A DNA stretch of 64,000 bases. Origin: Hyalangium minutum. Lineage in GTDB: Bacteria > Myxococcota > Myxococcia > Myxococcales > Myxococcaceae. Location of the stretch: NCBI RefSeq assembly GCF_000737315.1, contig NZ_JMCB01000009.1, forward strand, positions 62,001-126,000, in the 5' to 3' direction. This document shows, piece after piece, positions 1 to 64,000 of the stretch. The notes under the pieces are model-generated. The model saw only the letters and a program-made list of their open reading frames with translations. It did no database searches and had not been told where the DNA came from. Made by a program: the position numbers and the translations under genes. Position 1 is the stretch's first letter. Each line of letters opens with the position of its first letter.

Positions 1-54
1 CTTGCGGCGCCACAGGGCCACAAGCACCTGGTCCGCCGTCATCCCACGCTCCAT
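1..54 (-). CDS. exoC: 5' end of a polysaccharide co-polymerase (Wzc/ExoC-like), runs off the window
   Basis: ATG at 54 with a strong GAGGAGGAGG RBS; reads MERGMTADQVLVALWRRK, a typical Wzc/Wzz N-terminus; lies directly downstream of the OPX and beta-barrel genes. Confidence 0.65.
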   Translation of the reverse strand, partial: MERGMTADQVLVALWRRK

Positions 55-79
55 GTTCTGCTCCTCCTCCTCAGGTGCA

Positions 80-1282
80 CTACCAAGCCGAGATCACCAA
101 CCGGACCGCCAGGACGTTGCGAGCCAGGTCCACCCCGCCCACTTCGTCCTCCACGCCCACCTGGGCAATGCGGTTGACGGTCCCTTGCAGCGCCAGGTAC
201 CGGTTGATCCGGTACTCGGCGCCCAACTCCACTGCATAGCCTTGCGACAGGTACGGCGAACCGGACAGGCGGAACGCGTCCTCGTTGGGCGCACGCCCGT
301 TCCGGAAGTAGCTGGCCACCGCGTTCACGGAGAACTGGTGGTTGATGCGTCGAGCCAGCGCCACGGAGGCGAAGTCCGCCCACAGCGCGTTCTCGAAACC
401 ACTGGCCCCCACCAGGTCATGCCCCAGCGAGATGCCCATATCGAACAGCTCCCCATCGCGGTCCACGGCCACGACGGCCCGAGGCAGCCAGCCGACCTCG
501 CCCTGAGGCGAGACGTAGCGGATGGGGCCTGCGCGCACCGACGCGTTCGTCACGCGGGTGAGCCGGTACCGCAGTCCCGCGAAAGCACCGTGGGCCTGCG
601 AGAAGTCCTCCTGCGTGTAGAAACCCTGATACCGGTACTCCACTCCCAGGGAGAGCCGCCGGGTGCTCCGGTACCAGCCCTCCACGGACGGACTGTGGAC
701 GAAGCCCTGCCGCGTCCCCGTCGCCTCGAACACCCGCGCGCCCTCGATGTTGTAGCTGGCGCGCACGTCCCAGCGCTGCGTCGCCCGCGCCGTGGCGGAC
801 AGCCGCGCCTGCCCATAGAGCGTGGGCGCCAGCGTGCGCGCCACGCCCTCTCGAGGCAGCGAGGTAGGATCCGTCACCCGGAAGAAGCGGCTGGTGAACT
901 CCAGCTGCAGCCGCCGCGACAGGGCGTGGTTCAGATCCAGCCCGGCCCGGTGGTCCAGCGTCGCACCGGCGATGCCCTGCCGCATGAGGAAGTCCGCCGC
1001 GTAGAAGACCTCGCCCTTGGACGTGGGATCCTTCAGTTCCAAGCCCAGGCGCGGAGACAGCTTGCTCACCAGCGGCCCGCCGCCCTCGTTGGCGACGCGC
1101 AGATCATCGTCGTAGCGCCCCTCGGCGACGAGCCGCAGCGAGGAGTCCAGCACCTGGTCCGCCAGTGCGGCGGAGCTGGTGCAGAGCACGCATGCCATCA
1201 GGAGTTTTCGAATGCCACCCATCATCGCCGCCCTCCTCCAGTGCATTCCTCGCCCCTCAGACCCAGCCACCCGCCGCCTCAC
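80..1282 (-). CDS. exoB: Outer-membrane beta-barrel porin of the polysaccharide export pathway (ExoB/EpsX-type)
   Basis: Signal peptide, alternating amphipathic beta strands, C-terminal ...LVISAW aromatic end; overlaps the OPX stop by 4 nt. Confidence 0.75.
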   Translation of the reverse strand: MRRRVAGSEGRGMHWRRAAMMGGIRKLLMACVLCTSSAALADQVLDSSLRLVAEGRYDDDLRVANEGGGPLVSKLSPRLGLELKDPTSKGEVFYAADFLMRQGIAGATLDHRAGLDLNHALSRRLQLEFTSRFFRVTDPTSLPREGVARTLAPTLYGQARLSATARATQRWDVRASYNIEGARVFEATGTRQGFVHSPSVEGWYRSTRRLSLGVEYRYQGFYTQEDFSQAHGAFAGLRYRLTRVTNASVRAGPIRYVSPQGEVGWLPRAVVAVDRDGELFDMGISLGHDLVGASGFENALWADFASVALARRINHQFSVNAVASYFRNGRAPNEDAFRLSGSPYLSQGYAVELGAEYRINRYLALQGTVNRIAQVGVEDEVGGVDLARNVLAVRLVISAW

Positions 1283-1851
1283 GGCACGACGATGGTGTCA
1301 CCGGGGCGGAGGAAGACGTCCTGGCCGCCATCCGGGGAGAGCAGGTCGCTGTAGCGCACCTTGATCTTCCCGACGTCGCCATCGCTGCGGACCACGGTGA
1401 TGCCGTCCGAGTTGGCAAAGTCCGTGAACCCGCCTGCCAGGGCAATGGCCTGGATCAGCGAGACGCGCCCGCGCAGCGGGTAGGCGCCAGGCCGGGCCAC
1501 CTCGCCGGTGACGAAGACGCGGCTGCTGTTCACCTCACGCACGATGACCGTGACGCGCGGCTCCTGAACGTACGGCTGCAGGCGCCCCTTGATCTCCTCG
1601 GCCAGCTCGGTGGGCGTCTTGCCCGCGGCCAGCACATCGCCCGTCATGGGCATGGAGATGTAGCCATCCGGACGCACCGGCAGGGTGCGCGACAGATCCC
1701 CATCCCGCCACACCGCCACGTCCAGCACATCCTCACGGCCGATGCGGTACGGCTGCTCGCTGTTGTCCACCTTCATCGCCGGCTTGTGGGCGCACCCCGC
1801 CAGGAGCAGCACGCCCACCACCGCCCAGAAACTCGCCCGCGTCTTGCTCAT
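1279..1851 (-). CDS. exoA: OPX/Wza-family polysaccharide export lipoprotein, short type lacking the C-terminal OM helix (ExoA/FdgA-like)
   Basis: Lipobox LLAGC, Poly_export motif YRIGREDVLDVAVW...VRPDGYISMP, SLBB domain, ends LRPGDTIVVP; ATG 1851 with GGAGGAGAGG RBS preferred over GTG 1872. Confidence 0.85.
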   Translation of the reverse strand: MSKTRASFWAVVGVLLLAGCAHKPAMKVDNSEQPYRIGREDVLDVAVWRDGDLSRTLPVRPDGYISMPMTGDVLAAGKTPTELAEEIKGRLQPYVQEPRVTVIVREVNSSRVFVTGEVARPGAYPLRGRVSLIQAIALAGGFTDFANSDGITVVRSDGDVGKIKVRYSDLLSPDGGQDVFLRPGDTIVVP

Positions 1852-1953
1852 TGTTGCCTCTCCTCCATCCACGTGTCCCTACTCGTCCCCACTCACTCGT
1901 CCCCCCCTCACTTGTGAGCGAGAAGAACGAAGTGCCATCGGCCCGTTTGCCGT

Positions 1954-1969
1954 AGCACTGGGCGTGCCA
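1954..1969 (-). promoter_or_regulatory. sigma54 (-24/-12) promoter of the exo operon
   Basis: Minus strand TGGCACGCCCAGTGCT = GG-N10-GC, about 100 nt upstream of the exoA start. Confidence 0.75.
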
Positions 1970-2163
1970 CGAACCTCTGGAGGGGAAAACCATTGGATCG
2001 CGGTGGGTTGCGCGTTTCCCTGGGCAAAGCTGCCTCACAGTCCGGGAAAATTTTCTGGCAGGTGACTCCCGATCCTGCCGGACCTTTCCGCTGATCCGAA
2101 CCCGGGTGGGCAAAAGATTTCCCTCACGGAGGCGAGCGCCCCCCCCTGGATCCACGCGTGGCT

Positions 2164-2180
2164 TCGGCACGCTGCTTGAA
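2164..2180 (+). promoter_or_regulatory. sigma54-like promoter for the small divergent ORF
   Basis: TCGGCACGCTGCTTGAA: GG-N10-GA, good -24 element and near-consensus -12. Confidence 0.4.
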
Positions 2181-2229
2181 AAGGAGAAACACGCGCGGGT
2201 GATGAACCCAAGGATACGGAGAGGGATCT

Positions 2230-2424
2230 ATGCGGAAGGCGGCGGCGGCGGTGGTGGGGGCGTTCATGACGGGTGGCGTGGCGATGGCGATGCTGAGCTC
2301 GATGCTTGGCCCGCTCTCGGAGGCCGCGGTGCTGGGGCTGGTGGGCGCGAGCCTCTACGCGGGCAGCGCGATCCTTCAGGGCAAGATGGAGGCGCCGGCG
2401 AGCGGCCTTGCCAAGGAAGCCTAG
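2230..2424 (+). CDS. Small (64 aa) two-helix hydrophobic protein
   Basis: GAGGG RBS, GC3-rich codons, two hydrophobic segments, fills the intergenic space. Confidence 0.6.
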   Translation: MRKAAAAVVGAFMTGGVAMAMLSSMLGPLSEAAVLGLVGASLYAGSAILQGKMEAPASGLAKEA

Positions 2425-2589
2425 GCAAGGCCTCGGCACCCCGAAGGGCGACCGGAAGTTGTTACGGCTACAGGGGGCCGAAGTTTTCAGGGCCGTTCGC
2501 AGGGCAGGCGAGCAAGCACGCTCCGACCTTCGGCCATCTGCCTTCACCTTCGGTCAGCGCACTACCAGTTTCTCCTAGGGCTGGTTGCG

Positions 2590-4497
2590 TTGCCGGGGGG
2601 GTCACCTTTGCGGTCCACCAATCACTTTCAGCTCACCCTGGGCGCACAGCCGCTCGGGGATGGGCGCACCCGCTTTCGTGTCTGGGCAGCTCGGCGGAAG
2701 AGCGTCGATGTGGCCCTGCACGAGCCTGGCGGATTGCGCTACCTGCCTCTCGAGAAGACCGCAGATGGCTACTTCGAGGGCACTCACACAGCGTCCGTGG
2801 GAGCGCACTACAAGTACCGGCTGGACGGCGGAGAGACGTACCCGGATCCGTGCTCGCGTTTCCAACCCGAGGGGCCTCATGGGCCCTCGCGGATCGTGGA
2901 CCCGAGCCGCTACGCATGGAAGGACCGGGAGTGGCGCGGCGTGCCCTCCATCAAGGGGCAAGTCCTCTACGAACTGCACCTGGGCACCTTCACCCCCGAA
3001 GGGACCTATGCCGCTGCGGCGGCGAAGCTGCCGCTGCTGAAAGAGCTGGGCGTCACGGTGGTGGAGCTGATGCCACTGCACACCTTTCCGGGCCGCTACA
3101 ACTGGGGCTACGACGGGGTGACGCTCTTCGCGCCGTGTGCCGTGTACGGCGAGCCGGATGATCTGCGGCGGCTGGTGGAAGAAGCGCACCGGCTGGGGCT
3201 CGGCATCATCCTGGACGTCGTCTACAACCACCTCGGTCCGGACGGGAACTACCTGTCCCAGTATTCGCAGGGGTACTTCAACCCGAAGTATCCCAACGAG
3301 TGGGGCGACCCGACCAACTTCGATGACGGCGAGGCGGCGGGGCCCTCGCGCGACTTCTTCACCCAGAACGCCTGCCTCTGGGTCGCCGAGTACCACTTCG
3401 ATGGGCTGCGGATCGACGCGACGCAGAGCCTCTACGACGCCTCGCCCACGCACATCGTGAAGGAGCTGGTGGACAAGACGCGCGCGGCCGTCGGCGATCG
3501 GAAGCTCCTCCTCATTGGCGAGAACGAACCGCAGGATGTGCGCATCGTCTCTCCCTCGGAGAAGGGCGGCTACGGTGCGGATGGGCTGTGGGTGGATGAC
3601 TTCCACCACACGGCGCGAGTGGCCTCCGTGGGCCGCTCCGAGGCGTACCTGCAGGACTACTGCGGCAGTGCCCAGGAGCTGCTGTCCTGCGCGCTGCGCA
3701 ACTCGCTGTACCAGGGCCAATACTACAGCTGGCAGAAGAAGCGCCGAGGCTCTCCGCTGCTGCGCACCGCTCCCGAGCACATCGTCTTCTACCTGCAGAA
3801 CCACGATCAGCTCGCCAACACGCTCCGGGGCCAGCGGCTCCATGTGACGGCCGGGTACGCGAGGGCCCGCGCGCTGACGACGCTGCTGCTGCTGCTGCCG
3901 CAGACACCCATGCTCTTCATGGGACAGGAGTTCTTCGCGTCGTCGCCCTTCCACTACTTCGTGGATCACAAGCCGGAGCTCCAGAAGCTGGTCCAGAAGG
4001 GCCGCAACGAGTTCCTCTCCCAGTTCGAGAGCGCGCAGCAGGCCCTGGAGGTGGAGGGGCATGAGGTGCCCATTGGCGACGAGGCGTTCCAAGCCTCCAA
4101 GCTGAACTGGGACGAGCACACCCGGAACGCGGATGCGCTGCGGCTGCACCAGGAACTGCTGCGGCTTCGCAAAGAGGATCCGGTGTTCGCGGCGCAGGAT
4201 CCGAGCCGGCTCGCGGGAGCGGTTCTCTGTTCGCATGCCCTGGTGCTGCGCTACTTCGGCACCGGGCAGGAAGGCGACCGCCTGCTCCTGCTCAACCTGG
4301 GCACGGGGTTGGACTTGGAGCCGTGCCCGGAGCCACTTCTCGCGCCGGAGCCGGGAAAAATCTGGCGGCTCCTACTGTCTTCTGAGCACGTCCGCTACGG
4401 CGGCATGGGCGCACCCGCACTCCCCGGAGAGGGGCGGCTGCGCATTCCTGGACAGACAGCACTCGTGTTGACGAGCACCGAGGAGAAGAAAGCGTGA
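2590..4497 (+). CDS. treZ: Malto-oligosyltrehalose trehalohydrolase (GH13 with N-terminal CBM48-like domain)
   Basis: YELHLGTFT, YNWGYDG, catalytic DGLRIDA / GENE / QNHDQ motifs; start uncertain. Confidence 0.9.
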   Translation: MPGGSPLRSTNHFQLTLGAQPLGDGRTRFRVWAARRKSVDVALHEPGGLRYLPLEKTADGYFEGTHTASVGAHYKYRLDGGETYPDPCSRFQPEGPHGPSRIVDPSRYAWKDREWRGVPSIKGQVLYELHLGTFTPEGTYAAAAAKLPLLKELGVTVVELMPLHTFPGRYNWGYDGVTLFAPCAVYGEPDDLRRLVEEAHRLGLGIILDVVYNHLGPDGNYLSQYSQGYFNPKYPNEWGDPTNFDDGEAAGPSRDFFTQNACLWVAEYHFDGLRIDATQSLYDASPTHIVKELVDKTRAAVGDRKLLLIGENEPQDVRIVSPSEKGGYGADGLWVDDFHHTARVASVGRSEAYLQDYCGSAQELLSCALRNSLYQGQYYSWQKKRRGSPLLRTAPEHIVFYLQNHDQLANTLRGQRLHVTAGYARARALTTLLLLLPQTPMLFMGQEFFASSPFHYFVDHKPELQKLVQKGRNEFLSQFESAQQALEVEGHEVPIGDEAFQASKLNWDEHTRNADALRLHQELLRLRKEDPVFAAQDPSRLAGAVLCSHALVLRYFGTGQEGDRLLLLNLGTGLDLEPCPEPLLAPEPGKIWRLLLSSEHVRYGGMGAPALPGEGRLRIPGQTALVLTSTEEKKA

Positions 4498-6533
4498 CCT
4501 CCGTCGCAGACCCCTCCCCCGCCCTGCCTCACCTGGGCTTCGACTGGGCCCATGGCCCGGAGTTCTCGGACACCATCGGCCGGGAGTGGCTGGTGACCAA
4601 CGGCCGAGGTGGGTATGCCTCGGGCACCGTGGCCGGCTGCAACACGCGCCGCTACCACGGGCTGTTCGTCCCCACGCTGCCCAAGCGCGGACGCATGGTG
4701 CTGCTCGCCCGGCTGGTCGAGCAGGCCCAGGTGTCGGGCCACGTGTACTCGCTGAGCACGGAGGAGCACGCGGACAGCCAGGTGCTGCAGGACGGCGTCC
4801 GAGGGCTCCGGCGCTTCTACCTGGATGGGCTGATCCCCGTCTGGGAGTACGCGCTCGGCCCAGCGCTCCTGCGGCGCAAGCTGATGATGGTGCACGGGGA
4901 GAACACCGTCTTCGTGATGTGGGAACACATCTCGGGGCCAGAGGTCCATCTGCGGCTGCGGCCCTTCCCCGTGGCCCGGCTGCACGACCGGCCGATGCCC
5001 ACCGAAACGCATGAGCCCATCGTCCGCCTCCAAGGCGATCGCGTGGAGATGCAGGCCACGCCGGACGCGCCGCCCATGCGCATGCGGCTGCGCGCCAGCT
5101 GCGCCATGCCCTTCGTGGCACTGGCCCAGAGCTCCGCGCCACTGCTCTACCGCACGGAGCGCTCGCGCGGGTACGACCACGCAGAGATCCAGCACAGCCC
5201 CGGCTACTTCGAGTGCAGCGTGGGCCCGGGCGAAGTCCTGGCGCTCGGCGTCACGACGGAGGACTGGTGGGTGCTGGACCGGGATTCCCGTCAGGCCTTC
5301 GAGCTGGAGCGCGAGCGCGAGCGGCGGCTGCTGAGCCGGGCGCCGGACGAGGCGCGGGGAGGCATCCCCGCGCGCATGGTGCTGGCCGCGGACCAGTTCA
5401 TCATCGATCCGATGCGTCCCAAGGATGACGCGTGGGCGCGCTCGATCGGCCAGGACGCGCGCAGCGTGATCGCGGGCTACCACTGGTTCACGGACTGGGG
5501 CCGGGACACGATGATCTCGCTCGAGGGCCTCACGCTGTGCACGGGGCGCTACCGCGAGGCGGCGGCCATCCTGCGGACCTTCGAGCACTACGTGCGCGAG
5601 GGGCTCATCCCCAACTACTTCCCCGACGGTGAGAACGAGGGCGTGTACCACACGGCGGACGCAACCCTGTGGTTCTTCCACGCGGTGGATCGCTACCTGG
5701 AGACGACGCAAGACACGCAGCTGCTGAAGGACATCTATCCCTCGCTGGCCAGCATCATCGAGCACCACATACGGGGGACGAATTTCCACATCGGCGTGGA
5801 TGAGCGGGACGGGCTGCTCAGCCAGGGCCAGGAGGGCTACCAGCTCACCTGGATGGACGCCAAGGTGGACGGCTGGGTGGTGACGCCCCGGCGCGGCAAG
5901 GCGGTGGAGATCAACGCGCTCTGGTTCAACGCGCTGCGTCTGATGGCGGGCTGGGCAGAGAAGCTGGGCAAGGATGCGAACCCGTACATGGGAGCAGCCG
6001 AGCGCGCGTACGGCAGCTTCAACAAGCGCTTCTGGAATCCGGAGACGAACTGCCTCTTCGACGTGGTGGATGGCGAGGACGGGGAGGACGATCCAGCCAT
6101 CCGGCCCAACCAGGTGTTCACGATCTCGCTGCGCCACCCGGTGCTGCGGCGCGAGCGCTGGGAGGCGGTGCTGGAGGTGGTGCGGCGGGATCTGCTCACG
6201 CCGGTGGGGCTGCGGAGCCTGGCGCCAGGCCACTCGGACTACAAGGCCAACTACGACGGGGATCTGCGGGCGCGTGACGCGGCGTACCACCAGGGCACGG
6301 TGTGGGGCTGGCTGATCGGCCACTACATCGACGCGACGCTGAAGGTGAACCCGGACATCAAGGCGGCACGGGCGCTGCTCACGGGCCTGGAGCACCACCT
6401 GGAGCACGCGGGCGTGGGGCAGATCAGCGAGATCTTCGACGCCACCGAGCCCTACCGGCCGCGCGGTTGCATCGCACAGGCCTGGAGCGTGGCCGAGGCG
6501 CTGCGGGTCTTCCTGAAGACCCACGTCACCTGA
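4494..6533 (+). CDS. Amylo-alpha-1,6-glucosidase (glycogen debranching enzyme, GDE_N + GDE_C)
   Basis: REWLVTNGRGGYASGT, AGYHWFTDWGRDTMI, LTWMDAK, AYHQGTVW, AQAWSVAE; GTGA overlap with treZ. Confidence 0.9.
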   Translation: MTSVADPSPALPHLGFDWAHGPEFSDTIGREWLVTNGRGGYASGTVAGCNTRRYHGLFVPTLPKRGRMVLLARLVEQAQVSGHVYSLSTEEHADSQVLQDGVRGLRRFYLDGLIPVWEYALGPALLRRKLMMVHGENTVFVMWEHISGPEVHLRLRPFPVARLHDRPMPTETHEPIVRLQGDRVEMQATPDAPPMRMRLRASCAMPFVALAQSSAPLLYRTERSRGYDHAEIQHSPGYFECSVGPGEVLALGVTTEDWWVLDRDSRQAFELERERERRLLSRAPDEARGGIPARMVLAADQFIIDPMRPKDDAWARSIGQDARSVIAGYHWFTDWGRDTMISLEGLTLCTGRYREAAAILRTFEHYVREGLIPNYFPDGENEGVYHTADATLWFFHAVDRYLETTQDTQLLKDIYPSLASIIEHHIRGTNFHIGVDERDGLLSQGQEGYQLTWMDAKVDGWVVTPRRGKAVEINALWFNALRLMAGWAEKLGKDANPYMGAAERAYGSFNKRFWNPETNCLFDVVDGEDGEDDPAIRPNQVFTISLRHPVLRRERWEAVLEVVRRDLLTPVGLRSLAPGHSDYKANYDGDLRARDAAYHQGTVWGWLIGHYIDATLKVNPDIKAARALLTGLEHHLEHAGVGQISEIFDATEPYRPRGCIAQAWSVAEALRVFLKTHVT

Positions 6534-6600
6534 CCCCTCCCTCCTTCCCGGAGACGGCTTTGGGCTAGACTCCACGGACTCTCGCTGGAGTCGCCAGCCC

Positions 6601-7329
6601 ATGCAGATGTCCTGTGAAGTGTGCCACGCCCCGTTGCGCCCCGAGGACGTCCGCCTGGACCTCGCGGTGGCCAAGTGCCACTCGTGCAACGCGGTCTACG
6701 ATCTGTCCGGGCGCAAGGCGCGCGGGCTCACCGTGACGTCCCCGGAGAAGCACAAGCTCGTCCGGGCCAAGGCCCCTCTGCCCAAGCGCTTCCGGGTGGA
6801 GGACAGCGATGGGATGACCCGCATCCGCTGGCGGTGGTTCACCCCGTCTCACCTCTTCATGCTCGTGTTCTGCATCTTCTGGAACGGGTTCCTGGTTGTC
6901 TGGTACGGCATCTCGTTCACAGTAGGGGCTCCACTCATCATGAAGCTCTTCCCCCTCCTCCACGTGGCCGTGGGGTTGGGCCTCTCCTATTCCACGCTCA
7001 CGGGGTTGGTGAACCGCACGGTCATCGAGGTCAGCCGCAACCAGCTCACCATCCGCCACGGCCCCCTACCCTGGCGGGGCAACCGGAGCGAGCCGGGCCG
7101 GCAGTTCACGCAGCTCTACGGTGAAGAGATTTTCCGGACGAACAAGGGCCACACCACCTTCACCTATGATCTGATCGCCCTGGATCGCGAGGGCCGGAAG
7201 GTGAAGCTGCTCAGCGGCCTCACCGAGAAGGATCAGGTGCTCTACCTGGAGCAGACCCTGGAGCGCCGCCTGGGCATCGAGGACGCGCCCGTGGACGGCG
7301 AGATCGCCGCGCGCACCCCGGCCGCCTGA
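6601..7329 (+). CDS. Hypothetical membrane protein with an N-terminal Zn-finger-like CxxC...CxxC, two TM helices and a PH-like C-terminal domain
   Basis: CEVC and CHSC motifs, two hydrophobic helices, coding-like GC3. Confidence 0.65.
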   Translation: MQMSCEVCHAPLRPEDVRLDLAVAKCHSCNAVYDLSGRKARGLTVTSPEKHKLVRAKAPLPKRFRVEDSDGMTRIRWRWFTPSHLFMLVFCIFWNGFLVVWYGISFTVGAPLIMKLFPLLHVAVGLGLSYSTLTGLVNRTVIEVSRNQLTIRHGPLPWRGNRSEPGRQFTQLYGEEIFRTNKGHTTFTYDLIALDREGRKVKLLSGLTEKDQVLYLEQTLERRLGIEDAPVDGEIAARTPAA

Positions 7330-7391
7330 GGCGTTCCTGAGGTGTGAAGGAGTGCTCGCGTCTCCCTACCGTCTGGGTAGAGTGCGCCACC

Positions 7392-7823
7392 ATGGCGAAG
7401 ACCCAGTACTGGCTGATCAAGAGTGAGCCCTCCGTCTACCCGTACACCCAGCTCGAGAAGGACGGGAAGACGGACTGGACGGGCATCCGGAACTACGAGG
7501 CTCGCAACAACCTCCGGGCCATGAAGCCAGGGGACCTGTGCCTCTACTACCACTCGAACGAGGGCAAGGCCGTGGTCGCCGTGGCCCAGGTGCTCACTGC
7601 GGCCGGACCGGACCCCACCGCGCCGGGTGAGGACTGGGCCTCGGTCGAGGTCGCCCCCGTGGTGGCCCTCAAGGAGCCTGTCACCCTGGCGACCTTCAAG
7701 AAGACACCCGCGTTCAAGGATCTGCAGCTCATCACCAAGAGCCGGATCAGCGTGGTGCCCGTCTCCGCCGAGCACTTCAAGGCCATCCTCAAGCTGGGGA
7801 AGACGGCCCTGCCCAAGAAATAG
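7392..7823 (+). CDS. EVE domain protein
   Basis: YWLIKSEP, WTGIRNYEARNNL, YYHS, SRISVVPV hallmarks; ATG 7392 preferred over 7344. Confidence 0.9.
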   Translation: MAKTQYWLIKSEPSVYPYTQLEKDGKTDWTGIRNYEARNNLRAMKPGDLCLYYHSNEGKAVVAVAQVLTAAGPDPTAPGEDWASVEVAPVVALKEPVTLATFKKTPAFKDLQLITKSRISVVPVSAEHFKAILKLGKTALPKK

Positions 7824-7828
7824 CCGGG

Positions 7829-8395
7829 CTACCTGCGCGGCTCGGGGGGACGCGGGCCCTGCTCGTCGAGGGGGCCGTGGCGCATGATGCGGATCTCGCG
7901 CCGCATGTCGCCCATCTCGGCCTCGAGCTTCTGCCAGGTGTCGGGCCCCAGCAGCCGCTTGATCTGGAGCATCAACCCGATCCGGTTCTTGCGCACCGCC
8001 AGCTCCGCGCGCCCCACCACCTCCACCTGCTGCATGACGGCACTGTCGGCCGGGTTCGGCGAGCGCAGCAGCTTGTCCAGCGCGAGCTGGGCCCGCTTCA
8101 TGTCCGCCTCCAGGGAGATGAGCTGCTCGTTCGCGTCGAAGGTCAGGTCCTGCACCTTCTGCACGAGCTCCTTCGACAGCCCAAGCTTCTCCGCCACTTG
8201 CGGAGGGATGCCATTGGCCGACGGTGGCAGGGCCACCATCATGGGCGGCGCGGGAGGAGGAGGAGGAAGCGGCGGAGGCGGAGGCAGACCTTGTCCGGTG
8301 CCCCGCTCGATGACGACATCCTGCTGCTGGGCCAGCGCGGGGGCAGCGAACAGCGCCACCGCGAGTCCAAGGGTCCACATGGGTTTGAGGCTCAT
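7829..8395 (-). CDS. Periplasmic Spy/CpxP/ZraP-like helical protein
   Basis: Signal peptide, Pro-rich linker, helical LGLSKELVQKV...LLGPDTWQKL pattern of the LTXXQ/heavy-metal sensor family. Confidence 0.65.
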   Translation of the reverse strand: MSLKPMWTLGLAVALFAAPALAQQQDVVIERGTGQGLPPPPPLPPPPPAPPMMVALPPSANGIPPQVAEKLGLSKELVQKVQDLTFDANEQLISLEADMKRAQLALDKLLRSPNPADSAVMQQVEVVGRAELAVRKNRIGLMLQIKRLLGPDTWQKLEAEMGDMRREIRIMRHGPLDEQGPRPPEPRR

Positions 8396-8922
8396 CGTGC
8401 AAGCTCCTGAGTCGGTGAAGGGTGAAGCGGGGCGATTGCCCGCTGGAAGGACCGGTCGCTCAGCGCCGTGGACGCCGGGGGGCGGACCCAGAGCGCGAGC
8501 ATTCCGAAGGGTTTGTAGATCTCGTCATCGAAGGTGGGGTCGCGCTGCGTGTAGCTCGCGATCTCCTCGGCCAGCAGATCGAGCGCGGGCAGCGTGAGCA
8601 CCGTCTCGACGGGCGACTCCTTCATGGGTGCGACCGGAACCTCCCGAGGCGAGACAGCGAAGACCAGGGCCGCCAGGGCTCCGGCCACGGCTGTGCCCGC
8701 GACCGCCCGGCGTCGATGCTGGCGGCGGCGCACCTCGCCCTGGATGGACTGAGGGGAGAGCGGCTGCAGCGGTGGCGGCGCTGGCATCCGCAGCGACGAA
8801 GCCGAGGCCTGCAGCCGGGAAAGCTCGCGGCACCGAGGGCACTGGTCCAGGTGGGCCTGGAAGCCCTCGGGGCGTGGCAGCCCATCGTCCAAGATCGCCG
8901 CAGCCACACCGTCGCAGCTCAT
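8392..8922 (-). CDS. Zinc-binding (ZAS) anti-sigma factor
   Basis: HLDQCPRC (HxxxCxxC), single TM helix; overlaps the sigma stop by 4 nt; ATG at 8922. Confidence 0.75.
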   Translation of the reverse strand: MSCDGVAAAILDDGLPRPEGFQAHLDQCPRCRELSRLQASASSLRMPAPPPLQPLSPQSIQGEVRRRQHRRRAVAGTAVAGALAALVFAVSPREVPVAPMKESPVETVLTLPALDLLAEEIASYTQRDPTFDDEIYKPFGMLALWVRPPASTALSDRSFQRAIAPLHPSPTQELAR

Positions 8923-9461
8923 GGCGTGTCTCCTTTCACGATCAGCGCATCCGCGGCCTTGAGCTTCTGCAGCGCACGGTAGAGGTGGATGCGGACCGTT
9001 CCTCGTTCGATGCCCATGGCCTCGGCGATGCCGTCGAGGTCCAGGCCCTCCAGGTAGCGGAGGGTGAAGGCCGTAGCCTGTTGGGTGGGGAGGTTCCTCA
9101 GGGCGCGGCCAAAGGCCTGCCAGCGCTCGACACCTTCGAAAGACTCCTCGGGCGAGGGCTGGGGTGCGGGCCCCAGATCGAGCACCTCGCGCAGCACATT
9201 CCACACGCGCTTGCGGCGCAGCAGCCCCATGGCCCGCGAGACGAGGATGCGCCTCAGCCAGGCTGGGCCCGCCTGGGGATCCCTCAGCAAGCGGCGCTTC
9301 TCATACGCATCCGCGAGCGCAGCCTGGACGAGATCCCGTGCCTCCTCCGCATCCCAGACGAGCCGCCGGGCGAGCCGGAGCAGCGCGGCCTGCTCACCCG
9401 CCACGAGGGCGTCGAAGTCGAGCGCGGCGCTGGCGCGGAGCTCGATTGACGTCTCGTCCAT
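8919..9461 (-). CDS. ECF RNA polymerase sigma factor
   Basis: Region 2 (EARDLVQAAL...AWLRRI) and region 4.2 (LEGLDLDGIAEAMGIERGTVRIHLYRA); ATG 9461 or GTG 9479. Confidence 0.9.
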   Translation of the reverse strand: MDETSIELRASAALDFDALVAGEQAALLRLARRLVWDAEEARDLVQAALADAYEKRRLLRDPQAGPAWLRRILVSRAMGLLRRKRVWNVLREVLDLGPAPQPSPEESFEGVERWQAFGRALRNLPTQQATAFTLRYLEGLDLDGIAEAMGIERGTVRIHLYRALQKLKAADALIVKGDTP

Positions 9462-9646
9462 GGTGGCGGTAACCCTCAACCCTTTCCTCCCGAGCCGCTT
9501 TCAGAAAAGGAGGACGCACGAGGCTCGGGAACGGCATACCGCCCATTTTCGATTCTTCAAGTCCCTGGAAATACTCCAGTTTGTCCGAGCCGTCTTCCAG
9601 GCCGAAGGATCCCCCGGGCGGCGCACGGGGTCACTATATTGGCCCC

Positions 9647-10786
9647 ATGGCGGACCCTTCGGACCTCGAGACTCTCCGCATCTCTATCGAGCGCATCGAC
9701 GCGGAGATCCTGGACGCGCTGCGGCGGCGGATGGATCTGGCGGACGACATTGCCCGGACCAAGCTGGCGGCGGCGGCCCCGCTGCGCGATCCGCGCCGCG
9801 AGGACATGGTGTTGCGCAAGGTCCGGGAGGCGGCGACCCGGCATGCCCTGGATCCCCATGAGATCGAGCGCATCTACCGGCTCATCATGGACATGTCCGT
9901 GGCGCGGCAGCAGTCGCTGATCCAGCGGCAGGACACCACGCCCCTGCGCGTGGGCTATCCGGGCATCGAGGGCTCCTACAGCCACCTCGCCGCGCGCCAG
10001 CGCTACGCGGGCCGCTCTGGTGGCGTGCTGCTCAGCGGCTTCGAATCGGGCCGCGAGGTGCTCGACGCCCTGCGCCGCGGCGAGCTCGATCTGGCCCTGC
10101 TCCCCATCGAGAACACGTCTGCGGGCAGCGTGAACGAGACATACGATCTGCTCGCCGAGGGCGGTGTCACCATCATCGGTGAGCAGCTGAGCCAGGTGGC
10201 GCACCGGCTGCTTGCGCTGCCTGGGGCGAAGCTGGAGGATCTGCGCATCGTGCTGTCTCACCCGCAGGCCCTGGCGCAGTGCTCGGACTTCCTGCGCAAG
10301 GTGCCGTGGATCCGCCCGCTTCCTGAGTTCGACACCAGTGGGGCGGCACTCAAGGTGCACGAGCGCAACGATCCCACGGTGGCGGCCATCGCCAGCGAGT
10401 CCGCGGCACAGCGCTTCGGGCTGCAGGTGCTGGTGCGAGACATCCAGCCCGCCTCGGGTGACTACACGCGCTTCGTGGAGCTGGCGCGCGAGGCCACCCC
10501 GGTCCCGCCGGATATGGCGTGCAAGACGACGCTGACGGTGGTGCTGGAGCACCGGCCGGGGACGCTCGGGCAGGTGCTGACGGCGCTGGCGCAGCGCGGG
10601 GTCAACCTGGCCAAGCTGGAGTCCCGGCCCATTCCGGGCGAGCCGTGGCGATACCGCTTCTTCCTGGACCTGGAGGGACACGCGGCCTCGGCGCCGCTCA
10701 TGGCGGCGATTGGGGATCTCCAGCCGCTGACGACGTCCATGCAGATGCTGGGGACCTACGTTGTGGCGGAGAAGAGCAATGGGTAA
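9647..10786 (+). CDS. pheA: Bifunctional chorismate mutase/prephenate dehydratase (P-protein)
   Basis: AroQ-type CM N-terminus (RISIERIDAEILDALRRR), PIENTSAGSV, SHPQALAQC, TRF, ACT ESRP. Confidence 0.9.
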   Translation: MADPSDLETLRISIERIDAEILDALRRRMDLADDIARTKLAAAAPLRDPRREDMVLRKVREAATRHALDPHEIERIYRLIMDMSVARQQSLIQRQDTTPLRVGYPGIEGSYSHLAARQRYAGRSGGVLLSGFESGREVLDALRRGELDLALLPIENTSAGSVNETYDLLAEGGVTIIGEQLSQVAHRLLALPGAKLEDLRIVLSHPQALAQCSDFLRKVPWIRPLPEFDTSGAALKVHERNDPTVAAIASESAAQRFGLQVLVRDIQPASGDYTRFVELAREATPVPPDMACKTTLTVVLEHRPGTLGQVLTALAQRGVNLAKLESRPIPGEPWRYRFFLDLEGHAASAPLMAAIGDLQPLTTSMQMLGTYVVAEKSNG

Positions 10787-11597
10787 CTCTCGAATCGCGT
10801 TCCAGGGAGAGCGTGGCGCCTACAGTGAGGAGGCCACGCGGGCCCTCTTCGGCCCCAACGTAGAGGCGGTGCCCTGCCCCAACTTCCGCGCCGTGTTCGA
10901 GCGGGTGGCCTCGGCGCAGGTGGATGGAGGCGTGGTGCCGGTGGAGAACTGCCTGGCAGGCCCTGTCTCCGAGAACGTGGACCTGCTGCTGGAGTTCTCC
11001 CTGCCCATCACGGGAGAGCTGTCGCTCCGCATCCGCCACTGTTTGGTGGCGCCGGAGGGCATAACGCTCGAAGAACTGGAGCGTGTCCTCTCCCATCCGC
11101 AGGCACTGGCCCAGTGCGCGGGCTTCCTGCGGCAGCACCGCCTTACTCCGGTGCCGGAGGGTGACACGGCGGGCGCGGCTCGGCGCGTGGCGGAGCTGAA
11201 GCCCCCGCGTACGGCTGCGATCGCCAGCCGGACAGCGGCGACCCTCTACGGCCTGACCATCCTCCGGGAGAACATCGAGGACGCCCCGGACAACCGCACC
11301 CGGTTCGTTGCGCTGAGCGCTGTCCCGGTTCTCAAGGGGTCTCAGAGGAAGACGGCGCTGGCGCTCACGGTGGAGAACACGCCGGGATCGCTCCACACGG
11401 TGCTGGGCGTGTTTGCCCGGCATGGGCTCAACCTCATCCGGCTGGAGAGCCGTCCCCAGCGCCGCCCGTGGGAGTACGTCTTCTGCCTGGACTTTGAAGG
11501 AGCGCTCGAGGAACCCCGTGTGAGCGAGGCGCTCGAGGAGGCCTCACGCCTCTGCCGCTCGTTCCGGGTGCTGGGCAGCTACCACGTCGCGGACTAG
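10779..11597 (+). CDS. Monofunctional prephenate dehydratase (PDT + ACT)
   Basis: AFQGERGAYSE, PVENCLAG, SHPQALAQC, NRTRF, ESRP; 8-nt overlap with pheA. Confidence 0.85.
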   Translation: MGNSRIAFQGERGAYSEEATRALFGPNVEAVPCPNFRAVFERVASAQVDGGVVPVENCLAGPVSENVDLLLEFSLPITGELSLRIRHCLVAPEGITLEELERVLSHPQALAQCAGFLRQHRLTPVPEGDTAGAARRVAELKPPRTAAIASRTAATLYGLTILRENIEDAPDNRTRFVALSAVPVLKGSQRKTALALTVENTPGSLHTVLGVFARHGLNLIRLESRPQRRPWEYVFCLDFEGALEEPRVSEALEEASRLCRSFRVLGSYHVAD

Positions 11598-11743
11598 CAA
11601 TTCTTTCCTTAACCCTGACATCACGCTTTCCCTGTCAACCCCGCCCACTGAGTGGAATGTTGCGGCTTCCATTGTAGATTGCTACGACTCGGCCTGCCGA
11701 CCCCTGGATCAATGACTGCCAGGACACCGCAGGAGGGGAGCCT

Positions 11744-13558
11744 TTGGAGCAGCAGTTGGGCAAGTACCGGCTCGTTCGCAGGCTGGCCACCGGAGGCATG
11801 GCTGAAGTCTTTCTGGCCAAGGCCGCAGGTCCCATGGGCTTCGAGAAGGAGCTCGTGGTCAAACGCATCCTTCCCCACCTGGCCGAGGACCCTCAATTCG
11901 TCGAGATGTTCCTCGCCGAGGCGAAGCTGGCGGCCCGCCTCAACCACGGCAATGTCGTCCAGATCTTCGACTTCGGAGAGCAAGAAGACTCGTACTTCAT
12001 TGCCATGGAGTACGTGGAGGGGCTCAACCTGAAGGTTCTCTTGAAGAGAACCCTCCAGCAGGGCAAGCCCCTCCCTTTCCCTCTCATTGCCCGCATTGTC
12101 TCTCTGGCCTGCGAAGGACTCGCCTACGCCCACGAGTTGGTGGATCCCGACAGCGGTCAGCCCATGAAGTTCATCCACCGGGACATCAGCACCGACAACA
12201 TCCTCGTGTCGCTCACGGGGGGTGTGAAGGTGGTGGACTTCGGCATTGCCAAGGCCGCCACGGTGGGCTCGCAGACGCAAAGCGGCATCATCAAAGGCAA
12301 GCTGCCCTATATGCCGCCCGAGTACCTCATGGCGTCGCCCATCGACCTGCGCTCGGACATCTACGCGCTCGGGGTGGTGCTCTACGAGCTGATCGCGGGC
12401 CGCAGGCCCTTTGTGGCGGAGACGGATGTCCTGCTCGCGCAGCTCATCATCCACGGCCTCCCGACGGATCTCCGATCGCTGCGCGAGGGCGTGCCCACAC
12501 GGCTCGTGCAAGTGCTTGAAAAGGCAATGCACAAGAATCGGGACGAGCGCTATGCCACCTGCCGGCAGATGCAGGCGGACCTCGAGCGCTTCCTCTTCGA
12601 GTGCGGCGAGCCCGTGGGAGCCCTTCAGATCGCCGAATGGGTGAAGGCCATGGCCGCGGTGGAGCCCCCACCGACCCGCCGCAATTCACGAGAACTTCCT
12701 GTGCTGGCCTCGCCCACCGAGTCCATGGCGAAGCCAGCCACCCGGCCCCTCCGGGCGCCAACGACAGAAGAGTCCTCAGCCCGTCGGCAGGACACGATCA
12801 TCACCCAGTCGATGTCTCCCGGTGACGAGGAGGACGACGCGGAACTGGCCCGGCTCGTCACGCGGCCTCGCTGGCCCAAAGCCGTCGGGCTTACCGCAGG
12901 GGTGCTCCTCCTCGCGGCAGTGCTCTTCTCGCTCTTCTCACATGAACCGGCCCCTGATGCCGCACAGGCGGAGGCGCCTGCGGCGGATGCCCATCAGGCC
13001 CCCGCCGTTCCCGCTGCCACCCCACCTCCCGAGGCCCTCCGTCAGAATGACTCCACAGGCCAGCAGCCAACCAAAGCGCCTCAGGCCGTGATTCCCGCAG
13101 TCCCCACCGGTGAACCGCCCTCCCCTGAATCCCCGACGGCCAACACGAGCCGCCTGAAGGTGGTGTCCAATCCCGAGGGAGAACTGTGGATCAATGAGAA
13201 GGAACGGGGCATGACCCCTTTTGATCGACCAGTGCCTCCCGGCAAGAAGTCCATCGAGGTCATCGGCACGCACGACGGACATCGCTTCAACAAAGTGCAG
13301 GTGATTCAGATCAAGGAGGGAGAGAGCCGGAAGGTCTCCTTCGCGTTCAAGAAGAGCCGCGTGCAGGTATGGGCCAATCCTGGAATGAAGGTGCTCAAGC
13401 TGGATGGTCATCCACTCGGCAAGGATGGCTGGATCGAAACCTACGAGGGTTGGCACACACTGGAAGCCGTGGATGCTGTCACGGGCAAGCCCATTCCGGC
13501 CGAATGCAAGGCGGTGGCGAAGAGCCGGGAATGCAAAGCCTCCTCGAGCTTCAAGTGA
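11744..13558 (+). CDS. Hanks-type Ser/Thr protein kinase with TM helix and extracytoplasmic PEGA-like C-terminus
   Basis: [32 protein letters not shown]; TM segment [19 protein letters not shown]; TTG start with GAGGGG RBS. Confidence 0.9.
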
Positions 13559-13567
13559 GGCAGCCCC

Positions 13568-14131
13568 TCACCCCGCGGGACGCAGGCGGGCCGCCAGGTG
13601 CATGTAGTGGCTGCTCCGCTCGTTATCTCCGAGGTGCGCCCACGCATCCGCCAGGGCCCTCGCCGCGTCGATGAACGACGGGTGGTACTCCAGCGCGAGC
13701 TCGAACATGTGGCGCGCATGCCGGTACCGCGCCTTGTCCGTCCGCCGCCCCCCTTTCGACAGCAGCGCCTGCCCCAAGCCGAAAATCTCCACCGCAGCCG
13801 CCTCCCGGTACGACTGCTCCGTGTTGAGCTGGAAGGCGCGATCCAGCAACGAGGAAGCGGCCTCGGGCTCATCCAGCTCGAGCTGGCAGAGCGCGGCGTT
13901 GCGGTAGTTGTCCGCGGTGGACGGGTCCAGCTCGATGGCGCGCTCGAAGCAGCGCAGTGCCTCCGCCGGACGTCCCAGCCGCGTGAGCGAGAAGCCCTTG
14001 GCACTCAGCGCCGGCGTGTGCCGCGGATCCTCGCTCAGCACCTTGTCGAAGGCCTGAATGGCGGAGGCATGCTCCCCCGCCGTGGAACGGTTCACGCCCT
14101 CGTTGAACGCCGCGAGCAGCTTGTGTGACAT
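13568..14131 (-). CDS. TPR-repeat protein
   Basis: Several TPR consensus units (AIQAFDKVLSEDP, ALRCFERAIELDP); ATG 14131. Confidence 0.8.
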   Translation of the reverse strand: MSHKLLAAFNEGVNRSTAGEHASAIQAFDKVLSEDPRHTPALSAKGFSLTRLGRPAEALRCFERAIELDPSTADNYRNAALCQLELDEPEAASSLLDRAFQLNTEQSYREAAAVEIFGLGQALLSKGGRRTDKARYRHARHMFELALEYHPSFIDAARALADAWAHLGDNERSSHYMHLAARLRPAG

Positions 14132-14456
14132 CCGTGGACCTCTCGAGCTCCGGCCGCGAGCATCACGGCCGAACCTAGAGCCTGACAAACACGAGGCCCC
14201 TCTGAAAAGGTGGCACCGCGCAGCCCTGCCCCAGTGTCGGAAGTCCGGCTAATGAGTCGCCCCATGCGCACGTAGGCTATCGAATACCCTCGGCCTCGAG
14301 GACCGCTGCAAAACCGGTGGGAAAAGTCCGCATACCGGGGAACCCATTCCAGCGCCTTGAGCCAAGCATTGCTCACGGCCCGGGCTCCCCGGAGCGACTC
14401 ATGCAGGCTGGCCAGCCGAGGGGCGGTGCCATGCCCCTCGCCATACCAGATCCGCG

Positions 14457-16097
<1,641 letters not shown>

Positions 16098-16116
16098 CCC
16101 CGCGTCTCCCTCGCCC

Positions 16117-17118
16117 TTACGAAGAAAGTGTGACCGCCTCTAGCTCGAGGCCACCCTCTTCTCGCCTCACCCCAACGCCCGACTCTTGTCTGCTCGCCGC
16201 CGGAGCCCCCCGGGCCCGGCGCATCTCTTGAATGGCCCCGCTCAGCAACTGCGTGGGCACTCCCAATGTATCCGGGAAGCACACCGCGCCCAGGTTGAGC
16301 GACGTACGCAGGGCCTTTCCCTCCACCTGGAAGCGCGCCAGCTCGAAGCGCGCGTTGATGCGCGACAACACCGTCGGCAGCGCCTCTGCCGCCGTCCCTG
16401 GCAGCAGCATCGCAAACTCATCATCCGACACGCGCGCCACCACATCCGACTCGCGCACCGTCTGTCCCAGGATCACCGCCGTGTACACCAACAGCCGCTC
16501 CTCGATGGCCGGCCCATACTGCTTGCGGAAGGCCCTCAGGCTCTGAGGTGAGCACGCCACCACGGAGAAGACTCCGCCGTAGCGCTCCGCCCGCCGCAGC
16601 TCCAAGCCGATCAGCGCCAGCAGGAAGGGCTTGTTGTAGAGCCCCGTGAGGGGATCGTGCAGCACCAGCGCCGTGCCTGCATCCGCTCCTTCGGCGGCGC
16701 GCAACACCGCGTCCCTCAGCCGCAGCTGCGCGTGCAGCTTGAGCGCCAGCTCCGCTCCCGTGCTCGTGCGCGGCACCAGGTCCACGCACTGCCCCTTCTC
16801 CACACAGAAGCGCCAGGCCTCCAGATCGTGCGGATCCACCAGATAGAGGAGCGGCACCGTGCTCCCGCCAATCTGACGCAGCCGGCGCACCGTGGCCACC
16901 GCCGCATAGTCCGGCGGCTGCGCGGCCAGCACCACGGCATCCGGCCGGATCACCTCGAAGAGCGGAGCCGCCGCGTCGAACCGCGTCAGCGGCACGACCC
17001 GGAACCCCTCCTCCGTCAGCAGGGCACGCGTCCGCTCCAGATCCTCCGCCCGTGGCTCCACAAGGAGTACGGTTGGCTGGATCCCTGCCCTCCGGACGTG
17101 CTTGCGCTTTAGCGCCAC
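16117..17118 (-). CDS. actA: Pseudo-receiver + degenerate GGDEF protein, ActA-like
   Basis: Receiver fold without the phospho-Asp (VVLAAQ), DPLTGLYNK, I-site RESD, active site SDDEF. Confidence 0.8.
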   Translation of the reverse strand: MALKRKHVRRAGIQPTVLLVEPRAEDLERTRALLTEEGFRVVPLTRFDAAAPLFEVIRPDAVVLAAQPPDYAAVATVRRLRQIGGSTVPLLYLVDPHDLEAWRFCVEKGQCVDLVPRTSTGAELALKLHAQLRLRDAVLRAAEGADAGTALVLHDPLTGLYNKPFLLALIGLELRRAERYGGVFSVVACSPQSLRAFRKQYGPAIEERLLVYTAVILGQTVRESDVVARVSDDEFAMLLPGTAAEALPTVLSRINARFELARFQVEGKALRTSLNLGAVCFPDTLGVPTQLLSGAIQEMRRARGAPAASRQESGVGVRREEGGLELEAVTLSS

Positions 17119-17273
17119 CGCTCCATCCTCCTGTCCCCGCCCAGAACTTTCTTACTCACGCCGTCCCTCGCCATCCCACCCAGAATTACAGCCCTTCCCC
17201 CGGCTCCACCCTGCCCATCCCCTTGAACTTCCAAGGGAAGGGTATTCCGTTCCCCATCCTGGGCGCGGAACAG

Positions 17274-17289
17274 AGCAACCCGTGTGCCA
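17274..17289 (-). promoter_or_regulatory. Consensus sigma54 promoter of actAB
   Basis: Minus strand TGGCACACGGGTTGCT, a match to TGGCAC-N5-TTGCW. Confidence 0.85.
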
Positions 17290-17291
17290 CG

Positions 17292-17528
17292 CTACCCACG
17301 CCGGAGCCGGGCCTCGAAGGCAGCCTCGTCCACCCGGTGCTTGAAGGCTGGCTCGCCATCCATGACGACCACCGGGATGTCGTAGCGCCACGCCATCATC
17401 GCCGCTGGATCCTCCAGGATGCTGATGATCCGTAGCTCGAAGGGGATACGGGCACGCACACGCTCTACGACGTCAATCGCCTCGTCGCAGAGGGAGCAAG
17501 AGGGTTTCGAGTAGATATCCACCTTCAT
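17292..17528 (-). CDS. Glutaredoxin-like protein (DUF836 type)
   Basis: YSKPSCSLC CxxC, YDIPVV cis-Pro motif, 78 aa. Confidence 0.85.
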   Translation of the reverse strand: MKVDIYSKPSCSLCDEAIDVVERVRARIPFELRIISILEDPAAMMAWRYDIPVVVMDGEPAFKHRVDEAAFEARLRRG

Positions 17529-17549
17529 GGCGATGCAGGATGCGCAACG

Positions 17550-18698
17550 ATGCAGGGCCTGTCAGGCGATTTCACGACGATGCCCCTCAAGGACGTCGTC
17601 CAGTACCTGGGCAACCGTCGGCTTTCCGGCAAGCTGTTGGTTCAACGGGCGGGTGTGTTCAAGGACCTGACGTTGAGCGAGGGCTCGGTCGTCAGCGCCA
17701 GTTCCAACCAGCCCCGCGAGTACCTGGGCCAGTTCCTGATAAACATGGGGCACCTGACGGAGGACCAGCTCAGCCGGGCCTTCGAGGCCCAGCGCGAGAC
17801 GGACTACCGGCTGGGGAAGATCCTGGTGATGAAGGCGATCGTCCCCGAGGCGACGGTGCTGAGCATGCTCAGCCTGAAGTTCCGGGAGATGCTGCTGGAC
17901 GCCTTCCAGTGGCCCGAGGGCGAGTTCCAATTCGAGATTGTGGACATCGCCAACCCGCTGGACGGGCTGGATGTGCGGGTGGATCTGCTGGACATCCACC
18001 GCGAGGGCGAGTTCCGGGAGACGGCGTGGCAGGCGATGCGCTCGGCGTTCCCGACGGGGCAGGCGCGGCTGACGGTGGATGAGAAGAAGCTGGCCGAGCC
18101 CCGTCAACCGGGCAGCATGGACGAGCGGCTGGTGCAGCTGATCAAGGACGGGCTGACCATCGACGAGCTGGCGCTGGCGCTGCACGCCACGGACTTCTAC
18201 CTGTACCAGCGGCTGTACGCGCTCTACCGGCAGGACGCGGTGAAGGTGCGCGAGAGCACGACGCCCCCACCCACGGAGAAGCCGGCGGAGACGCCGCAGG
18301 TGATCGGGTCGGAGTCGTCGGTGGACGAGGTGCTCCAGGTGGCACGCGTGTTCCTGGAGGGACAGAACCACCGGGACGCCGAGGTGCTGGCGCGCCGGGC
18401 GCACGAGATGGCGCCCTCGGCGGAGACGGCAGAGTTGCTCCGGCAGACGGAGCAGGCGCTGCTGGAGTCGCTGCGGCGGCAACTGATGGAGCCGCCCCAG
18501 GTCCCGTCGCTGCTGGTGCCTCAGGCCCAGGTGAAGACGATGCAGCTGGCTGCCCCGGAGCGCTATCTGCTGTCGCGCATTGACGGCAAGCGGGACGTGG
18601 CGGCCATTGTCCGCGTGTCACCGCTGCACGAGCTGGAGGCGCTGAAGTACTTCCAGGAGTTCGTGGCCCACGGCTTCGTGAAGCTGACGCCGCGCTGA
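17550..18698 (+). CDS. DUF4388 (PatA-N-like) domain protein
   Basis: LSGDFTTMPLKDVVQYL...SGKL, EYLGQFLINMG, FQWPEGEFQF typical of myxobacterial DUF4388. Confidence 0.8.
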   Translation: MQGLSGDFTTMPLKDVVQYLGNRRLSGKLLVQRAGVFKDLTLSEGSVVSASSNQPREYLGQFLINMGHLTEDQLSRAFEAQRETDYRLGKILVMKAIVPEATVLSMLSLKFREMLLDAFQWPEGEFQFEIVDIANPLDGLDVRVDLLDIHREGEFRETAWQAMRSAFPTGQARLTVDEKKLAEPRQPGSMDERLVQLIKDGLTIDELALALHATDFYLYQRLYALYRQDAVKVRESTTPPPTEKPAETPQVIGSESSVDEVLQVARVFLEGQNHRDAEVLARRAHEMAPSAETAELLRQTEQALLESLRRQLMEPPQVPSLLVPQAQVKTMQLAAPERYLLSRIDGKRDVAAIVRVSPLHELEALKYFQEFVAHGFVKLTPR

Positions 18699-18707
18699 GC
18701 CCAGGCT

Positions 18708-20210
18708 TCAAGGAGGAGGCGGCGTCGCGAAGCCTTCGGAGGCCTTCAGCTCTTCGACCGTGCCCTCCTCCCCTTCAGCATCCTCCATAGGCTCTCCGGG
18801 CTTGGCCTCCGCCGCGGCATCCGGGGTGGTGACAGAAGCGGAGTCGGGCGACGAGACGGTATTGCCTGCTACGGCAGGCGCTGGAGCACTCGAGTCTTCC
18901 TTCTCTGGCGCCGTCTTGGGCGGCTTGGGGAGGCGGTCCAGCGCCAGACGCATGGCCTCGCGCCCGAGCCACGTGGCGCGGATGCGCCAGAGCGGATCAT
19001 TGACGATGACGGCGGCCACGGCCACGCGCGGATGGTCCTTGGGGGCGAAGCCGACGAACCACGAGTAGTCCCGGAAGGGATTCTTGTCCGCGAGCGTGCC
19101 CGTCTTGCCCACGGCACCCTCGACGCGGAACGCCCGCTCCCGGAAGATGCGCCGGGCAGTGCCGTTCGTCACGGTCTGCTCGAGCATGCCGGCCAGATTG
19201 CGCTGCACCTCGGGAGACAACACCTGCTCGGCGGGAGGCGGAGGCGCATCGGAGGGTGGCTCGAAGATCACGGGATCGCGCCAGACCCCGGTGGCCGAGG
19301 CGGCTGCGAGCGCTGCACCATGCAGGGGGGACAGGTACACATCCCCGAAGCCTGCTCCAGCCTCGGCCAGGCCGAACTCCTCATCGGGGATCGAGGCGAG
19401 CGAGATATCCGTGGGGATGGGGAACGAAATGGGGCGGTTGAAGCGCAGGCGCGCGGCCATGCGCCGCAGGGCATCGGCGGCCAGGTACTTCTTGGTCATC
19501 TTGGCGAAGATGACGTTGGCGCTCTTGCCCATGGCATCAGCCAGCGAGTAGCAGGCGCCATCGCGCTCACTGTCTTCCAGGAGCCGCTCGGAGATCCGCC
19601 GCTTGCCCCCGTGGAAGCACGCCTCCTCGAAGGGAGACACGCCCGCCTCGAGCAACGCGCTGCCAGTGACGATCTTGAAGATGCTGGCGGCAGGGAACAC
19701 CGCGCGCGTGGTGAGTCCGCGCATGTCCGGCTGGGCCTGCGAGTGCTCCGCGAGCGCCAGCACGCGGCCGGTGGAAGGCTCGAGCACCACGGCCGCGCCA
19801 TAAGGGACCTGGTAGTCCTTCATGATGCGGGTGAGCTGGTCCTGGAGCGTCGAATCGATCGTGAGGGGCACCTCTCCCTGAGGGCCTGACACCACGAGCC
19901 GCCCATCACGCCGGAGCTTGGCACGCCCCAACAGGTCCTCTTTACGGGACAGCGTGTGCAGCCGGGAGAACGGCGGCGAATCCTTTCGAGCCGGCACCGG
20001 CATCGGCGGCGCCAAGCCGAGTTCCACAGGACCCGCGTCGGGAGCTTCGGTCCCTGCGTCCGGAGTCCCTGCATCTGGGGTTCCCACCTCTGGAGTGGCG
20101 GAGGCAGTGGTTGCCGAAGACTCGGCATCACCCATGGCATACCCCATGGCCCCGAGCAGCAGGGCGAGGGGCAGGATCATTGCTGAGAGGAGGTGGCGGG
20201 AGTGCGGCAT
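18708..20210 (-). CDS. Penicillin-binding protein with a transpeptidase domain only
   Basis: SxxK (ASIFK), SxN (SAN), KTG (GKTGT); signal peptide; no transglycosylase or pedestal domain evident. Confidence 0.85.
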   Translation of the reverse strand: MPHSRHLLSAMILPLALLLGAMGYAMGDAESSATTASATPEVGTPDAGTPDAGTEAPDAGPVELGLAPPMPVPARKDSPPFSRLHTLSRKEDLLGRAKLRRDGRLVVSGPQGEVPLTIDSTLQDQLTRIMKDYQVPYGAAVVLEPSTGRVLALAEHSQAQPDMRGLTTRAVFPAASIFKIVTGSALLEAGVSPFEEACFHGGKRRISERLLEDSERDGACYSLADAMGKSANVIFAKMTKKYLAADALRRMAARLRFNRPISFPIPTDISLASIPDEEFGLAEAGAGFGDVYLSPLHGAALAAASATGVWRDPVIFEPPSDAPPPPAEQVLSPEVQRNLAGMLEQTVTNGTARRIFRERAFRVEGAVGKTGTLADKNPFRDYSWFVGFAPKDHPRVAVAAVIVNDPLWRIRATWLGREAMRLALDRLPKPPKTAPEKEDSSAPAPAVAGNTVSSPDSASVTTPDAAAEAKPGEPMEDAEGEEGTVEELKASEGFATPPPP

Positions 20211-20287
20211 GTGACGGGGCTGATCCTAGATCTCTGGGAACGCCTGTCCACGTCTGCTTCCTCGGCTGCTCTGGGAGTGCGAATCCG

Positions 20288-20551
20288 CTACTGCGCGGGG
20301 TCGTCCAGCACCTCGGAAACGCGAGTGGCGTTCAAGGCTCGGTCCAGCCAGTGCTCCAAGGTTGCGACATCCATACAAGCTTCGATGCGCTGGCGGGAAC
20401 GATCATCCACAAGCACTCCCTTGGCTGCGAGCAACCTCAGGACGGCCCCTGCCATCCCACTGGCCCGCCCCTTCGCGAGCCCCCGGGCCTCTCCTTCTAT
20501 GAGCCCCTTCTGGTGCCCCTGCTCTCTGAGCACCTCTGCCGCAGTCTTCAT
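20288..20551 (-). CDS. Putative nested in-frame small Rpn protein (RpnS-type antitoxin, 87 aa)
   Basis: Internal ATG (MKTAAEVLREQG) preceded by GGAGAGGGCAGAGGCCATC; position matches internal starts described for Rpn toxin-antitoxin genes. Confidence 0.5.
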   Translation of the reverse strand: MKTAAEVLREQGHQKGLIEGEARGLAKGRASGMAGAVLRLLAAKGVLVDDRSRQRIEACMDVATLEHWLDRALNATRVSEVLDDPAQ

Positions 20552-21322
20552 GATGGCCTCTGCCCTCTCCGACTCCATGATGGATTGTAACACGCGCTCC
20601 AGGACGTCCAGCACCCGCACGTCCCCCAGATGGTGCAGATACCGGACAACCCGGTACACCTCCTGTGGGCCATGGGCGGAGGCATGCACTTGGGCGAATA
20701 AATCGGTCCAGTGCGGCAGCCTCTGCGCGAGCTGCTCGGTGCCCGCATAGCTGAGCACCAACAATCCCAGTGCCACCAGAGGTGGCCCCGGACGTGCTCG
20801 CACCGCCTGCTCGCTCTGCGTGGACAGGTCGTCCACCCGGTACTCGGACCGCAAGAAGTTCCACCCACGGCTTTGCACCGGACCGGCGGCCCAGACCCGC
20901 ACGTTGTAATGGTCCTCCAACCTCAGAGGAGCCGACCACTTGCGACCCCACCGGGGATACACCACCAAAGCGGAGACTCCCGGAATCCAGCGGCTGTGAG
21001 GGTGTACCTCGCGCCAATGCGTGATGAGACGCCAGCCATAGTCATGCAGCCGCACCGCCATCCACCGCTCCACCGAGGACTGGTGCTCGATGAGGAAGAA
21101 GTGAGGCGGCTCGTGTTCGCCCGCATGAAGCAGGCGGGCAGAGAAGAGCAGATCTTGGCGCGTCTCCCGATTTCCCTCCACCAGCGTGCCGGACTCCCGC
21201 CTCAGCGACGCCCAGTCCACCTGAGCCGTGAAGGGCTCGGGCAGGTTATGGCGCAGCAAAGCCTCGGCCCGGACCGGAGGGTTGAAGAGGTAGCGAAAGA
21301 ATCGATCGTGGGGACCCGCCAT
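20288..21322 (-). CDS. Rpn family PD-(D/E)XK nuclease (recombination-promoting nuclease/'transposase_31')
   Basis: HDRFFRYLF N-terminus, DLLFSARL, FFLIEHQS catalytic motif, C-terminal EG..EG..KG repeats; ATG 21322; codon usage looks less biased than the flanks. Confidence 0.85.
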   Translation of the reverse strand: MAGPHDRFFRYLFNPPVRAEALLRHNLPEPFTAQVDWASLRRESGTLVEGNRETRQDLLFSARLLHAGEHEPPHFFLIEHQSSVERWMAVRLHDYGWRLITHWREVHPHSRWIPGVSALVVYPRWGRKWSAPLRLEDHYNVRVWAAGPVQSRGWNFLRSEYRVDDLSTQSEQAVRARPGPPLVALGLLVLSYAGTEQLAQRLPHWTDLFAQVHASAHGPQEVYRVVRYLHHLGDVRVLDVLERVLQSIMESERAEAIMKTAAEVLREQGHQKGLIEGEARGLAKGRASGMAGAVLRLLAAKGVLVDDRSRQRIEACMDVATLEHWLDRALNATRVSEVLDDPAQ

Positions 21323-21485
21323 ACTGCCGGGCGCTCCAGCAACTCCCAGGCCATCCTGCTCTCCGAGCGCGCCAAGAGCGTCCACCGTCCACGCTCGGAG
21401 ACGCCCTGTCTCGCGCGGGAGACTCCAAAGGCCCAAGCGCGGAAACTGGCCGCCCGCCCGAGGATTTGACTAGGGTGCCCATACC

Positions 21486-22271
21486 TTGGACGGACTCAAA
21501 GAAATCGCGGTGATCTGGAGCGCGGAGACCCTCCGGGCCATCCGCAGCGCTCGCACACTGGTGCTTCTCGGGCTCTACGCCATGGCCTGTCTGGCCGTGC
21601 TGCTGTTCGTCACCCTCCTGAGTGGCGGCAGCCGCGTGCAACCCGGCGCCACGCCTGACCTCGAACAGCTCCCGGGAGTCATCGAGAACGTCTTCAAGGT
21701 CAACCTCTTCTTCCTGCCCATCTACGTCACGCTCATGGGCTTCGATCAGATCAGCGGAGAGGTGGGCACGCGCTCCATCCGCTACGTCACCCTGCGCGCA
21801 CGCCTGTCCTCGCTGCTGCTCGGCAAATTCCTGGTGCAGACCACCCTGCTGGTCGGGCTGGTGCTCATCATCGACGTGGGCATCATCCTCTACGCCCGCT
21901 ACGCCTTCCCGAACCTCACCCTCATGGCCATGGCGCTGAACCTCGTGAAGGTGTGGCTGGCCACCCTCGTGTTCTCGCTGTCCTACGTGGCCCTCACCAC
22001 GCTCTGCTCGAGCCTGTTCCGCGCCTCGGGACTGAGCCTCGTCTTCAACTTCTGCCTCGTCTTCGCCTTCCTGCTGATGGAGCTCGCGGGCCGCTACTAC
22101 GAGGGCAGATCCATCCTCGGCTACCTCCGCTTCCTGACGCCGTCGTACTACTCCACGGGCCTGTTCAGTCAGGACCTGGCGGACATGGGCCGCAGCGGCC
22201 TCATCTATCTCTCCTTCACCCTGCTCTTCCTGGGCGGCGCCTATGGCGTCCTGCGTTCGAGGGATCTGTGA
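21486..22271 (+). CDS. ABC-2 type transporter permease
   Basis: Six hydrophobic helices, GFDQISGEVGTRSIRY motif. Confidence 0.85.
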   Translation: MDGLKEIAVIWSAETLRAIRSARTLVLLGLYAMACLAVLLFVTLLSGGSRVQPGATPDLEQLPGVIENVFKVNLFFLPIYVTLMGFDQISGEVGTRSIRYVTLRARLSSLLLGKFLVQTTLLVGLVLIIDVGIILYARYAFPNLTLMAMALNLVKVWLATLVFSLSYVALTTLCSSLFRASGLSLVFNFCLVFAFLLMELAGRYYEGRSILGYLRFLTPSYYSTGLFSQDLADMGRSGLIYLSFTLLFLGGAYGVLRSRDL

Positions 22272-23179
22272 GCGAGCTGGCCATCGAACTGTCCCAGGTC
22301 ACCAAGCGCTTCGGCCCCAAGGTGGCCGTCAACGCCATCTCCCTCTCCATCCCGCTGGGGCAGGTGTATGGCCTCATCGGTCCCAACGGCGCCGGCAAGA
22401 CGACCACCTTCTCGATGATGTGCGGGTTCCTCCACCCGACCTCGGGCAGCCTCAGGGTGCTGGGAGTCCCGCCCACGCCCCCTGGAAACCTCAAGGGCAA
22501 GCTCGGCGCGCTCCCTCAGGACGCCCTCCTCCCGCCGGGCTGGGAGATCGGCGAGCTGCTCACCTACTGGGCCCGGCTCTCCCACTTGCCCCAGCCCGAG
22601 CGCGAGGCCCGTGAGGCCCTCGAGAAAGTCGGCCTCTCCGAGAACTGGTACACGCCCACCGAGGCCCTCTCCCACGGCATGGCCAAGCGCACCGCCATGG
22701 CGCAGGCGCTCATGGGCAAGCCGCCCCTGGTCCTCCTCGATGAGCCCACCGCAGGCCTCGATCCGCGCATCGCCGCTCAGGTGCGCCAGCTCATCCGCGA
22801 CATGAAGGGCCAGCAAACGGTGGTGGTCTCCAGCCACAACCTCCAAGAGCTGGAGGAGCTGTGCGACGCAGCCGCCATCATCGACAAGGGCTCCATCGTC
22901 AAGGCCGGGACCATGTCCGAGCTCACCGGCCTGGGCGCGGAGTTCCGCGTCCAGATCGCCCGCGGCGACATCATCCCCCCCGAGCTCACCCAGCTCCCCG
23001 GCGTCACCAGCGCCAAAATGGAGTCCCCCGGCGTGCTGCTCGTGCGGTTCGACAGCCAGGCCCACAAGCCCGAGGAAGTCATCAGCCGCACCGTCGCTCA
23101 CCTGCTCCAAACCGGCGTCCTGATCCTCGGCGTTACCCGGGGCCAGCGGCTCGAAGACCGCGTCCTGCAAATTCTTTGA
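22268..23179 (+). CDS. ABC transporter ATP-binding protein
   Basis: GPNGAGKT, LSHGM signature variant, LLDEP; GTG 22268 overlaps the permease stop. Confidence 0.9.
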   Translation: MSELAIELSQVTKRFGPKVAVNAISLSIPLGQVYGLIGPNGAGKTTTFSMMCGFLHPTSGSLRVLGVPPTPPGNLKGKLGALPQDALLPPGWEIGELLTYWARLSHLPQPEREAREALEKVGLSENWYTPTEALSHGMAKRTAMAQALMGKPPLVLLDEPTAGLDPRIAAQVRQLIRDMKGQQTVVVSSHNLQELEELCDAAAIIDKGSIVKAGTMSELTGLGAEFRVQIARGDIIPPELTQLPGVTSAKMESPGVLLVRFDSQAHKPEEVISRTVAHLLQTGVLILGVTRGQRLEDRVLQIL

Positions 23180-23201
23180 AACTCCCGGGCCGCTCCCGTC
23201 A

Positions 23202-23453
23202 CTACGGGCCGTGTCCTGGACCCTCACCCGCCTTTCGCACCCACCCCACGTAGCTCGCCCCGCGCCGCTCCAGGCGCAGGAGCGTGTGTCCGGTGGCCTC
23301 GCACCAGGCAGGCAGATCGGCCTCCAGCCCCCGGTCCGTGGAGATCAACTCCACCACCGTGCCCACCGGCACCCTCCGAATCGCCTTGGCGATCTCCAGG
23401 ATGGGCACCGGACAGGCGGCCCCAGAGGTATCCACTCGAACGGCCGCTTCCAT
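23202..23453 (-). CDS. tusA: TusA/SirA-family sulfur carrier
   Basis: DTSGAACPVPIL, STDRG, DLPAWC. Confidence 0.8.
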   Translation of the reverse strand: MEAAVRVDTSGAACPVPILEIAKAIRRVPVGTVVELISTDRGLEADLPAWCEATGHTLLRLERRGASYVGWVRKAGEGPGHGP

Positions 23454-23571
23454 GGGCCTCACGCTGACGTACGCCCCAGGGAGCATGCGCTGGGGGAATT
23501 TGCCGGAAATCTGTCGTGTTTCCGGGCCTCTAGGAAGGGTGGGAAGTCTGCCGAAGGCATGGCGGCTCGGC

Positions 23572-23601
23572 TTGCGTGGCCGGATTTCACTCTGTTATCT
23601 A
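23572..23601 (+). promoter_or_regulatory. sigma70-like promoter upstream of the DsbA gene
   Basis: TTGCGT ... TG-T-TATCTA (extended -10). Confidence 0.35.
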
Positions 23602-23674
23602 GCCCGCCTTCCTTACCCCGCCCGGGGCCGCCACGCACAGTACGGACCTGAGACGGAAGGAGCAGAACGGAAAA

Positions 23675-25711
23675 ATGGATCCAAGCGATAACAAGGGAGC
23701 ACACGGGGCCTCCAGCCACGCGTCCTCGGTTTCTGGTTCGAAGGCCAATGTGATTGTGGCCCTGCTGGTGGGCCTGGTGCTCGGCTTCTTCGGTGGCCGC
23801 GCCGCCACCGGCCCGGGCCGCAGTGGTGACAGCAACGCACAGGCGGCGGCGCCCTCGGCTGCGGCCCAGGCCGCGAAGCCCTCGCGTCCGGCCGACCCCT
23901 CCATCTTCAAGGTTCCCCTCGAGGACTCTCCCCGCAAGGGCAGCGATGACGCGCTCATCACCCTCGTGGAGTTCTCCGACTACCAGTGCCCGTTCTGCTC
24001 CCGCGCGAACGCCACCGTCGAGCAGCTGCAGAAGGACTACGGCGACAAGCTGCGCGTCGTCATGAAGCAGAACCCCCTGCCCTTCCACCCGCGCGCCAAG
24101 CCGGCCGCGCTCGCCGCCATGTCCGCAGGTGAGCAGGGCAAGTACTGGGAAATGCACGCGAAGATGTTCGCCAACGCCAAGCAGCTTGAGGACGCGGATC
24201 TGGAGAAGTACGCGTCCGAGATCGGCCTGGATGTGGCGCGCTGGAAGAAGGACTTGGCCAACCCGAAGTTCGGGCAGGCCATCGACCGGGATCAGGCGCT
24301 GGCCAGCCAGCTCGGCGCCAACGGCACGCCGGCCTTCTTCATCAACGGCCGCTTCCTGTCCGGCGCGCAGCCCATCGAGAACTTCAAGAACATCATCAGC
24401 GAGGAGCTGCCCAAGGCCGAGGCCCTGGTGAAGGGTGGCCTCAAGCCGAACCAGGTCTACGCCGCCATCATCGAGAAGGGCCAGACCCGCGCGGCGCCTC
24501 CGCAGCAAGAGCGCCAGCAGCCGTCCACCGCCTACCGCAAGATCGATGTGCCCGCCGAGGCCCCGGCCTTTGGCCCGAAGAACGCCAAGGTCACCATCGT
24601 CGAGTGGTCTGACTTCCAGTGCCCGTTCTGCAGCCGCGTGTCCCCCACGCTGGCGAAGATCAAGGAGCAGTACGGCAAGGAAGTGCGCGTGGTGTTCCGT
24701 CACCAGCCGCTGCCCTTCCACCAGGACGCGAAGCTCGCCGCCGAGGCCTCCATGGCCGCCCACGAGCAGGGCAAGTTCTGGGAGATGCACGACAAGCTCT
24801 TCGCCAACCAGAAGGCGCTGACCCGTCCCTCGCTGGAGAAGTACGCCGAGGAGCTGGGGCTGAACGTGGCCAAGTTCCGCCAGGCGCTGGACAGCGGCAA
24901 GTTCCGCGCGGCCGTCGAGGCGGACTCCACCGCCGGCAGCGCGGTGGGCGCCAACGGCACCCCGACGTTCTTCATCAACGGCCGTCAGTTCGTGGGCGCG
25001 CAGCCCTTCGAGAACTTCAAGACCGCCATCGATGAGGAGATCGCCCGCGCGGACAAGGCGCTGGCCAGCGGCGTGAAGATCGAGAACCTCTACGCCCACC
25101 TGATGAACAACCTGCCCGAGGCTCCTCCCGCGGCGGCCCAGGCCGAGCCGGCCGAGCCCCCGGTGCAGAAGATCGAGGTGGGACAGGCCCCGGCGAAGGG
25201 CCCCGCGAACGCCCCGGTCACCATCGTGGCCTTCTCGGACTTCGAGTGCCCGTTCTGCGGCCGCGTCATCCCGACGCTCAAGCAGGTCGAGGAGGAGTAC
25301 AAGGGCAAGGTCCGCATCGCCTTCAAGCACCAGCCGCTGCCCTTCCACTCGAACGCCAAGCCGGCCGCCGCCGCCTCCATGGCCGCCCACGAGCAGGGCA
25401 AGTTCTGGGAGTACCACGACAAGCTGTTCGCCAATCAGCGCGCGCTGGATCGCGTCTCGCTCGAGAAGTACGCCGAGGAGCTGAAGCTGGACATGGGCAA
25501 GTTCAAGGCCGCCCTGGACAGCAACAAGTTCAGCGCGCAGATCGAGGCGGACTCCGCCGAGGGCATGCGCGTGGGCGCCAACGGCACCCCGACGTTCTTC
25601 ATCAATGGCCGCACAGTCGTGGGCGCGGTGCCCTTCGACAACTTCAAGCGCGTCATTGACGAGGAGCTGAAGAAGGCCCAGGGCGGCGCGGTGGCCAAGG
25701 ACTCGAAGTAG
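23675..25711 (+). CDS. Membrane-anchored protein with three tandem DsbA/thioredoxin domains
   Basis: Three CPFC motifs, each followed by a GTP cis-Pro motif; N-terminal TM helix. Confidence 0.9.
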   Translation: MDPSDNKGAHGASSHASSVSGSKANVIVALLVGLVLGFFGGRAATGPGRSGDSNAQAAAPSAAAQAAKPSRPADPSIFKVPLEDSPRKGSDDALITLVEFSDYQCPFCSRANATVEQLQKDYGDKLRVVMKQNPLPFHPRAKPAALAAMSAGEQGKYWEMHAKMFANAKQLEDADLEKYASEIGLDVARWKKDLANPKFGQAIDRDQALASQLGANGTPAFFINGRFLSGAQPIENFKNIISEELPKAEALVKGGLKPNQVYAAIIEKGQTRAAPPQQERQQPSTAYRKIDVPAEAPAFGPKNAKVTIVEWSDFQCPFCSRVSPTLAKIKEQYGKEVRVVFRHQPLPFHQDAKLAAEASMAAHEQGKFWEMHDKLFANQKALTRPSLEKYAEELGLNVAKFRQALDSGKFRAAVEADSTAGSAVGANGTPTFFINGRQFVGAQPFENFKTAIDEEIARADKALASGVKIENLYAHLMNNLPEAPPAAAQAEPAEPPVQKIEVGQAPAKGPANAPVTIVAFSDFECPFCGRVIPTLKQVEEEYKGKVRIAFKHQPLPFHSNAKPAAAASMAAHEQGKFWEYHDKLFANQRALDRVSLEKYAEELKLDMGKFKAALDSNKFSAQIEADSAEGMRVGANGTPTFFINGRTVVGAVPFDNFKRVIDEELKKAQGGAVAKDSK

Positions 25712-25733
25712 TCCTCACCTCGCCTTGAAGCAC

Positions 25734-25777
25734 AAAGGCCGTCGGACCCCACAGAGGTCCGGCGGCCTTCGTGTTTT
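25734..25777. terminator. Intrinsic terminator between convergent dsbA-like and ridA genes
   Basis: AAGGCCGTCGGACC/GGTCCGGCGGCCTT stem with T-rich tail. Confidence 0.7.
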
Positions 25778-25791
25778 CAGGGCCTGGAGCT

Positions 25792-26178
25792 TCAGGACAC
25801 GGCGATGGCGTCGATCTCCACCTTGGCGCCACGGGGCAGCGCGGACACCTGCACGGTGGCGCGGGCGGGCGGCGAGCCGGTGAAGTAGCGGCCATACACC
25901 TCGTTCACCTTGGCGAAGTCGCCCAGGTCCGTGAGGAAGATGGTGCAGCGCACCACGTGGGAGAACTCGAGCCCGGCGGCGGCGAGCACGGCCTTCAGGT
26001 TCTGCATGACCCGCTCGGCCTGGGTGGCCGCGTCACCCTGGACCATCTCCATCGTCTTCGGGTCCAGGGGAATCTGCCCGGCGAGGAAGGTTAGCTTCCC
26101 GGCGTCCACTTGGATGGCCTGCGAGTAGGGGCCAATGGCCTGGGGGGCGTTGTCGGAGTGGATGACTTTGCGCGCCAT
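25792..26178 (-). CDS. ridA: RidA/YjgF enamine deaminase
   Basis: APQAIGPYSQAI, GQIPLDP, PPARATV, VEIDAIA. Confidence 0.9.
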   Translation of the reverse strand: MARKVIHSDNAPQAIGPYSQAIQVDAGKLTFLAGQIPLDPKTMEMVQGDAATQAERVMQNLKAVLAAAGLEFSHVVRCTIFLTDLGDFAKVNEVYGRYFTGSPPARATVQVSALPRGAKVEIDAIAVS

Positions 26179-26259
26179 GAGGGGCACCTCGGGGTGAAGC
26201 GGCCGTCCGCCGGCCGCGGTCCAAGGGAGCCTCTAGCACGAATCCCCGCGCCGCCGCGC

Positions 26260-28470
26260 TCAGATGCGCTCGACGGAGGTGACTCCGCTGATGCGCTCAA
26301 TGGCCTTCATCACGTCCGTGAGCTGCTTGAGGTCCGAGATCGTCACCTCGAAGGTGTTCACGGCGCGGTCATCCCCGGTGGCCCGGCAGTTGGCCTGGGA
26401 GATGTTGACGCCCTTCTTCGAGAAGGTGTTGGAGATGTCGGCCAGGAGGCCCGGCCGATCCGCGGTGAGCACGCGCAGAGTCACGGGCCGCTTGAAGTCG
26501 CCACGCACATCCCAGGACACGTCCACGCGCCGCTCGGGATCTGTGGCCATCGACTTCTCGCAATTGTCCGTGTGCACGGTGACGCCACGCCCACGGGTGA
26601 TGAAGCCTACGATCGGGTCTCCTGGCACGGGATTACAACAGCGCCCGAAGCGCACGAGCACATCGTCCACGCCGCCAATCTGGACGCCGCTCTTCGTGGG
26701 CCGTCCCACCAGCCGCTTGGCCAGGTCCGTCACCTTGGACAGGCCCGGCAGCATGGAGGAGGAGCCGCCATCGCCGTTGGAGGGCGAAGCCGCTGGGGCG
26801 GGACGCTCCTCGGTGCCCAGCTTGTCCTGGGGCACGAAGCGCTGGACGAGCTGCTGCGGCGTCACCTTGCCGTAGCCGATGGCCACCAGCAGATCGTCCT
26901 CGATGCGGTAGCCCAGCTCCTCGCCGATCTTCTTCAGCTCGCCGTTCTTGGTGAGCTTGTTGAGGTTGAGCTGGTAGCGCTTGAACTCGCGCTCGGCCAG
27001 CTCGCGGCCCAGCTGCAGGCTCTTGTCGCGCTGCTGCTGCTTGATGAAGTTGCGAATGCGCTGCTGGGCGCGGCTCGTCTTGACGAAGGTGAGCCAGTCC
27101 TTGGACGGGTGCGCCTGCGGGCTGGTGAGCACCTCCACCATGTCGCCGTTCTTCAGCTTGTAGCGCAGCGGGACGATCTTCCCGTTCACCTTGGCGCCCA
27201 CGCACCGCCCGCCCACGTCCGAGTGGATGGAGTACGCGAAGTCCACCGGGGTGGCCCCGCGCGGCAGGCTCTTCACGTCTCCCTTGGGCGTGAAGACGAA
27301 GACTTCGTCGGTGAAGAGGTCGACCTTGACGGTCTCCAGGAACTCCTTGGGGTCCTTGAGGTCCTGCTGCCACTCCATGAGCTGGCGCAGCCAGGCAAAC
27401 TTCTCGTCGTCCTTGGAGATGAGGACCTTGCCCTCTTTGTAGGCCCAGTGCGCCGCGATGCCCTCCTCGGCGATCTTGTGCATCTCCGGGGTGCGGATCT
27501 GCACCTCCACGCGCTCGCTCAGCGGGCCGATCACCGTGGTGTGCAGCGACTGGTACATGTTGGGCTTCGGGATCGCGATGAAGTCCTTGAAGCGCCCCGG
27601 CACCGGCTTCCACAGCTGGTGCACCAGGCCCAGCGCCTCGTAGCACGAGGGCAGCGTGGGCATCAGGATCCGGAACGCGATGATGTCGTGGATCTGATCG
27701 AAGTCGATGCCCTGCTGCTTGATCTTCTTGTAGATGCTGTAGACGTGCTTGAAGCGGCCGCTGACGTCGCCCTTGAGCCCGCGCGCCTCCAGCTGGGTGC
27801 GGATGATGGCGGCGGTCTCGTCGATGTACTTCTCGCGCTCCTTCTTGCGCTTGTTGAGCTTCTCCTGGAGGGCGAAGAACTCCTGGGGCTTCACGTAGCG
27901 GAAGGACAGGTCCTCCAGCTCGATCTTGATCCAGCTGATGCCCAGGCGGTTGGCCAGCGGGGCGTAGATGTCCAGCGTCTCCTGGGCGATCCGGGCCTGC
28001 TTCTCCTCGGACATATGGTCCAAGGTCCGCATGTTGTGCGTGCGGTCCGCCAGCTTCACCAGGATGACGCGGATGTCCTGCGCCATCGCGATGATCATCT
28101 TCCGGAAGTTCTCCGCCTGCTTCTCCTCCTGGGAGAGCGTGGCCGAGGCCGAGAACTTGGAGAGCTTGGTCACCCCGTCCACCAGCTGAGCGACCTCGGG
28201 GCCGAACAGCTCGGTGAGCTCTTCAGCGGTCGCCAGGGTGTCTTCGATGGTGTCGTGGAGCAGACCTGTGACGATGGAGGCCTCGTCTAGCTTGAGCTCG
28301 GCCAGAATGCCGGCCACCTCGAGCGGATGGATCAGGTAGGGCTCCCCGGATTTGCGGAGCTGGCCCTGATGCACCTTGGCCGAGTAGACGTACGCCTTCT
28401 TGATGATGTCCAGATCGGGGTCCGGATGATAGGAGGCAACCCGCTGGAGGATGTCGTTGAGGCGAATCAT
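26260..28470 (-). CDS. relA: Long RSH bifunctional (p)ppGpp synthetase/hydrolase
   Basis: Intact HD (LLHDTIED), synthetase GRFKHVYSIYKK / YQSLHT / EVQIRT, TGS, ZFD (CCNP) and ACT domains. Confidence 0.95.
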   Translation of the reverse strand: MIRLNDILQRVASYHPDPDLDIIKKAYVYSAKVHQGQLRKSGEPYLIHPLEVAGILAELKLDEASIVTGLLHDTIEDTLATAEELTELFGPEVAQLVDGVTKLSKFSASATLSQEEKQAENFRKMIIAMAQDIRVILVKLADRTHNMRTLDHMSEEKQARIAQETLDIYAPLANRLGISWIKIELEDLSFRYVKPQEFFALQEKLNKRKKEREKYIDETAAIIRTQLEARGLKGDVSGRFKHVYSIYKKIKQQGIDFDQIHDIIAFRILMPTLPSCYEALGLVHQLWKPVPGRFKDFIAIPKPNMYQSLHTTVIGPLSERVEVQIRTPEMHKIAEEGIAAHWAYKEGKVLISKDDEKFAWLRQLMEWQQDLKDPKEFLETVKVDLFTDEVFVFTPKGDVKSLPRGATPVDFAYSIHSDVGGRCVGAKVNGKIVPLRYKLKNGDMVEVLTSPQAHPSKDWLTFVKTSRAQQRIRNFIKQQQRDKSLQLGRELAEREFKRYQLNLNKLTKNGELKKIGEELGYRIEDDLLVAIGYGKVTPQQLVQRFVPQDKLGTEERPAPAASPSNGDGGSSSMLPGLSKVTDLAKRLVGRPTKSGVQIGGVDDVLVRFGRCCNPVPGDPIVGFITRGRGVTVHTDNCEKSMATDPERRVDVSWDVRGDFKRPVTLRVLTADRPGLLADISNTFSKKGVNISQANCRATGDDRAVNTFEVTISDLKQLTDVMKAIERISGVTSVERI

Positions 28471-28615
28471 TAAGCAGAGCCAATCGTAACTTTGGGAACC
28501 CTAGGGGGCAACGTCCTAGGTTTTCCTCAGAGAGGCCGTTGCGGATCTTGACGGCCGCAGAACCGTTCGCATTCGTTGACCCGACGTTTTAGGGACCCAT
28601 AAAGTCTCCCCGCCC

Positions 28616-29881
28616 ATGTCACAGCTCCTGCTGTCCGCTCTCGCCGTGGTCTGCCCGAACTGTGACGGCCACAATCCGCCTCGTACGGCGGTGTGTGCAC
28701 AGTGCGGAGCGTCCGTGAGCGAGGCTCCGGGAGCCCGGGCCGCGCCTGCTCGCCCGGCCCCCGGGCAGCGCCCCGCCGGCGCACAGAATCCAGCGCCGCG
28801 CACGGCTCCTGTCTCCAGCTTCCCCCGAGGGGCTGAGGGCGGCCCTCCCGTCCCTCGCCCGGGAGAGGCAGTACCGCCAGGGCTGCGGCCGTCCGCTCGG
28901 ACGCCCCCACCCTCGGCCGCCTCCGGAATCCCCGTTGAGCCGGCACCGCAGACCCGCCCCGGACCTCCTGTTCCGGGGGTGCAGCCCGTAGGCACAGCGC
29001 GGCCTGCGCCGGCGAGCCCGACCTCCGGCTCCCGTCCCCAGCTGGGCGAGGCACCTCCTCGCGCAGCTCCGCGAGGGGCTCCTCCGGTGCCTGTGGGCGA
29101 GAGGCTCCCGCCGCCGGTGCCCGACGCCGCCCCCGCGCCGAGGGCCGTCCCCTCCGCTCCTCCGGTCGCAGCAACGCCTCCCACCGCAGCTCCCGCCCCT
29201 GCGGGGCCCGGTGTCGCGCGCCCTCCTCCAGCGGCCTCGAAGTTCGGCCTCACGGTGGTGGCGGGCTCCAGCCGGGGCCAGCGCTACAAGCTGCCGGTGA
29301 CGGGCTGTGTGGTAGGCCGCAGCCGCGGCGCCATCCTTCTGCAGGACGATGCGTTCGTCTCCGCCCTCCACGCCACGTTCCTGGTGAAGGAAGGGGCCCT
29401 CTTCGTGAGGGACGAGAGCAGCGCCTCCGGGGTCTACGTCACCATTCCCGGTACGGAGGCCATCGTGCCCCGGACGCTGTTCAGCGCCGGCTCGCGGCTT
29501 TTCCGCTTCAGCGGCCGCATCGAGATCCCCATCGCGCAGCCTGGGCAGCCCGTCATCTACGGCGCGCCCGTGCCGCTCGGCCAGGCCATCTACGTGGTGG
29601 AGGAGATCCTCGTGGGTGGACGGGCGGGCCGCGCCGTGGTGGCGGCCACCACGCTGCTCACCATTGGCCAGGCCCACTGTGACTTCAGCTTCCCGCAGGA
29701 CGAGGGGCTCGCGGGCCGCCACTGTGAGCTCAGCCCTACGGCCACCGGGGCCATGCTGAGGGATCTCTCCGGCGGCCTGGGGACATACTTGCGCATTCCG
29801 CCGGGCACCGAGCGCCCGCTGCGCTCCGGAGATCGGGTGCGCATTGGCAACCACGTGTTCCAGGTCGAGATGCTGGGCTGA
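28616..29881 (+). CDS. Double zinc ribbon + Pro-rich linker + two FHA domains
   Basis: CPNC...CAQC; FHA1 GRS...SALH canonical; FHA2 GQA...AGRH degenerate. Confidence 0.8.
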   Translation: MSQLLLSALAVVCPNCDGHNPPRTAVCAQCGASVSEAPGARAAPARPAPGQRPAGAQNPAPRTAPVSSFPRGAEGGPPVPRPGEAVPPGLRPSARTPPPSAASGIPVEPAPQTRPGPPVPGVQPVGTARPAPASPTSGSRPQLGEAPPRAAPRGAPPVPVGERLPPPVPDAAPAPRAVPSAPPVAATPPTAAPAPAGPGVARPPPAASKFGLTVVAGSSRGQRYKLPVTGCVVGRSRGAILLQDDAFVSALHATFLVKEGALFVRDESSASGVYVTIPGTEAIVPRTLFSAGSRLFRFSGRIEIPIAQPGQPVIYGAPVPLGQAIYVVEEILVGGRAGRAVVAATTLLTIGQAHCDFSFPQDEGLAGRHCELSPTATGAMLRDLSGGLGTYLRIPPGTERPLRSGDRVRIGNHVFQVEMLG

Positions 29882-29911
29882 GGAGCCCCGCTGAGGCGTC
29901 CCCTCCCCGCG

Positions 29912-31654
29912 TTACTGCTGCTGCGGGGGAATGGCCGTGGCGCTCTTCAGGGCCTGCTCGATGTGATCGGCGGCCTTGGTGTCAGGTGCATCCTTGCGGT
30001 GGCGCGTCCACCAGTTGCGCGCCTCTTCGATCTTCCCGTTCTGCAGGTAGACCTCGACCAGCTTGAGCGAGAGGTCCGGCCGGGGATCGAACCCGAACGC
30101 CTTCTTGTACTCGGTGGCCGCCATCCCGAAGTAGCCGCGCTCGAACTGGCGATCGCCCTCGATCTCGGCCTCGCGCGCCTTCTGCGCGTTCCGGTTCTGG
30201 ACGGGGATCTCCTGCTCGTACAGCGGCTTGGTCAGGTCCGGCCCCGTCGCGCTGTTCTGCCCAGGCAGGGGCACGTTGTCCGGCAGCGCGTAGGGCTCCT
30301 CAGGAGCCTGACCACCGCCGTAGTTGATGTAGTAGTAGTACCCGCCGATGGCCAAGGCCGCGATCACCAGGGTGATGGTGAGCGCCTTGAAGAAGCCGAA
30401 GCCCCCCGTCTCCTCCTCGGGGATCGTCGCGACGATCGCCTCCGTCTTGTCGGAGGTGATGGGCATCGGGTTCTGCACCGTCTGCATCAGCTCCGGGACG
30501 GCGCGGACCGTGGCCTCCACGGTGGGCTCGTTGGTGCCCCAACCCGGATCCGTGCCCGGCTGCGTGTCGATGTGGCTGCCCCCAGTGGCCCGGCGCGGCA
30601 GCGGCGCGAGCACCGGCGCGGCCATGGGCGCGGCGGGCGGCTGAGCGACAGGAGCCCGGCGAGCAGTGGCTTCCAGGCGGCGCCGATCTCGGTCCACCGC
30701 GAGCAGCTCGGCCTTGAAGGCCTCGGCGTTGGCGGGCCGATCGTTCGGGTCCTTGGACAGGACGCGGAGGATGAGCCGCTCCATGCCCGGGGAGATACGA
30801 GCCTCGGGCCGGCGCTTGGTGGGCGGCGGGGGCTCCTCGGTGAGGTGCTTGGTGGCGAACCCCACCGCCGAGTCGGACTCGAAGGGCAGCAGCCCCGTCG
30901 TCAGCTGGTAGAGGATGACACCCACCGCGTACAGGTCCGAGCGGTGATCCAGCTGCGCGCCTCGAGCCTGCTCCGGGGACATGTACTCGGGGGTGCCGCA
31001 GACGAAGCCGGCGCGGGTGAGCGCGGGGCCCTCGTCGCCGTTGGTGTCCGTGATCTTCGCGATGCCGAAGTCCAGCACCTTCACGAAGTCCGGATCATTG
31101 CGGCGCTGCTCCAACATGATGTTCTCGGGCTTCAGGTCCCGGTGGATGACACCGGCGCCGTGCGCGTCCGAGAGCGCGGAGAGGACCTGGCTGACGATGC
31201 GCACCACGCGCGACTCGGGCAGCGGCCACTCCCGGCTGAGCACCTGGTGCAGATCCTGCCCAGGGACGAACTCCATGGCGATGAAGAGCGCGCCGTCCTC
31301 GGCCTGGCCGAAGTCCAGGATGCTGATGGAGTTGGGGTGGTTGAGGCGGCTGGCGGCCTTGGCCTCGCGCTGGAAGCGGGCCACCGTGCGCTCATCCGAG
31401 AGCAGCGACTGGCGCAGCACCTTGAGGACCACCGGCTTGTCCAAGGCCAGCTGGCGGGCGCGGTACACCTTGCCCATGCCACCCTCGCCGATCAGCGCCT
31501 CCACGCGGTACTTCTTGGCCAGCGTCTTGCCGATGTACTCGTCACCCTCCGCCGACGTGCGCACGAGGGTAGAGCCGCAGGAAGGGCAGTACCTGGAGGT
31601 CTCTCCGGCGTCTGTGCCACAGGCGGGGCAGCGCAAGGCGTGTGTCCGTTCCAA
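29912..31654 (-). CDS. Ser/Thr protein kinase with N-terminal zinc ribbon, TM helix and C-terminal TPR-like domain
   Basis: CPAC...CPSC, GEGGMGKV, HRDLKPEN, DFG, GTPEYMSPE. Confidence 0.9.
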   Translation of the reverse strand: MERTHALRCPACGTDAGETSRYCPSCGSTLVRTSAEGDEYIGKTLAKKYRVEALIGEGGMGKVYRARQLALDKPVVLKVLRQSLLSDERTVARFQREAKAASRLNHPNSISILDFGQAEDGALFIAMEFVPGQDLHQVLSREWPLPESRVVRIVSQVLSALSDAHGAGVIHRDLKPENIMLEQRRNDPDFVKVLDFGIAKITDTNGDEGPALTRAGFVCGTPEYMSPEQARGAQLDHRSDLYAVGVILYQLTTGLLPFESDSAVGFATKHLTEEPPPPTKRRPEARISPGMERLILRVLSKDPNDRPANAEAFKAELLAVDRDRRRLEATARRAPVAQPPAAPMAAPVLAPLPRRATGGSHIDTQPGTDPGWGTNEPTVEATVRAVPELMQTVQNPMPITSDKTEAIVATIPEEETGGFGFFKALTITLVIAALAIGGYYYYINYGGGQAPEEPYALPDNVPLPGQNSATGPDLTKPLYEQEIPVQNRNAQKAREAEIEGDRQFERGYFGMAATEYKKAFGFDPRPDLSLKLVEVYLQNGKIEEARNWWTRHRKDAPDTKAADHIEQALKSATAIPPQQQ

Positions 31655-31773
31655 TCAGCGTGAGGGTGGAATCTGGACTTCAGCACGTTGTTTGGGTCTG
31701 TATCAAGGCATCAAGCGGTGCTCGCAGAGCGAGCAAGCCAGCCCAGGCCTTGATATGAGGGGGGAGCCTTATC

Positions 31774-32541
31774 ATGGCTACAACCTTCTGCCCTCGCTGC
31801 GACACCGAGAACCCTGACGACGCCTCCATCTGCCAGAGCTGCGGCGCGCCCATGCGCTCCGGCACGCTGGTGATGGCGGTGTCTCAGATCGCCCCGCGCC
31901 CCCAGGTCTCCATCCGGGTGGTCCGCGCGGACGGTGGCCCCGAGTCCGTGGTCCGCATGAACCGCGACACGCTCGTGTGCGGCCAGACTCCCCAAGCGGA
32001 TCTGCGGCTGCCGGATGATCCCTTCGTGATGCCCGAGCAGGCGCGCTTCTTCTTCTCCGGCGTCCGGCTGGCGGTGGAGGACGTGGGAGGCGCCAACGGC
32101 GTCTTCGTCCGCCTGCGTCAGGAGCGCGAGCTGCCCACCGGCGGCGAGCTGCGGCTGGGGCGGCAGCGGCTGGTGCTCGAGCCCATCCCCGCGGCGACCG
32201 TGGGGCCGGGCGGCGCGCAGATCTGGGGCTCGCCGGATGCGGGCTACCGGCTGCGTCTGGTCCAGCTGCTCGAAGGCGGCATGCGCGGGGGCGCCTATCC
32301 GCTCAAGGAGGGGGACAACCTGTTGGGTCGTGAGCAAGGAGACATCACGTTCCCCACGGACGGCTTCGTCTCCGGGCGCCACGCCGTCCTCACGGTCCGC
32401 AAGGATCAGCTCACGGTGCGGGACGTCGGCTCGTCCAACGGCACGTTCATCCGCCTGACGGGCCCCACGTTCGTGGACAACGGCGACCACTTCCTCATGG
32501 GCCGCCAGCTGCTCCGCGTGGAGATCCAGGCGCTGGTCTGA
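31774..32541 (+). CDS. Double zinc ribbon + two FHA domains
   Basis: CPRC...CQSC; FHA1 degenerate (GQT...MPEQ), FHA2 canonical (GRE...SGRH...SSNGT). Confidence 0.85.
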   Translation: MATTFCPRCDTENPDDASICQSCGAPMRSGTLVMAVSQIAPRPQVSIRVVRADGGPESVVRMNRDTLVCGQTPQADLRLPDDPFVMPEQARFFFSGVRLAVEDVGGANGVFVRLRQERELPTGGELRLGRQRLVLEPIPAATVGPGGAQIWGSPDAGYRLRLVQLLEGGMRGGAYPLKEGDNLLGREQGDITFPTDGFVSGRHAVLTVRKDQLTVRDVGSSNGTFIRLTGPTFVDNGDHFLMGRQLLRVEIQALV

Positions 32542-32594
32542 AGCAGGTGGGGCCGCGCGGCGGTATGCCTCACGCGGCCCCAGGAGCCCTGCGC

Positions 32595-32966
32595 TCACCC
32601 GTAGGAGCGCTCTTTCTTCTCCTGCTCTTCCTTGCAGCGGATGCAGAGCGTGGTGACCGGGCGAGCCTCCAAGCGCTTGGGGGAGATGTCCTCCTCGCAG
32701 CGCTCGCAGATGCCGAAGGTGCCGTCCTCGATGCGCTGCAGCGCCTTCTCGATCTTCTGGAGGAGGAACTTCTCCCGGTCTCTCAGCCGGAACACCATCG
32801 ACTGGGCGTACTCGGAAGAGGCCTGATCAATCTCGTCCGGGAGGTCGTCGGTATCGAAGCTCGACTCCTCGACGAGGGTCTTCTTCGCGCTCTCGAGCAG
32901 CGCTGTCTTGCTGTCCTCGAGCATCTTCTTGTACCGCTTGAGATCTTTCTGGTTCACGGCCTTCAC
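32595..32966 (-). CDS. dksA: DksA/TraR C4 zinc-finger transcription factor
   Basis: DEIDQAS coiled-coil tip, CERC...CIRC zinc finger; start GTG 32966 or 32957. Confidence 0.85.
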   Translation of the reverse strand: MKAVNQKDLKRYKKMLEDSKTALLESAKKTLVEESSFDTDDLPDEIDQASSEYAQSMVFRLRDREKFLLQKIEKALQRIEDGTFGICERCEEDISPKRLEARPVTTLCIRCKEEQEKKERSYG

Positions 32967-33015
32967 TCCGATGGGCGAGAAAACGACCCCGTCCCCCTAA
33001 AAAAAAGGCCCGAAA

Positions 33016-33043
33016 GCTTTATTCACATAGGCCGTGGTGTCAA
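33016..33043 (-). promoter_or_regulatory. sigma70-like promoter of dksA
   Basis: TTGACA-N16-TAAAGC on the minus strand. Confidence 0.4.
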
Positions 33044-33085
33044 GGTGTCCACGTGTCGTAAGGGTCGGGAGAGAGGAGAAGCACC

Positions 33086-33967
33086 ATGAGCGAAAGTTCG
33101 AAGTTCGACCGGGAGTTCTTGCGCTCGGCCCTCTCCTTGGCGAACCGGAATGAGGTGAGCCATTTCCTCTACATCTGCGACACCCCCATCGCCCCGGAGG
33201 ACCTGCGCGGGCGGCCGGCGCGCAAGAAGATCATCTACGCGGTGACGTCCGAGAAGATTGCGCACGAGTACATCCACCGCAAGCAGCAGGCGCTCGTCAT
33301 CCCCGCCTACGACTACTCGCGCACGGAGCGGGTGAAGGTGGCCCTCGTGTCAGCGCTCTCTCAGGGAGCAATCAAGGAGGGCGACCTGGTGCTGTGCATG
33401 ACGGGCAAGGTCGGCCGCCCTCCGGACACGCTGATGCAGACGCGGATCGGCGGCTCGCTGGATGACCGGGTGGCCATCGAAGGCGTGAAGCTGGGCGACG
33501 AGTTCAACTCGCAGGTGGTGGACGCGCTCATCCAGCTGGCGCTGCAGATCGGCCAGGAGGGCTTCGAGGGCCACCCCATCGGGACGATCCTCACGATCGG
33601 CGACCACACGAGCGTGCTGGAGAAGAGCCGGCAGCTGACCATCAACCCGTTCCAAGGCTTGTCCGAGGCCGAGCGCAACGTGCTGGATCCGAAGATCCGC
33701 GAGGCCATCAAGAACTTCTCGGTGCTGGACGGGGCGTTCGTGATCCGCGAGGACGGCGTGGTGCTGGCCGCAGGCCGCTACCTGTCCGCGGCGGACGAGG
33801 CGGTGAAGATTCCGCTGGGGCTCGGGGCGCGGCACGCAGCGGCGGCGGGGATCACCTCCACCACGCACAGCATCGCGCTGGTGGTGAGCCAGACCTCGGG
33901 TGCGGTGCGGCTCTTCAAGGGCGGCAACATCGTCCTGGAGCTGCACCAGACGGCGCGCCGCACGTAG
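33086..33967 (+). CDS. Diadenylate cyclase (DisA_N/DAC domain) with N-terminal pyruvate-kinase-C-like domain, DacZ type
   Basis: LDGAFVI and LGARHAAA DAC motifs; N-terminal RVKVALVSALSQGAIKEGDLVLCMTG resembles PK_C. Confidence 0.8.
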   Translation: MSESSKFDREFLRSALSLANRNEVSHFLYICDTPIAPEDLRGRPARKKIIYAVTSEKIAHEYIHRKQQALVIPAYDYSRTERVKVALVSALSQGAIKEGDLVLCMTGKVGRPPDTLMQTRIGGSLDDRVAIEGVKLGDEFNSQVVDALIQLALQIGQEGFEGHPIGTILTIGDHTSVLEKSRQLTINPFQGLSEAERNVLDPKIREAIKNFSVLDGAFVIREDGVVLAAGRYLSAADEAVKIPLGLGARHAAAAGITSTTHSIALVVSQTSGAVRLFKGGNIVLELHQTARRT

Positions 33968-34047
33968 AGCCGCACCCTCCCCTGCTCGGGCGGGTAGGCC
34001 TCCGGCCGAGGGGTAGACAGAGGGCATTTCCAAGGCCCCCAAACGAA

Positions 34048-34083
34048 ACGAGGACCGCGGCCCCAGGGGGTCACGGTCCTCGT
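34048..34083 (-). terminator. Hairpin between the convergent DAC and GH19 genes
   Basis: ACGAGGACCG/CGGTCCTCGT 10-bp stem, T-rich tail on the minus strand. Confidence 0.5.
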
Positions 34084-34135
34084 CGCACTACATCGGCTCT
34101 GTGGGGTCGGCGGCCCGAAGGCTCGCCGGCTCAGC

Positions 34136-34933
34136 TCACAGCACACTCAGGGCGCGGTTGTAGTACTGCTGGCGGTCCGACAGGCCGTTGTAGCCACCGT
34201 TGATGCGGCGGGTGACCTCGCGGAAGTTGCCGGACTCGGCCAGGGAGTTCAGGCCGCGGCTCTTCCAGAACCACGCGGCGGTGCGGAAGCCCACGTCCGG
34301 ATCCGCGGCGCGGCGGGGGTTGTTCTCCAGGTCGATGCCCAGCGCCTGCCCGGCGGCCCGGTAGTTGTTGCGGCCGGTCAGCTGGATCGGGCCACGGCCC
34401 TTGAAGCGCGTGCCATCGCCCGGCTGCGTGTTGCCCAGATCGCGGCGGCCCTCGTACGCCGAACCCGAGGCGATCTCCTCCATGTAACGGAGCTGGCCGC
34501 TCTCGTGCGCCAGCTGCGCCAGGAACGCCGCCTTCTGGTTCTTGGTGGTGATGCCCGCCTCGGCCATGGCGTTGTTGATGTGCGGCAGGTACTCGCGCGC
34601 CTTCGCGTCCGACAGGTTCGGCATGATCTTCTTCAGCTGATCCACCGTCACGCCGCTGCCGGCCGGGGCAGTGGGGCCCGCCACAGGGCCGGCCTGCGTG
34701 GTCGAGGGGGTCGAGCCCGGGCGGCCCGAGGCGGAGGAGCCCGGCATCCCCGGAGGAGCCGTGGCGGGACGCTGGCCGGGGCGATCGAACCCGTCCGGAA
34801 TCGTCAGCTTCTTCCCCGCGATGATCAGGTTCGGGTTCTGGATGTTGTTGGCCTTGGCCAGCGCGGACACGCTCGTGCCGTACTTCTGGGCCAGCGCGCT
34901 CAGGGTGTCGCCACGGCGGATGTTGTGGATCAT
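34136..34933 (-). CDS. LysM + glycoside hydrolase family 19 (lysozyme/chitinase-like)
   Basis: N-terminal LysM (IRRGDTLSALAQKYG...NPNLIIAG); GH19 motifs FLAQLAHESG, FKGRGPIQLTGRNNY, TRRINGG. Confidence 0.9.
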   Translation of the reverse strand: MIHNIRRGDTLSALAQKYGTSVSALAKANNIQNPNLIIAGKKLTIPDGFDRPGQRPATAPPGMPGSSASGRPGSTPSTTQAGPVAGPTAPAGSGVTVDQLKKIMPNLSDAKAREYLPHINNAMAEAGITTKNQKAAFLAQLAHESGQLRYMEEIASGSAYEGRRDLGNTQPGDGTRFKGRGPIQLTGRNNYRAAGQALGIDLENNPRRAADPDVGFRTAAWFWKSRGLNSLAESGNFREVTRRINGGYNGLSDRQQYYNRALSVL

Positions 34934-35006
34934 GGGGAGCTCGGGGGAAGTGTGTGAGAGCTAAACCCATTGTCGTAAGAGGTAAGAAAGAGTTGCCAAG
35001 AATCTG

Positions 35007-35030
35007 AAAACCCTGTGGTTTCAGGGCTTT
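35007..35030 (-). terminator. Probable terminator after the PspA-like gene
   Basis: AAAGCCCTG-N6-CAGGGTTTT directly after the stop codon. Confidence 0.45.
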
Positions 35031-35592
35031 AGTCGGCCTTCTCCCCTGCCCCTCTCTCTTCTCGATAAATCTCCGCGAGCTGGTGGGCCCGCTCGATCTC
35101 GTCCCGGGCGGCGTCCACGGCGAGCACCTTCTCGATGCGCTCCACCTGCTCGCGCATGGCGCCGCTGACGAGACTTCCCGCCACGAGCCGGGCCGAGGCG
35201 CTCTGGCGCTCGGTGCGAAGCTCCGTCACCCGGGACCCCACTTCATTGGCGGCCTCCAGCAGCAGCTGGGAGTCCTTCTCCGCGCGCTCCAGGGCCTCCC
35301 GGGTGGACTTGAGCAGGGTCTCCGTCTGCTGCTGGTCCCGGTGCAGCACCTGCATGGCCTTGATGTCCGCACGGGACTCGGCCACCTGGTAGCGCTCGGC
35401 CAGCTCCGCCATCCGGCGCGTGTAGCGATCCACTGAGCGCGTCAGCTCGCCCTTGAGCGCCAGCAGCGTGGCCGCGGACTTGCGGACCTCGGCCCCCTGG
35501 CGCTCCAGATCCTCGATGAGCTGATCGAAGGCCGCCAGCGGATCGGCTGGCGTCTGTGCCTTCTTCTTCTTGCGAAAGAAGCCGAAGATCAT
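35029..35592 (-). CDS. PspA/IM30 (ESCRT-III-like) coiled-coil protein, 187 aa
   Basis: Amphipathic/basic N-terminus MIFGFFRKKKK, DP...DQLIEDLERQ...VRKSAATLLA pattern, all-helical; ATG 35592. Confidence 0.65.
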   Translation of the reverse strand: MIFGFFRKKKKAQTPADPLAAFDQLIEDLERQGAEVRKSAATLLALKGELTRSVDRYTRRMAELAERYQVAESRADIKAMQVLHRDQQQTETLLKSTREALERAEKDSQLLLEAANEVGSRVTELRTERQSASARLVAGSLVSGAMREQVERIEKVLAVDAARDEIERAHQLAEIYREERGAGEKAD

Positions 35593-35605
35593 GTCTGGCC
35601 CGAGC

Positions 35606-37900
35606 CTAGCTGAACGGACGGCACAGGAGGCGAACCCGCGCGAGGTTGTCCTGGACCGCCTTGTTCCCCGCGGCCAGCGCCGTGAGGTAGCGGGCCGGCG
35701 TGAGCTGGTAGACACCCAGCAAGTGCTGGAGCAGCACCACGCTCTCGGTGGGCCGGCGGTCCGCGGGAGCCAGCGAGGCGGCCTCGGCCAGGGCGTCCAG
35801 GATGTCCGCCACCCGCGCGAGCACGTCCTGCCCCACCGCCTCGCGGCTCTGAGCTTGGGACTGTTCGGGGAAGAGCGCATCAAAGGAGGCCTCGACCGCC
35901 ACCGGTGAAGTACCCGTACTGCGCTTGGAGGCCATGGACTCCAGGGCCTCCAGGTGCGGCCACAGCGCCTCGAGGTTCTCCGGCGAGTCGGGCGCCTCCG
36001 CAGGGAGCAGCGTGCGCCAGGGGGCGTCGAACTCGGTGCGCGCCCACTGGATCTCTTCGTCGGAGAGGTGGTGGTAGAAGGCGCGGCCACCCTGGGAGCG
36101 CTGCTCCTGCACCAGGGCGCGCAAGTCCATGTTCTCCTCGCCGAGCGAGATGAAGCTCAGCGCGATGGTGAGCGAGTCCACGGGAGCTCGGGTGCGGCGG
36201 ATGATCTCCATGTCCACCCGGTCCTCGCCATCGGTGACGAGCACCACGGTGGCGCGGGCCAGGTACGGATCCCTGCCCTGCGCGGTGCGGATGGAGTCGA
36301 ACGCGGACATCAGCGCCAGGGTGATGTCCGTCTGGCCCTCGGCGGGCGAGTGCCCGAAGAGCTTCTCGATCTGCCGGGTGGCCTCGGAGGCGGTGTCCAC
36401 GCGAGCCAGTTCCGTGGGCGAGTCATTGAAGAAGGAGAAGTACAGCGGATCGAAAGGCAGCCCCTGGCGGGCCTTGGCGCGCAGGTTGTTGAGCTCGGCG
36501 ATGAGCAGGGCGTCGCGGAACCGGGCGCGCGCGCCGTGCATGGAGCCCGAGGCATCCAGCACGTACACGCGCACGGCGGTCCGCTTGAGCTTCTTGGGCT
36601 TGGGCGGCGGCTCCTCCTCCATATACGCGCGCACGAGCTGCCGGTTGGCGGCCATGTCGTAGACGATCAGCCGAGGATCGGTGACGACGAAGTCATGCAC
36701 CTCGTGGAGATTGCCCGTCGTCTCGAAGCGCATCTTCTGCGTGGGGTACGGCACGCGCTTGGGGACAGACCGGATTGCCCCGGTGTCCACCTGGGCGATT
36801 TCCTCGGAGAGCGAGTCCTCCACGTCGAAGTAGCGGGCGCACCCGGCCGCCAGCTCGAAGGCCGCGAGCTGCTCCGGGTTGAGCGAGAAGGCCAGGTCCG
36901 CCAGCAGATCGTCCGCGCGGGACTTCTTCCCGGGCTTCTCCTGGAGGCCCTCTTCCACCTCTCCGTCCTGCAGGCGGGGCTTCTCGCCGAACCAGCGGGA
37001 CAGCTCCTGGCGCTCGGCCTGCTCCACGAAGGTCTTCATCTTGCTGGCCGAGGGCAGCATCGGCTCCAGCGCCGCACGCGCGGCCGAGGCCAGCTGCGCG
37101 TCCCCCGCCTCCACCGCCCGCTCATAGAGCCCCTTGAGCGAACGGTAGGCCTCTCCCGGCGAACGGCGGGCCGTGTGGCGCACCTGCTTCACCAGCTCCT
37201 CCAAGGAGCGCACGGCGGGGCTGGCTCGGATGCGCTCGCGGGCCTCGGCCACCTCCCGGCGCAACACCACGCCCCGGTCTCGATCGTGGTCCGCGCCCAG
37301 CCGCAGGAGCACCTCGTGGGCCAGATCCAGATCGCGCCGCTTCTGGAGCACGTCGTCCACGTTCTCCCTCGCCCGCTCGGCAAGGAACTCGGCAACGGCC
37401 ATGCGCGCACTGGCGGGCGCCCGTCCCTGCCACACATGGTTGCGGCGAGGGAGGATCTCGAACGGCGGCGGCTGGGCTCCCGGCGCGGAGGAGAACACAT
37501 CCGCCACCTTCACCACGCGCGCCAGCTGCACGAAGGCCCGCTCCAGCGCCGTCCGGGCTCCGGTGGGCATCTCCCCGGCCCGGCGCGCCCGCTCCACCTG
37601 GCGCATGCGGGTCTCGTACTCCTGCAGCGCCTCGGTGGCCCGGGCCGTCAGCGCCTCCGCGAGCTGCCCCGCCCTGCCCTTGCGAGCCCCGAGCGAGCGC
37701 AACAGGTGCGCGTCCGCCAGCGTGTGAACGCCGACCCGGTCCAGTTCCTTGTCGAGCGCCGCGATCGTGGGGAACGTGAGATCCACCTCGCCCGGCGCCA
37801 TCAGCCCGAGCGCCCAGCCCACCATGCCCGCGGGACGGGCGGTGCTCTGCTGGAGCGAGTCCAGCCGCAGGCGCAGCTCCGTGAGCTTGGGAGCGAGCAT
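35606..37900 (-). CDS. VWA domain protein (ViaA-like), 764 aa
   Basis: Intact MIDAS: DASGS, GQTD, VTDGED; long helical N-terminal region. Confidence 0.85.
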   Translation of the reverse strand: MLAPKLTELRLRLDSLQQSTARPAGMVGWALGLMAPGEVDLTFPTIAALDKELDRVGVHTLADAHLLRSLGARKGRAGQLAEALTARATEALQEYETRMRQVERARRAGEMPTGARTALERAFVQLARVVKVADVFSSAPGAQPPPFEILPRRNHVWQGRAPASARMAVAEFLAERARENVDDVLQKRRDLDLAHEVLLRLGADHDRDRGVVLRREVAEARERIRASPAVRSLEELVKQVRHTARRSPGEAYRSLKGLYERAVEAGDAQLASAARAALEPMLPSASKMKTFVEQAERQELSRWFGEKPRLQDGEVEEGLQEKPGKKSRADDLLADLAFSLNPEQLAAFELAAGCARYFDVEDSLSEEIAQVDTGAIRSVPKRVPYPTQKMRFETTGNLHEVHDFVVTDPRLIVYDMAANRQLVRAYMEEEPPPKPKKLKRTAVRVYVLDASGSMHGARARFRDALLIAELNNLRAKARQGLPFDPLYFSFFNDSPTELARVDTASEATRQIEKLFGHSPAEGQTDITLALMSAFDSIRTAQGRDPYLARATVVLVTDGEDRVDMEIIRRTRAPVDSLTIALSFISLGEENMDLRALVQEQRSQGGRAFYHHLSDEEIQWARTEFDAPWRTLLPAEAPDSPENLEALWPHLEALESMASKRSTGTSPVAVEASFDALFPEQSQAQSREAVGQDVLARVADILDALAEAASLAPADRRPTESVVLLQHLLGVYQLTPARYLTALAAGNKAVQDNLARVRLLCRPFS

Positions 37901-37958
37901 GCTCAGTCCCTCACCGGAGCCGCCTCACGCGGCGCGCTGCGCTGACAGGCTCGAGGAC

Positions 37959-40523
37959 TCACAGCGCCGACCGGACCTCCAGCACGCGCTTGCTGAAGCG
38001 CCCGAAGTCCTCATCAATCCCGCGCAGCTGGAACGAGAGCTTACGAGCGGACTCGCCCAGCTCACCCTGCATCGACCCGAGCGTGCCCAGCACGCCGCGG
38101 AGGCGCACCAGCTCGCCCTCCTTCAGCGCGAGCAACGGGAAGCGGCTCCGCACCAGCCGCTCGAAGGTGCGCTCTGCCTCCACCTTGCCCTTGGGAGCTT
38201 CGAGCTCCGGGAGCAGCACGGTGAGCAGCTGCGTCAACCAGCTCCGCAAGTACTTGATGCGCGTGTGGGCGAAGACCAGTTCGGCTTGCGCCACCGCCTG
38301 CCGGACGTTGTCCGAGAGGAACGAGGCCGCCTCCGAGGACCGCGCGAAGGACAGTTGGTTGTCCAGCCCCACCAATGCGGCCAGCTCTCCATCCGGTGCC
38401 CGGACGGAGAAGCTGTTGCGGTAGAACGAATAGGCGTCGCCGTTGACAACGGCACCGGGGGCTGGGGGCGGACTCGCCACCTCCCGTGCCAGCGTACGGG
38501 CGTGCTCGACCAGCCGCTGCTCCAGGGTGTCGCGGCACTGAGCGAGAACGGCCTCGGGAGGCACGCCCTCCTGCCGCAGGTTCTCCGCGACGGTCTGCAC
38601 GGCGCGCGCGTACTGCTCGATGCGCTCGAACGGCGTGGTGGAGAGCACCTGCTTCGCGTACGCCAGCCCGAGCGGCTGGAGCAGCTCCTGCTTGAGTCCG
38701 GGCTGCGTGGGATCCAGCTCCTGCAGCGATTTCTCCAACTGGGTGAGCCGCCGCGAGTCCGAGGAGAGCGCCTCGAACGGATCGCGCTTCCCCGGAGGCC
38801 GAGGCGCCTGGAACGCCGCCGCCGCCCGCCGCCTCAGCGAGGCGACCACGCGCCGGCGCACCGCCATGTCCTCCATCCGCAGCCGCTCCATGGCCGCCGC
38901 GGCGCCCTCGGCCAGCAGCCCCGACAGCGCGGACGCCTGGGAGATCTCCTCCTCCAGGTTGTCGGCCAGAGCCACGAGCCCTTCGATCTTGAGCCCGTCC
39001 TCGAACTCCACGCTCTCGGCCGACAGGGCGATCATCTCCAGCAGTGCCTCGAGCGTGCGCGCGGAGGCCTCACACAGCGGGCCAAAGTGCGTCCGCAGCT
39101 CAGGAACGGAGCGGCACAGCTCCAACGTATCCTTGAAGGCCGCCGTGAGCTGGAGCCCACCCCGCCCTTCCGGCGCCGCGCCTCCCACTCCAGCAGCCGC
39201 TCCATCCTGGGGCGTCATGCTGCGGGCCAGCCGCTGCTCCACCGCCGCGAGCAGCCCGCGCGCGGCCACCAGCAAGGGAGCACGGTTCTCCGTGTGCCGC
39301 GGGCCCGGCACGAGCTTCACCAGCAGCCGCTGGGCCGTGATGGAGGCCAAGGCAGGCTGGAACGTGCGCGCCAGGGCCTCGGCGGCGGACACATCCTCGG
39401 CGGCGGCCAGCGCGGAGGACTCGCGCTCCACGCCGGTGACGAGCTCGTTGCGCACCTTGACCAGCGTCTCGTCGAAGGTCTTCTGCTCCAGCCGGACGAT
39501 CTCCAGCTGCGCCCGCTCGCGCGGATCCACGGCGACTTTGAGGAGCGCCTCGGCCTCGGCCGCCTGCGGCCCTCCAAGCAGGAAGAACCAGCGGAGGGCG
39601 TCCAGATCCTCGATCGTCGCCTCCAGGGGCCGATCCGGGCGCTGGTAGATCTGATCGCGCACCACCGCGGCCTTGAGCGCCCACAGCGCCTTCACCACCG
39701 AGCGCTGGGAGAAGTACTTGGTGGGCACATAGTCCGGCAGCTTGGACACCTGGGCAGCCAGCGAGCGCTCCAGCCCATCCGCCAGCAACTCCACGCCCTC
39801 CAGCACCTGGCTGGAGACCTTCACCTTCTCCACGGACTCCTGGAGCACATCCAGTTGCTGCAGGGTGAGTGCGGCGCGAAGGTCCGGCCGTGAGCCGTGC
39901 ATGAAGCGGTGGAGCATGGCGGCGCGGCTGGCGCGGCGGGCGAACGACTTGGGCACGAAAGCGATGAAGCTGAGCCGGTCCGCGAAGGCCAGCAGCAGCT
40001 CCGGCGAGCGCGCCAGCACCTCCGAGAGGTACCGGTTGCTCGTCATGATGGCGCACTCGATGCGGCCGCTCGTCACCCGGCGGCCGTGCTTGAGCTCACG
40101 CTCGTGCAGCACGTTGAGGATGGAGCGCAGCAGCATGTCGCGCCCGTCGAACACCTCGTCGAGGAACGCATGCACGGCGCCCAGCATGCCGTCATCGGTG
40201 ATGTACTCGGTGCGGCCCGTCTCGGTGAGCACCTTGAAGTCCACCGGGCCAATGAGGTCCGTCTGCACCGTGGACTCGGCGATCTGCTTGGCGAAGAGGG
40301 ACGGGCTGCCCGTCTTCTCATCGGTGATGCGCCCCAGCACCGCACTGGCGATGGCGCTCTTGGCCGTACCCGGAGGCCCCACGACGAGCACATGCTCCCG
40401 GCACAGCAGCGCCAGCTCGATCTGGATGAAGAGCGTCTCACGCTCGAGGTACGTCTCGCGCAGCTCGCCGAAGAAGCGGCGGAAGGCCTGCGCGGCCTGA
40501 GGAAGGGTCGTCGGGTGGGTCAC
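37959..40523 (-). CDS. MoxR/RavA-subfamily AAA+ ATPase with a long helical C-terminal extension, 854 aa
   Basis: GPPGTAKS Walker A, AFLDEVF Walker B, SILNVLHER, TSN sensor, DRL Arg finger. Confidence 0.85.
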   Translation of the reverse strand: MTHPTTLPQAAQAFRRFFGELRETYLERETLFIQIELALLCREHVLVVGPPGTAKSAIASAVLGRITDEKTGSPSLFAKQIAESTVQTDLIGPVDFKVLTETGRTEYITDDGMLGAVHAFLDEVFDGRDMLLRSILNVLHERELKHGRRVTSGRIECAIMTSNRYLSEVLARSPELLLAFADRLSFIAFVPKSFARRASRAAMLHRFMHGSRPDLRAALTLQQLDVLQESVEKVKVSSQVLEGVELLADGLERSLAAQVSKLPDYVPTKYFSQRSVVKALWALKAAVVRDQIYQRPDRPLEATIEDLDALRWFFLLGGPQAAEAEALLKVAVDPRERAQLEIVRLEQKTFDETLVKVRNELVTGVERESSALAAAEDVSAAEALARTFQPALASITAQRLLVKLVPGPRHTENRAPLLVAARGLLAAVEQRLARSMTPQDGAAAGVGGAAPEGRGGLQLTAAFKDTLELCRSVPELRTHFGPLCEASARTLEALLEMIALSAESVEFEDGLKIEGLVALADNLEEEISQASALSGLLAEGAAAAMERLRMEDMAVRRRVVASLRRRAAAAFQAPRPPGKRDPFEALSSDSRRLTQLEKSLQELDPTQPGLKQELLQPLGLAYAKQVLSTTPFERIEQYARAVQTVAENLRQEGVPPEAVLAQCRDTLEQRLVEHARTLAREVASPPPAPGAVVNGDAYSFYRNSFSVRAPDGELAALVGLDNQLSFARSSEAASFLSDNVRQAVAQAELVFAHTRIKYLRSWLTQLLTVLLPELEAPKGKVEAERTFERLVRSRFPLLALKEGELVRLRGVLGTLGSMQGELGESARKLSFQLRGIDEDFGRFSKRVLEVRSAL

Positions 40524-40574
40524 GGGCAGCCAGGGCCAAACGGTAGGCCCGGCATGTTAGCCCCCACCCCTCGC

Positions 40575-40970
40575 CTATTTGAAGTGCACCGCACAGGCGC
40601 CATCTGGGCACTCGCGCCCAGCGATGCGGAAGCGGTACCGGGCTACCACGCCATAGAGGGCATCCACCAACTGCCGCAGCCCTGGCACGTAGTAGACGTA
40701 GAGCAGCCGGCCCCATAACCGCCGTCCCAGAGCCCGGACAATGGCCTCCGCGCCCTCGACGACGCGGCCATCCGCCTGGACCAGCTGCATGGCCTTCTCA
40801 CACCGCTCGTAAACAACCCCAGGGAACGCGCTGAGCGCGCCTTCATCCCGGAACGAGCGCAGCTCCGTTCCTCGTCCGCCCAACAGGCGCTCGAGCTTCC
40901 GAGCCCCTGCGCTGCACAGCCGGCAGTGCCCGTCGAACAGGATCACGTCATGACCCGGAGGCGAAGTCAT
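40575..40970 (-). CDS. DCC1-like (DUF393) thiol-disulfide oxidoreductase
   Basis: ILFDGHCRLC, GAEAIVRAL, YGVVARYRF motifs; ATG 40970 or 40979. Confidence 0.85.
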   Translation of the reverse strand: MTSPPGHDVILFDGHCRLCSAGARKLERLLGGRGTELRSFRDEGALSAFPGVVYERCEKAMQLVQADGRVVEGAEAIVRALGRRLWGRLLYVYYVPGLRQLVDALYGVVARYRFRIAGRECPDGACAVHFK

Positions 40971-41052
40971 CAACGCCATGCAGTGCCACCTCTCACTCTC
41001 AGTATGGCACCCCGCCTCTGACTTCTCATGCGAATCCCTGAGCCCAGGCCCG

Positions 41053-41093
41053 CAAAGAAGAAGGGCCGGTGTCCCGAGGGAGCACCAGCCCTT
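41053..41093 (-). terminator. Intrinsic terminator of dnaK
   Basis: GAAGGGCTGGTGC...CACCGGCCCTTC stem followed by TTCTTT. Confidence 0.7.
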
Positions 41094-41128
41094 CTCACTC
41101 ACTCAGCCGTGAAGGCCGCGCGTTCCGA

Positions 41129-43036
41129 TTACGACTGACGGAACTCGGCGTCCACCACGTCGTCCTTCGGCGTGGCCTGGCTGCCAGGAGCCGCGGACGG
41201 ACCACCAGCACCCGGAGGCGGCGGGCCACCGGCCGAGCCCGTGGCCTTGTACATCTCCTCCGCGATCTTGTAGCTGACCTGCTGCAGTTCGTTCAGCGCG
41301 GACTTGAGGAGCTCCTTGTCCTGGCCCTCGCGAGCCTTGTTCAGGTTGGCCAGGGTGCTCTCCAGCGCCGTGACGCTCTCGGCGGACAGCTTGTCCTTGT
41401 TCTCCTTCAGCATCTTCTCCGCGGCGTACGCCTGGCTCTCGGCCTGGTTCTTCAGCTCGACCAGCTCGCGGCGGGCCTTGTCGGCGGCCTCGTTCTCCCG
41501 CGCCTGCGCCACCATCTTCTCGACCTCGTCCTTGGCGAGACCCGAGGAGTGGGTGATCTGGACCTTCTGCTCCTTGCCCGTGGCCTTGTCCTTGGCGCTC
41601 ACGTTCAGGATGCCGTTGGCGTCGATGTCGAACGTCACCTCGATCTGAGGCACGCCGCGCGGCGCCGGAGGCATGCCCGTCAGGTGGAAGCGGCCCAGGC
41701 TGCGGTTGTCACCGGCCATGTCGCGCTCACCCTGCAGCACGTGGATCTCCACCTGCGTCTGGCCGTCGGCGGCCGTGGAGAACGTCTCCGACTTGCGCGT
41801 CGGGATCGTCGTGTTGCGCTCGATGAGCTTGGTCATCACTCCGCCCAGCGTCTCCACGCCGAGCGACAGCGGGGTGACGTCCAGCAGGAGGATGTCCTTC
41901 ACCTCGCCGGAGAGCACGCCGGCCTGCACCGCCGCACCGACGGCGACCACCTCGTCCGGGTTCACGCTCTCGTTCGGCTTCTTGCCGAAGAGGCGCTCCA
42001 CCGCGGCCTTCACCTTCGGGATGCGCGTGCTGCCGCCGACGAGCACCACCTCGTTCAGGTCCTTGGGCTCCACGCCCGCGTCCTTGAGGCACTTGCGGCA
42101 CGGCTCCAGCGAGCGCTCCACGAGCGCGTCGATCATCGACTCGAACTTGGCGCGCGACAGCTTCACGTTGAGGTGCTTGGGGCCGGACGCGTCCGCCGTG
42201 AGGAACGGGAGGTTGATCTCCGTCTCCATCGCGCTGGACAGCTCGATCTTGGCCTTCTCCGCCGCCTCCTTCAGGCGCTGGAGCACCATCTTGTCCTTGC
42301 TGATGTCGAGCCCGTTGTCCTTCTTGAACTCGCTGATCAGCCAGTTCATGATCTCCAGGTCGATGTTGTCGCCGCCCAGGTGCGTGTCACCGTTGGTCGC
42401 GAGCACATCCACCACGTTCTCGCCCACCTCCAGGATGGAGATGTCGAACGTGCCACCGCCGAAGTCATAGACGGCGATCTTCTCGTCCTTCTTCTTGTCC
42501 AGGCCGTACGCCAGAGCGGCGGCGGTCGGCTCGTTCACGATGCGGCGCACCGTGAGGCCCGCGATCTCACCGGCGTCCTTGGTGGCCTGGCGCTGAGCGT
42601 CGTTGAAGTACGCGGGAACGGTGATGACCGCCTCCGTCACCTTCTCACCCAGGTAGTTCTCCGCGGCGCGCTTCAGCTTGAGCAGCACCTGCGCCGAGAT
42701 CTCCGGCGGGCTGTACTGCTTGCCGTCAATTTCCACGCGCGCATCGCCGTGCGGTCCACGTACCACCTTGTACGGAACCAGCTTGGCCTCGTCGCCCGTC
42801 TCCTCGAAGCGGCGCCCCATGAAGCGCTTGATGGAGTAGACGGTGCGCTCCGGGTTGGTGATGGACTGCCGCTTGGCAACCTGGCCGACCAGACGCTCCC
42901 CATCCTTGGTGAACGCGACGACCGAGGGCGTGATGCGGCTGCCTTCCTCGTTGACGATGACCTTGGGCTCGCGACCCTCCATGATCGCCACCACGCTGTT
43001 GGTGGTGCCCAGGTCGATTCCAATGATCTTGCCCAC
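41129..43036 (-). CDS. dnaK: Chaperone DnaK (Hsp70)
   Basis: [40 protein letters not shown]; GTG 43036 with GGAGG RBS. Confidence 0.97.
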
Positions 43037-43091
43037 GGTTTCTATCCTCCGGAAACGACTGCGTTTTTCTACGAAACCCTGATGTACGCCC

Positions 43092-43119
43092 AACGTAACC
43101 ACCGAAGGGGGGGTGTCAA
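43092..43119 (-). promoter_or_regulatory. sigma70-like promoter of dnaK
   Basis: TTGACA-N16-TACGTT. Confidence 0.5.
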
Positions 43120-43460
43120 ACGGTCCCAAAGCCTCTGTGTCAACATGGGAGCCGCCCCAGCTGCGCACACAGGGGCCTCGGACAAGCGCTCGGCGTGAAG
43201 TCCAGGACACCGAGCGACCGGGCAGCCGCGTCACCTGTTCGCCACCGAACCGTCAAAGGTGCGTAACGGGCTCTACACCGCCGTCACCATCCGGTAGCGA
43301 TCACTCCCCTTCTGCCGGGGGCCTGAAGGGCCAAGCCCTTGAAATCACGTCCCCCCGCCAGAGCTAACGCCTCGCGTCAGCCGTTGGCGAGGAATGTGCA
43401 CAAGAAGGCAGCGGCGCTCGTATCGCGCACCGACAGTTCCTACCCAGGAGCCTGCCCCCC

Positions 43461-44552
43461 ATGCTGGTACAGCCCCTTCGTTCCCCGAGTCTCCGCCAGG
43501 TGCCGGCGCCCTCTGTCGCCCCTGAGCCGAAGGTCGCCGTGCTCTTGAACGCCAACGCCCGCAAGGTGGACGCGCGCGTGGTGAAGTCGCTCTCTCACAT
43601 CGTCCCGGAAGAGGACCTGTTCCTCTCGCGCTCGGAGCTGGATGCGCGCCGGATTGCGCAGACGGTGCTGGAGCGGCGCTACCCGCTGGTGTTCACGGGC
43701 GGCGGCGACGGCACCTTCCTGGGCTTCGTCAACGAGTTCCTCCGGCAGTTGGAGCCTCGCGGCCGGTTCGCGGGCCAGTCCATGCCCCGCTTCGGCGTGC
43801 TGAAGCTGGGCACCGGCAACGGCCTGGCCAACTTCGTCAACGCCTCCAACCCGAGCGGCGACGGCATCCTCCACGACGTGGTCCGGGCCCTGGCCGGGGA
43901 TGTGGCCGGCGTGCGCCGCATGGACATGGTGATGGTGGATGGGGTGCGCACCCCGTTCGCGGGCCTGGGCGTCGATGGCAAGCTGCTCAACGACTACATC
44001 TGGGTGAAGGAGAACCTGGGCAAGGGCTTCTTCAAGCGCGTCATGACGGGCAGCGGCGGGTACTTCTCCGCGGTGGCCTTCAAGACGGTGCCCCACTACC
44101 TGACCCACTCCACCTGGGTGGAGGCCGAGGTCATCAACGGCGCCAGCGAGGCGTACCGCCTGGGCGCGGATGGCCGCCCGGTGGGTGAGCCCGTGGCGCC
44201 CGGCGACGTGCTGTTCCGCGGCAAGCTGATGATGGCGGGCGCGGCCACCATGCCCTTCTATGGCTACGGCTTCCGGATGTTCCCGTTCGCCAGCCAGCGC
44301 CGGGGGATGATGCACGTGCGCCTGGGCCAGGTGCCGACCACGTCGGTGCTGGCCAACCTGCCCAAGCTGTGGAACGGCCGCTGGTTCCCCGAGGGCATCC
44401 ACGACTTCCACGCCAAGGAAGTGACGATCCGCTTCGCCCAGCCCATGCCCCTGCAGATCGGCGGCGATGCGGCAGGCTACCGCGACGAGCTGAAGCTCTC
44501 CGTGGCTCCCGAGTCCGTGGAGCTGCTGGACTTCCACGCCGCAGTGAACTGA
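43461..44552 (+). CDS. Diacylglycerol/sphingosine kinase family lipid kinase
   Basis: LLNANA, GGGDGT, LKLGTGN, QIGGD motifs. Confidence 0.85.
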   Translation: MLVQPLRSPSLRQVPAPSVAPEPKVAVLLNANARKVDARVVKSLSHIVPEEDLFLSRSELDARRIAQTVLERRYPLVFTGGGDGTFLGFVNEFLRQLEPRGRFAGQSMPRFGVLKLGTGNGLANFVNASNPSGDGILHDVVRALAGDVAGVRRMDMVMVDGVRTPFAGLGVDGKLLNDYIWVKENLGKGFFKRVMTGSGGYFSAVAFKTVPHYLTHSTWVEAEVINGASEAYRLGADGRPVGEPVAPGDVLFRGKLMMAGAATMPFYGYGFRMFPFASQRRGMMHVRLGQVPTTSVLANLPKLWNGRWFPEGIHDFHAKEVTIRFAQPMPLQIGGDAAGYRDELKLSVAPESVELLDFHAAVN

Positions 44553-44574
44553 GCCGCGGCAGGCCGTACGCCTG

Positions 44575-44613
44575 AAGCCGGGCCTCTCTGCGGAGGTCCG
44601 GCTTTGTTGTTTT
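44575..44613 (+). terminator. Intrinsic terminator after the lipid kinase gene
   Basis: AAGCCGGGCCT/AGGTCCGGCTT stem plus TGTTGTTTT. Confidence 0.7.
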
Positions 44614-44637
44614 CAGAGGGGGCCCTGCTCCCTGCGA

Positions 44638-45396
44638 CTAGCCGCGATCACGCGAGGCGGGAGGCTTCTCCCCCGGCTCCTTGCGGCGGCCAATGAGGAA
44701 GGCGTAGCTCACGCCCGCCTTGCCGTTCTGCTCGCGGTGCACGGAGATCTCCTGGCGGAGGACCTCTGCGTCCTTCACGGGCGCGTTCTGCAGGCGCTGC
44801 TCCACATCCCGGTAGAGCGCATCCAGCTCGAGGTCCGTGAGCGTCTCCACGGACTCGGGCTCGTAGCCGTTGGCCTCCAGCTCCAGGAGCAACTCGCGAG
44901 GCAGCAGCAGGTGCGTGCCGAGCCGCTTCTCCCAGAACTCCAGCGCCGGCTTGGCCGTGTAGCGCCCCACCCGGGCTGGGAAGGTCATCCCCAGGCGCCC
45001 GCGCTTCGCCAGCAACCGACGGAGCGTCGTGAGGCTCGTGCCGAGGGGGTAGAAGACGCGGCCCTGGATCAGGATCGCATCGAACTCGCCTTCCGGGAAG
45101 CCGAGCCGGTCCAGGTCCACCCGGCGGGTCTCCACGCGGTCGGCGAGGGCCAGTGCCCTCACCCGCTCCCGGATCGAGGCCAGCAGCGAGTCCTCGGTAT
45201 CGGCGGCGACGACCGAGCACCCCAGGTCTCGCGCCAGCAACATGGGGGCGCCTACGGGGCCGCAGCCAAGCACCAGCACGCGGCAGCCGGGCTCCAATTG
45301 CGCTGCCCGGGCGAAGCGGCGGGTGGCCTCGTCCGAGCCGAAGGCACGCCGTGCATCCCCGGGATAATAGAGCGGAAAGGGCCCAGCCTGACTCAT
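44638..45396 (-). CDS. Class I SAM-dependent methyltransferase
   Basis: VLVLGCG motif I variant, VVAAD, FPEGEFDAIL. Confidence 0.75.
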   Translation of the reverse strand: MSQAGPFPLYYPGDARRAFGSDEATRRFARAAQLEPGCRVLVLGCGPVGAPMLLARDLGCSVVAADTEDSLLASIRERVRALALADRVETRRVDLDRLGFPEGEFDAILIQGRVFYPLGTSLTTLRRLLAKRGRLGMTFPARVGRYTAKPALEFWEKRLGTHLLLPRELLLELEANGYEPESVETLTDLELDALYRDVEQRLQNAPVKDAEVLRQEISVHREQNGKAGVSYAFLIGRRKEPGEKPPASRDRG

Positions 45397-45481
45397 TCAC
45401 CTCGTCTTATACCCATCCCGAGGGGACTTCCAGTTGGGCGTGGGACTCTTTCGCCTCTGGGGCGATCAGGCGTCCATCCGC

Positions 45482-45787
45482 TCACAGGTAATAGATGACC
45501 CGCTTTTCCTGGTGGAGCTGTTCGTAGATGGAGCGCCGGTGCTCCTCGGAGAGCAGGTAGACGGAGACGCTCACGGAGACGTACTTGCCCTTGCTGCTGG
45601 GCTGCTCGTGGATGGAGTCCGGGGAGATCTCCGACCCCATCAGCCGCTTGAAGAGCTGGCGCACGTACTCCTTGAAGCCATGCTCCTGCATCCCCATGAC
45701 CTTGAAGGTGTAGATGGAGGGGTACTCGATGAGCGGCTTCTTGTCCTCGGCTTCGCCTGGGGGGGCGGGGGGGCTGTCCTTGTTCAT
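45482..45787 (-). CDS. ybeD: DUF493/YbeD family protein
   Basis: LIEYPSIYTFKVMG, SSKGKYVSVSV, IYEQL. Confidence 0.85.
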   Translation of the reverse strand: MNKDSPPAPPGEAEDKKPLIEYPSIYTFKVMGMQEHGFKEYVRQLFKRLMGSEISPDSIHEQPSSKGKYVSVSVSVYLLSEEHRRSIYEQLHQEKRVIYYL

Positions 45788-45816
45788 GACCCGTCTCGGC
45801 CTCTGGGGCGCAGGCC

Positions 45817-47136
45817 TCAGAGGAGGTTGGCGGCCAGCTCGGCCAGGGCGCTGCGCTCACCCTTGGCCATGGTGATGTGGCCGGCGATCTTCTCGTTCTT
45901 GAAGCGGTTGACCACGTGCACGAGGCCGTTGTTCGTCGCGTCCACGTAGGGGTTGTCGATCTGGAACGGATCCCCCGTGAGGACGATCTTCGTGTTGTCG
46001 CCCACGCGGGTGATGATGGTCTTCACCTCGTGGGGGGTGAGGTTCTGCGCCTCGTCCACTATGATGAACTGGTTGGGAATGCTGCGGCCGCGGATGTACG
46101 TCAGGGGCTCGATTTCGATCAGCCCCAGGTCCACGAGCTCGTGGTAGCCGCGGCCCGCCTTCTTGTCGGCCCGGCTGAGGTTCATCAGGAACTCCACGTT
46201 GTCGAAGATGGGCTGCATCCAGGGGTTCAGCTTCTCTTCCACACTGCCGGGCAGGTAGCCGATGTCCCGGCCGAGCGGGAAGATGGGCCGGCTCACCAGC
46301 AGCTTCTGGTACAGGCTCTCCTCGGTCACCTTGTGGAGCCCCGCGGCAATGGCCATCAGCGTCTTGCCCGTGCCGGCCTTGCCCACGATGGTGACGAGCT
46401 TGATGTCGTCGTTGAGCAGCAGGTCCAACACGAAGGCCTGCTCCATGTTGCGAGGCCGCACGCCCCAGATGCCCTCCTTGATGAGGCGCAGCAGGGGGAC
46501 GATCTTGCCCTTGGCCGCGTTGAAGCGGCCCATGGCGGTGTGCGAAGGGTTGGTCTCGTCCTTGAGAAGGATGCACTGGTTGGGGAAGAGCTTGTCCAAC
46601 CCCGCCACCTCGACTTCCGCGCCCGGCTTGTACATCTGGTCCACCGCGTCCCGAGGGACGAGCAACTCGGTGAAGCCGGTGTACAACTCGGTGATCTCGA
46701 CGCGCTCGGTGTCGTAGTCCTCGGCGACCAGCCCCAGCGCGTCGGCGCGGATGCGCAGGTTGGTGTCCTTGGTGATGAAGACGGCCTGGGTCTCCGGCTC
46801 CTTCTTCATCGTCTCGAGGGCCACCGCGAGGATGCGGTTGTCCATCAAGTCCTTGTCCGCCAGCTGCTGGGGGAGCTGCTCCTCGGCGAAGCTCACCTTC
46901 AGGAAGCCCCCGTGCGGCAGGGCCACCCCTTCCCTCAGCGAGCCCTCGGTGCGGAACGCGTCCAGGTAGCGGGTGACGAGGCGCGCGTTACGCCCCAGCT
47001 CGGACAGATCCCGCTTGAACTGATCGATCTCCTCGATCACGTAGATCGGGATGATGACGTTGTTGTCCTTGAAGGTGTAGATGCTGCGCGGATCGTGGAG
47101 GAGAACGTTGGTGTCGAGGATGAAGTTCTTCGGCAT
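45817..47136 (-). CDS. PhoH2: PIN domain + PhoH ATPase
   Basis: ILDTNVLLHDP (PIN), GKAGTGKT, YIRGRS, DEAQN, GDPFQID. Confidence 0.9.
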   Translation of the reverse strand: MPKNFILDTNVLLHDPRSIYTFKDNNVIIPIYVIEEIDQFKRDLSELGRNARLVTRYLDAFRTEGSLREGVALPHGGFLKVSFAEEQLPQQLADKDLMDNRILAVALETMKKEPETQAVFITKDTNLRIRADALGLVAEDYDTERVEITELYTGFTELLVPRDAVDQMYKPGAEVEVAGLDKLFPNQCILLKDETNPSHTAMGRFNAAKGKIVPLLRLIKEGIWGVRPRNMEQAFVLDLLLNDDIKLVTIVGKAGTGKTLMAIAAGLHKVTEESLYQKLLVSRPIFPLGRDIGYLPGSVEEKLNPWMQPIFDNVEFLMNLSRADKKAGRGYHELVDLGLIEIEPLTYIRGRSIPNQFIIVDEAQNLTPHEVKTIITRVGDNTKIVLTGDPFQIDNPYVDATNNGLVHVVNRFKNEKIAGHITMAKGERSALAELAANLL

Positions 47137-47367
47137 CGTGGTGGTTGCGACCTCGAAGAGGGGTGCGACCGCGTGGCGCTGCGAGCGACCTTCTGGTTCC
47201 CAATATAGACACCGCCTCTCAGGGAAGCAGCCGTCTTCCTACTCAAGTACAGCTCTTGCGCGCCGCGAGGGCCCTACCCCTTCCGTAGGGAGGCGGGAGG
47301 CTGGGCACCACCCCTTCCGTCCAGTCGGGGTGTCGAGAGTTGAACCCTTGGGGTAGGTCTGAGTAGT

Positions 47368-48309
47368 TCAGGCAGGCGCGAGCGGATCGTACGCCAGGAC
47401 CTCTGCCACCGCGTCAGGCGGGGGTCCAGGGGGCATGAGATCCCAGGGGAACCGATCCTGGAGGGTCTCGAAGTCGATGGAGAGGGGCAGCCGCGAGTAC
47501 TCCTTCACGGCGTCGCGCCAGGCCTTGTCGTCGAAGAAACGCTCGAAGCGCCGCGTGAAGGACGCCACCATCGGCGAGGGCACGAAGGGCACGGGAGCAC
47601 CTCCGGGGGCCTGGACACAGCCGAGCTCTACGGCCCACGCCAGCAGCCATCGGGGCCATTGCCGCCCTGCCCTCCTGAGAGACACGAAGCGGCCCTGAGC
47701 GGCACCGTCCACGAAGTGGAAGTGGCGAGAGTAGACCCAGGCGGCGGCGAAGGTGTTGGGCGTGAGCGCCATGCCCTCGGCGCTGACCCGGCGGGCCATG
47801 AGCAGCATCAGCTCGAGGATCTCCGCCGAGATCGCCAGCCCCGGGCGCACCTGGCCCGGCATGGGCGGCCGGTTCCAGTCGAAGGAGCGCCCCGGGTGCT
47901 GCAGGGCAAAGGAGTCCATGTAGAGCAGCGCACAGGCCTCCAAAGGAGGCGGCAGCCCAAGCTCGGCTCCCGTGGTCTTTCGCAAGGAGATATCGGCCGC
48001 GACGGCCTGGTAGCGCTGGCTCCAGAGGATGATCCGGGGGCGGAATGCATCCTCCAGGGGCAGCCGCAGCTCGAGCGGCCCCACCCCGCGCTCCTCGAGG
48101 CGCTGGATTAGCCCGTACTCACGGAAGGCCTTCTCCAGGCCCGCGCGGCTGTAGATGCCGAAGGCCAGTGCGACGCGCTTCTCGCTGGACTCCAGGCCCA
48201 GATCGTCGAGGCTCAGTGCCTCGTCCTGTTCGGGAACGGACAGCTCCGCCGCGCCGAGGCGCTGGTAGATGCGACGGAAGCGCGAGCCTGGCTGCTGCGT
48301 CCGCGGCAT
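47368..48309 (-). CDS. Hypothetical protein, possibly GNAT-like fold
   Basis: 313-aa ORF with coding-like GC3; PMPGQVRPGLAI motif. Confidence 0.6.
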   Translation of the reverse strand: MPRTQQPGSRFRRIYQRLGAAELSVPEQDEALSLDDLGLESSEKRVALAFGIYSRAGLEKAFREYGLIQRLEERGVGPLELRLPLEDAFRPRIILWSQRYQAVAADISLRKTTGAELGLPPPLEACALLYMDSFALQHPGRSFDWNRPPMPGQVRPGLAISAEILELMLLMARRVSAEGMALTPNTFAAAWVYSRHFHFVDGAAQGRFVSLRRAGRQWPRWLLAWAVELGCVQAPGGAPVPFVPSPMVASFTRRFERFFDDKAWRDAVKEYSRLPLSIDFETLQDRFPWDLMPPGPPPDAVAEVLAYDPLAPA

Positions 48310-48342
48310 CGCGGCATCCTCCTCTGCGGCAGGGGGCGTATT

Positions 48343-48879
48343 TTACACGTACTTGATGGAGACGATGGTGAGTTCGATCTCACCCCGGGGGCGCATGACC
48401 TCTACGGTGTCTCCTACCGCCTTGCGCAGCAGGGCCTTCCCAATGGGGGACTCCACGCTGATGCGCCCCCCCTGGGCGTCGATCTCGTCCGAGCCGACAA
48501 TCTGGTAGGTGGTCTTCGCACCATCCTCATCCTCGAGGGTGACGGTGGCGCCGAAGTAGACGCGGCCCTGGTCGGTCTGCTCAGAGGGGGTGACGATGGT
48601 GGCATTGTCCAGGCGTCGCTGGAGGAAGCGGATGCGGCGGTCGATCTCGCGCAGGCGCTTCTTGCCATAGATGTACTCGGCGTTCTCCGAGCGGTCGCCC
48701 TGGGCGGCGGCGGCGGAGACCTCGGCGGTGACCTTGGGGCGTTCCTCGTTAAGGAGGCGGAGCAGCTCGCGGTGCATGCGCTCCGCGCCATTCCGGGTGA
48801 GATAGCGGCGCTGGGGGCCACCCTGCTCCTCGGCTTCTTCGTCCTGTTCCTCGTGCTCTGGGGGTACGTCCTGACGCAT
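48343..48879 (-). CDS. greB: Transcription elongation factor GreB
   Basis: YLTRNG, GDRSENAEYIYGKKRLREIDRRIRFL, ISVESPIGKALL. Confidence 0.92.
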   Translation of the reverse strand: MRQDVPPEHEEQDEEAEEQGGPQRRYLTRNGAERMHRELLRLLNEERPKVTAEVSAAAAQGDRSENAEYIYGKKRLREIDRRIRFLQRRLDNATIVTPSEQTDQGRVYFGATVTLEDEDGAKTTYQIVGSDEIDAQGGRISVESPIGKALLRKAVGDTVEVMRPRGEIELTIVSIKYV

Positions 48880-49058
48880 GCCGCCTGTATAGCGTTCCCT
48901 TGGGAAAGAGGGGCAAGCAGGCGGGGGAGACGTTCACCGGCGAGCGTGAGAGCGCTGTCAGGACAGGGGGAGAGCGCGCGCCAGTGGAAGTCGACAGGGA
49001 CTGCTGGTAGAGAGCCCAGCGGTTGTTGAGCAGGGGCCGGTGCAAAAAAGAATAGTGC

Positions 49059-49131
<73 letters not shown>

Positions 49132-49136
49132 CAGAC

Positions 49137-49209
49137 GTCCCCGTCGTCTAGAGGCCCAGGACGCTGGCCTTTCAAGCCGGTAACACGGGTTCGAATCCCG
49201 TCGGGGACA
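49137..49209 (+). tRNA. tRNA-Glu (anticodon TTC)
   Basis: GTCCCCG/CGGGGAC acceptor stem, CTTTCAA loop, GTTCGAATC T-loop; CCA not encoded. Confidence 0.93.
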
Positions 49210-49215
49210 CATATC

Positions 49216-49264
49216 GGGGCCGGAAGCTGCTGAGAAATCAGCGGTTTCCGGCCCCGGTGCTTTT
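49216..49264 (+). terminator. Long hairpin after the tRNA pair
   Basis: GGGGCCGGAAGC..GCTGA / TCAGC..TTTCCGGCCCC followed by GCTTTT. Confidence 0.6.
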
Positions 49265-49533
49265 CTGGCCCTGGCTCGTCTCCAGAACGTCTCCAAGCCG
49301 GAGACGCATCCCGCCCCTCCTCCAGCATCTGGATGGCGCGGCGCTCCTTCTGCGGCTCCTGAGCCAAACCCGCTTGAGGGAGCATCCCCGAGAATGCGGG
49401 ACCGTAGACAACTCTGTGCGACGACAGGGCGCTCCTCGCTCACCAGATGCGTCCCTACTTTCGGGCCTCTCCTCTGATTGCTGGGCGGGGGCACCGAAGA
49501 GGAGTCACTCTGCTTCCCCCGCTGATCCGCTCC

Positions 49534-50289
49534 ATGCCCTCACCCTACTCCCGAGCCCCGTTGAGCGAAGTCAACGAAGTCCCCGTCAAGAATCAGGACA
49601 CGTCGCGTCGCTTCGAGCGATTCAGCCACCGCGCGCGGGGGAACCTCTGGCGGCAGTTCTTCGAGCTGTCCCCGCTGGCGCGACCAGCAGGTCAGATGAC
49701 GCGGCTGGCAAAGGCGCTGAAGGCAGATGCGCTGGAGCTCACGCGCTCGGAACATGGGGAGGTGCATGCACGAGCGGTGGCCTCCATGGTGGTCACCTCG
49801 GACGCATACCGCGTGCTGCTGCTGCAGCGGTTGCGCGAGGCGGCCCGTGGGCTGCGGATCCCTCTGAGCAACCACGCGCTCCGGGTGGCACAGACAGCGC
49901 TGCTCGGAGTGGAGATCGGCAAGAACGTGCGGTTGGGACGCGGCGTCTACTTTGTCCACAGCCTGGGCACCGTCATCGGCGGTGATGCGCAGGTGGGCCA
50001 GCGGGTACGGTTCTACGGCAACAACACCGTGGGCACCGCCAAGGACAATGGCTACCCCATCATCGAGGATGATGTGTGGGTGGGGGCGGGGGCACGCATT
50101 CTGGGCCCCATCACCGTGGGAGCCCGCTCGCGCATTGGTGCCAACGCCGTGGTGCTCCAGAATGTGCCTCCGGACAGCGTGGCAGTGGGCATCCCCGCGC
50201 GCATCATTCCCAGGAGGGATGCGGCGAACTCCGAGCCCATCGAGTCGCTGCGCCCAAGCGTCGCGGATGTCGTGAATCTCGGTATGTGA
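49534..50289 (+). CDS. Hexapeptide-repeat O-acetyltransferase (CysE/WcaB-like)
   Basis: LbH repeats GVEIG..., GYPIIEDDVWVGAGARILG, GANAVV, GIPARII; start uncertain (49447-49534 or later). Confidence 0.75.
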   Translation: MPSPYSRAPLSEVNEVPVKNQDTSRRFERFSHRARGNLWRQFFELSPLARPAGQMTRLAKALKADALELTRSEHGEVHARAVASMVVTSDAYRVLLLQRLREAARGLRIPLSNHALRVAQTALLGVEIGKNVRLGRGVYFVHSLGTVIGGDAQVGQRVRFYGNNTVGTAKDNGYPIIEDDVWVGAGARILGPITVGARSRIGANAVVLQNVPPDSVAVGIPARIIPRRDAANSEPIESLRPSVADVVNLGM

Positions 50290-50326
50290 AGGCCTGCGAC
50301 TCTTGAGTGGTGGATGGCCGGTGCTT

Positions 50327-51088
50327 TTACGGTGCGCTGGACAGCCGGAAGGACTCGTGGGTGTCGACGGCGCCCAGTCCCTGGAGGGTGGCTCCGCCAG
50401 GAATGAAGAGGACGTCCCCCACGGCCGCAGTTCCAATGCCGTGCCGAGGCGTCCGCATCGGGCTCGCCGTCGTCCACTGGTTCGTGGCCGGGTCGTAGGC
50501 CTCGTTCTCCGAGAAGACACCGGAGGGGGTGCTCGGGTTGCCCTCTCCGCCCAAGACGTAGATGCGCCCGCCAAGCACCCCGGCCGCGCAGCCGGCCCTC
50601 GGGGTCGGCATGGGCGCTCGAGAGGACCACTGGCGGGTGGAAGGGTCGAACGTGTCCACACGATTCGTGGGCGCTTCCCGGCGGCCTCCCAGCGCGTAGA
50701 AGCGGCCATCCACTGCGGCACCCACGAGGTGATCGAGCGGCTCGGGAAGCGGCGGGAGACGCTCCCAAGTGTCTATTAGGGTGGTGTCGTACGCGGAGAC
50801 CTCATCGACAGACCTGCTTCGAAACCCGCCCGCGACGAAGATGCGGCTGCCGATGACTGCCACCCCGGAGGCCCCCCGCTCGGTGTCCGCAGGCATCCCC
50901 TGCTTCGCCGTCCAGGTGTCCGTCCCGGGATCGTAGGCATAGGCGCTCCCCACTGCGGCGAAGCCGTCCCCGAGCGCCCCCACGACGTAGAGCCGGCCGC
51001 CCACGGCCGCAGCGTTGACGTGGTGGATCGGCTCGGGCAACGGCGCTCGCGACGCCCAGGAGTCCGTGAGCGGGTCGTAGACCTCCAC
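50327..51088 (-). pseudogene. Kelch-repeat beta-propeller, apparently 5'-truncated
   Basis: About five Kelch repeats (YxxGG...YDP...W); begins mid-repeat at VEVYDP with no signal peptide or good RBS. Confidence 0.55.
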
Positions 51089-51097
51089 AAGCCCTGG

Positions 51098-53149
51098 CTA
51101 GAACCCTCCCGTGGTGGAGACCGTGCCCGAGGCTGGTGTGCTCACCACGTTGTTGGCACCGGACTCCCATTCGATGCCCTGGGCCGGCTGAGCCTCCTCC
51201 CGCTTCACGCACTTCCACTCGAAGGACGTGCTCGCCGGCAGCTGGATGGTGCCGCTCCAGGTGGGGTAGCTGGACGGGCTCAGCTTCACACCGCTGGCAG
51301 GCGCCCAGCTTCCCAGCGCGCTGTGATTGCCGACCACGTAGACGCTCTGCCCCACATAGGTCGTCCCATTGGTGCAGGTGAACGTCACGGCGACGGTGCC
51401 GCCCCCGCCTCCGCCGCTCGAGTCCTTCTGGGCCGTATAGGCGAAGGTGCTGTCGTTGAACGTGATCGTGTACGTCCCCGCCGAGGTGATGGGGATATCA
51501 CCCCCCGCCTGCTCGGCGATGCCGTCCCGGTTGGTGTCGCCATAGTTCAGCGTCCAGTCGCCGTGGATGTCGAACTTGAAGCGCTCGTTCGTCGCACTGC
51601 CGAAAGTGGCCGAGACCCGCCAGGTGTTGTTGGCCACCAGGGACATGGCCGTCGTGCCCCAGCTGTTGGCGGTGCCGCGGAAGTACACCTGGTTGAAGTT
51701 CTTCGTGTAGCCGCCTCCACCGCCTCCGCCGCTGCCAACGGCGTTGATGTGGATGGCCGCCGAGCTCATGGCGGGCACGTTGAAGGCCGCGTTGCCGTTG
51801 GCGTCCACCACGACGGTCGGCCCCGAGCAGGTGCCGTTCGCGAAGTCCCCGTTGATGATGTCGCAATAGGTGCCGCCCGGCAGGGTGGTGGCAAAGGACC
51901 GGCTGAGCGCCCCACCCTCTCGGTTGATGACCACGAAGCCCTTCCCCGATCGCGCGAAGGCGATCTGGTTATTCCCGTTGTCCCACCAGTTGGAGACGCC
52001 CACGCCCTGCGCCGCCTTGCGGAAGGCCACCATGTTGGCGATCGGGCGCCACCGGTGCTCGCACTGCCAGGCACTGCCAAAGCAGTTCACCGTGCTCCCA
52101 GAATGCACACTCACCCCCGGAGGCCCCGCATCCGTGTTGGTGAAGGCGTAGCTCGACATGACCTGGGCGTAGCCATACGGCCAGCCCAACATGAACACGT
52201 TGGCCAGCGTGTACAGGTTCCCATCCTTGTACGTCAGGATGTTCGTCCCGCCCGCACCGTGGCCACGCTGGTTGTCGTGGTTGTCGGTGAACACCACCGC
52301 GTAGGCGTTGGGCATGAAGCCCCAGCCCTCGCCGAAGTTGCTCAGGTTCTTGAGCTGGCCGTTCTTGAACTGGTTGCCGATGTTGGCGCTGTACTTGAAC
52401 TCCGTCACGTCCCCGTTGCCGTAGTACTGATTGGCCGTGACGGCCTCACCGCCCAGATCGATCACCTCCTGGAAGATGTAGGGCGAGCCGCTCACCCGGC
52501 CCCGAATGCCCGCGATATCCCCGGGTGCCATGTGCTTGCTGGCATCGATCCGGAAGCCCTTCACACCGATGGCCACGAGATCGTTGATGTAGTTGGCGAT
52601 CGTCTGCTGCACGGAGCTGGAGCCCGTGTTCAGGTCCGGCAGCCCTACCAGGTCGCAGTTCTGCACGTTCGACGCGTTCTGGTAGTTGTTCACCGTGCAA
52701 GTGGGCTGGTGGTAGTCCTGCGGCCCGTACAGCCCCGGGTGGTTGCGCACCGTCCACGAGGTGCCGCCCGAGCCCACGCCCCCGTTGTTCAACGACGCCG
52801 TGTGGTTGATGACGAGGTCGGCGTAGACCTCCACTCCGGCCGCGTTACAGCGCTGCACCATGTCGATGAACTGGCTTCGAGTCCCTCCGCGGGACTCCAG
52901 CCGATAGCTCACCGGCTGGTAGCGGGCCCACCACTCGCTGAGGGGGATGTGCTCGTTGGGCGGTGAGATCTGCACGCCCTTGTAGCCCTTCGGCCCCAGG
53001 AACACCTCGCACTCCCGCGCGACGTCCGGCCACTTCCACTCGAACAGGTGAACGTAGGTATCGGCACGGGCTTGGCCCGGCACGCCCACCACGAGCGTCC
53101 CGAGCACCGACAACAGCACTCCACCGCGTCTCATCATGGCTGTGAGCAT
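51098..53149 (-). CDS. Secreted alpha-amylase: GH13 (animal/actinobacterial-like) + X25/CBM69-like module + CBM20
   Basis: VHLFEWKW, GFRIDASKH, FQEVID, DNHDNQRGHG; YFRGTANSW module; VYVVGNHSALGSW CBM20; signal peptide; ATG 53149 with RBS (TTG 53170 alternative). Confidence 0.9.
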   Translation of the reverse strand: MLTAMMRRGGVLLSVLGTLVVGVPGQARADTYVHLFEWKWPDVARECEVFLGPKGYKGVQISPPNEHIPLSEWWARYQPVSYRLESRGGTRSQFIDMVQRCNAAGVEVYADLVINHTASLNNGGVGSGGTSWTVRNHPGLYGPQDYHQPTCTVNNYQNASNVQNCDLVGLPDLNTGSSSVQQTIANYINDLVAIGVKGFRIDASKHMAPGDIAGIRGRVSGSPYIFQEVIDLGGEAVTANQYYGNGDVTEFKYSANIGNQFKNGQLKNLSNFGEGWGFMPNAYAVVFTDNHDNQRGHGAGGTNILTYKDGNLYTLANVFMLGWPYGYAQVMSSYAFTNTDAGPPGVSVHSGSTVNCFGSAWQCEHRWRPIANMVAFRKAAQGVGVSNWWDNGNNQIAFARSGKGFVVINREGGALSRSFATTLPGGTYCDIINGDFANGTCSGPTVVVDANGNAAFNVPAMSSAAIHINAVGSGGGGGGGYTKNFNQVYFRGTANSWGTTAMSLVANNTWRVSATFGSATNERFKFDIHGDWTLNYGDTNRDGIAEQAGGDIPITSAGTYTITFNDSTFAYTAQKDSSGGGGGGTVAVTFTCTNGTTYVGQSVYVVGNHSALGSWAPASGVKLSPSSYPTWSGTIQLPASTSFEWKCVKREEAQPAQGIEWESGANNVVSTPASGTVSTTGGF

Positions 53150-53166
53150 GAGCTCCCCTCTCTGTT

Positions 53167-56100
53167 TCAAGGCTTCAGGTACGGACCGTCACTGCCCACC
53201 TTGCCGGGCGCCGCGTTGCCCGGCAGATCGAGCACGTACACGCGCAGATTGCCCTTCCCCGTGACGCTGGCCGTCAGCGTCCCGTTCGCCACCGTCTTCA
53301 CGTCCCCGGTGATCGCATCCTTATAGGTGCCGTTCGGAATGCCGGAGAAGGTAGCGCCGCCGGAGACGGTGACCAACGCGAAGCTGTCCACCCCTCGGGA
53401 GGCATCTGTGAAGCGCCGCTTGAAGGCCATGCTCCCCGTGACGCCCTCGGTGGAGTACTGACCCTTCTGGAGCGCGGGGATGCGCCGGCGGATCTGGTTC
53501 AGCCGCTGCAGGTGCCGGGCCAGCGGCTTGCTCAGCGTCTCCGCCACCTTCCCCGAGGCGCTGGCCACCACGCCGTAGTCCGAGGCCGTCACGCTCCCCT
53601 CGAGGTTGTCCCCGTAGTACGCGCGGCCCGTGGTCCCCAGCGGGCACGTGGGCCCGCAGTCGATCTGCTTGCCCGCCTGGAACTCGATCTCCGAGCCGTA
53701 ATACAGCGTGGGAATGCCCCGGAACGTCCACATCAGGCTCATGTTCTCGGCCCACGCGTCCGTCCCCCCCGCATAGCGCGTCGAGGACTTGTTGGGGCCG
53801 TAGTCGTGCGAGTCCACGTACACCACGTTGTAGGTGGCGTCGTTGTAGCTGTCGTCCGAGTCCTTGCCGTTCCAGAAGGCGTTGCTCGCCTCGCCGAAGT
53901 TCATGTGCATGCGCATGTCGATCACGCTCATGCCGGAGAACTGGCTGTGATCCGGGGCGTGGTAGCTGTTGCCCTGGAGGAAGGCGTTGGTGGACACCGG
54001 CTGGTTGCCCGTGCCCTGCCCCTGCTCGTAGTTGTACTGCTCGAGCGCCGCCACCGCGTCGTCCGCGCTGTACTCCCGGCGCTCCTTCCACGTGAAGAAC
54101 TGCGCGGAGTGGTTCGGCGAGCCCCGGTTCCACTTGTCATTCACGAACGAGCCCACCTCGCCGAACATGAAGAAGTCCCGGCCCTTGGTGCCGAACTTCG
54201 TCTCGGCATGCTGCCGGGCCGCCGGCAGGAAGCGCCGGTTCCACGTCAGCCGCGGGATGTGGACCGCCGTGTCGATGCGGAAGCCATCCACTCCCATGTC
54301 GATGTAGCGGTTGTACACGCCCGTGAGGAAGCTCTGCACCGGCGCGCTCTCCGTGTTGAAGTCCGCCAGGTCCTCGTGGATCCAGCAACTCCGCGAGTCC
54401 TCCCCCTCCCAGTTGCCGATCCAGCACTGGTGGAAGTACTGCGCTGGGAACATGCCCGAGGTGGGGTTCGGCCACTGGCAGTTGTAGATGCGATAGCCCT
54501 CCTGGCTGTACGAGCCCGTCGCCACGCCCCAGCTGCGGCACGTGTTGCCGGCTGGCTCCCCCGTCGACCACAGATCCCCGTTGTAATAGGACTTGCCCGT
54601 GCCCGGCTCGATCGTCAGCCCGTCGTACTCGAAGCCGGCAACAGGCGCGTCGTAGTACCAGCTCCACTGGCTGTCGCGCACCCCGTAGACCTTGGCGGAC
54701 CACAGCCCCTTGGCGCCCCAGCGGCTGGAGTGGTTGTAGACCACGTCCTGGATGATCTTCAGACCCTTCGCGTGCGCCGCGTTGATCAGCTCCTGGTACG
54801 TGGCGCCCGACGACTCCAGGCGCGGGTCCACCTTGTTGAAGTCCCACGCGTGATAGCCGTGGTAGTCGTAGTCCGAGCGGTTCAGCACCACCGGGGTGAT
54901 CCAGATGGCCGAGAAACCCAGGCCCTTGATGTAGTCCAGCTTCTGGATCAGCCCTTTGAAGTCCCCGCGGAACATCGGATCGTTGTTGGCCGCGTTGCCA
55001 GACTTCACGTGCATGCTGCCGCCGCGGTTGTTGGACGGATCGCCGTCATAGAAGCGCGCCGTGAGCACGAAGTAGATGGAGTCCTCACGGATGTCTCCCC
55101 CCAGCGGCTCTCCCGCCGCGGGAGGTGGAGGCGCGCTGCCCGTCGTGGCCGAGACCGAGGCGCTGGCCGCCGACTTGTTGCCCGCTGCGTCCAGGGCCTT
55201 CACCGTGTAGCTGTAGGCCGTCTGCGGCTCCAGCCCCGTGTCGCTGTAGCTCGTCAGCGAGGTGGTCAGCGTCCGCAAGCCCTGCGTCCCGCCTGTCCGG
55301 GTGAGCTCATAGCCCGTCACCCCGCGATCATCTGTCGACGCGCTCCAGCTCAGATCCACCCGCGTCCCGGCCGCCGAGGCGGTGACTCCCGCCGGCACGG
55401 AAGGCGGCGTGGTGTCGGGCGGCAGCGCCACACACGGAGACGCGGCATTGGCGGTGACCACGCCATCCCTCACCGTGATGCGTCCCGTCCCCAGCGAGTA
55501 ATCCGCGCCTCCGTTGTTGTCCCAGGTTCCAGCGTTGTTGTTGAACGCCGCCTTCATCCCTGTGGCCGAGCCCAGGCTGATCGTCTTCTTCACCCAGTCC
55601 GTGCAAGCCGTCTCGTTCATCGCCACCCCCGGCGCCGCCGTCCACGAGCCGCCCGTGGGCGCGTAGTGGATGTTCACGGTGCTCCAGCCGCGGGTGCGCG
55701 TGTAGTAGTAAACCTCGGCCTGGCTGGCGGCCGGCGTCGTCACGGACAGCGCACTGCTGGCGGCGGACACGTTGCCCGCCGCATCCACGGCCTTCACCGT
55801 GTAGCTATAAGAGGTGCCAGCCGTCAGGCCGCTGTCGGTGTAGCTCGTGCCGGTGGGCGTCCCAACCGTGCTGCCGTTGCGCAGCACCTCGTAACGCGCC
55901 ACGCCTACGTTGTCCGTCGACGCCGTCCACGAGAGCGTGACCGAGCTCGCCGTCACCGCGCCCTGCGTCAGCCCCGTGGGCGCCGTGGGCGGCTGTGTAT
56001 CCGCCACGCAGGGCGTGCCCGCATTCGCCAGGAGCTGGCCGTTCTTGACCTGGTGTGTCCCTTGCGTGGGCAGGGCGTAATTGGCGCCCGACTGGTTGTT

Positions 56101-56376
56101 GTAGTTGTCCCAGCGGTTCTGCCCATCGGTGAAGACGGCCTGGAAGGTGCTGCCCGTCCCCGTCGTGACGACCTTGGCCACCCAGCCCGTACAGGCCGCG
56201 CTCAGCTGCGTCCCTGGCACCGCCGTCCAGTTCCCCCCCGCGTCATGGTGGAGGTAGACCGTGCTCCAGCCTTTGTAGGGCGTGTAGTAGTAGACCGTCG
56301 TGGTTCCGGCGACCGCAGGCAGGCTCGCTCCCAACAGCACCAGGCCCAGGAGGGCGTGGATTCCCCAGCGCGGCAT
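53167..56376 (-). CDS. Secreted multidomain GH13 glucanase: (CBM25-FN3)x2 + GH13 catalytic domain
   Basis: Signal peptide MPRWGIHALL; two WDN...NY CBM25-like modules; two FN3 (WTASTDNVGV, WSASTDDRGV); catalytic GFRIDT / FGEV / VDSHD. Confidence 0.88.
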   Translation of the reverse strand: MPRWGIHALLGLVLLGASLPAVAGTTTVYYYTPYKGWSTVYLHHDAGGNWTAVPGTQLSAACTGWVAKVVTTGTGSTFQAVFTDGQNRWDNYNNQSGANYALPTQGTHQVKNGQLLANAGTPCVADTQPPTAPTGLTQGAVTASSVTLSWTASTDNVGVARYEVLRNGSTVGTPTGTSYTDSGLTAGTSYSYTVKAVDAAGNVSAASSALSVTTPAASQAEVYYYTRTRGWSTVNIHYAPTGGSWTAAPGVAMNETACTDWVKKTISLGSATGMKAAFNNNAGTWDNNGGADYSLGTGRITVRDGVVTANAASPCVALPPDTTPPSVPAGVTASAAGTRVDLSWSASTDDRGVTGYELTRTGGTQGLRTLTTSLTSYSDTGLEPQTAYSYTVKALDAAGNKSAASASVSATTGSAPPPPAAGEPLGGDIREDSIYFVLTARFYDGDPSNNRGGSMHVKSGNAANNDPMFRGDFKGLIQKLDYIKGLGFSAIWITPVVLNRSDYDYHGYHAWDFNKVDPRLESSGATYQELINAAHAKGLKIIQDVVYNHSSRWGAKGLWSAKVYGVRDSQWSWYYDAPVAGFEYDGLTIEPGTGKSYYNGDLWSTGEPAGNTCRSWGVATGSYSQEGYRIYNCQWPNPTSGMFPAQYFHQCWIGNWEGEDSRSCWIHEDLADFNTESAPVQSFLTGVYNRYIDMGVDGFRIDTAVHIPRLTWNRRFLPAARQHAETKFGTKGRDFFMFGEVGSFVNDKWNRGSPNHSAQFFTWKERREYSADDAVAALEQYNYEQGQGTGNQPVSTNAFLQGNSYHAPDHSQFSGMSVIDMRMHMNFGEASNAFWNGKDSDDSYNDATYNVVYVDSHDYGPNKSSTRYAGGTDAWAENMSLMWTFRGIPTLYYGSEIEFQAGKQIDCGPTCPLGTTGRAYYGDNLEGSVTASDYGVVASASGKVAETLSKPLARHLQRLNQIRRRIPALQKGQYSTEGVTGSMAFKRRFTDASRGVDSFALVTVSGGATFSGIPNGTYKDAITGDVKTVANGTLTASVTGKGNLRVYVLDLPGNAAPGKVGSDGPYLKP

Positions 56377-56540
56377 TGCGGCTCCTTGGTATTTGCTGCT
56401 CACGTCCGCCATTCCACGGACAGTGAGTTCTGGTCCGCACGCAGCGTTATCAGGCAACTCTCGTTTTTCAAGAAAAATGTCTTTTACAGATTTTCAAGCG
56501 CGCCCCTGCTCGGGAAGAGCGTGAGGCTATATTCATCGCC

Positions 56541-57212
56541 ATGCCGGCTCGGAGTGCGATCGTTGTCGGAGGAACCGGAGAGATCGGCAAGGCCGTCCTC
56601 GCCCGGCTGCGCGCCGAGGGGCTTCGCGCCGTGTGCGCCTCGAATGACGTGAGGCAGGAGACACCCGATGCCCTGCGAGTCGACGTCACGGATGAGGCCT
56701 CCGTCTCCACGATGTTCGAGAAGGCGGAGCAGGCGCTGGGCCCCATCACGCTCCTCGTCAATTGCTCGGGCGTGGGCATCTTCGCGCCACTCTCGGAACT
56801 CTCGGCGGAAGACTGGCGCAGGACGATCGACGTCAACCTGACAGGAGCCTTCCTCTGCTCGCGCGAGGCGTTCAAGCGCATGAAGGCGCACGGAGGCGGG
56901 CGCATCATCCACATGGGCTCCGTGAGTGATCACCTCGCCCTCGTCCATAACGCCGCCTACGCCGCGTCCAAGCACGGGCTTCGAGGCCTCACGGGCGTCC
57001 TGAACGAGGAAGGCAAGACCTCCTCCATCCGCGCCACGCTCCTCTCGCTGGGCGCCGTGTACACCTCGTTCTGGCACTCACGCCCGGAGTTCAGCCCCTC
57101 GGACATGCTCTCCGTGGACGACGTGGCCCAGAGCATCTGGGAGATCGCCCAGAAGCCCTTGAACGTGCGCGTCGATGAGCTCCGCCTCCTACCCTCCAAG
57201 GGAGTCCTCTGA
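56541..57212 (+). CDS. Short-chain dehydrogenase/reductase
   Basis: GGTGEIG, NCSG, YAASK catalytic motif. Confidence 0.85.
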   Translation: MPARSAIVVGGTGEIGKAVLARLRAEGLRAVCASNDVRQETPDALRVDVTDEASVSTMFEKAEQALGPITLLVNCSGVGIFAPLSELSAEDWRRTIDVNLTGAFLCSREAFKRMKAHGGGRIIHMGSVSDHLALVHNAAYAASKHGLRGLTGVLNEEGKTSSIRATLLSLGAVYTSFWHSRPEFSPSDMLSVDDVAQSIWEIAQKPLNVRVDELRLLPSKGVL

Positions 57213-57988
57213 TGGGAATGCCAGCCAACGCCCACCTCGCGGTCGTCACGGGAGCCAGCCGGGGAATCGGTGAGGCAATCGCCACCGTGCTCGCGGAGAG
57301 CGGCCTCCGCGTAGCCCTGATCGCCCGGAACGTCGAGGCCCTCTCGCGGCTCGAGGCGAAGCTCTCCGCCACCGGGGCCCAGGTGAAGGCCTTTTCGTGC
57401 GACGTCGCGGACGAGGCCGCGGTCAACGCGACGCTGGAGAAGATCGAAGCGAGCCTGGGCACTCCGGGTGTCATCGTGAACAACGCGGGCGTGGGCGGCC
57501 CCTTCCATCGCGCCGATGAGGTCGATCAGGCGGAGTGGGACGCCCTGTTCGGCGTGAACGTGGACGGCGTCCGGCACTTCTGCCGGTGGGCGCTCCCTCG
57601 CATGAAGGCGAACCGCTTCGGGAGGATCGTCAACATCTCCTCCATCCAGGGCCTCTTTGGCGGGGCACTTTCCTCCACCTATGTGGCCACCAAGCACGCC
57701 ATCGTCGGCTACTCGAAAGCGATCGCCGCCGAGTGGGGCGCCTATGGCATCACCTGCAATGCCCTCTGCCCCGGCTACATCGACACGGAGATGCTGGCGA
57801 ACGCGGACCCTGGCGTAAGGAAGGAGCTGCGGCGCCGGATCCCTGTGGGCCGGTTCGGCAGCGCCGAAGAGGTGGCCCAGATGGTGGCCTTCATCACCGG
57901 GCCCTTCGGGGGCTACATCAACGGCAGCGCACTGGTGATGGACGGCGGCTTGTCCGCGCACCTGGCCAATGACGTGCCGTCGTTCTAA
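57212..57988 (+). CDS. Short-chain dehydrogenase/reductase (FabG-like)
   Basis: TGASRGIG, NNAG, YVATK, CPGYIDT; 1-nt overlap with the upstream SDR. Confidence 0.9.
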   Translation: MGMPANAHLAVVTGASRGIGEAIATVLAESGLRVALIARNVEALSRLEAKLSATGAQVKAFSCDVADEAAVNATLEKIEASLGTPGVIVNNAGVGGPFHRADEVDQAEWDALFGVNVDGVRHFCRWALPRMKANRFGRIVNISSIQGLFGGALSSTYVATKHAIVGYSKAIAAEWGAYGITCNALCPGYIDTEMLANADPGVRKELRRRIPVGRFGSAEEVAQMVAFITGPFGGYINGSALVMDGGLSAHLANDVPSF

Positions 57989-58002
57989 CGCCTCGGCCCG
58001 CT

Positions 58003-58479
58003 CTACACTCTGTCAGCTTCGGCGCGAGCGTCGCTCTGCCTCACGCCTACGTCCTCCGCGAGGCCACTGCCGCGCCAGCTCTCTCTGGGCTCGGGCGAGA
58101 TGTCCCTGCCGATGACGTCGCTGCGCTGTGTCGTGCGCAGCCCCTTCATGGCCCAGGCGTCCACGAGCGTGAGTCCCACAGCCGTGAGGGTCCCCGCGAG
58201 CCGCCAGGCCCAGGGCACCTCCGGCCGGCGCAGCGTGACGCCCAGCACGCAGAGGTCCACCGCATCTCCGGCGAGGCGTGCCCACAGCCAAGGACGTGGA
58301 TCGCGCCGTGTCAGCAGGCCCACTCCCTTGAGGATCTCTCGCACGCCGTGCGCGCGCACCAGCTCCATGCGTCCCCGAAAGCCCAGCCGCTGGCAGAATC
58401 GTTCCGAGAATGTGAGCTCGGCCAGGCCGAGTCCCACGCTCCACCACCCCAGTCCTTGGGAGAGCCGGTTGGCATCCAT
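58003..58479 (-). CDS. Hypothetical membrane protein resembling the N-terminal domain of SRPBCC/cyclase-dehydrase fusion proteins
   Basis: GLGWWSVGLGLAEL, GVREI..G, WLWARLAGDAVDL pattern. Confidence 0.55.
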   Translation of the reverse strand: MDANRLSQGLGWWSVGLGLAELTFSERFCQRLGFRGRMELVRAHGVREILKGVGLLTRRDPRPWLWARLAGDAVDLCVLGVTLRRPEVPWAWRLAGTLTAVGLTLVDAWAMKGLRTTQRSDVIGRDISPEPRESWRGSGLAEDVGVRQSDARAEADRV

Positions 58480-58602
58480 GCGGTGCACCTCCTCCTGACA
58501 AGACTGGGGGTACTGGGAAAAAACGCCAACGAGTGTCCGCTCCGCTGCCCGGTGAGCGAGCGGGAGAGGCAGCCGATTCAGCGAAGGCGTGTGCCGTGGA
58601 AA

Positions 58603-60612
<2,010 letters not shown>

Positions 60613-60624
60613 TGAGTTCCCTCG

Positions 60625-62241
60625 CTACAGCCGGGCGACGCCGAAGGTGTTCGGCGAGAGCGTGCGGCGCGCGGCCTCCTCGCAGGTGGACAGGATGAAC
60701 CCGAGCACGCGCCGCGTGTCCCGTGGGTCGATGACGCCGTCGTCGAACAGCCGGGCGCTGCAGTGAAACGCGTCTGACTCGGCGTCGAACTGCTCGATGA
60801 GCGGCCGCGACATCTCGCTCATCGCCGCCTCGTCGAAGGGTTGACCGGCACGGCGGGCCTTCTCGGAGAAGACGATGGACAGCACCTTCGCCGCCTGCTC
60901 TCCGCCCATCACCGCCGTGCGCGCATTCGGCCACGCGAAGATGAAGCGCGGATGGAACGCGCGGCCGCACATGCCGTAGTTGCCAGCGCCGAAGGACCCG
61001 CCGATCAGGAAGGTCACCTGCGGCACGGTCGCGTTCGCCACTGCCTGCAACATCTTCGCGCCGTGCTTCACGATGCCGCCCTGCTCCGACTGCGTGCCGA
61101 CCATGTAGCCGGTCGTGTTCTGTAGGTAGACGATCGGCGTCCGCGCCTGGGAGCAGAGCTGGATGAACTGCCCCGCCTTGGCCGCGCCCTTGGCAGTGAT
61201 CGGCCCATTGTTCCCGATGATGCCAATCGCCCGGCCCTCGACCCGCGCCCAGCCGCAGACGGTGAGCGCGTCGTATTCATCCTTGAAGGGCGAGAAGTCT
61301 GACCCGTCGACGATCCGAGCGATCACCTCACGGCAGTCGTACGGCCGACGGTAGTCAAGCGGCACCACACCGCACAGCTCGTCGGCGGCGTAGCGCGGCG
61401 GCTCGACGGCGGCACGCTCGAGCGGCGGCAGCCTGTCGTTCCACCCGAGCGACGCGATGACCTCGCGAGCGATGCGGATCCCATCGGCGTCGTCCTCGGC
61501 GAGGTGGTCGGCGGTGCCAGCGACGGTGGCGTGCATCTCGGCGCCGCCGAGGTCCTCGTCGGTTGCCACCTCACCGGTTGCGGCGAGAAGAAGCGGTGGG
61601 CCAGCGAGGAACACCTTCGCCTTGCCGCGCACCATGATGACGTGGTCGGAGAGCCCCGGGATGTACGCGCCGCCAGCGGTGCTGGAGCCGTGCACCACGG
61701 TGATCTGCGGGATGCCGGCCGCCGACAGCTTCGCCTGGTTGTAGAAGGTCTCGCCGCCAGGCACGAAGAGTTCCTGCTGGTAGAGCAGGTTCGCGCCGCC
61801 GCTCTCGACGAGCGACACGACGGGCAGCCGGTTCTCGAGCGCGATCTCCTGCGCCCGGAGCGTCTTCTGTACCCCCCAGGGCGTCGCGGTGCCGCCCTTG
61901 ATGGCGGAGTTGGTCACGACCACGAGACAGCGCACCCCCGAGACGAACCCGATACCGATGAGGATGTTGCCGCCCGCGAGCGAGCCGTCGCTGTCGTCGT
62001 GGTGCTTGTAGCCGCAGAGCGTCGAGAGCTCGAGGAAGGGCGAGCCGCGGTCGAGCAGCAGCGCAAGGCGCTCGCGGGGCAAGAGCTGTCCGCGGCGCTG
62101 GAACTTCTCGCGGGCTTGCTGCTCGGTGTCGCGCGACTTCGCCTCGATGGCGCGCAGCTCTGAGACGCGGGCGAGCATCTCCGTCCTGTGCGTGGCGAAG
62201 CTGGCGGAGGCCAGATCAATGGAGGAAACAAGCCGGGGCAC
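60625..62241 (-). CDS. atuC: Carboxyltransferase beta subunit (AtuC-like)
   Basis: RERLALLLD, ESGGANL, GGAYIPGLSD, FLAGPPL, GAGNYGMCG; GTG 62241. Confidence 0.85.
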   Translation of the reverse strand: MPRLVSSIDLASASFATHRTEMLARVSELRAIEAKSRDTEQQAREKFQRRGQLLPRERLALLLDRGSPFLELSTLCGYKHHDDSDGSLAGGNILIGIGFVSGVRCLVVVTNSAIKGGTATPWGVQKTLRAQEIALENRLPVVSLVESGGANLLYQQELFVPGGETFYNQAKLSAAGIPQITVVHGSSTAGGAYIPGLSDHVIMVRGKAKVFLAGPPLLLAATGEVATDEDLGGAEMHATVAGTADHLAEDDADGIRIAREVIASLGWNDRLPPLERAAVEPPRYAADELCGVVPLDYRRPYDCREVIARIVDGSDFSPFKDEYDALTVCGWARVEGRAIGIIGNNGPITAKGAAKAGQFIQLCSQARTPIVYLQNTTGYMVGTQSEQGGIVKHGAKMLQAVANATVPQVTFLIGGSFGAGNYGMCGRAFHPRFIFAWPNARTAVMGGEQAAKVLSIVFSEKARRAGQPFDEAAMSEMSRPLIEQFDAESDAFHCSARLFDDGVIDPRDTRRVLGFILSTCEEAARRTLSPNTFGVARL

Positions 62242-62242
62242 G

Positions 62243-63121
62243 TCACTCCTCCTTCTTGCCGCCGAGGATCTTCGGCGACGCCGCGAGGTGGAACCCCTCG
62301 TACGGCTTCGAGTTCGAGTGCTCCTGCAGCGGGAACGCCTTCGTGTTGCAGGAGGCGGCACCGTCGATGCGGATGACCTCGCCGGAGATGAAGGCCGCCG
62401 CGTCGGACAGAAGAAACACGATGGCGGCGCTCACCTCGGCCTCGGTCGCGAGCCGGTGCAGAGGCACCTGCCGGCGCAGCTGCGGGATGAGCTCGCGGAC
62501 GCGCGGGTCCTCGTAGGTATCGAGGCCGCTCGAAGCAACCCAGCCGGGCGCGACGGCATTCACGCGAACGCCAGCGAAGGCCCACTCGACGGCCGCCGTC
62601 TGTGTCAGGTTGAACATGCCAGCGCGCGCCGCACCCGAGTGCGCCATGCCTGGCATGCCATTCCACGCGTCCGCGAGCATGTTGACCATCGCGCCGCCGT
62701 GGTCGCACATCGACTGCGTGAACACCTCGCGCGCGACGAGAAAGCCGCCCGTGAGGTTCGTGGCGACGACCGCCTCGAAGCCCTTCTTCGAGATTAGCGC
62801 AAGCGGTGAGGGAAACTGTCCGCCCGCGTTGTTCACGAGCCCGTCGATGCGGCCGCGCGCCGAGACGATGGCAGCGACCATGGCGCGCACTCCTTCCTCG
62901 TCTCGAATGTCGACGGCGTGTTGCGTTGACGCGTAGCCCTCGGCGGAGAGCTCTCCGGCGACGCGCGCGAGCTTGTCCGGCTTGCGGCCGACGAGGACGA
63001 CATGCGCACCGAGCGACGCAAGCTCGTGCGCCGTGCACCGCCCGATGCCGCTGCCAGCCCCGGTGACGACGATCGTCCGGCCCGCGAAGGCGCTTGGAGC
63101 GAAGAGTGATCGGTAGCCCAT
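62243..63121 (-). CDS. atuB: SDR, citronellol/citronellal dehydrogenase AtuB-like
   Basis: TGAGSGIG, NNAGGQF, HSGAARAG (non-YxxxK), between atuA and atuC. Confidence 0.8.
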   Translation of the reverse strand: MGYRSLFAPSAFAGRTIVVTGAGSGIGRCTAHELASLGAHVVLVGRKPDKLARVAGELSAEGYASTQHAVDIRDEEGVRAMVAAIVSARGRIDGLVNNAGGQFPSPLALISKKGFEAVVATNLTGGFLVAREVFTQSMCDHGGAMVNMLADAWNGMPGMAHSGAARAGMFNLTQTAAVEWAFAGVRVNAVAPGWVASSGLDTYEDPRVRELIPQLRRQVPLHRLATEAEVSAAIVFLLSDAAAFISGEVIRIDGAASCNTKAFPLQEHSNSKPYEGFHLAASPKILGGKKEE

Positions 63122-63214
63122 CGTGTTCTCCTCAGCCGCGCAACCTGGCGGATGGCGCGATGTTTCGGGTTCTCTGCATGAACGGCCTCGGGCGGATGCG
63201 GAGCATTCGGAGGC

Positions 63215-64000
63215 TCATAGAAGCTGTTCGGGCACGTCGACGTGGCGCGCGCGCAGCCACTCGCCAAGCGCCTTGCCCTGCGGATCAAAGCGGGTGGACG
63301 ACGAGACGCCCTCTCCGAGGAGGCCCTCGACCACGAAATTCAAGGCACGCAGGTTCGGCAGCACGTGCCGGTGGATCTTCAGGCTGCGCGTCTCCGGCAG
63401 CAGCGTGCGCAAGGCCTCCTCCGTGAGTGCATGCGCGAGCCAGCGCCAGGCCTCCTCGGTGCGCACCCACACGCCGATGTTCGCGTCGCCGCCCTTGTCG
63501 CCGCTGCGGGCGAGCGCGACCTGGCCGAGCGGCACACGCCTCGTGGGCCCCGGCGTCAGCGGCGTGGGCAGCACTGGCGCCGACACCGCTTCGAGCCTGC
63601 GCGCCTCGTCCACCGGCGCGATGTCGGTGCGTGCACCGTCCGGAAGTACAGCGACGTGCGGCACCTTCCGCGCGTCGACATAAGCCGGCGTGTAGACGCC
63701 GAAGGGGGCCCCGTCCCCGGGCAGGCCCGTCAGGCAGAAGCCGGGATAGCTGGCGAGCGCGAGTTCCACCGCGGCGCTGCTGAAGGGCTTTCCGACGGCC
63801 TTCGGATCGGCGTCCTTCACCGTGACCCGCAGCGTCGCCGAGGCCTGCTCCTCGGTCGGTGCGTCGGCGTGGTCGGTGCGTGCGAGCGTGTAGATGACCT
63901 CAGCCGGCCGTGGGTTGAGCGCCGCATCGAGCTGCGCCCGCACGAGCGCGGCCTTCCTCTCGATGTCCAGGCCGACGAGCACGAACGTTGCTTCATTGCG
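63215..64000 (-). CDS. atuA: 3' part of AtuA (DUF1446 acyclic terpene utilisation protein)
   Basis: ARSGDKGGDANIGVW, LPNLRALNF, DPQGKALGEWL; runs off the window. Confidence 0.85.
   Translation of the reverse strand, partial: RNEATFVLVGLDIERKAALVRAQLDAALNPRPAEVIYTLARTDHADAPTEEQASATLRVTVKDADPKAVGKPFSSAAVELALASYPGFCLTGLPGDGAPFGVYTPAYVDARKVPHVAVLPDGARTDIAPVDEARRLEAVSAPVLPTPLTPGPTRRVPLGQVALARSGDKGGDANIGVWVRTEEAWRWLAHALTEEALRTLLPETRSLKIHRHVLPNLRALNFVVEGLLGEGVSSSTRFDPQGKALGEWLRARHVDVPEQLL

Follow-up and report, generated by a model that had tools for sequence, protein, structure and literature searches.

The MoxR ATPases characterised to date mature, to our knowledge, metalloenzyme or respiratory complexes and do not depolymerise filaments. 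In RavA, the P-loop is of the GPPGxAKS type. The NorQ/NorD pair engages its client via the VWA domain and surface carboxylates of the client, and this mode has been put forward as general among MoxR/VWA couples (PMC9976466). A GxxxTAKS variant of the P-loop has been noted in the MoxRs of FtsH- and beta-propeller-type ternary systems (Kaur et al. 2020, PMC7159879), and we found no mention of PspA in that paper (Kaur, Burroughs, Iyer, Aravind 2020, eLife). A 2025 review holds that a Vps4-like ATPase appears to be absent in bacteria and names PspF as an AAA+ partner of PspA; PspF is also a precedent for PspA directly binding an AAA+ protein. The Hsp70 proteins HSP70B / cpHsc70-1 are documented as ATP-driven disassembly chaperones of VIPP1 (PMC12798727 and related papers). 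The preliminary description of the present locus had stated that PspA and Vipp1 have no well-established Vps4-like recycling ATPase, which agrees with the review but has to be qualified by the documented role of Hsp70 in VIPP1 disassembly and by PspF as an AAA+ partner.

We analysed a window of 64,000 nucleotides from Hyalangium minutum (the whole stretch of DNA under study), in which genes for a MoxR-class AAA+ ATPase, a VWA protein and a PspA-like protein stand in a row. Our literature search found no paper describing this combination, and neither the PSP neighbourhood surveys nor the MoxR-vWA survey examined contain it, in agreement with the earlier description, whose author was aware of no characterised system of such a composition. 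The locus comprises the following features:

35004..35032, minus strand: modest hairpin with U-tract, overlapping and following the stop of the PspA-like gene (-12.1 kcal/mol, z = -1.69)
35029..35592, minus strand: divergent short PspA/IM30-like protein, 187 aa (PF04012 in orthologs, Foldseek)
35606..37900, minus strand: VWA-domain partner protein, 764 aa (sub-threshold matches to VWA_2 and VWA; MIDAS)
36542..36556, minus strand: MIDAS motif DxSxS, D449-A-S-G-S453, conserved in VWA orthologs
37959..40523, minus strand: MoxR-class AAA+ ATPase, 854 aa, GTG start (matches to PF20030 and AAA_5)
40155..40169, minus strand: Walker B, AFLDE, residues 119-123, invariant across the family
40356..40379, minus strand: Walker A, GPPGTAKS, residues 49-56, a GxxxTAKS P-loop variant
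40575..40979, or from an ATG at 40970, minus strand: DCC1-like thiol-disulfide oxidoreductase with CxxC (PF04134, 58.6 bits)
41045..41128, minus strand: intrinsic-terminator-like hairpin after dnaK (-47.2 kcal/mol, z = -4.55)
41129..43234, minus strand: dnaK (Hsp70), given as the longest possible ORF, with the Hsp70 domain starting at ORF residue 70 (PF00012, 873 bits)

The DCC1-like, AAA+, VWA and PspA-like genes are co-oriented, with successive intergenic gaps of 51, 58 and 13 nt, and the GC content of the group is the same as that of the DNA around it. The preliminary description had the positions, sizes, gaps (about 50, 58 and 13 nt) and domain composition of these four genes right, and the Walker A/B motifs and MIDAS that it called intact are conserved, the former invariant in the family and the latter present in all 83 orthologs examined. 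Both of its hairpins are real, though of different strength. The dnaK hairpin is a strong one (0/200 shuffles fold as well) followed by the U-rich tail UUCUUCUUUG, and it parts dnaK from the four downstream genes, whereas the hairpin at the PspA-like stop is modest (12/200 shuffles fold as well; tail UUUUCAGAUUCUU).

We observe that the AAA+, VWA and PspA-like genes are collinear in all 74 related genome loci with sufficient DNA (AAA+ identity 53-90%), the VWA and PspA-like genes being separated by a median of about 20 nt. Identities of the three proteins, taken pairwise, correlate (r = 0.95-0.96), indicating vertical co-inheritance as a unit. M. xanthus has orthologs of proteins of the trio, ABF85875.1 and ABF87135.1. 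Two more distant metagenome loci keep the order as well: L091, with an AAA+ identity of 47% and a PspA-like match at E = 3e-40, and L087, with an AAA+ identity of 40% and a shortened PspA-like protein. In L046, L048, L062 and L064, where an extra gene is inserted, the PspA-like gene still lies downstream. The linkage reported earlier extends through a whole clade of Myxococcota at family level and reaches at least two lineages that branch deeper. Each genome scanned has one matching locus, with stable chromosomal synteny and co-divergence with the host lineage. This arrangement is no product of chance, and these three genes form the core unit.

The DCC1-like gene shares the orientation of the AAA+ gene, from which it lies 51 nt upstream, and had been listed earlier together with the other three. 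Where a locus offers 5 kb or more of upstream DNA, the DCC1-like gene is found in 29 of 59 cases, and in all 29 the AAA+ identity is at least 69%. Similarly, dnaK lies upstream in 39/59 loci and is missing from more distant ones, and its identity of 82-95% across loci would fit a housekeeping gene. The flanks vary by clade, with dnaK/DCC1 in one and an Rce1-like gene in another. DCC1 and dnaK are thus lineage-specific neighbours outside the core unit. Furthermore, no PspA-like gene adjoins the AAA+/VWA pair in any of six further contexts examined, namely Labilithrix, Pendulispora and Polyangium (Polyangia) and three metagenome contexts. The pair is older than the trio, and its occurrence alone indicates that it has, or had, a PspA-independent role and that the ATPase is not intrinsically dedicated to PspA, contrary to the earlier wording.

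The AAA+ module of the ATPase (bpMoxR/RavA-like) occupies the N-terminal ~190 aa, and its GTG start agrees with the N-termini of orthologs. It matches PF20030 bpMoxR with 74.5 bits (cut-off 27) and AAA_5 with 41.9 bits. The Walker A motif is invariant across the family (alignments A2 and A3), as are F120, L121, D122 and E123 of Walker B in 46 sequences spanning Myxococcaceae and Polyangia. RavA is the sole solved relative found by sequence (E = 6e-9, residues 18-255), and the score against the RavA equivalog is 40 bits, with a cut-off of 681. By these profile scores the ATPase is placed in the bpMoxR/RavA-like clade and is not a RavA ortholog, so that the preliminary RavA assignment is replaced by a bpMoxR type; RavA was rejected as its family and is its nearest solved structure only. 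Residues ~190-854 form an all-alpha extension (~600 aa) to which no family could be assigned. In the AF2 model (pLDDT 82.5), residues 190-854 are helical and mostly >90, and Foldseek matched the N-terminus to RavA and to a MoxR-like protein, the remainder to nothing but generic helical repeats.

In every related locus with sufficient DNA the VWA gene comes next after the AAA+ gene; at locus L002, for example, the ortholog at the corresponding position is 55% identical. The VWA domain spans residues ~445-600 and scores slightly below cut-off against both VWA_2 (24.7 bits) and VWA (22.8 bits), while the N-terminal ~440 aa and the C-terminal ~165 aa flanking it have no assigned family. A sequence search of structures found no solved relative. 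The DxSxS motif is kept in 83/83 orthologs, Polyangia included, in which EGQTD and [LI][VI]TDG (VTDG in the window protein) are conserved as well.

The N-terminus of the PspA-like protein, MIFGFFRKKKK, is short, hydrophobic and polybasic. Helix 1 opens with a DP motif, the helical hairpin covers residues 18-73 and 77-~135, and the C-terminal helix (AVDAARDEIERAHQLAEIYREE) is conserved. Conservation is highest at the open end of the hairpin and in the C-terminal helix, where invariant acidic residues are plentiful, and a natural 151-aa variant that has no hairpin tip keeps both parts. The PspA/IM30 family match claimed earlier holds for 19 of 36 orthologs (PF04012, best 1.9e-7), but the window protein itself stays below threshold (13.8 bits, E = 0.044, cut-off 33.9; E = 0.0016 against TIGR02977). 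Among the 36 orthologs no family but PF04012 comes up repeatedly; other coiled-coil families appear once each. Foldseek of the AF2 model (pLDDT 86.5) against the PDB supports a PspA/ESCRT-III fold, with the best 13 matches all being PspA or Vipp1, ahead of other hairpins, and the top one being 4whe, the PspA(1-144) fragment (E = 9.7e-4, TMt 0.74). Profile alignments with E. coli PspA and with chains of Vipp1 and cyanobacterial PspA share one register from the DP motif; hhalign against E. coli PspA gives a probability of 16-22%, for helix 1 alone, with controls against helical AAA+ and VWA proteins at E ~0.4, and in a PDB sequence search keratin and other coiled coils score alike. The N-termini, such as MGLFSFL in the L048 ortholog, are similar to the beginning of helix 0 in PspA/Vipp1. 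Taken together, homology and model support a divergent, shortened PspA/IM30 relative with a probable PspA/ESCRT-III-type fold. The protein has ~35 residues fewer than E. coli PspA, its helix 0 is truncated and no equivalent could be assigned to helix 5, which canonical PspA/Vipp1 use in polymer contacts; canonical polymerisation is therefore uncertain.

We tentatively favour the reading in which the trio constitutes one cytoplasmic, membrane-proximal machine. The MoxR-class protein would be the ring ATPase, the VWA protein its adaptor, as in NorQ/NorD and RavA/ViaA, and the PspA/IM30-like protein the dedicated partner that these two act upon, likely anchored at the membrane by its short hydrophobic, polybasic N-terminus. 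The MIDAS site of the VWA protein may bind a conserved carboxylate of the PspA-like protein, with the invariant D17, D23, D164, E165, E167 and E178 as candidates, and ATP hydrolysis would then alter the assembly state of the latter at the inner membrane, either by releasing or disassembling oligomers or by loading the protein onto the membrane. The strict linkage and co-divergence, the invariant motifs, the supported fold, the conserved acidic regions and the PspF precedent speak for this reading. The AAA+/VWA pairs that stand without a PspA-like neighbour, the maturation roles of characterised MoxR ATPases, the uncertain canonical polymerisation and the sub-threshold PF04012 score speak against it. 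That the proteins interact physically, which of them acts on which, and that the PspA-like protein forms polymers and binds the membrane are parts of this scheme that we only infer. An analogue of Vps4 is a plausible reading by comparison. Bacterial PspA proteins were thought to have no partner driven by energy, and gene order and fold predictions make the trio a candidate for one.

The logic could also be reversed, as for PspA and PspF, a somewhat unlikely case in our judgement, with the PspA-like protein as a membrane-stress sensor or membrane tether that would bind and gate a MoxR/VWA chaperone acting on some other complex, probably an envelope or respiratory one. The Myxococcaceae lineage would then have joined a PspA-like subunit to an older two-gene chaperone, and since the AAA+/VWA pair stands alone in Polyangia and other contexts, the PspA-like protein does look like a lineage-specific add-on. 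The long lineage-specific helical extensions of the AAA+ and VWA proteins could hold another client, but no candidate client gene is conserved beside the trio, where the flanks vary by clade. PspA of Proteobacteria binds the AAA+ protein PspF, and the closest solved structure to the PspA-like protein is the PspA(1-144) fragment; the AAA+ protein here has no sigma-54 or DNA-binding module, however, and the PspF analogy is therefore only partial.

It is unlikely that the small protein is no functional PspA/ESCRT-III relative but just a generic coiled coil within a MoxR/VWA complex, its PspA likeness reflecting hairpin geometry and composition. Its PF04012 score, the hhalign probability limited to helix 1, the similar scores of keratin, the truncated helix 0 and the unassignable helix 5 are all consistent with this, but PF04012 alone recurs among orthologs, PspA and Vipp1 outrank other hairpins in Foldseek, all profile alignments keep one register, the hhalign controls stand at E ~0.4 and MGLFSFL-like N-termini resemble the start of helix 0. 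Very improbable, finally, is an anti-invader MoxR-vWA ternary conflict system with the PspA-like protein as effector or membrane-protecting third component. PF20030 was built from MoxR-vWA-beta-propeller ternary systems, the P-loop is the GxxxTAKS variant noted for them, and such systems show enrichment in multicellular bacteria, deltaproteobacteria among them (PMC7159879). Against this, we found no VMAP, iSTAND, FtsH or beta-propeller component, no effector domain and no meaningful PADLOC match at the locus, and the stable synteny, single locus per genome scanned and host co-divergence contrast with a patchy mobile distribution. The GC content equals that of the neighbouring DNA.

The locus resembles several known systems in part. 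It shares with the MoxR-vWA ternary conflict systems (PMC7159879) a MoxR and vWA core with a distinct third component, and its ATPase falls in PF20030, the family defined from them, but the third component lies outside VMAP, iSTAND, FtsH and beta-propeller types and the trio has neither effector domains nor signs of mobility or variability. PspF-PspA likewise couples an AAA+ ATPase genetically to a protein of the PspA family. PspF, however, belongs to the sigma-54 enhancer-binding AAA+ proteins and carries a DNA-binding domain, and its gene is transcribed divergently from pspA, whereas the ATPase here is of the MoxR class and comes with a VWA partner, the genes running in one direction at gaps of 13-58 nt; neither PspB nor PspC was found here. 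In Hsp70-VIPP1, an ATP-driven chaperone governs how a PspA-family protein assembles, and dnaK is the upstream neighbour here and in 39/59 related loci, but dnaK is parted from the trio by the strong terminator and missing from more distant loci.

An ESCRT-III-superfamily gene beside an AAA+ gene is the pattern that defines archaeal ESCRT loci (Vps4/CdvC-ESCRT-III). Vps4, which threads the tails of ESCRT-III, is an AAA+ of the classical clade and bears a MIT domain at its N-terminus, whereas the ATPase here is MoxR-class, a VWA adaptor intervenes and Pfam and Foldseek detected no MIT-like module. MoxR ATPases do not belong to the Vps4 type of threading unfoldases. The relation could at most be a functional analogy, not homology. 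As in RavA-ViaA of E. coli, a MoxR-class AAA+ with a P-loop of the GPPGxAKS type adjoins a VWA protein with MIDAS. However, the ATPase has a 600-aa all-helical extension and no detected LARA domain, the VWA protein matches no ViaA/CoxE-type VWA model, and the literature searched reports no PspA-like third gene for RavA-ViaA. The locus also shares with NorQ/NorD and CbbQ/CbbO-type chaperones an AAA+ ring with a single large VWA adaptor, its ATPase being about three times the length of the short NorQ/CbbQ-type MoxRs. The clients of those chaperones are metalloenzymes encoded nearby, whereas here the sole conserved third gene encodes a PspA-like helical-hairpin protein.

We found that the four minus-strand genes lie where the preliminary description had placed them, with the same sizes and order, and that the gaps from the DCC1-like gene through the AAA+ and VWA genes to the PspA-like gene measure 51, 58 and 13 nt. 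The last three of these genes, termed the trio here, stand in a window with a G+C content of ~68% whose composition is unbroken across the locus:

dnaK, 41129-43234, minus strand, upstream of the DCC1-like gene (PF00012, 873 bits)
DCC1-like gene, 40575..40979, minus strand, with an alternative ATG at 40970 (Pfam PF04134, 58.6 bits)
AAA+ gene, 37959..40523, minus strand, 854 aa, with a GTG start backed by conserved ortholog N-termini
VWA gene, 35606..37900, minus strand, 764 aa
PspA-like gene, 35029..35592, minus strand, 187 aa

Both hairpins described as flanking these genes are present, and the terminator-like one at the dnaK end is strong (-47.2 kcal/mol, z = -4.55), whereas the one past the PspA-like stop codon is modest (-12.1 kcal/mol, z = -1.69). 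Other genes near the trio in the window are the following, none of which is kept beside it in other lineages:

Zinc-ribbon plus FHA protein gene, 31774-32541, plus strand
Diadenylate cyclase gene (DAC domain, DacZ-type sensor region), 33086-33967, plus strand
PIN-PhoH fusion gene, 45817-47136, minus strand
tRNA-Lys(UUU)/tRNA-Glu(UUC) pair, 49059-49210, plus strand

Across genomes, the scan of one genome per species returned 249 AAA+ relatives, with gene order counted in the best 80 of these 249 loci and the low-identity tail sampled by 12 contigs. The best 80 all belong to Myxococcaceae or Archangiaceae-type organisms or to Myxococcota MAGs, with AAA+ identities of 53-90%, and the AAA+, VWA and PspA-like genes were collinear and co-oriented in 74/74 loci extending far enough (tblastn with the window proteins), the remaining 6 stopping at a contig edge. 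The VWA gene directly follows the AAA+ gene in 79/79 genome loci with DNA past the latter, the VWA-to-PspA-like gap has a median of ~20 nt, and the identities of the trio proteins correlate across loci (r = 0.95-0.96). In 4 loci this gap spans 750-1,800 nt, with the PspA-like gene still downstream in 4/4. The linkage proposed from the window alone is also kept in two deeper lineages, L091 (AAA+ 47% identical, PspA-like match E = 3e-40) and L087 (AAA+ 40% identical, third gene a 151-aa PspA-like variant), and in the material examined the trio is confined to a single major lineage of myxobacteria. Two of the four wide VWA-to-PspA-like gaps were read, and each is occupied by a lineage-specific insertion, namely a gene for a 414-aa secreted trypsin-like serine protease (L048:10964-12208) and an ORF of 249 aa that begins with a hydrophobic segment at its N-terminus (L062:10788-11537).

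The upstream genes are conserved to a lesser extent. Despite its PF04134 match, the DCC1-like gene does not belong to the conserved system, being found in 29/59 loci with enough upstream DNA and in the closer clade only, while dnaK lies upstream in 39/59 such loci, in subclades only. We also observe dnaK immediately upstream of the locus in some distant loci (L043, L047, L053, L054), and its product is 82-95% identical across loci (L003-L082). In 3/3 deeper-branching loci lacking dnaK and the DCC1 gene whose gene tables were read, a divergently oriented gene for an Rce1-like (CPBP-type) membrane protease stands immediately upstream of the AAA+ gene (L001:3049-4155, L002:5811-6911, L091:44-1153).

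Judged by its sequence, the 854-aa protein is a MoxR-class AAA+ ATPase. PF20030 (bpMoxR) is its best family (74.5 bits, cut-off 27), AAA_5 also matches (41.9 bits, cut-off 22), and PF20030 is found on all 240 AAA+ homologs listed by two homolog searches. The Walker A motif GPPGTAKS and the Walker B motif FLDE, previously called intact, are invariant among 46 family members. Among solved structures, sequence search links it to RavA alone (E = 6e-9, residues 18-255), and the label RavA-like holds for the ATPase module but not for orthology: where 681 bits are required, the RavA equivalog NF010054 gives 40.1, its match being confined to residues 15-253, and Foldseek with the AF2 model returned no RavA-like (triple-helix/LARA) match to the all-alpha C-terminal 600 aa. 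RavA orthology was ruled out on these two grounds, the score far under the cut-off and the absent RavA C-terminal domains, and the label therefore names the module. The long helical extension of the preliminary description is borne out by the AF2 model (46 sequences, pLDDT 82.5), in which residues ~190-854 are predicted with high confidence to be all alpha-helical. RavA and a MoxR-like protein match the N-terminus of this model in Foldseek, while nothing specific was returned for the extension, merely generic helical-repeat or designed proteins at TM below 0.2, for which reason a fold assignment of the extension was dropped. We also observe that residues 78-178, from Walker A to sensor 1, have a pLDDT of 33-57 although they are the best-conserved part of the alignment, whereas the poorly conserved helical extension is above 90; this may stem from the alignment being shallow, or from the region depending on nucleotide or on oligomer formation.

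In the VWA protein, the generic VWA_2 and VWA models match just under their cut-offs, the ViaA/CoxE-type VWA model and all other families give no match at E up to 1, and no solved relative was found by sequence. The MIDAS motif DxSxS, reported as intact in the window, is kept in 83/83 orthologs.

Upon examining the wider AAA+ family, which is large (211 clusters at 50% identity with E ≤ 1e-30 in an exhaustive profile search), we find a second tier in Polyangia, including Labilithrix, Pendulispora and Polyangium; its members are 52-55% identical along the initial ~360 residues, with a diverged C-terminus and equal overall length. A large partner (720-1130 aa) directly follows the AAA+ gene in these three named genomes and in three metagenome contexts, and scanning this partner in the three Polyangia showed a VWA domain whose MIDAS is intact. 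A PspA-like gene adjoins the pair in 0/6 of these contexts, and thus the ancient core is the AAA+/VWA pair, to which the Myxococcaceae-level lineage has fixed the PspA-like gene as a third component. In Polyangia, small genes beside the pair (167-aa L084, 252-aa L085 and 105-aa L086 products) were considered as hidden PspA-like genes and rejected, family similarity being absent: hhalign to the PspA-like family gave E ~0.6-0.7 for the L084 and L085 products, tblastn found nothing for any of the three, and the N-termini of all three are hydrophobic and signal-peptide-like. Directly downstream of the pair, Polyangium jinanense (L085:12305-16649) carries VgrG-like (Phage_GPD) and DUF2169/pentapeptide-repeat genes, which are type VI secretion-associated families, and in the metagenome context of P0277 the pair is followed by genes for a KaiC-like double ATPase and for a hybrid histidine kinase, a lineage-specific association.

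Next, we consider whether the 187-aa protein is a PspA/IM30 relative. The window sequence lies below the cut-offs of both family models (PF04012, 13.8 bits, E = 0.044, cut-off 33.9; TIGR02977, 18.2 bits, E = 0.0016, cut-off 243), so that the earlier assignment is upheld by the predicted fold and by the orthologs, but not by this sequence on its own. PF04012 matches 19/36 orthologs at E up to 0.01 (best 1.9e-7) and is the sole recurrent family in that scan; several orthologs are named 'PspA/IM30 family protein' by NCBI. The AF2 model (pLDDT 86.5) has helices at 18-73 and 77-181, with a dip in confidence at ~131-150, and its first 13 matches in the PDB by Foldseek are all PspA or Vipp1, including E. 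coli PspA(1-144) (4whe; E = 9.7e-4, TMt 0.74, rmsd 2.7 Å). The helical hairpin and further helices of the model superpose on solved PspA/Vipp1, and a single register, set from a conserved DP motif, recurs in all profile alignments with E. coli PspA and the Vipp1/cyanobacterial PspA chains. The more diverse profile of the family brought no gain against PspA (hhalign E = 1.5e-3; PDB hmmsearch E = 0.22 for 4whe). In a control hhalign of the family against the helical AAA+ and VWA proteins, E was ~0.4, and no PspA-like repeats were found inside their helical extensions. The ortholog matches, model, Foldseek ranking and shared register together favour a divergent PspA/IM30 relative, and we regard the protein as most probably a true PspA homolog.

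It is, furthermore, an atypical relative: E. coli PspA, at 222 aa in the hhalign output, exceeds it by ~35 residues, and no equivalent of helix 5 is assignable. Where PspA/IM30 proteins would have the amphipathic, membrane-binding helix 0, its N-terminus places only ~16 residues before the DP motif, with a conserved hydrophobic and polybasic MxFGFF(K/R)KKK that has low model confidence. The invariant positions (D17, P18, D23, R37, A41, L43, L44, L125, E128, A162, R163, D164, E165, E167, L172 and E178) group in two places, the hairpin's open end and the C-terminal helix, and the hairpin tip is variable. This tip is naturally deleted in the 151-aa variant (L087:5511-5966; hhalign probability 95.7%), which lacks ~40 residues there but still has DP..FD near the N-terminus and the helix LDAARDE..LY.E at the C-terminus, marking the retained parts as functionally constrained.

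An intact MoxR ATPase, a MIDAS-intact VWA protein, a PspA-fold protein and an operon-like linkage with co-divergence make it very likely that the three proteins form one physical module. The working of this module was modelled on established MoxR/VWA couples such as NorQ/NorD, in which the pore of a hexameric ring is plugged by the single VWA protein bound to it (PMC9976466). By this analogy, the VWA MIDAS site would capture an invariant carboxylate of the PspA-like protein, and the ATPase would then change the assembly or membrane-bound state of that protein; we tentatively prefer this reading as the best available. The main rival, which we consider somewhat less likely, is that the PspA-like protein gates or tethers the chaperone while the true client lies elsewhere; it fits the independent existence of the AAA+/VWA pair in Polyangia, and the binding of PspA to the AAA+ protein PspF is a precedent for gating. 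That the PspA-like protein is a generic coiled-coil subunit seems improbable. A conflict system like those of Kaur et al. is very improbable indeed, because none of its four defining third components (VMAP, iSTAND, FtsH or beta-propeller) or effector domains was detected in the three proteins or their flanks, PADLOC is silent and inheritance is vertical; a defence system was likewise rejected, the PADLOC output being noise only (mad8 E = 4e-4, BilC E = 0.0095).

PspA and Vipp1 form the ESCRT-III superfamily's bacterial branch, and a 2025 review agrees with the premise of the preliminary description in that a Vps4-like ATPase for PspA/Vipp1 polymer dynamics seems to be missing from bacteria (PMC7619361), whereas Hsp70 is already documented in the control of VIPP1 oligomer disassembly (PMC12798727). 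Given this role of Hsp70 and the proportion of loci in which dnaK adjoins the trio, their adjacency might be more than synteny, though a strong terminator separates them. The further proposal, that the AAA+ and VWA proteins are a non-homologous bacterial counterpart of Vps4, is a reasonable hypothesis whose whole basis is gene order and fold prediction, and we hold it to be doubtful in its full form, namely a dedicated ATP-driven machine that would assemble, recycle or disassemble a putative PspA-type polymer at the myxobacterial inner membrane, with the VWA MIDAS replacing the MIT domain as recognition module.

In this strictly conserved, tightly spaced trio, a PspA-family protein is coupled with a chaperone pair of AAA+ and VWA proteins. 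Were the pair to act on the PspA-like protein, evolution would have arrived independently at a way to energise an ESCRT-III-type protein, and a MoxR/VWA couple would have its first non-metalloenzyme, membrane-remodelling client; were the PspA-like protein instead to gate the ATPase, the PspA-PspF logic would extend to another AAA+ clade. Either way, functional context would be gained for three families labelled 'AAA family ATPase' or 'hypothetical protein'. Myxococcus xanthus is genetically tractable and carries the trio, so the question is directly testable. In agreement with the earlier view that no system of this composition had been characterised, full-text literature on the combination and on the M. 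xanthus AAA+ (ABF87135.1) and PspA-like (ABF85875.1) proteins yielded nothing. MoxR and vWA partners go unmentioned in two surveys of PSP neighbourhoods (PMC11237479, PMC9239133), Ravi et al. reporting there different AAA+ associations, one with a two-AAA+-domain protein and one with a coiled-coil/beta-propeller AAA+, and the MoxR-vWA survey of Kaur et al. 2020 does not mention PspA (PMC7159879).

When compared with known systems, the trio is not a member of RavA/ViaA, as it matches neither the RavA equivalog nor the ViaA/CoxE-type VWA model. Vps4 is a classical-clade AAA+ with a MIT domain for ESCRT-III C-terminal motifs, whereas the AAA+ protein here is MoxR-class and not homologous, with no family match to MIT or Vps4. 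The ternary classes of Kaur et al. 2020 are defined by a third component, mostly accompanied by effector domains, that is VMAP, iSTAND, a beta-propeller or a protein with two FtsH domains, and none of the four was detected in the trio. Overall, the initial observation is confirmed and its interpretation stands in part, as regards the conserved trio and the PspA fold. The trio belongs to the MoxR/VWA family at the level of its AAA+/VWA pair, and we take it to be a genuine and conserved form of MoxR/VWA system, apparently not described before, whose third component is of the PspA family.
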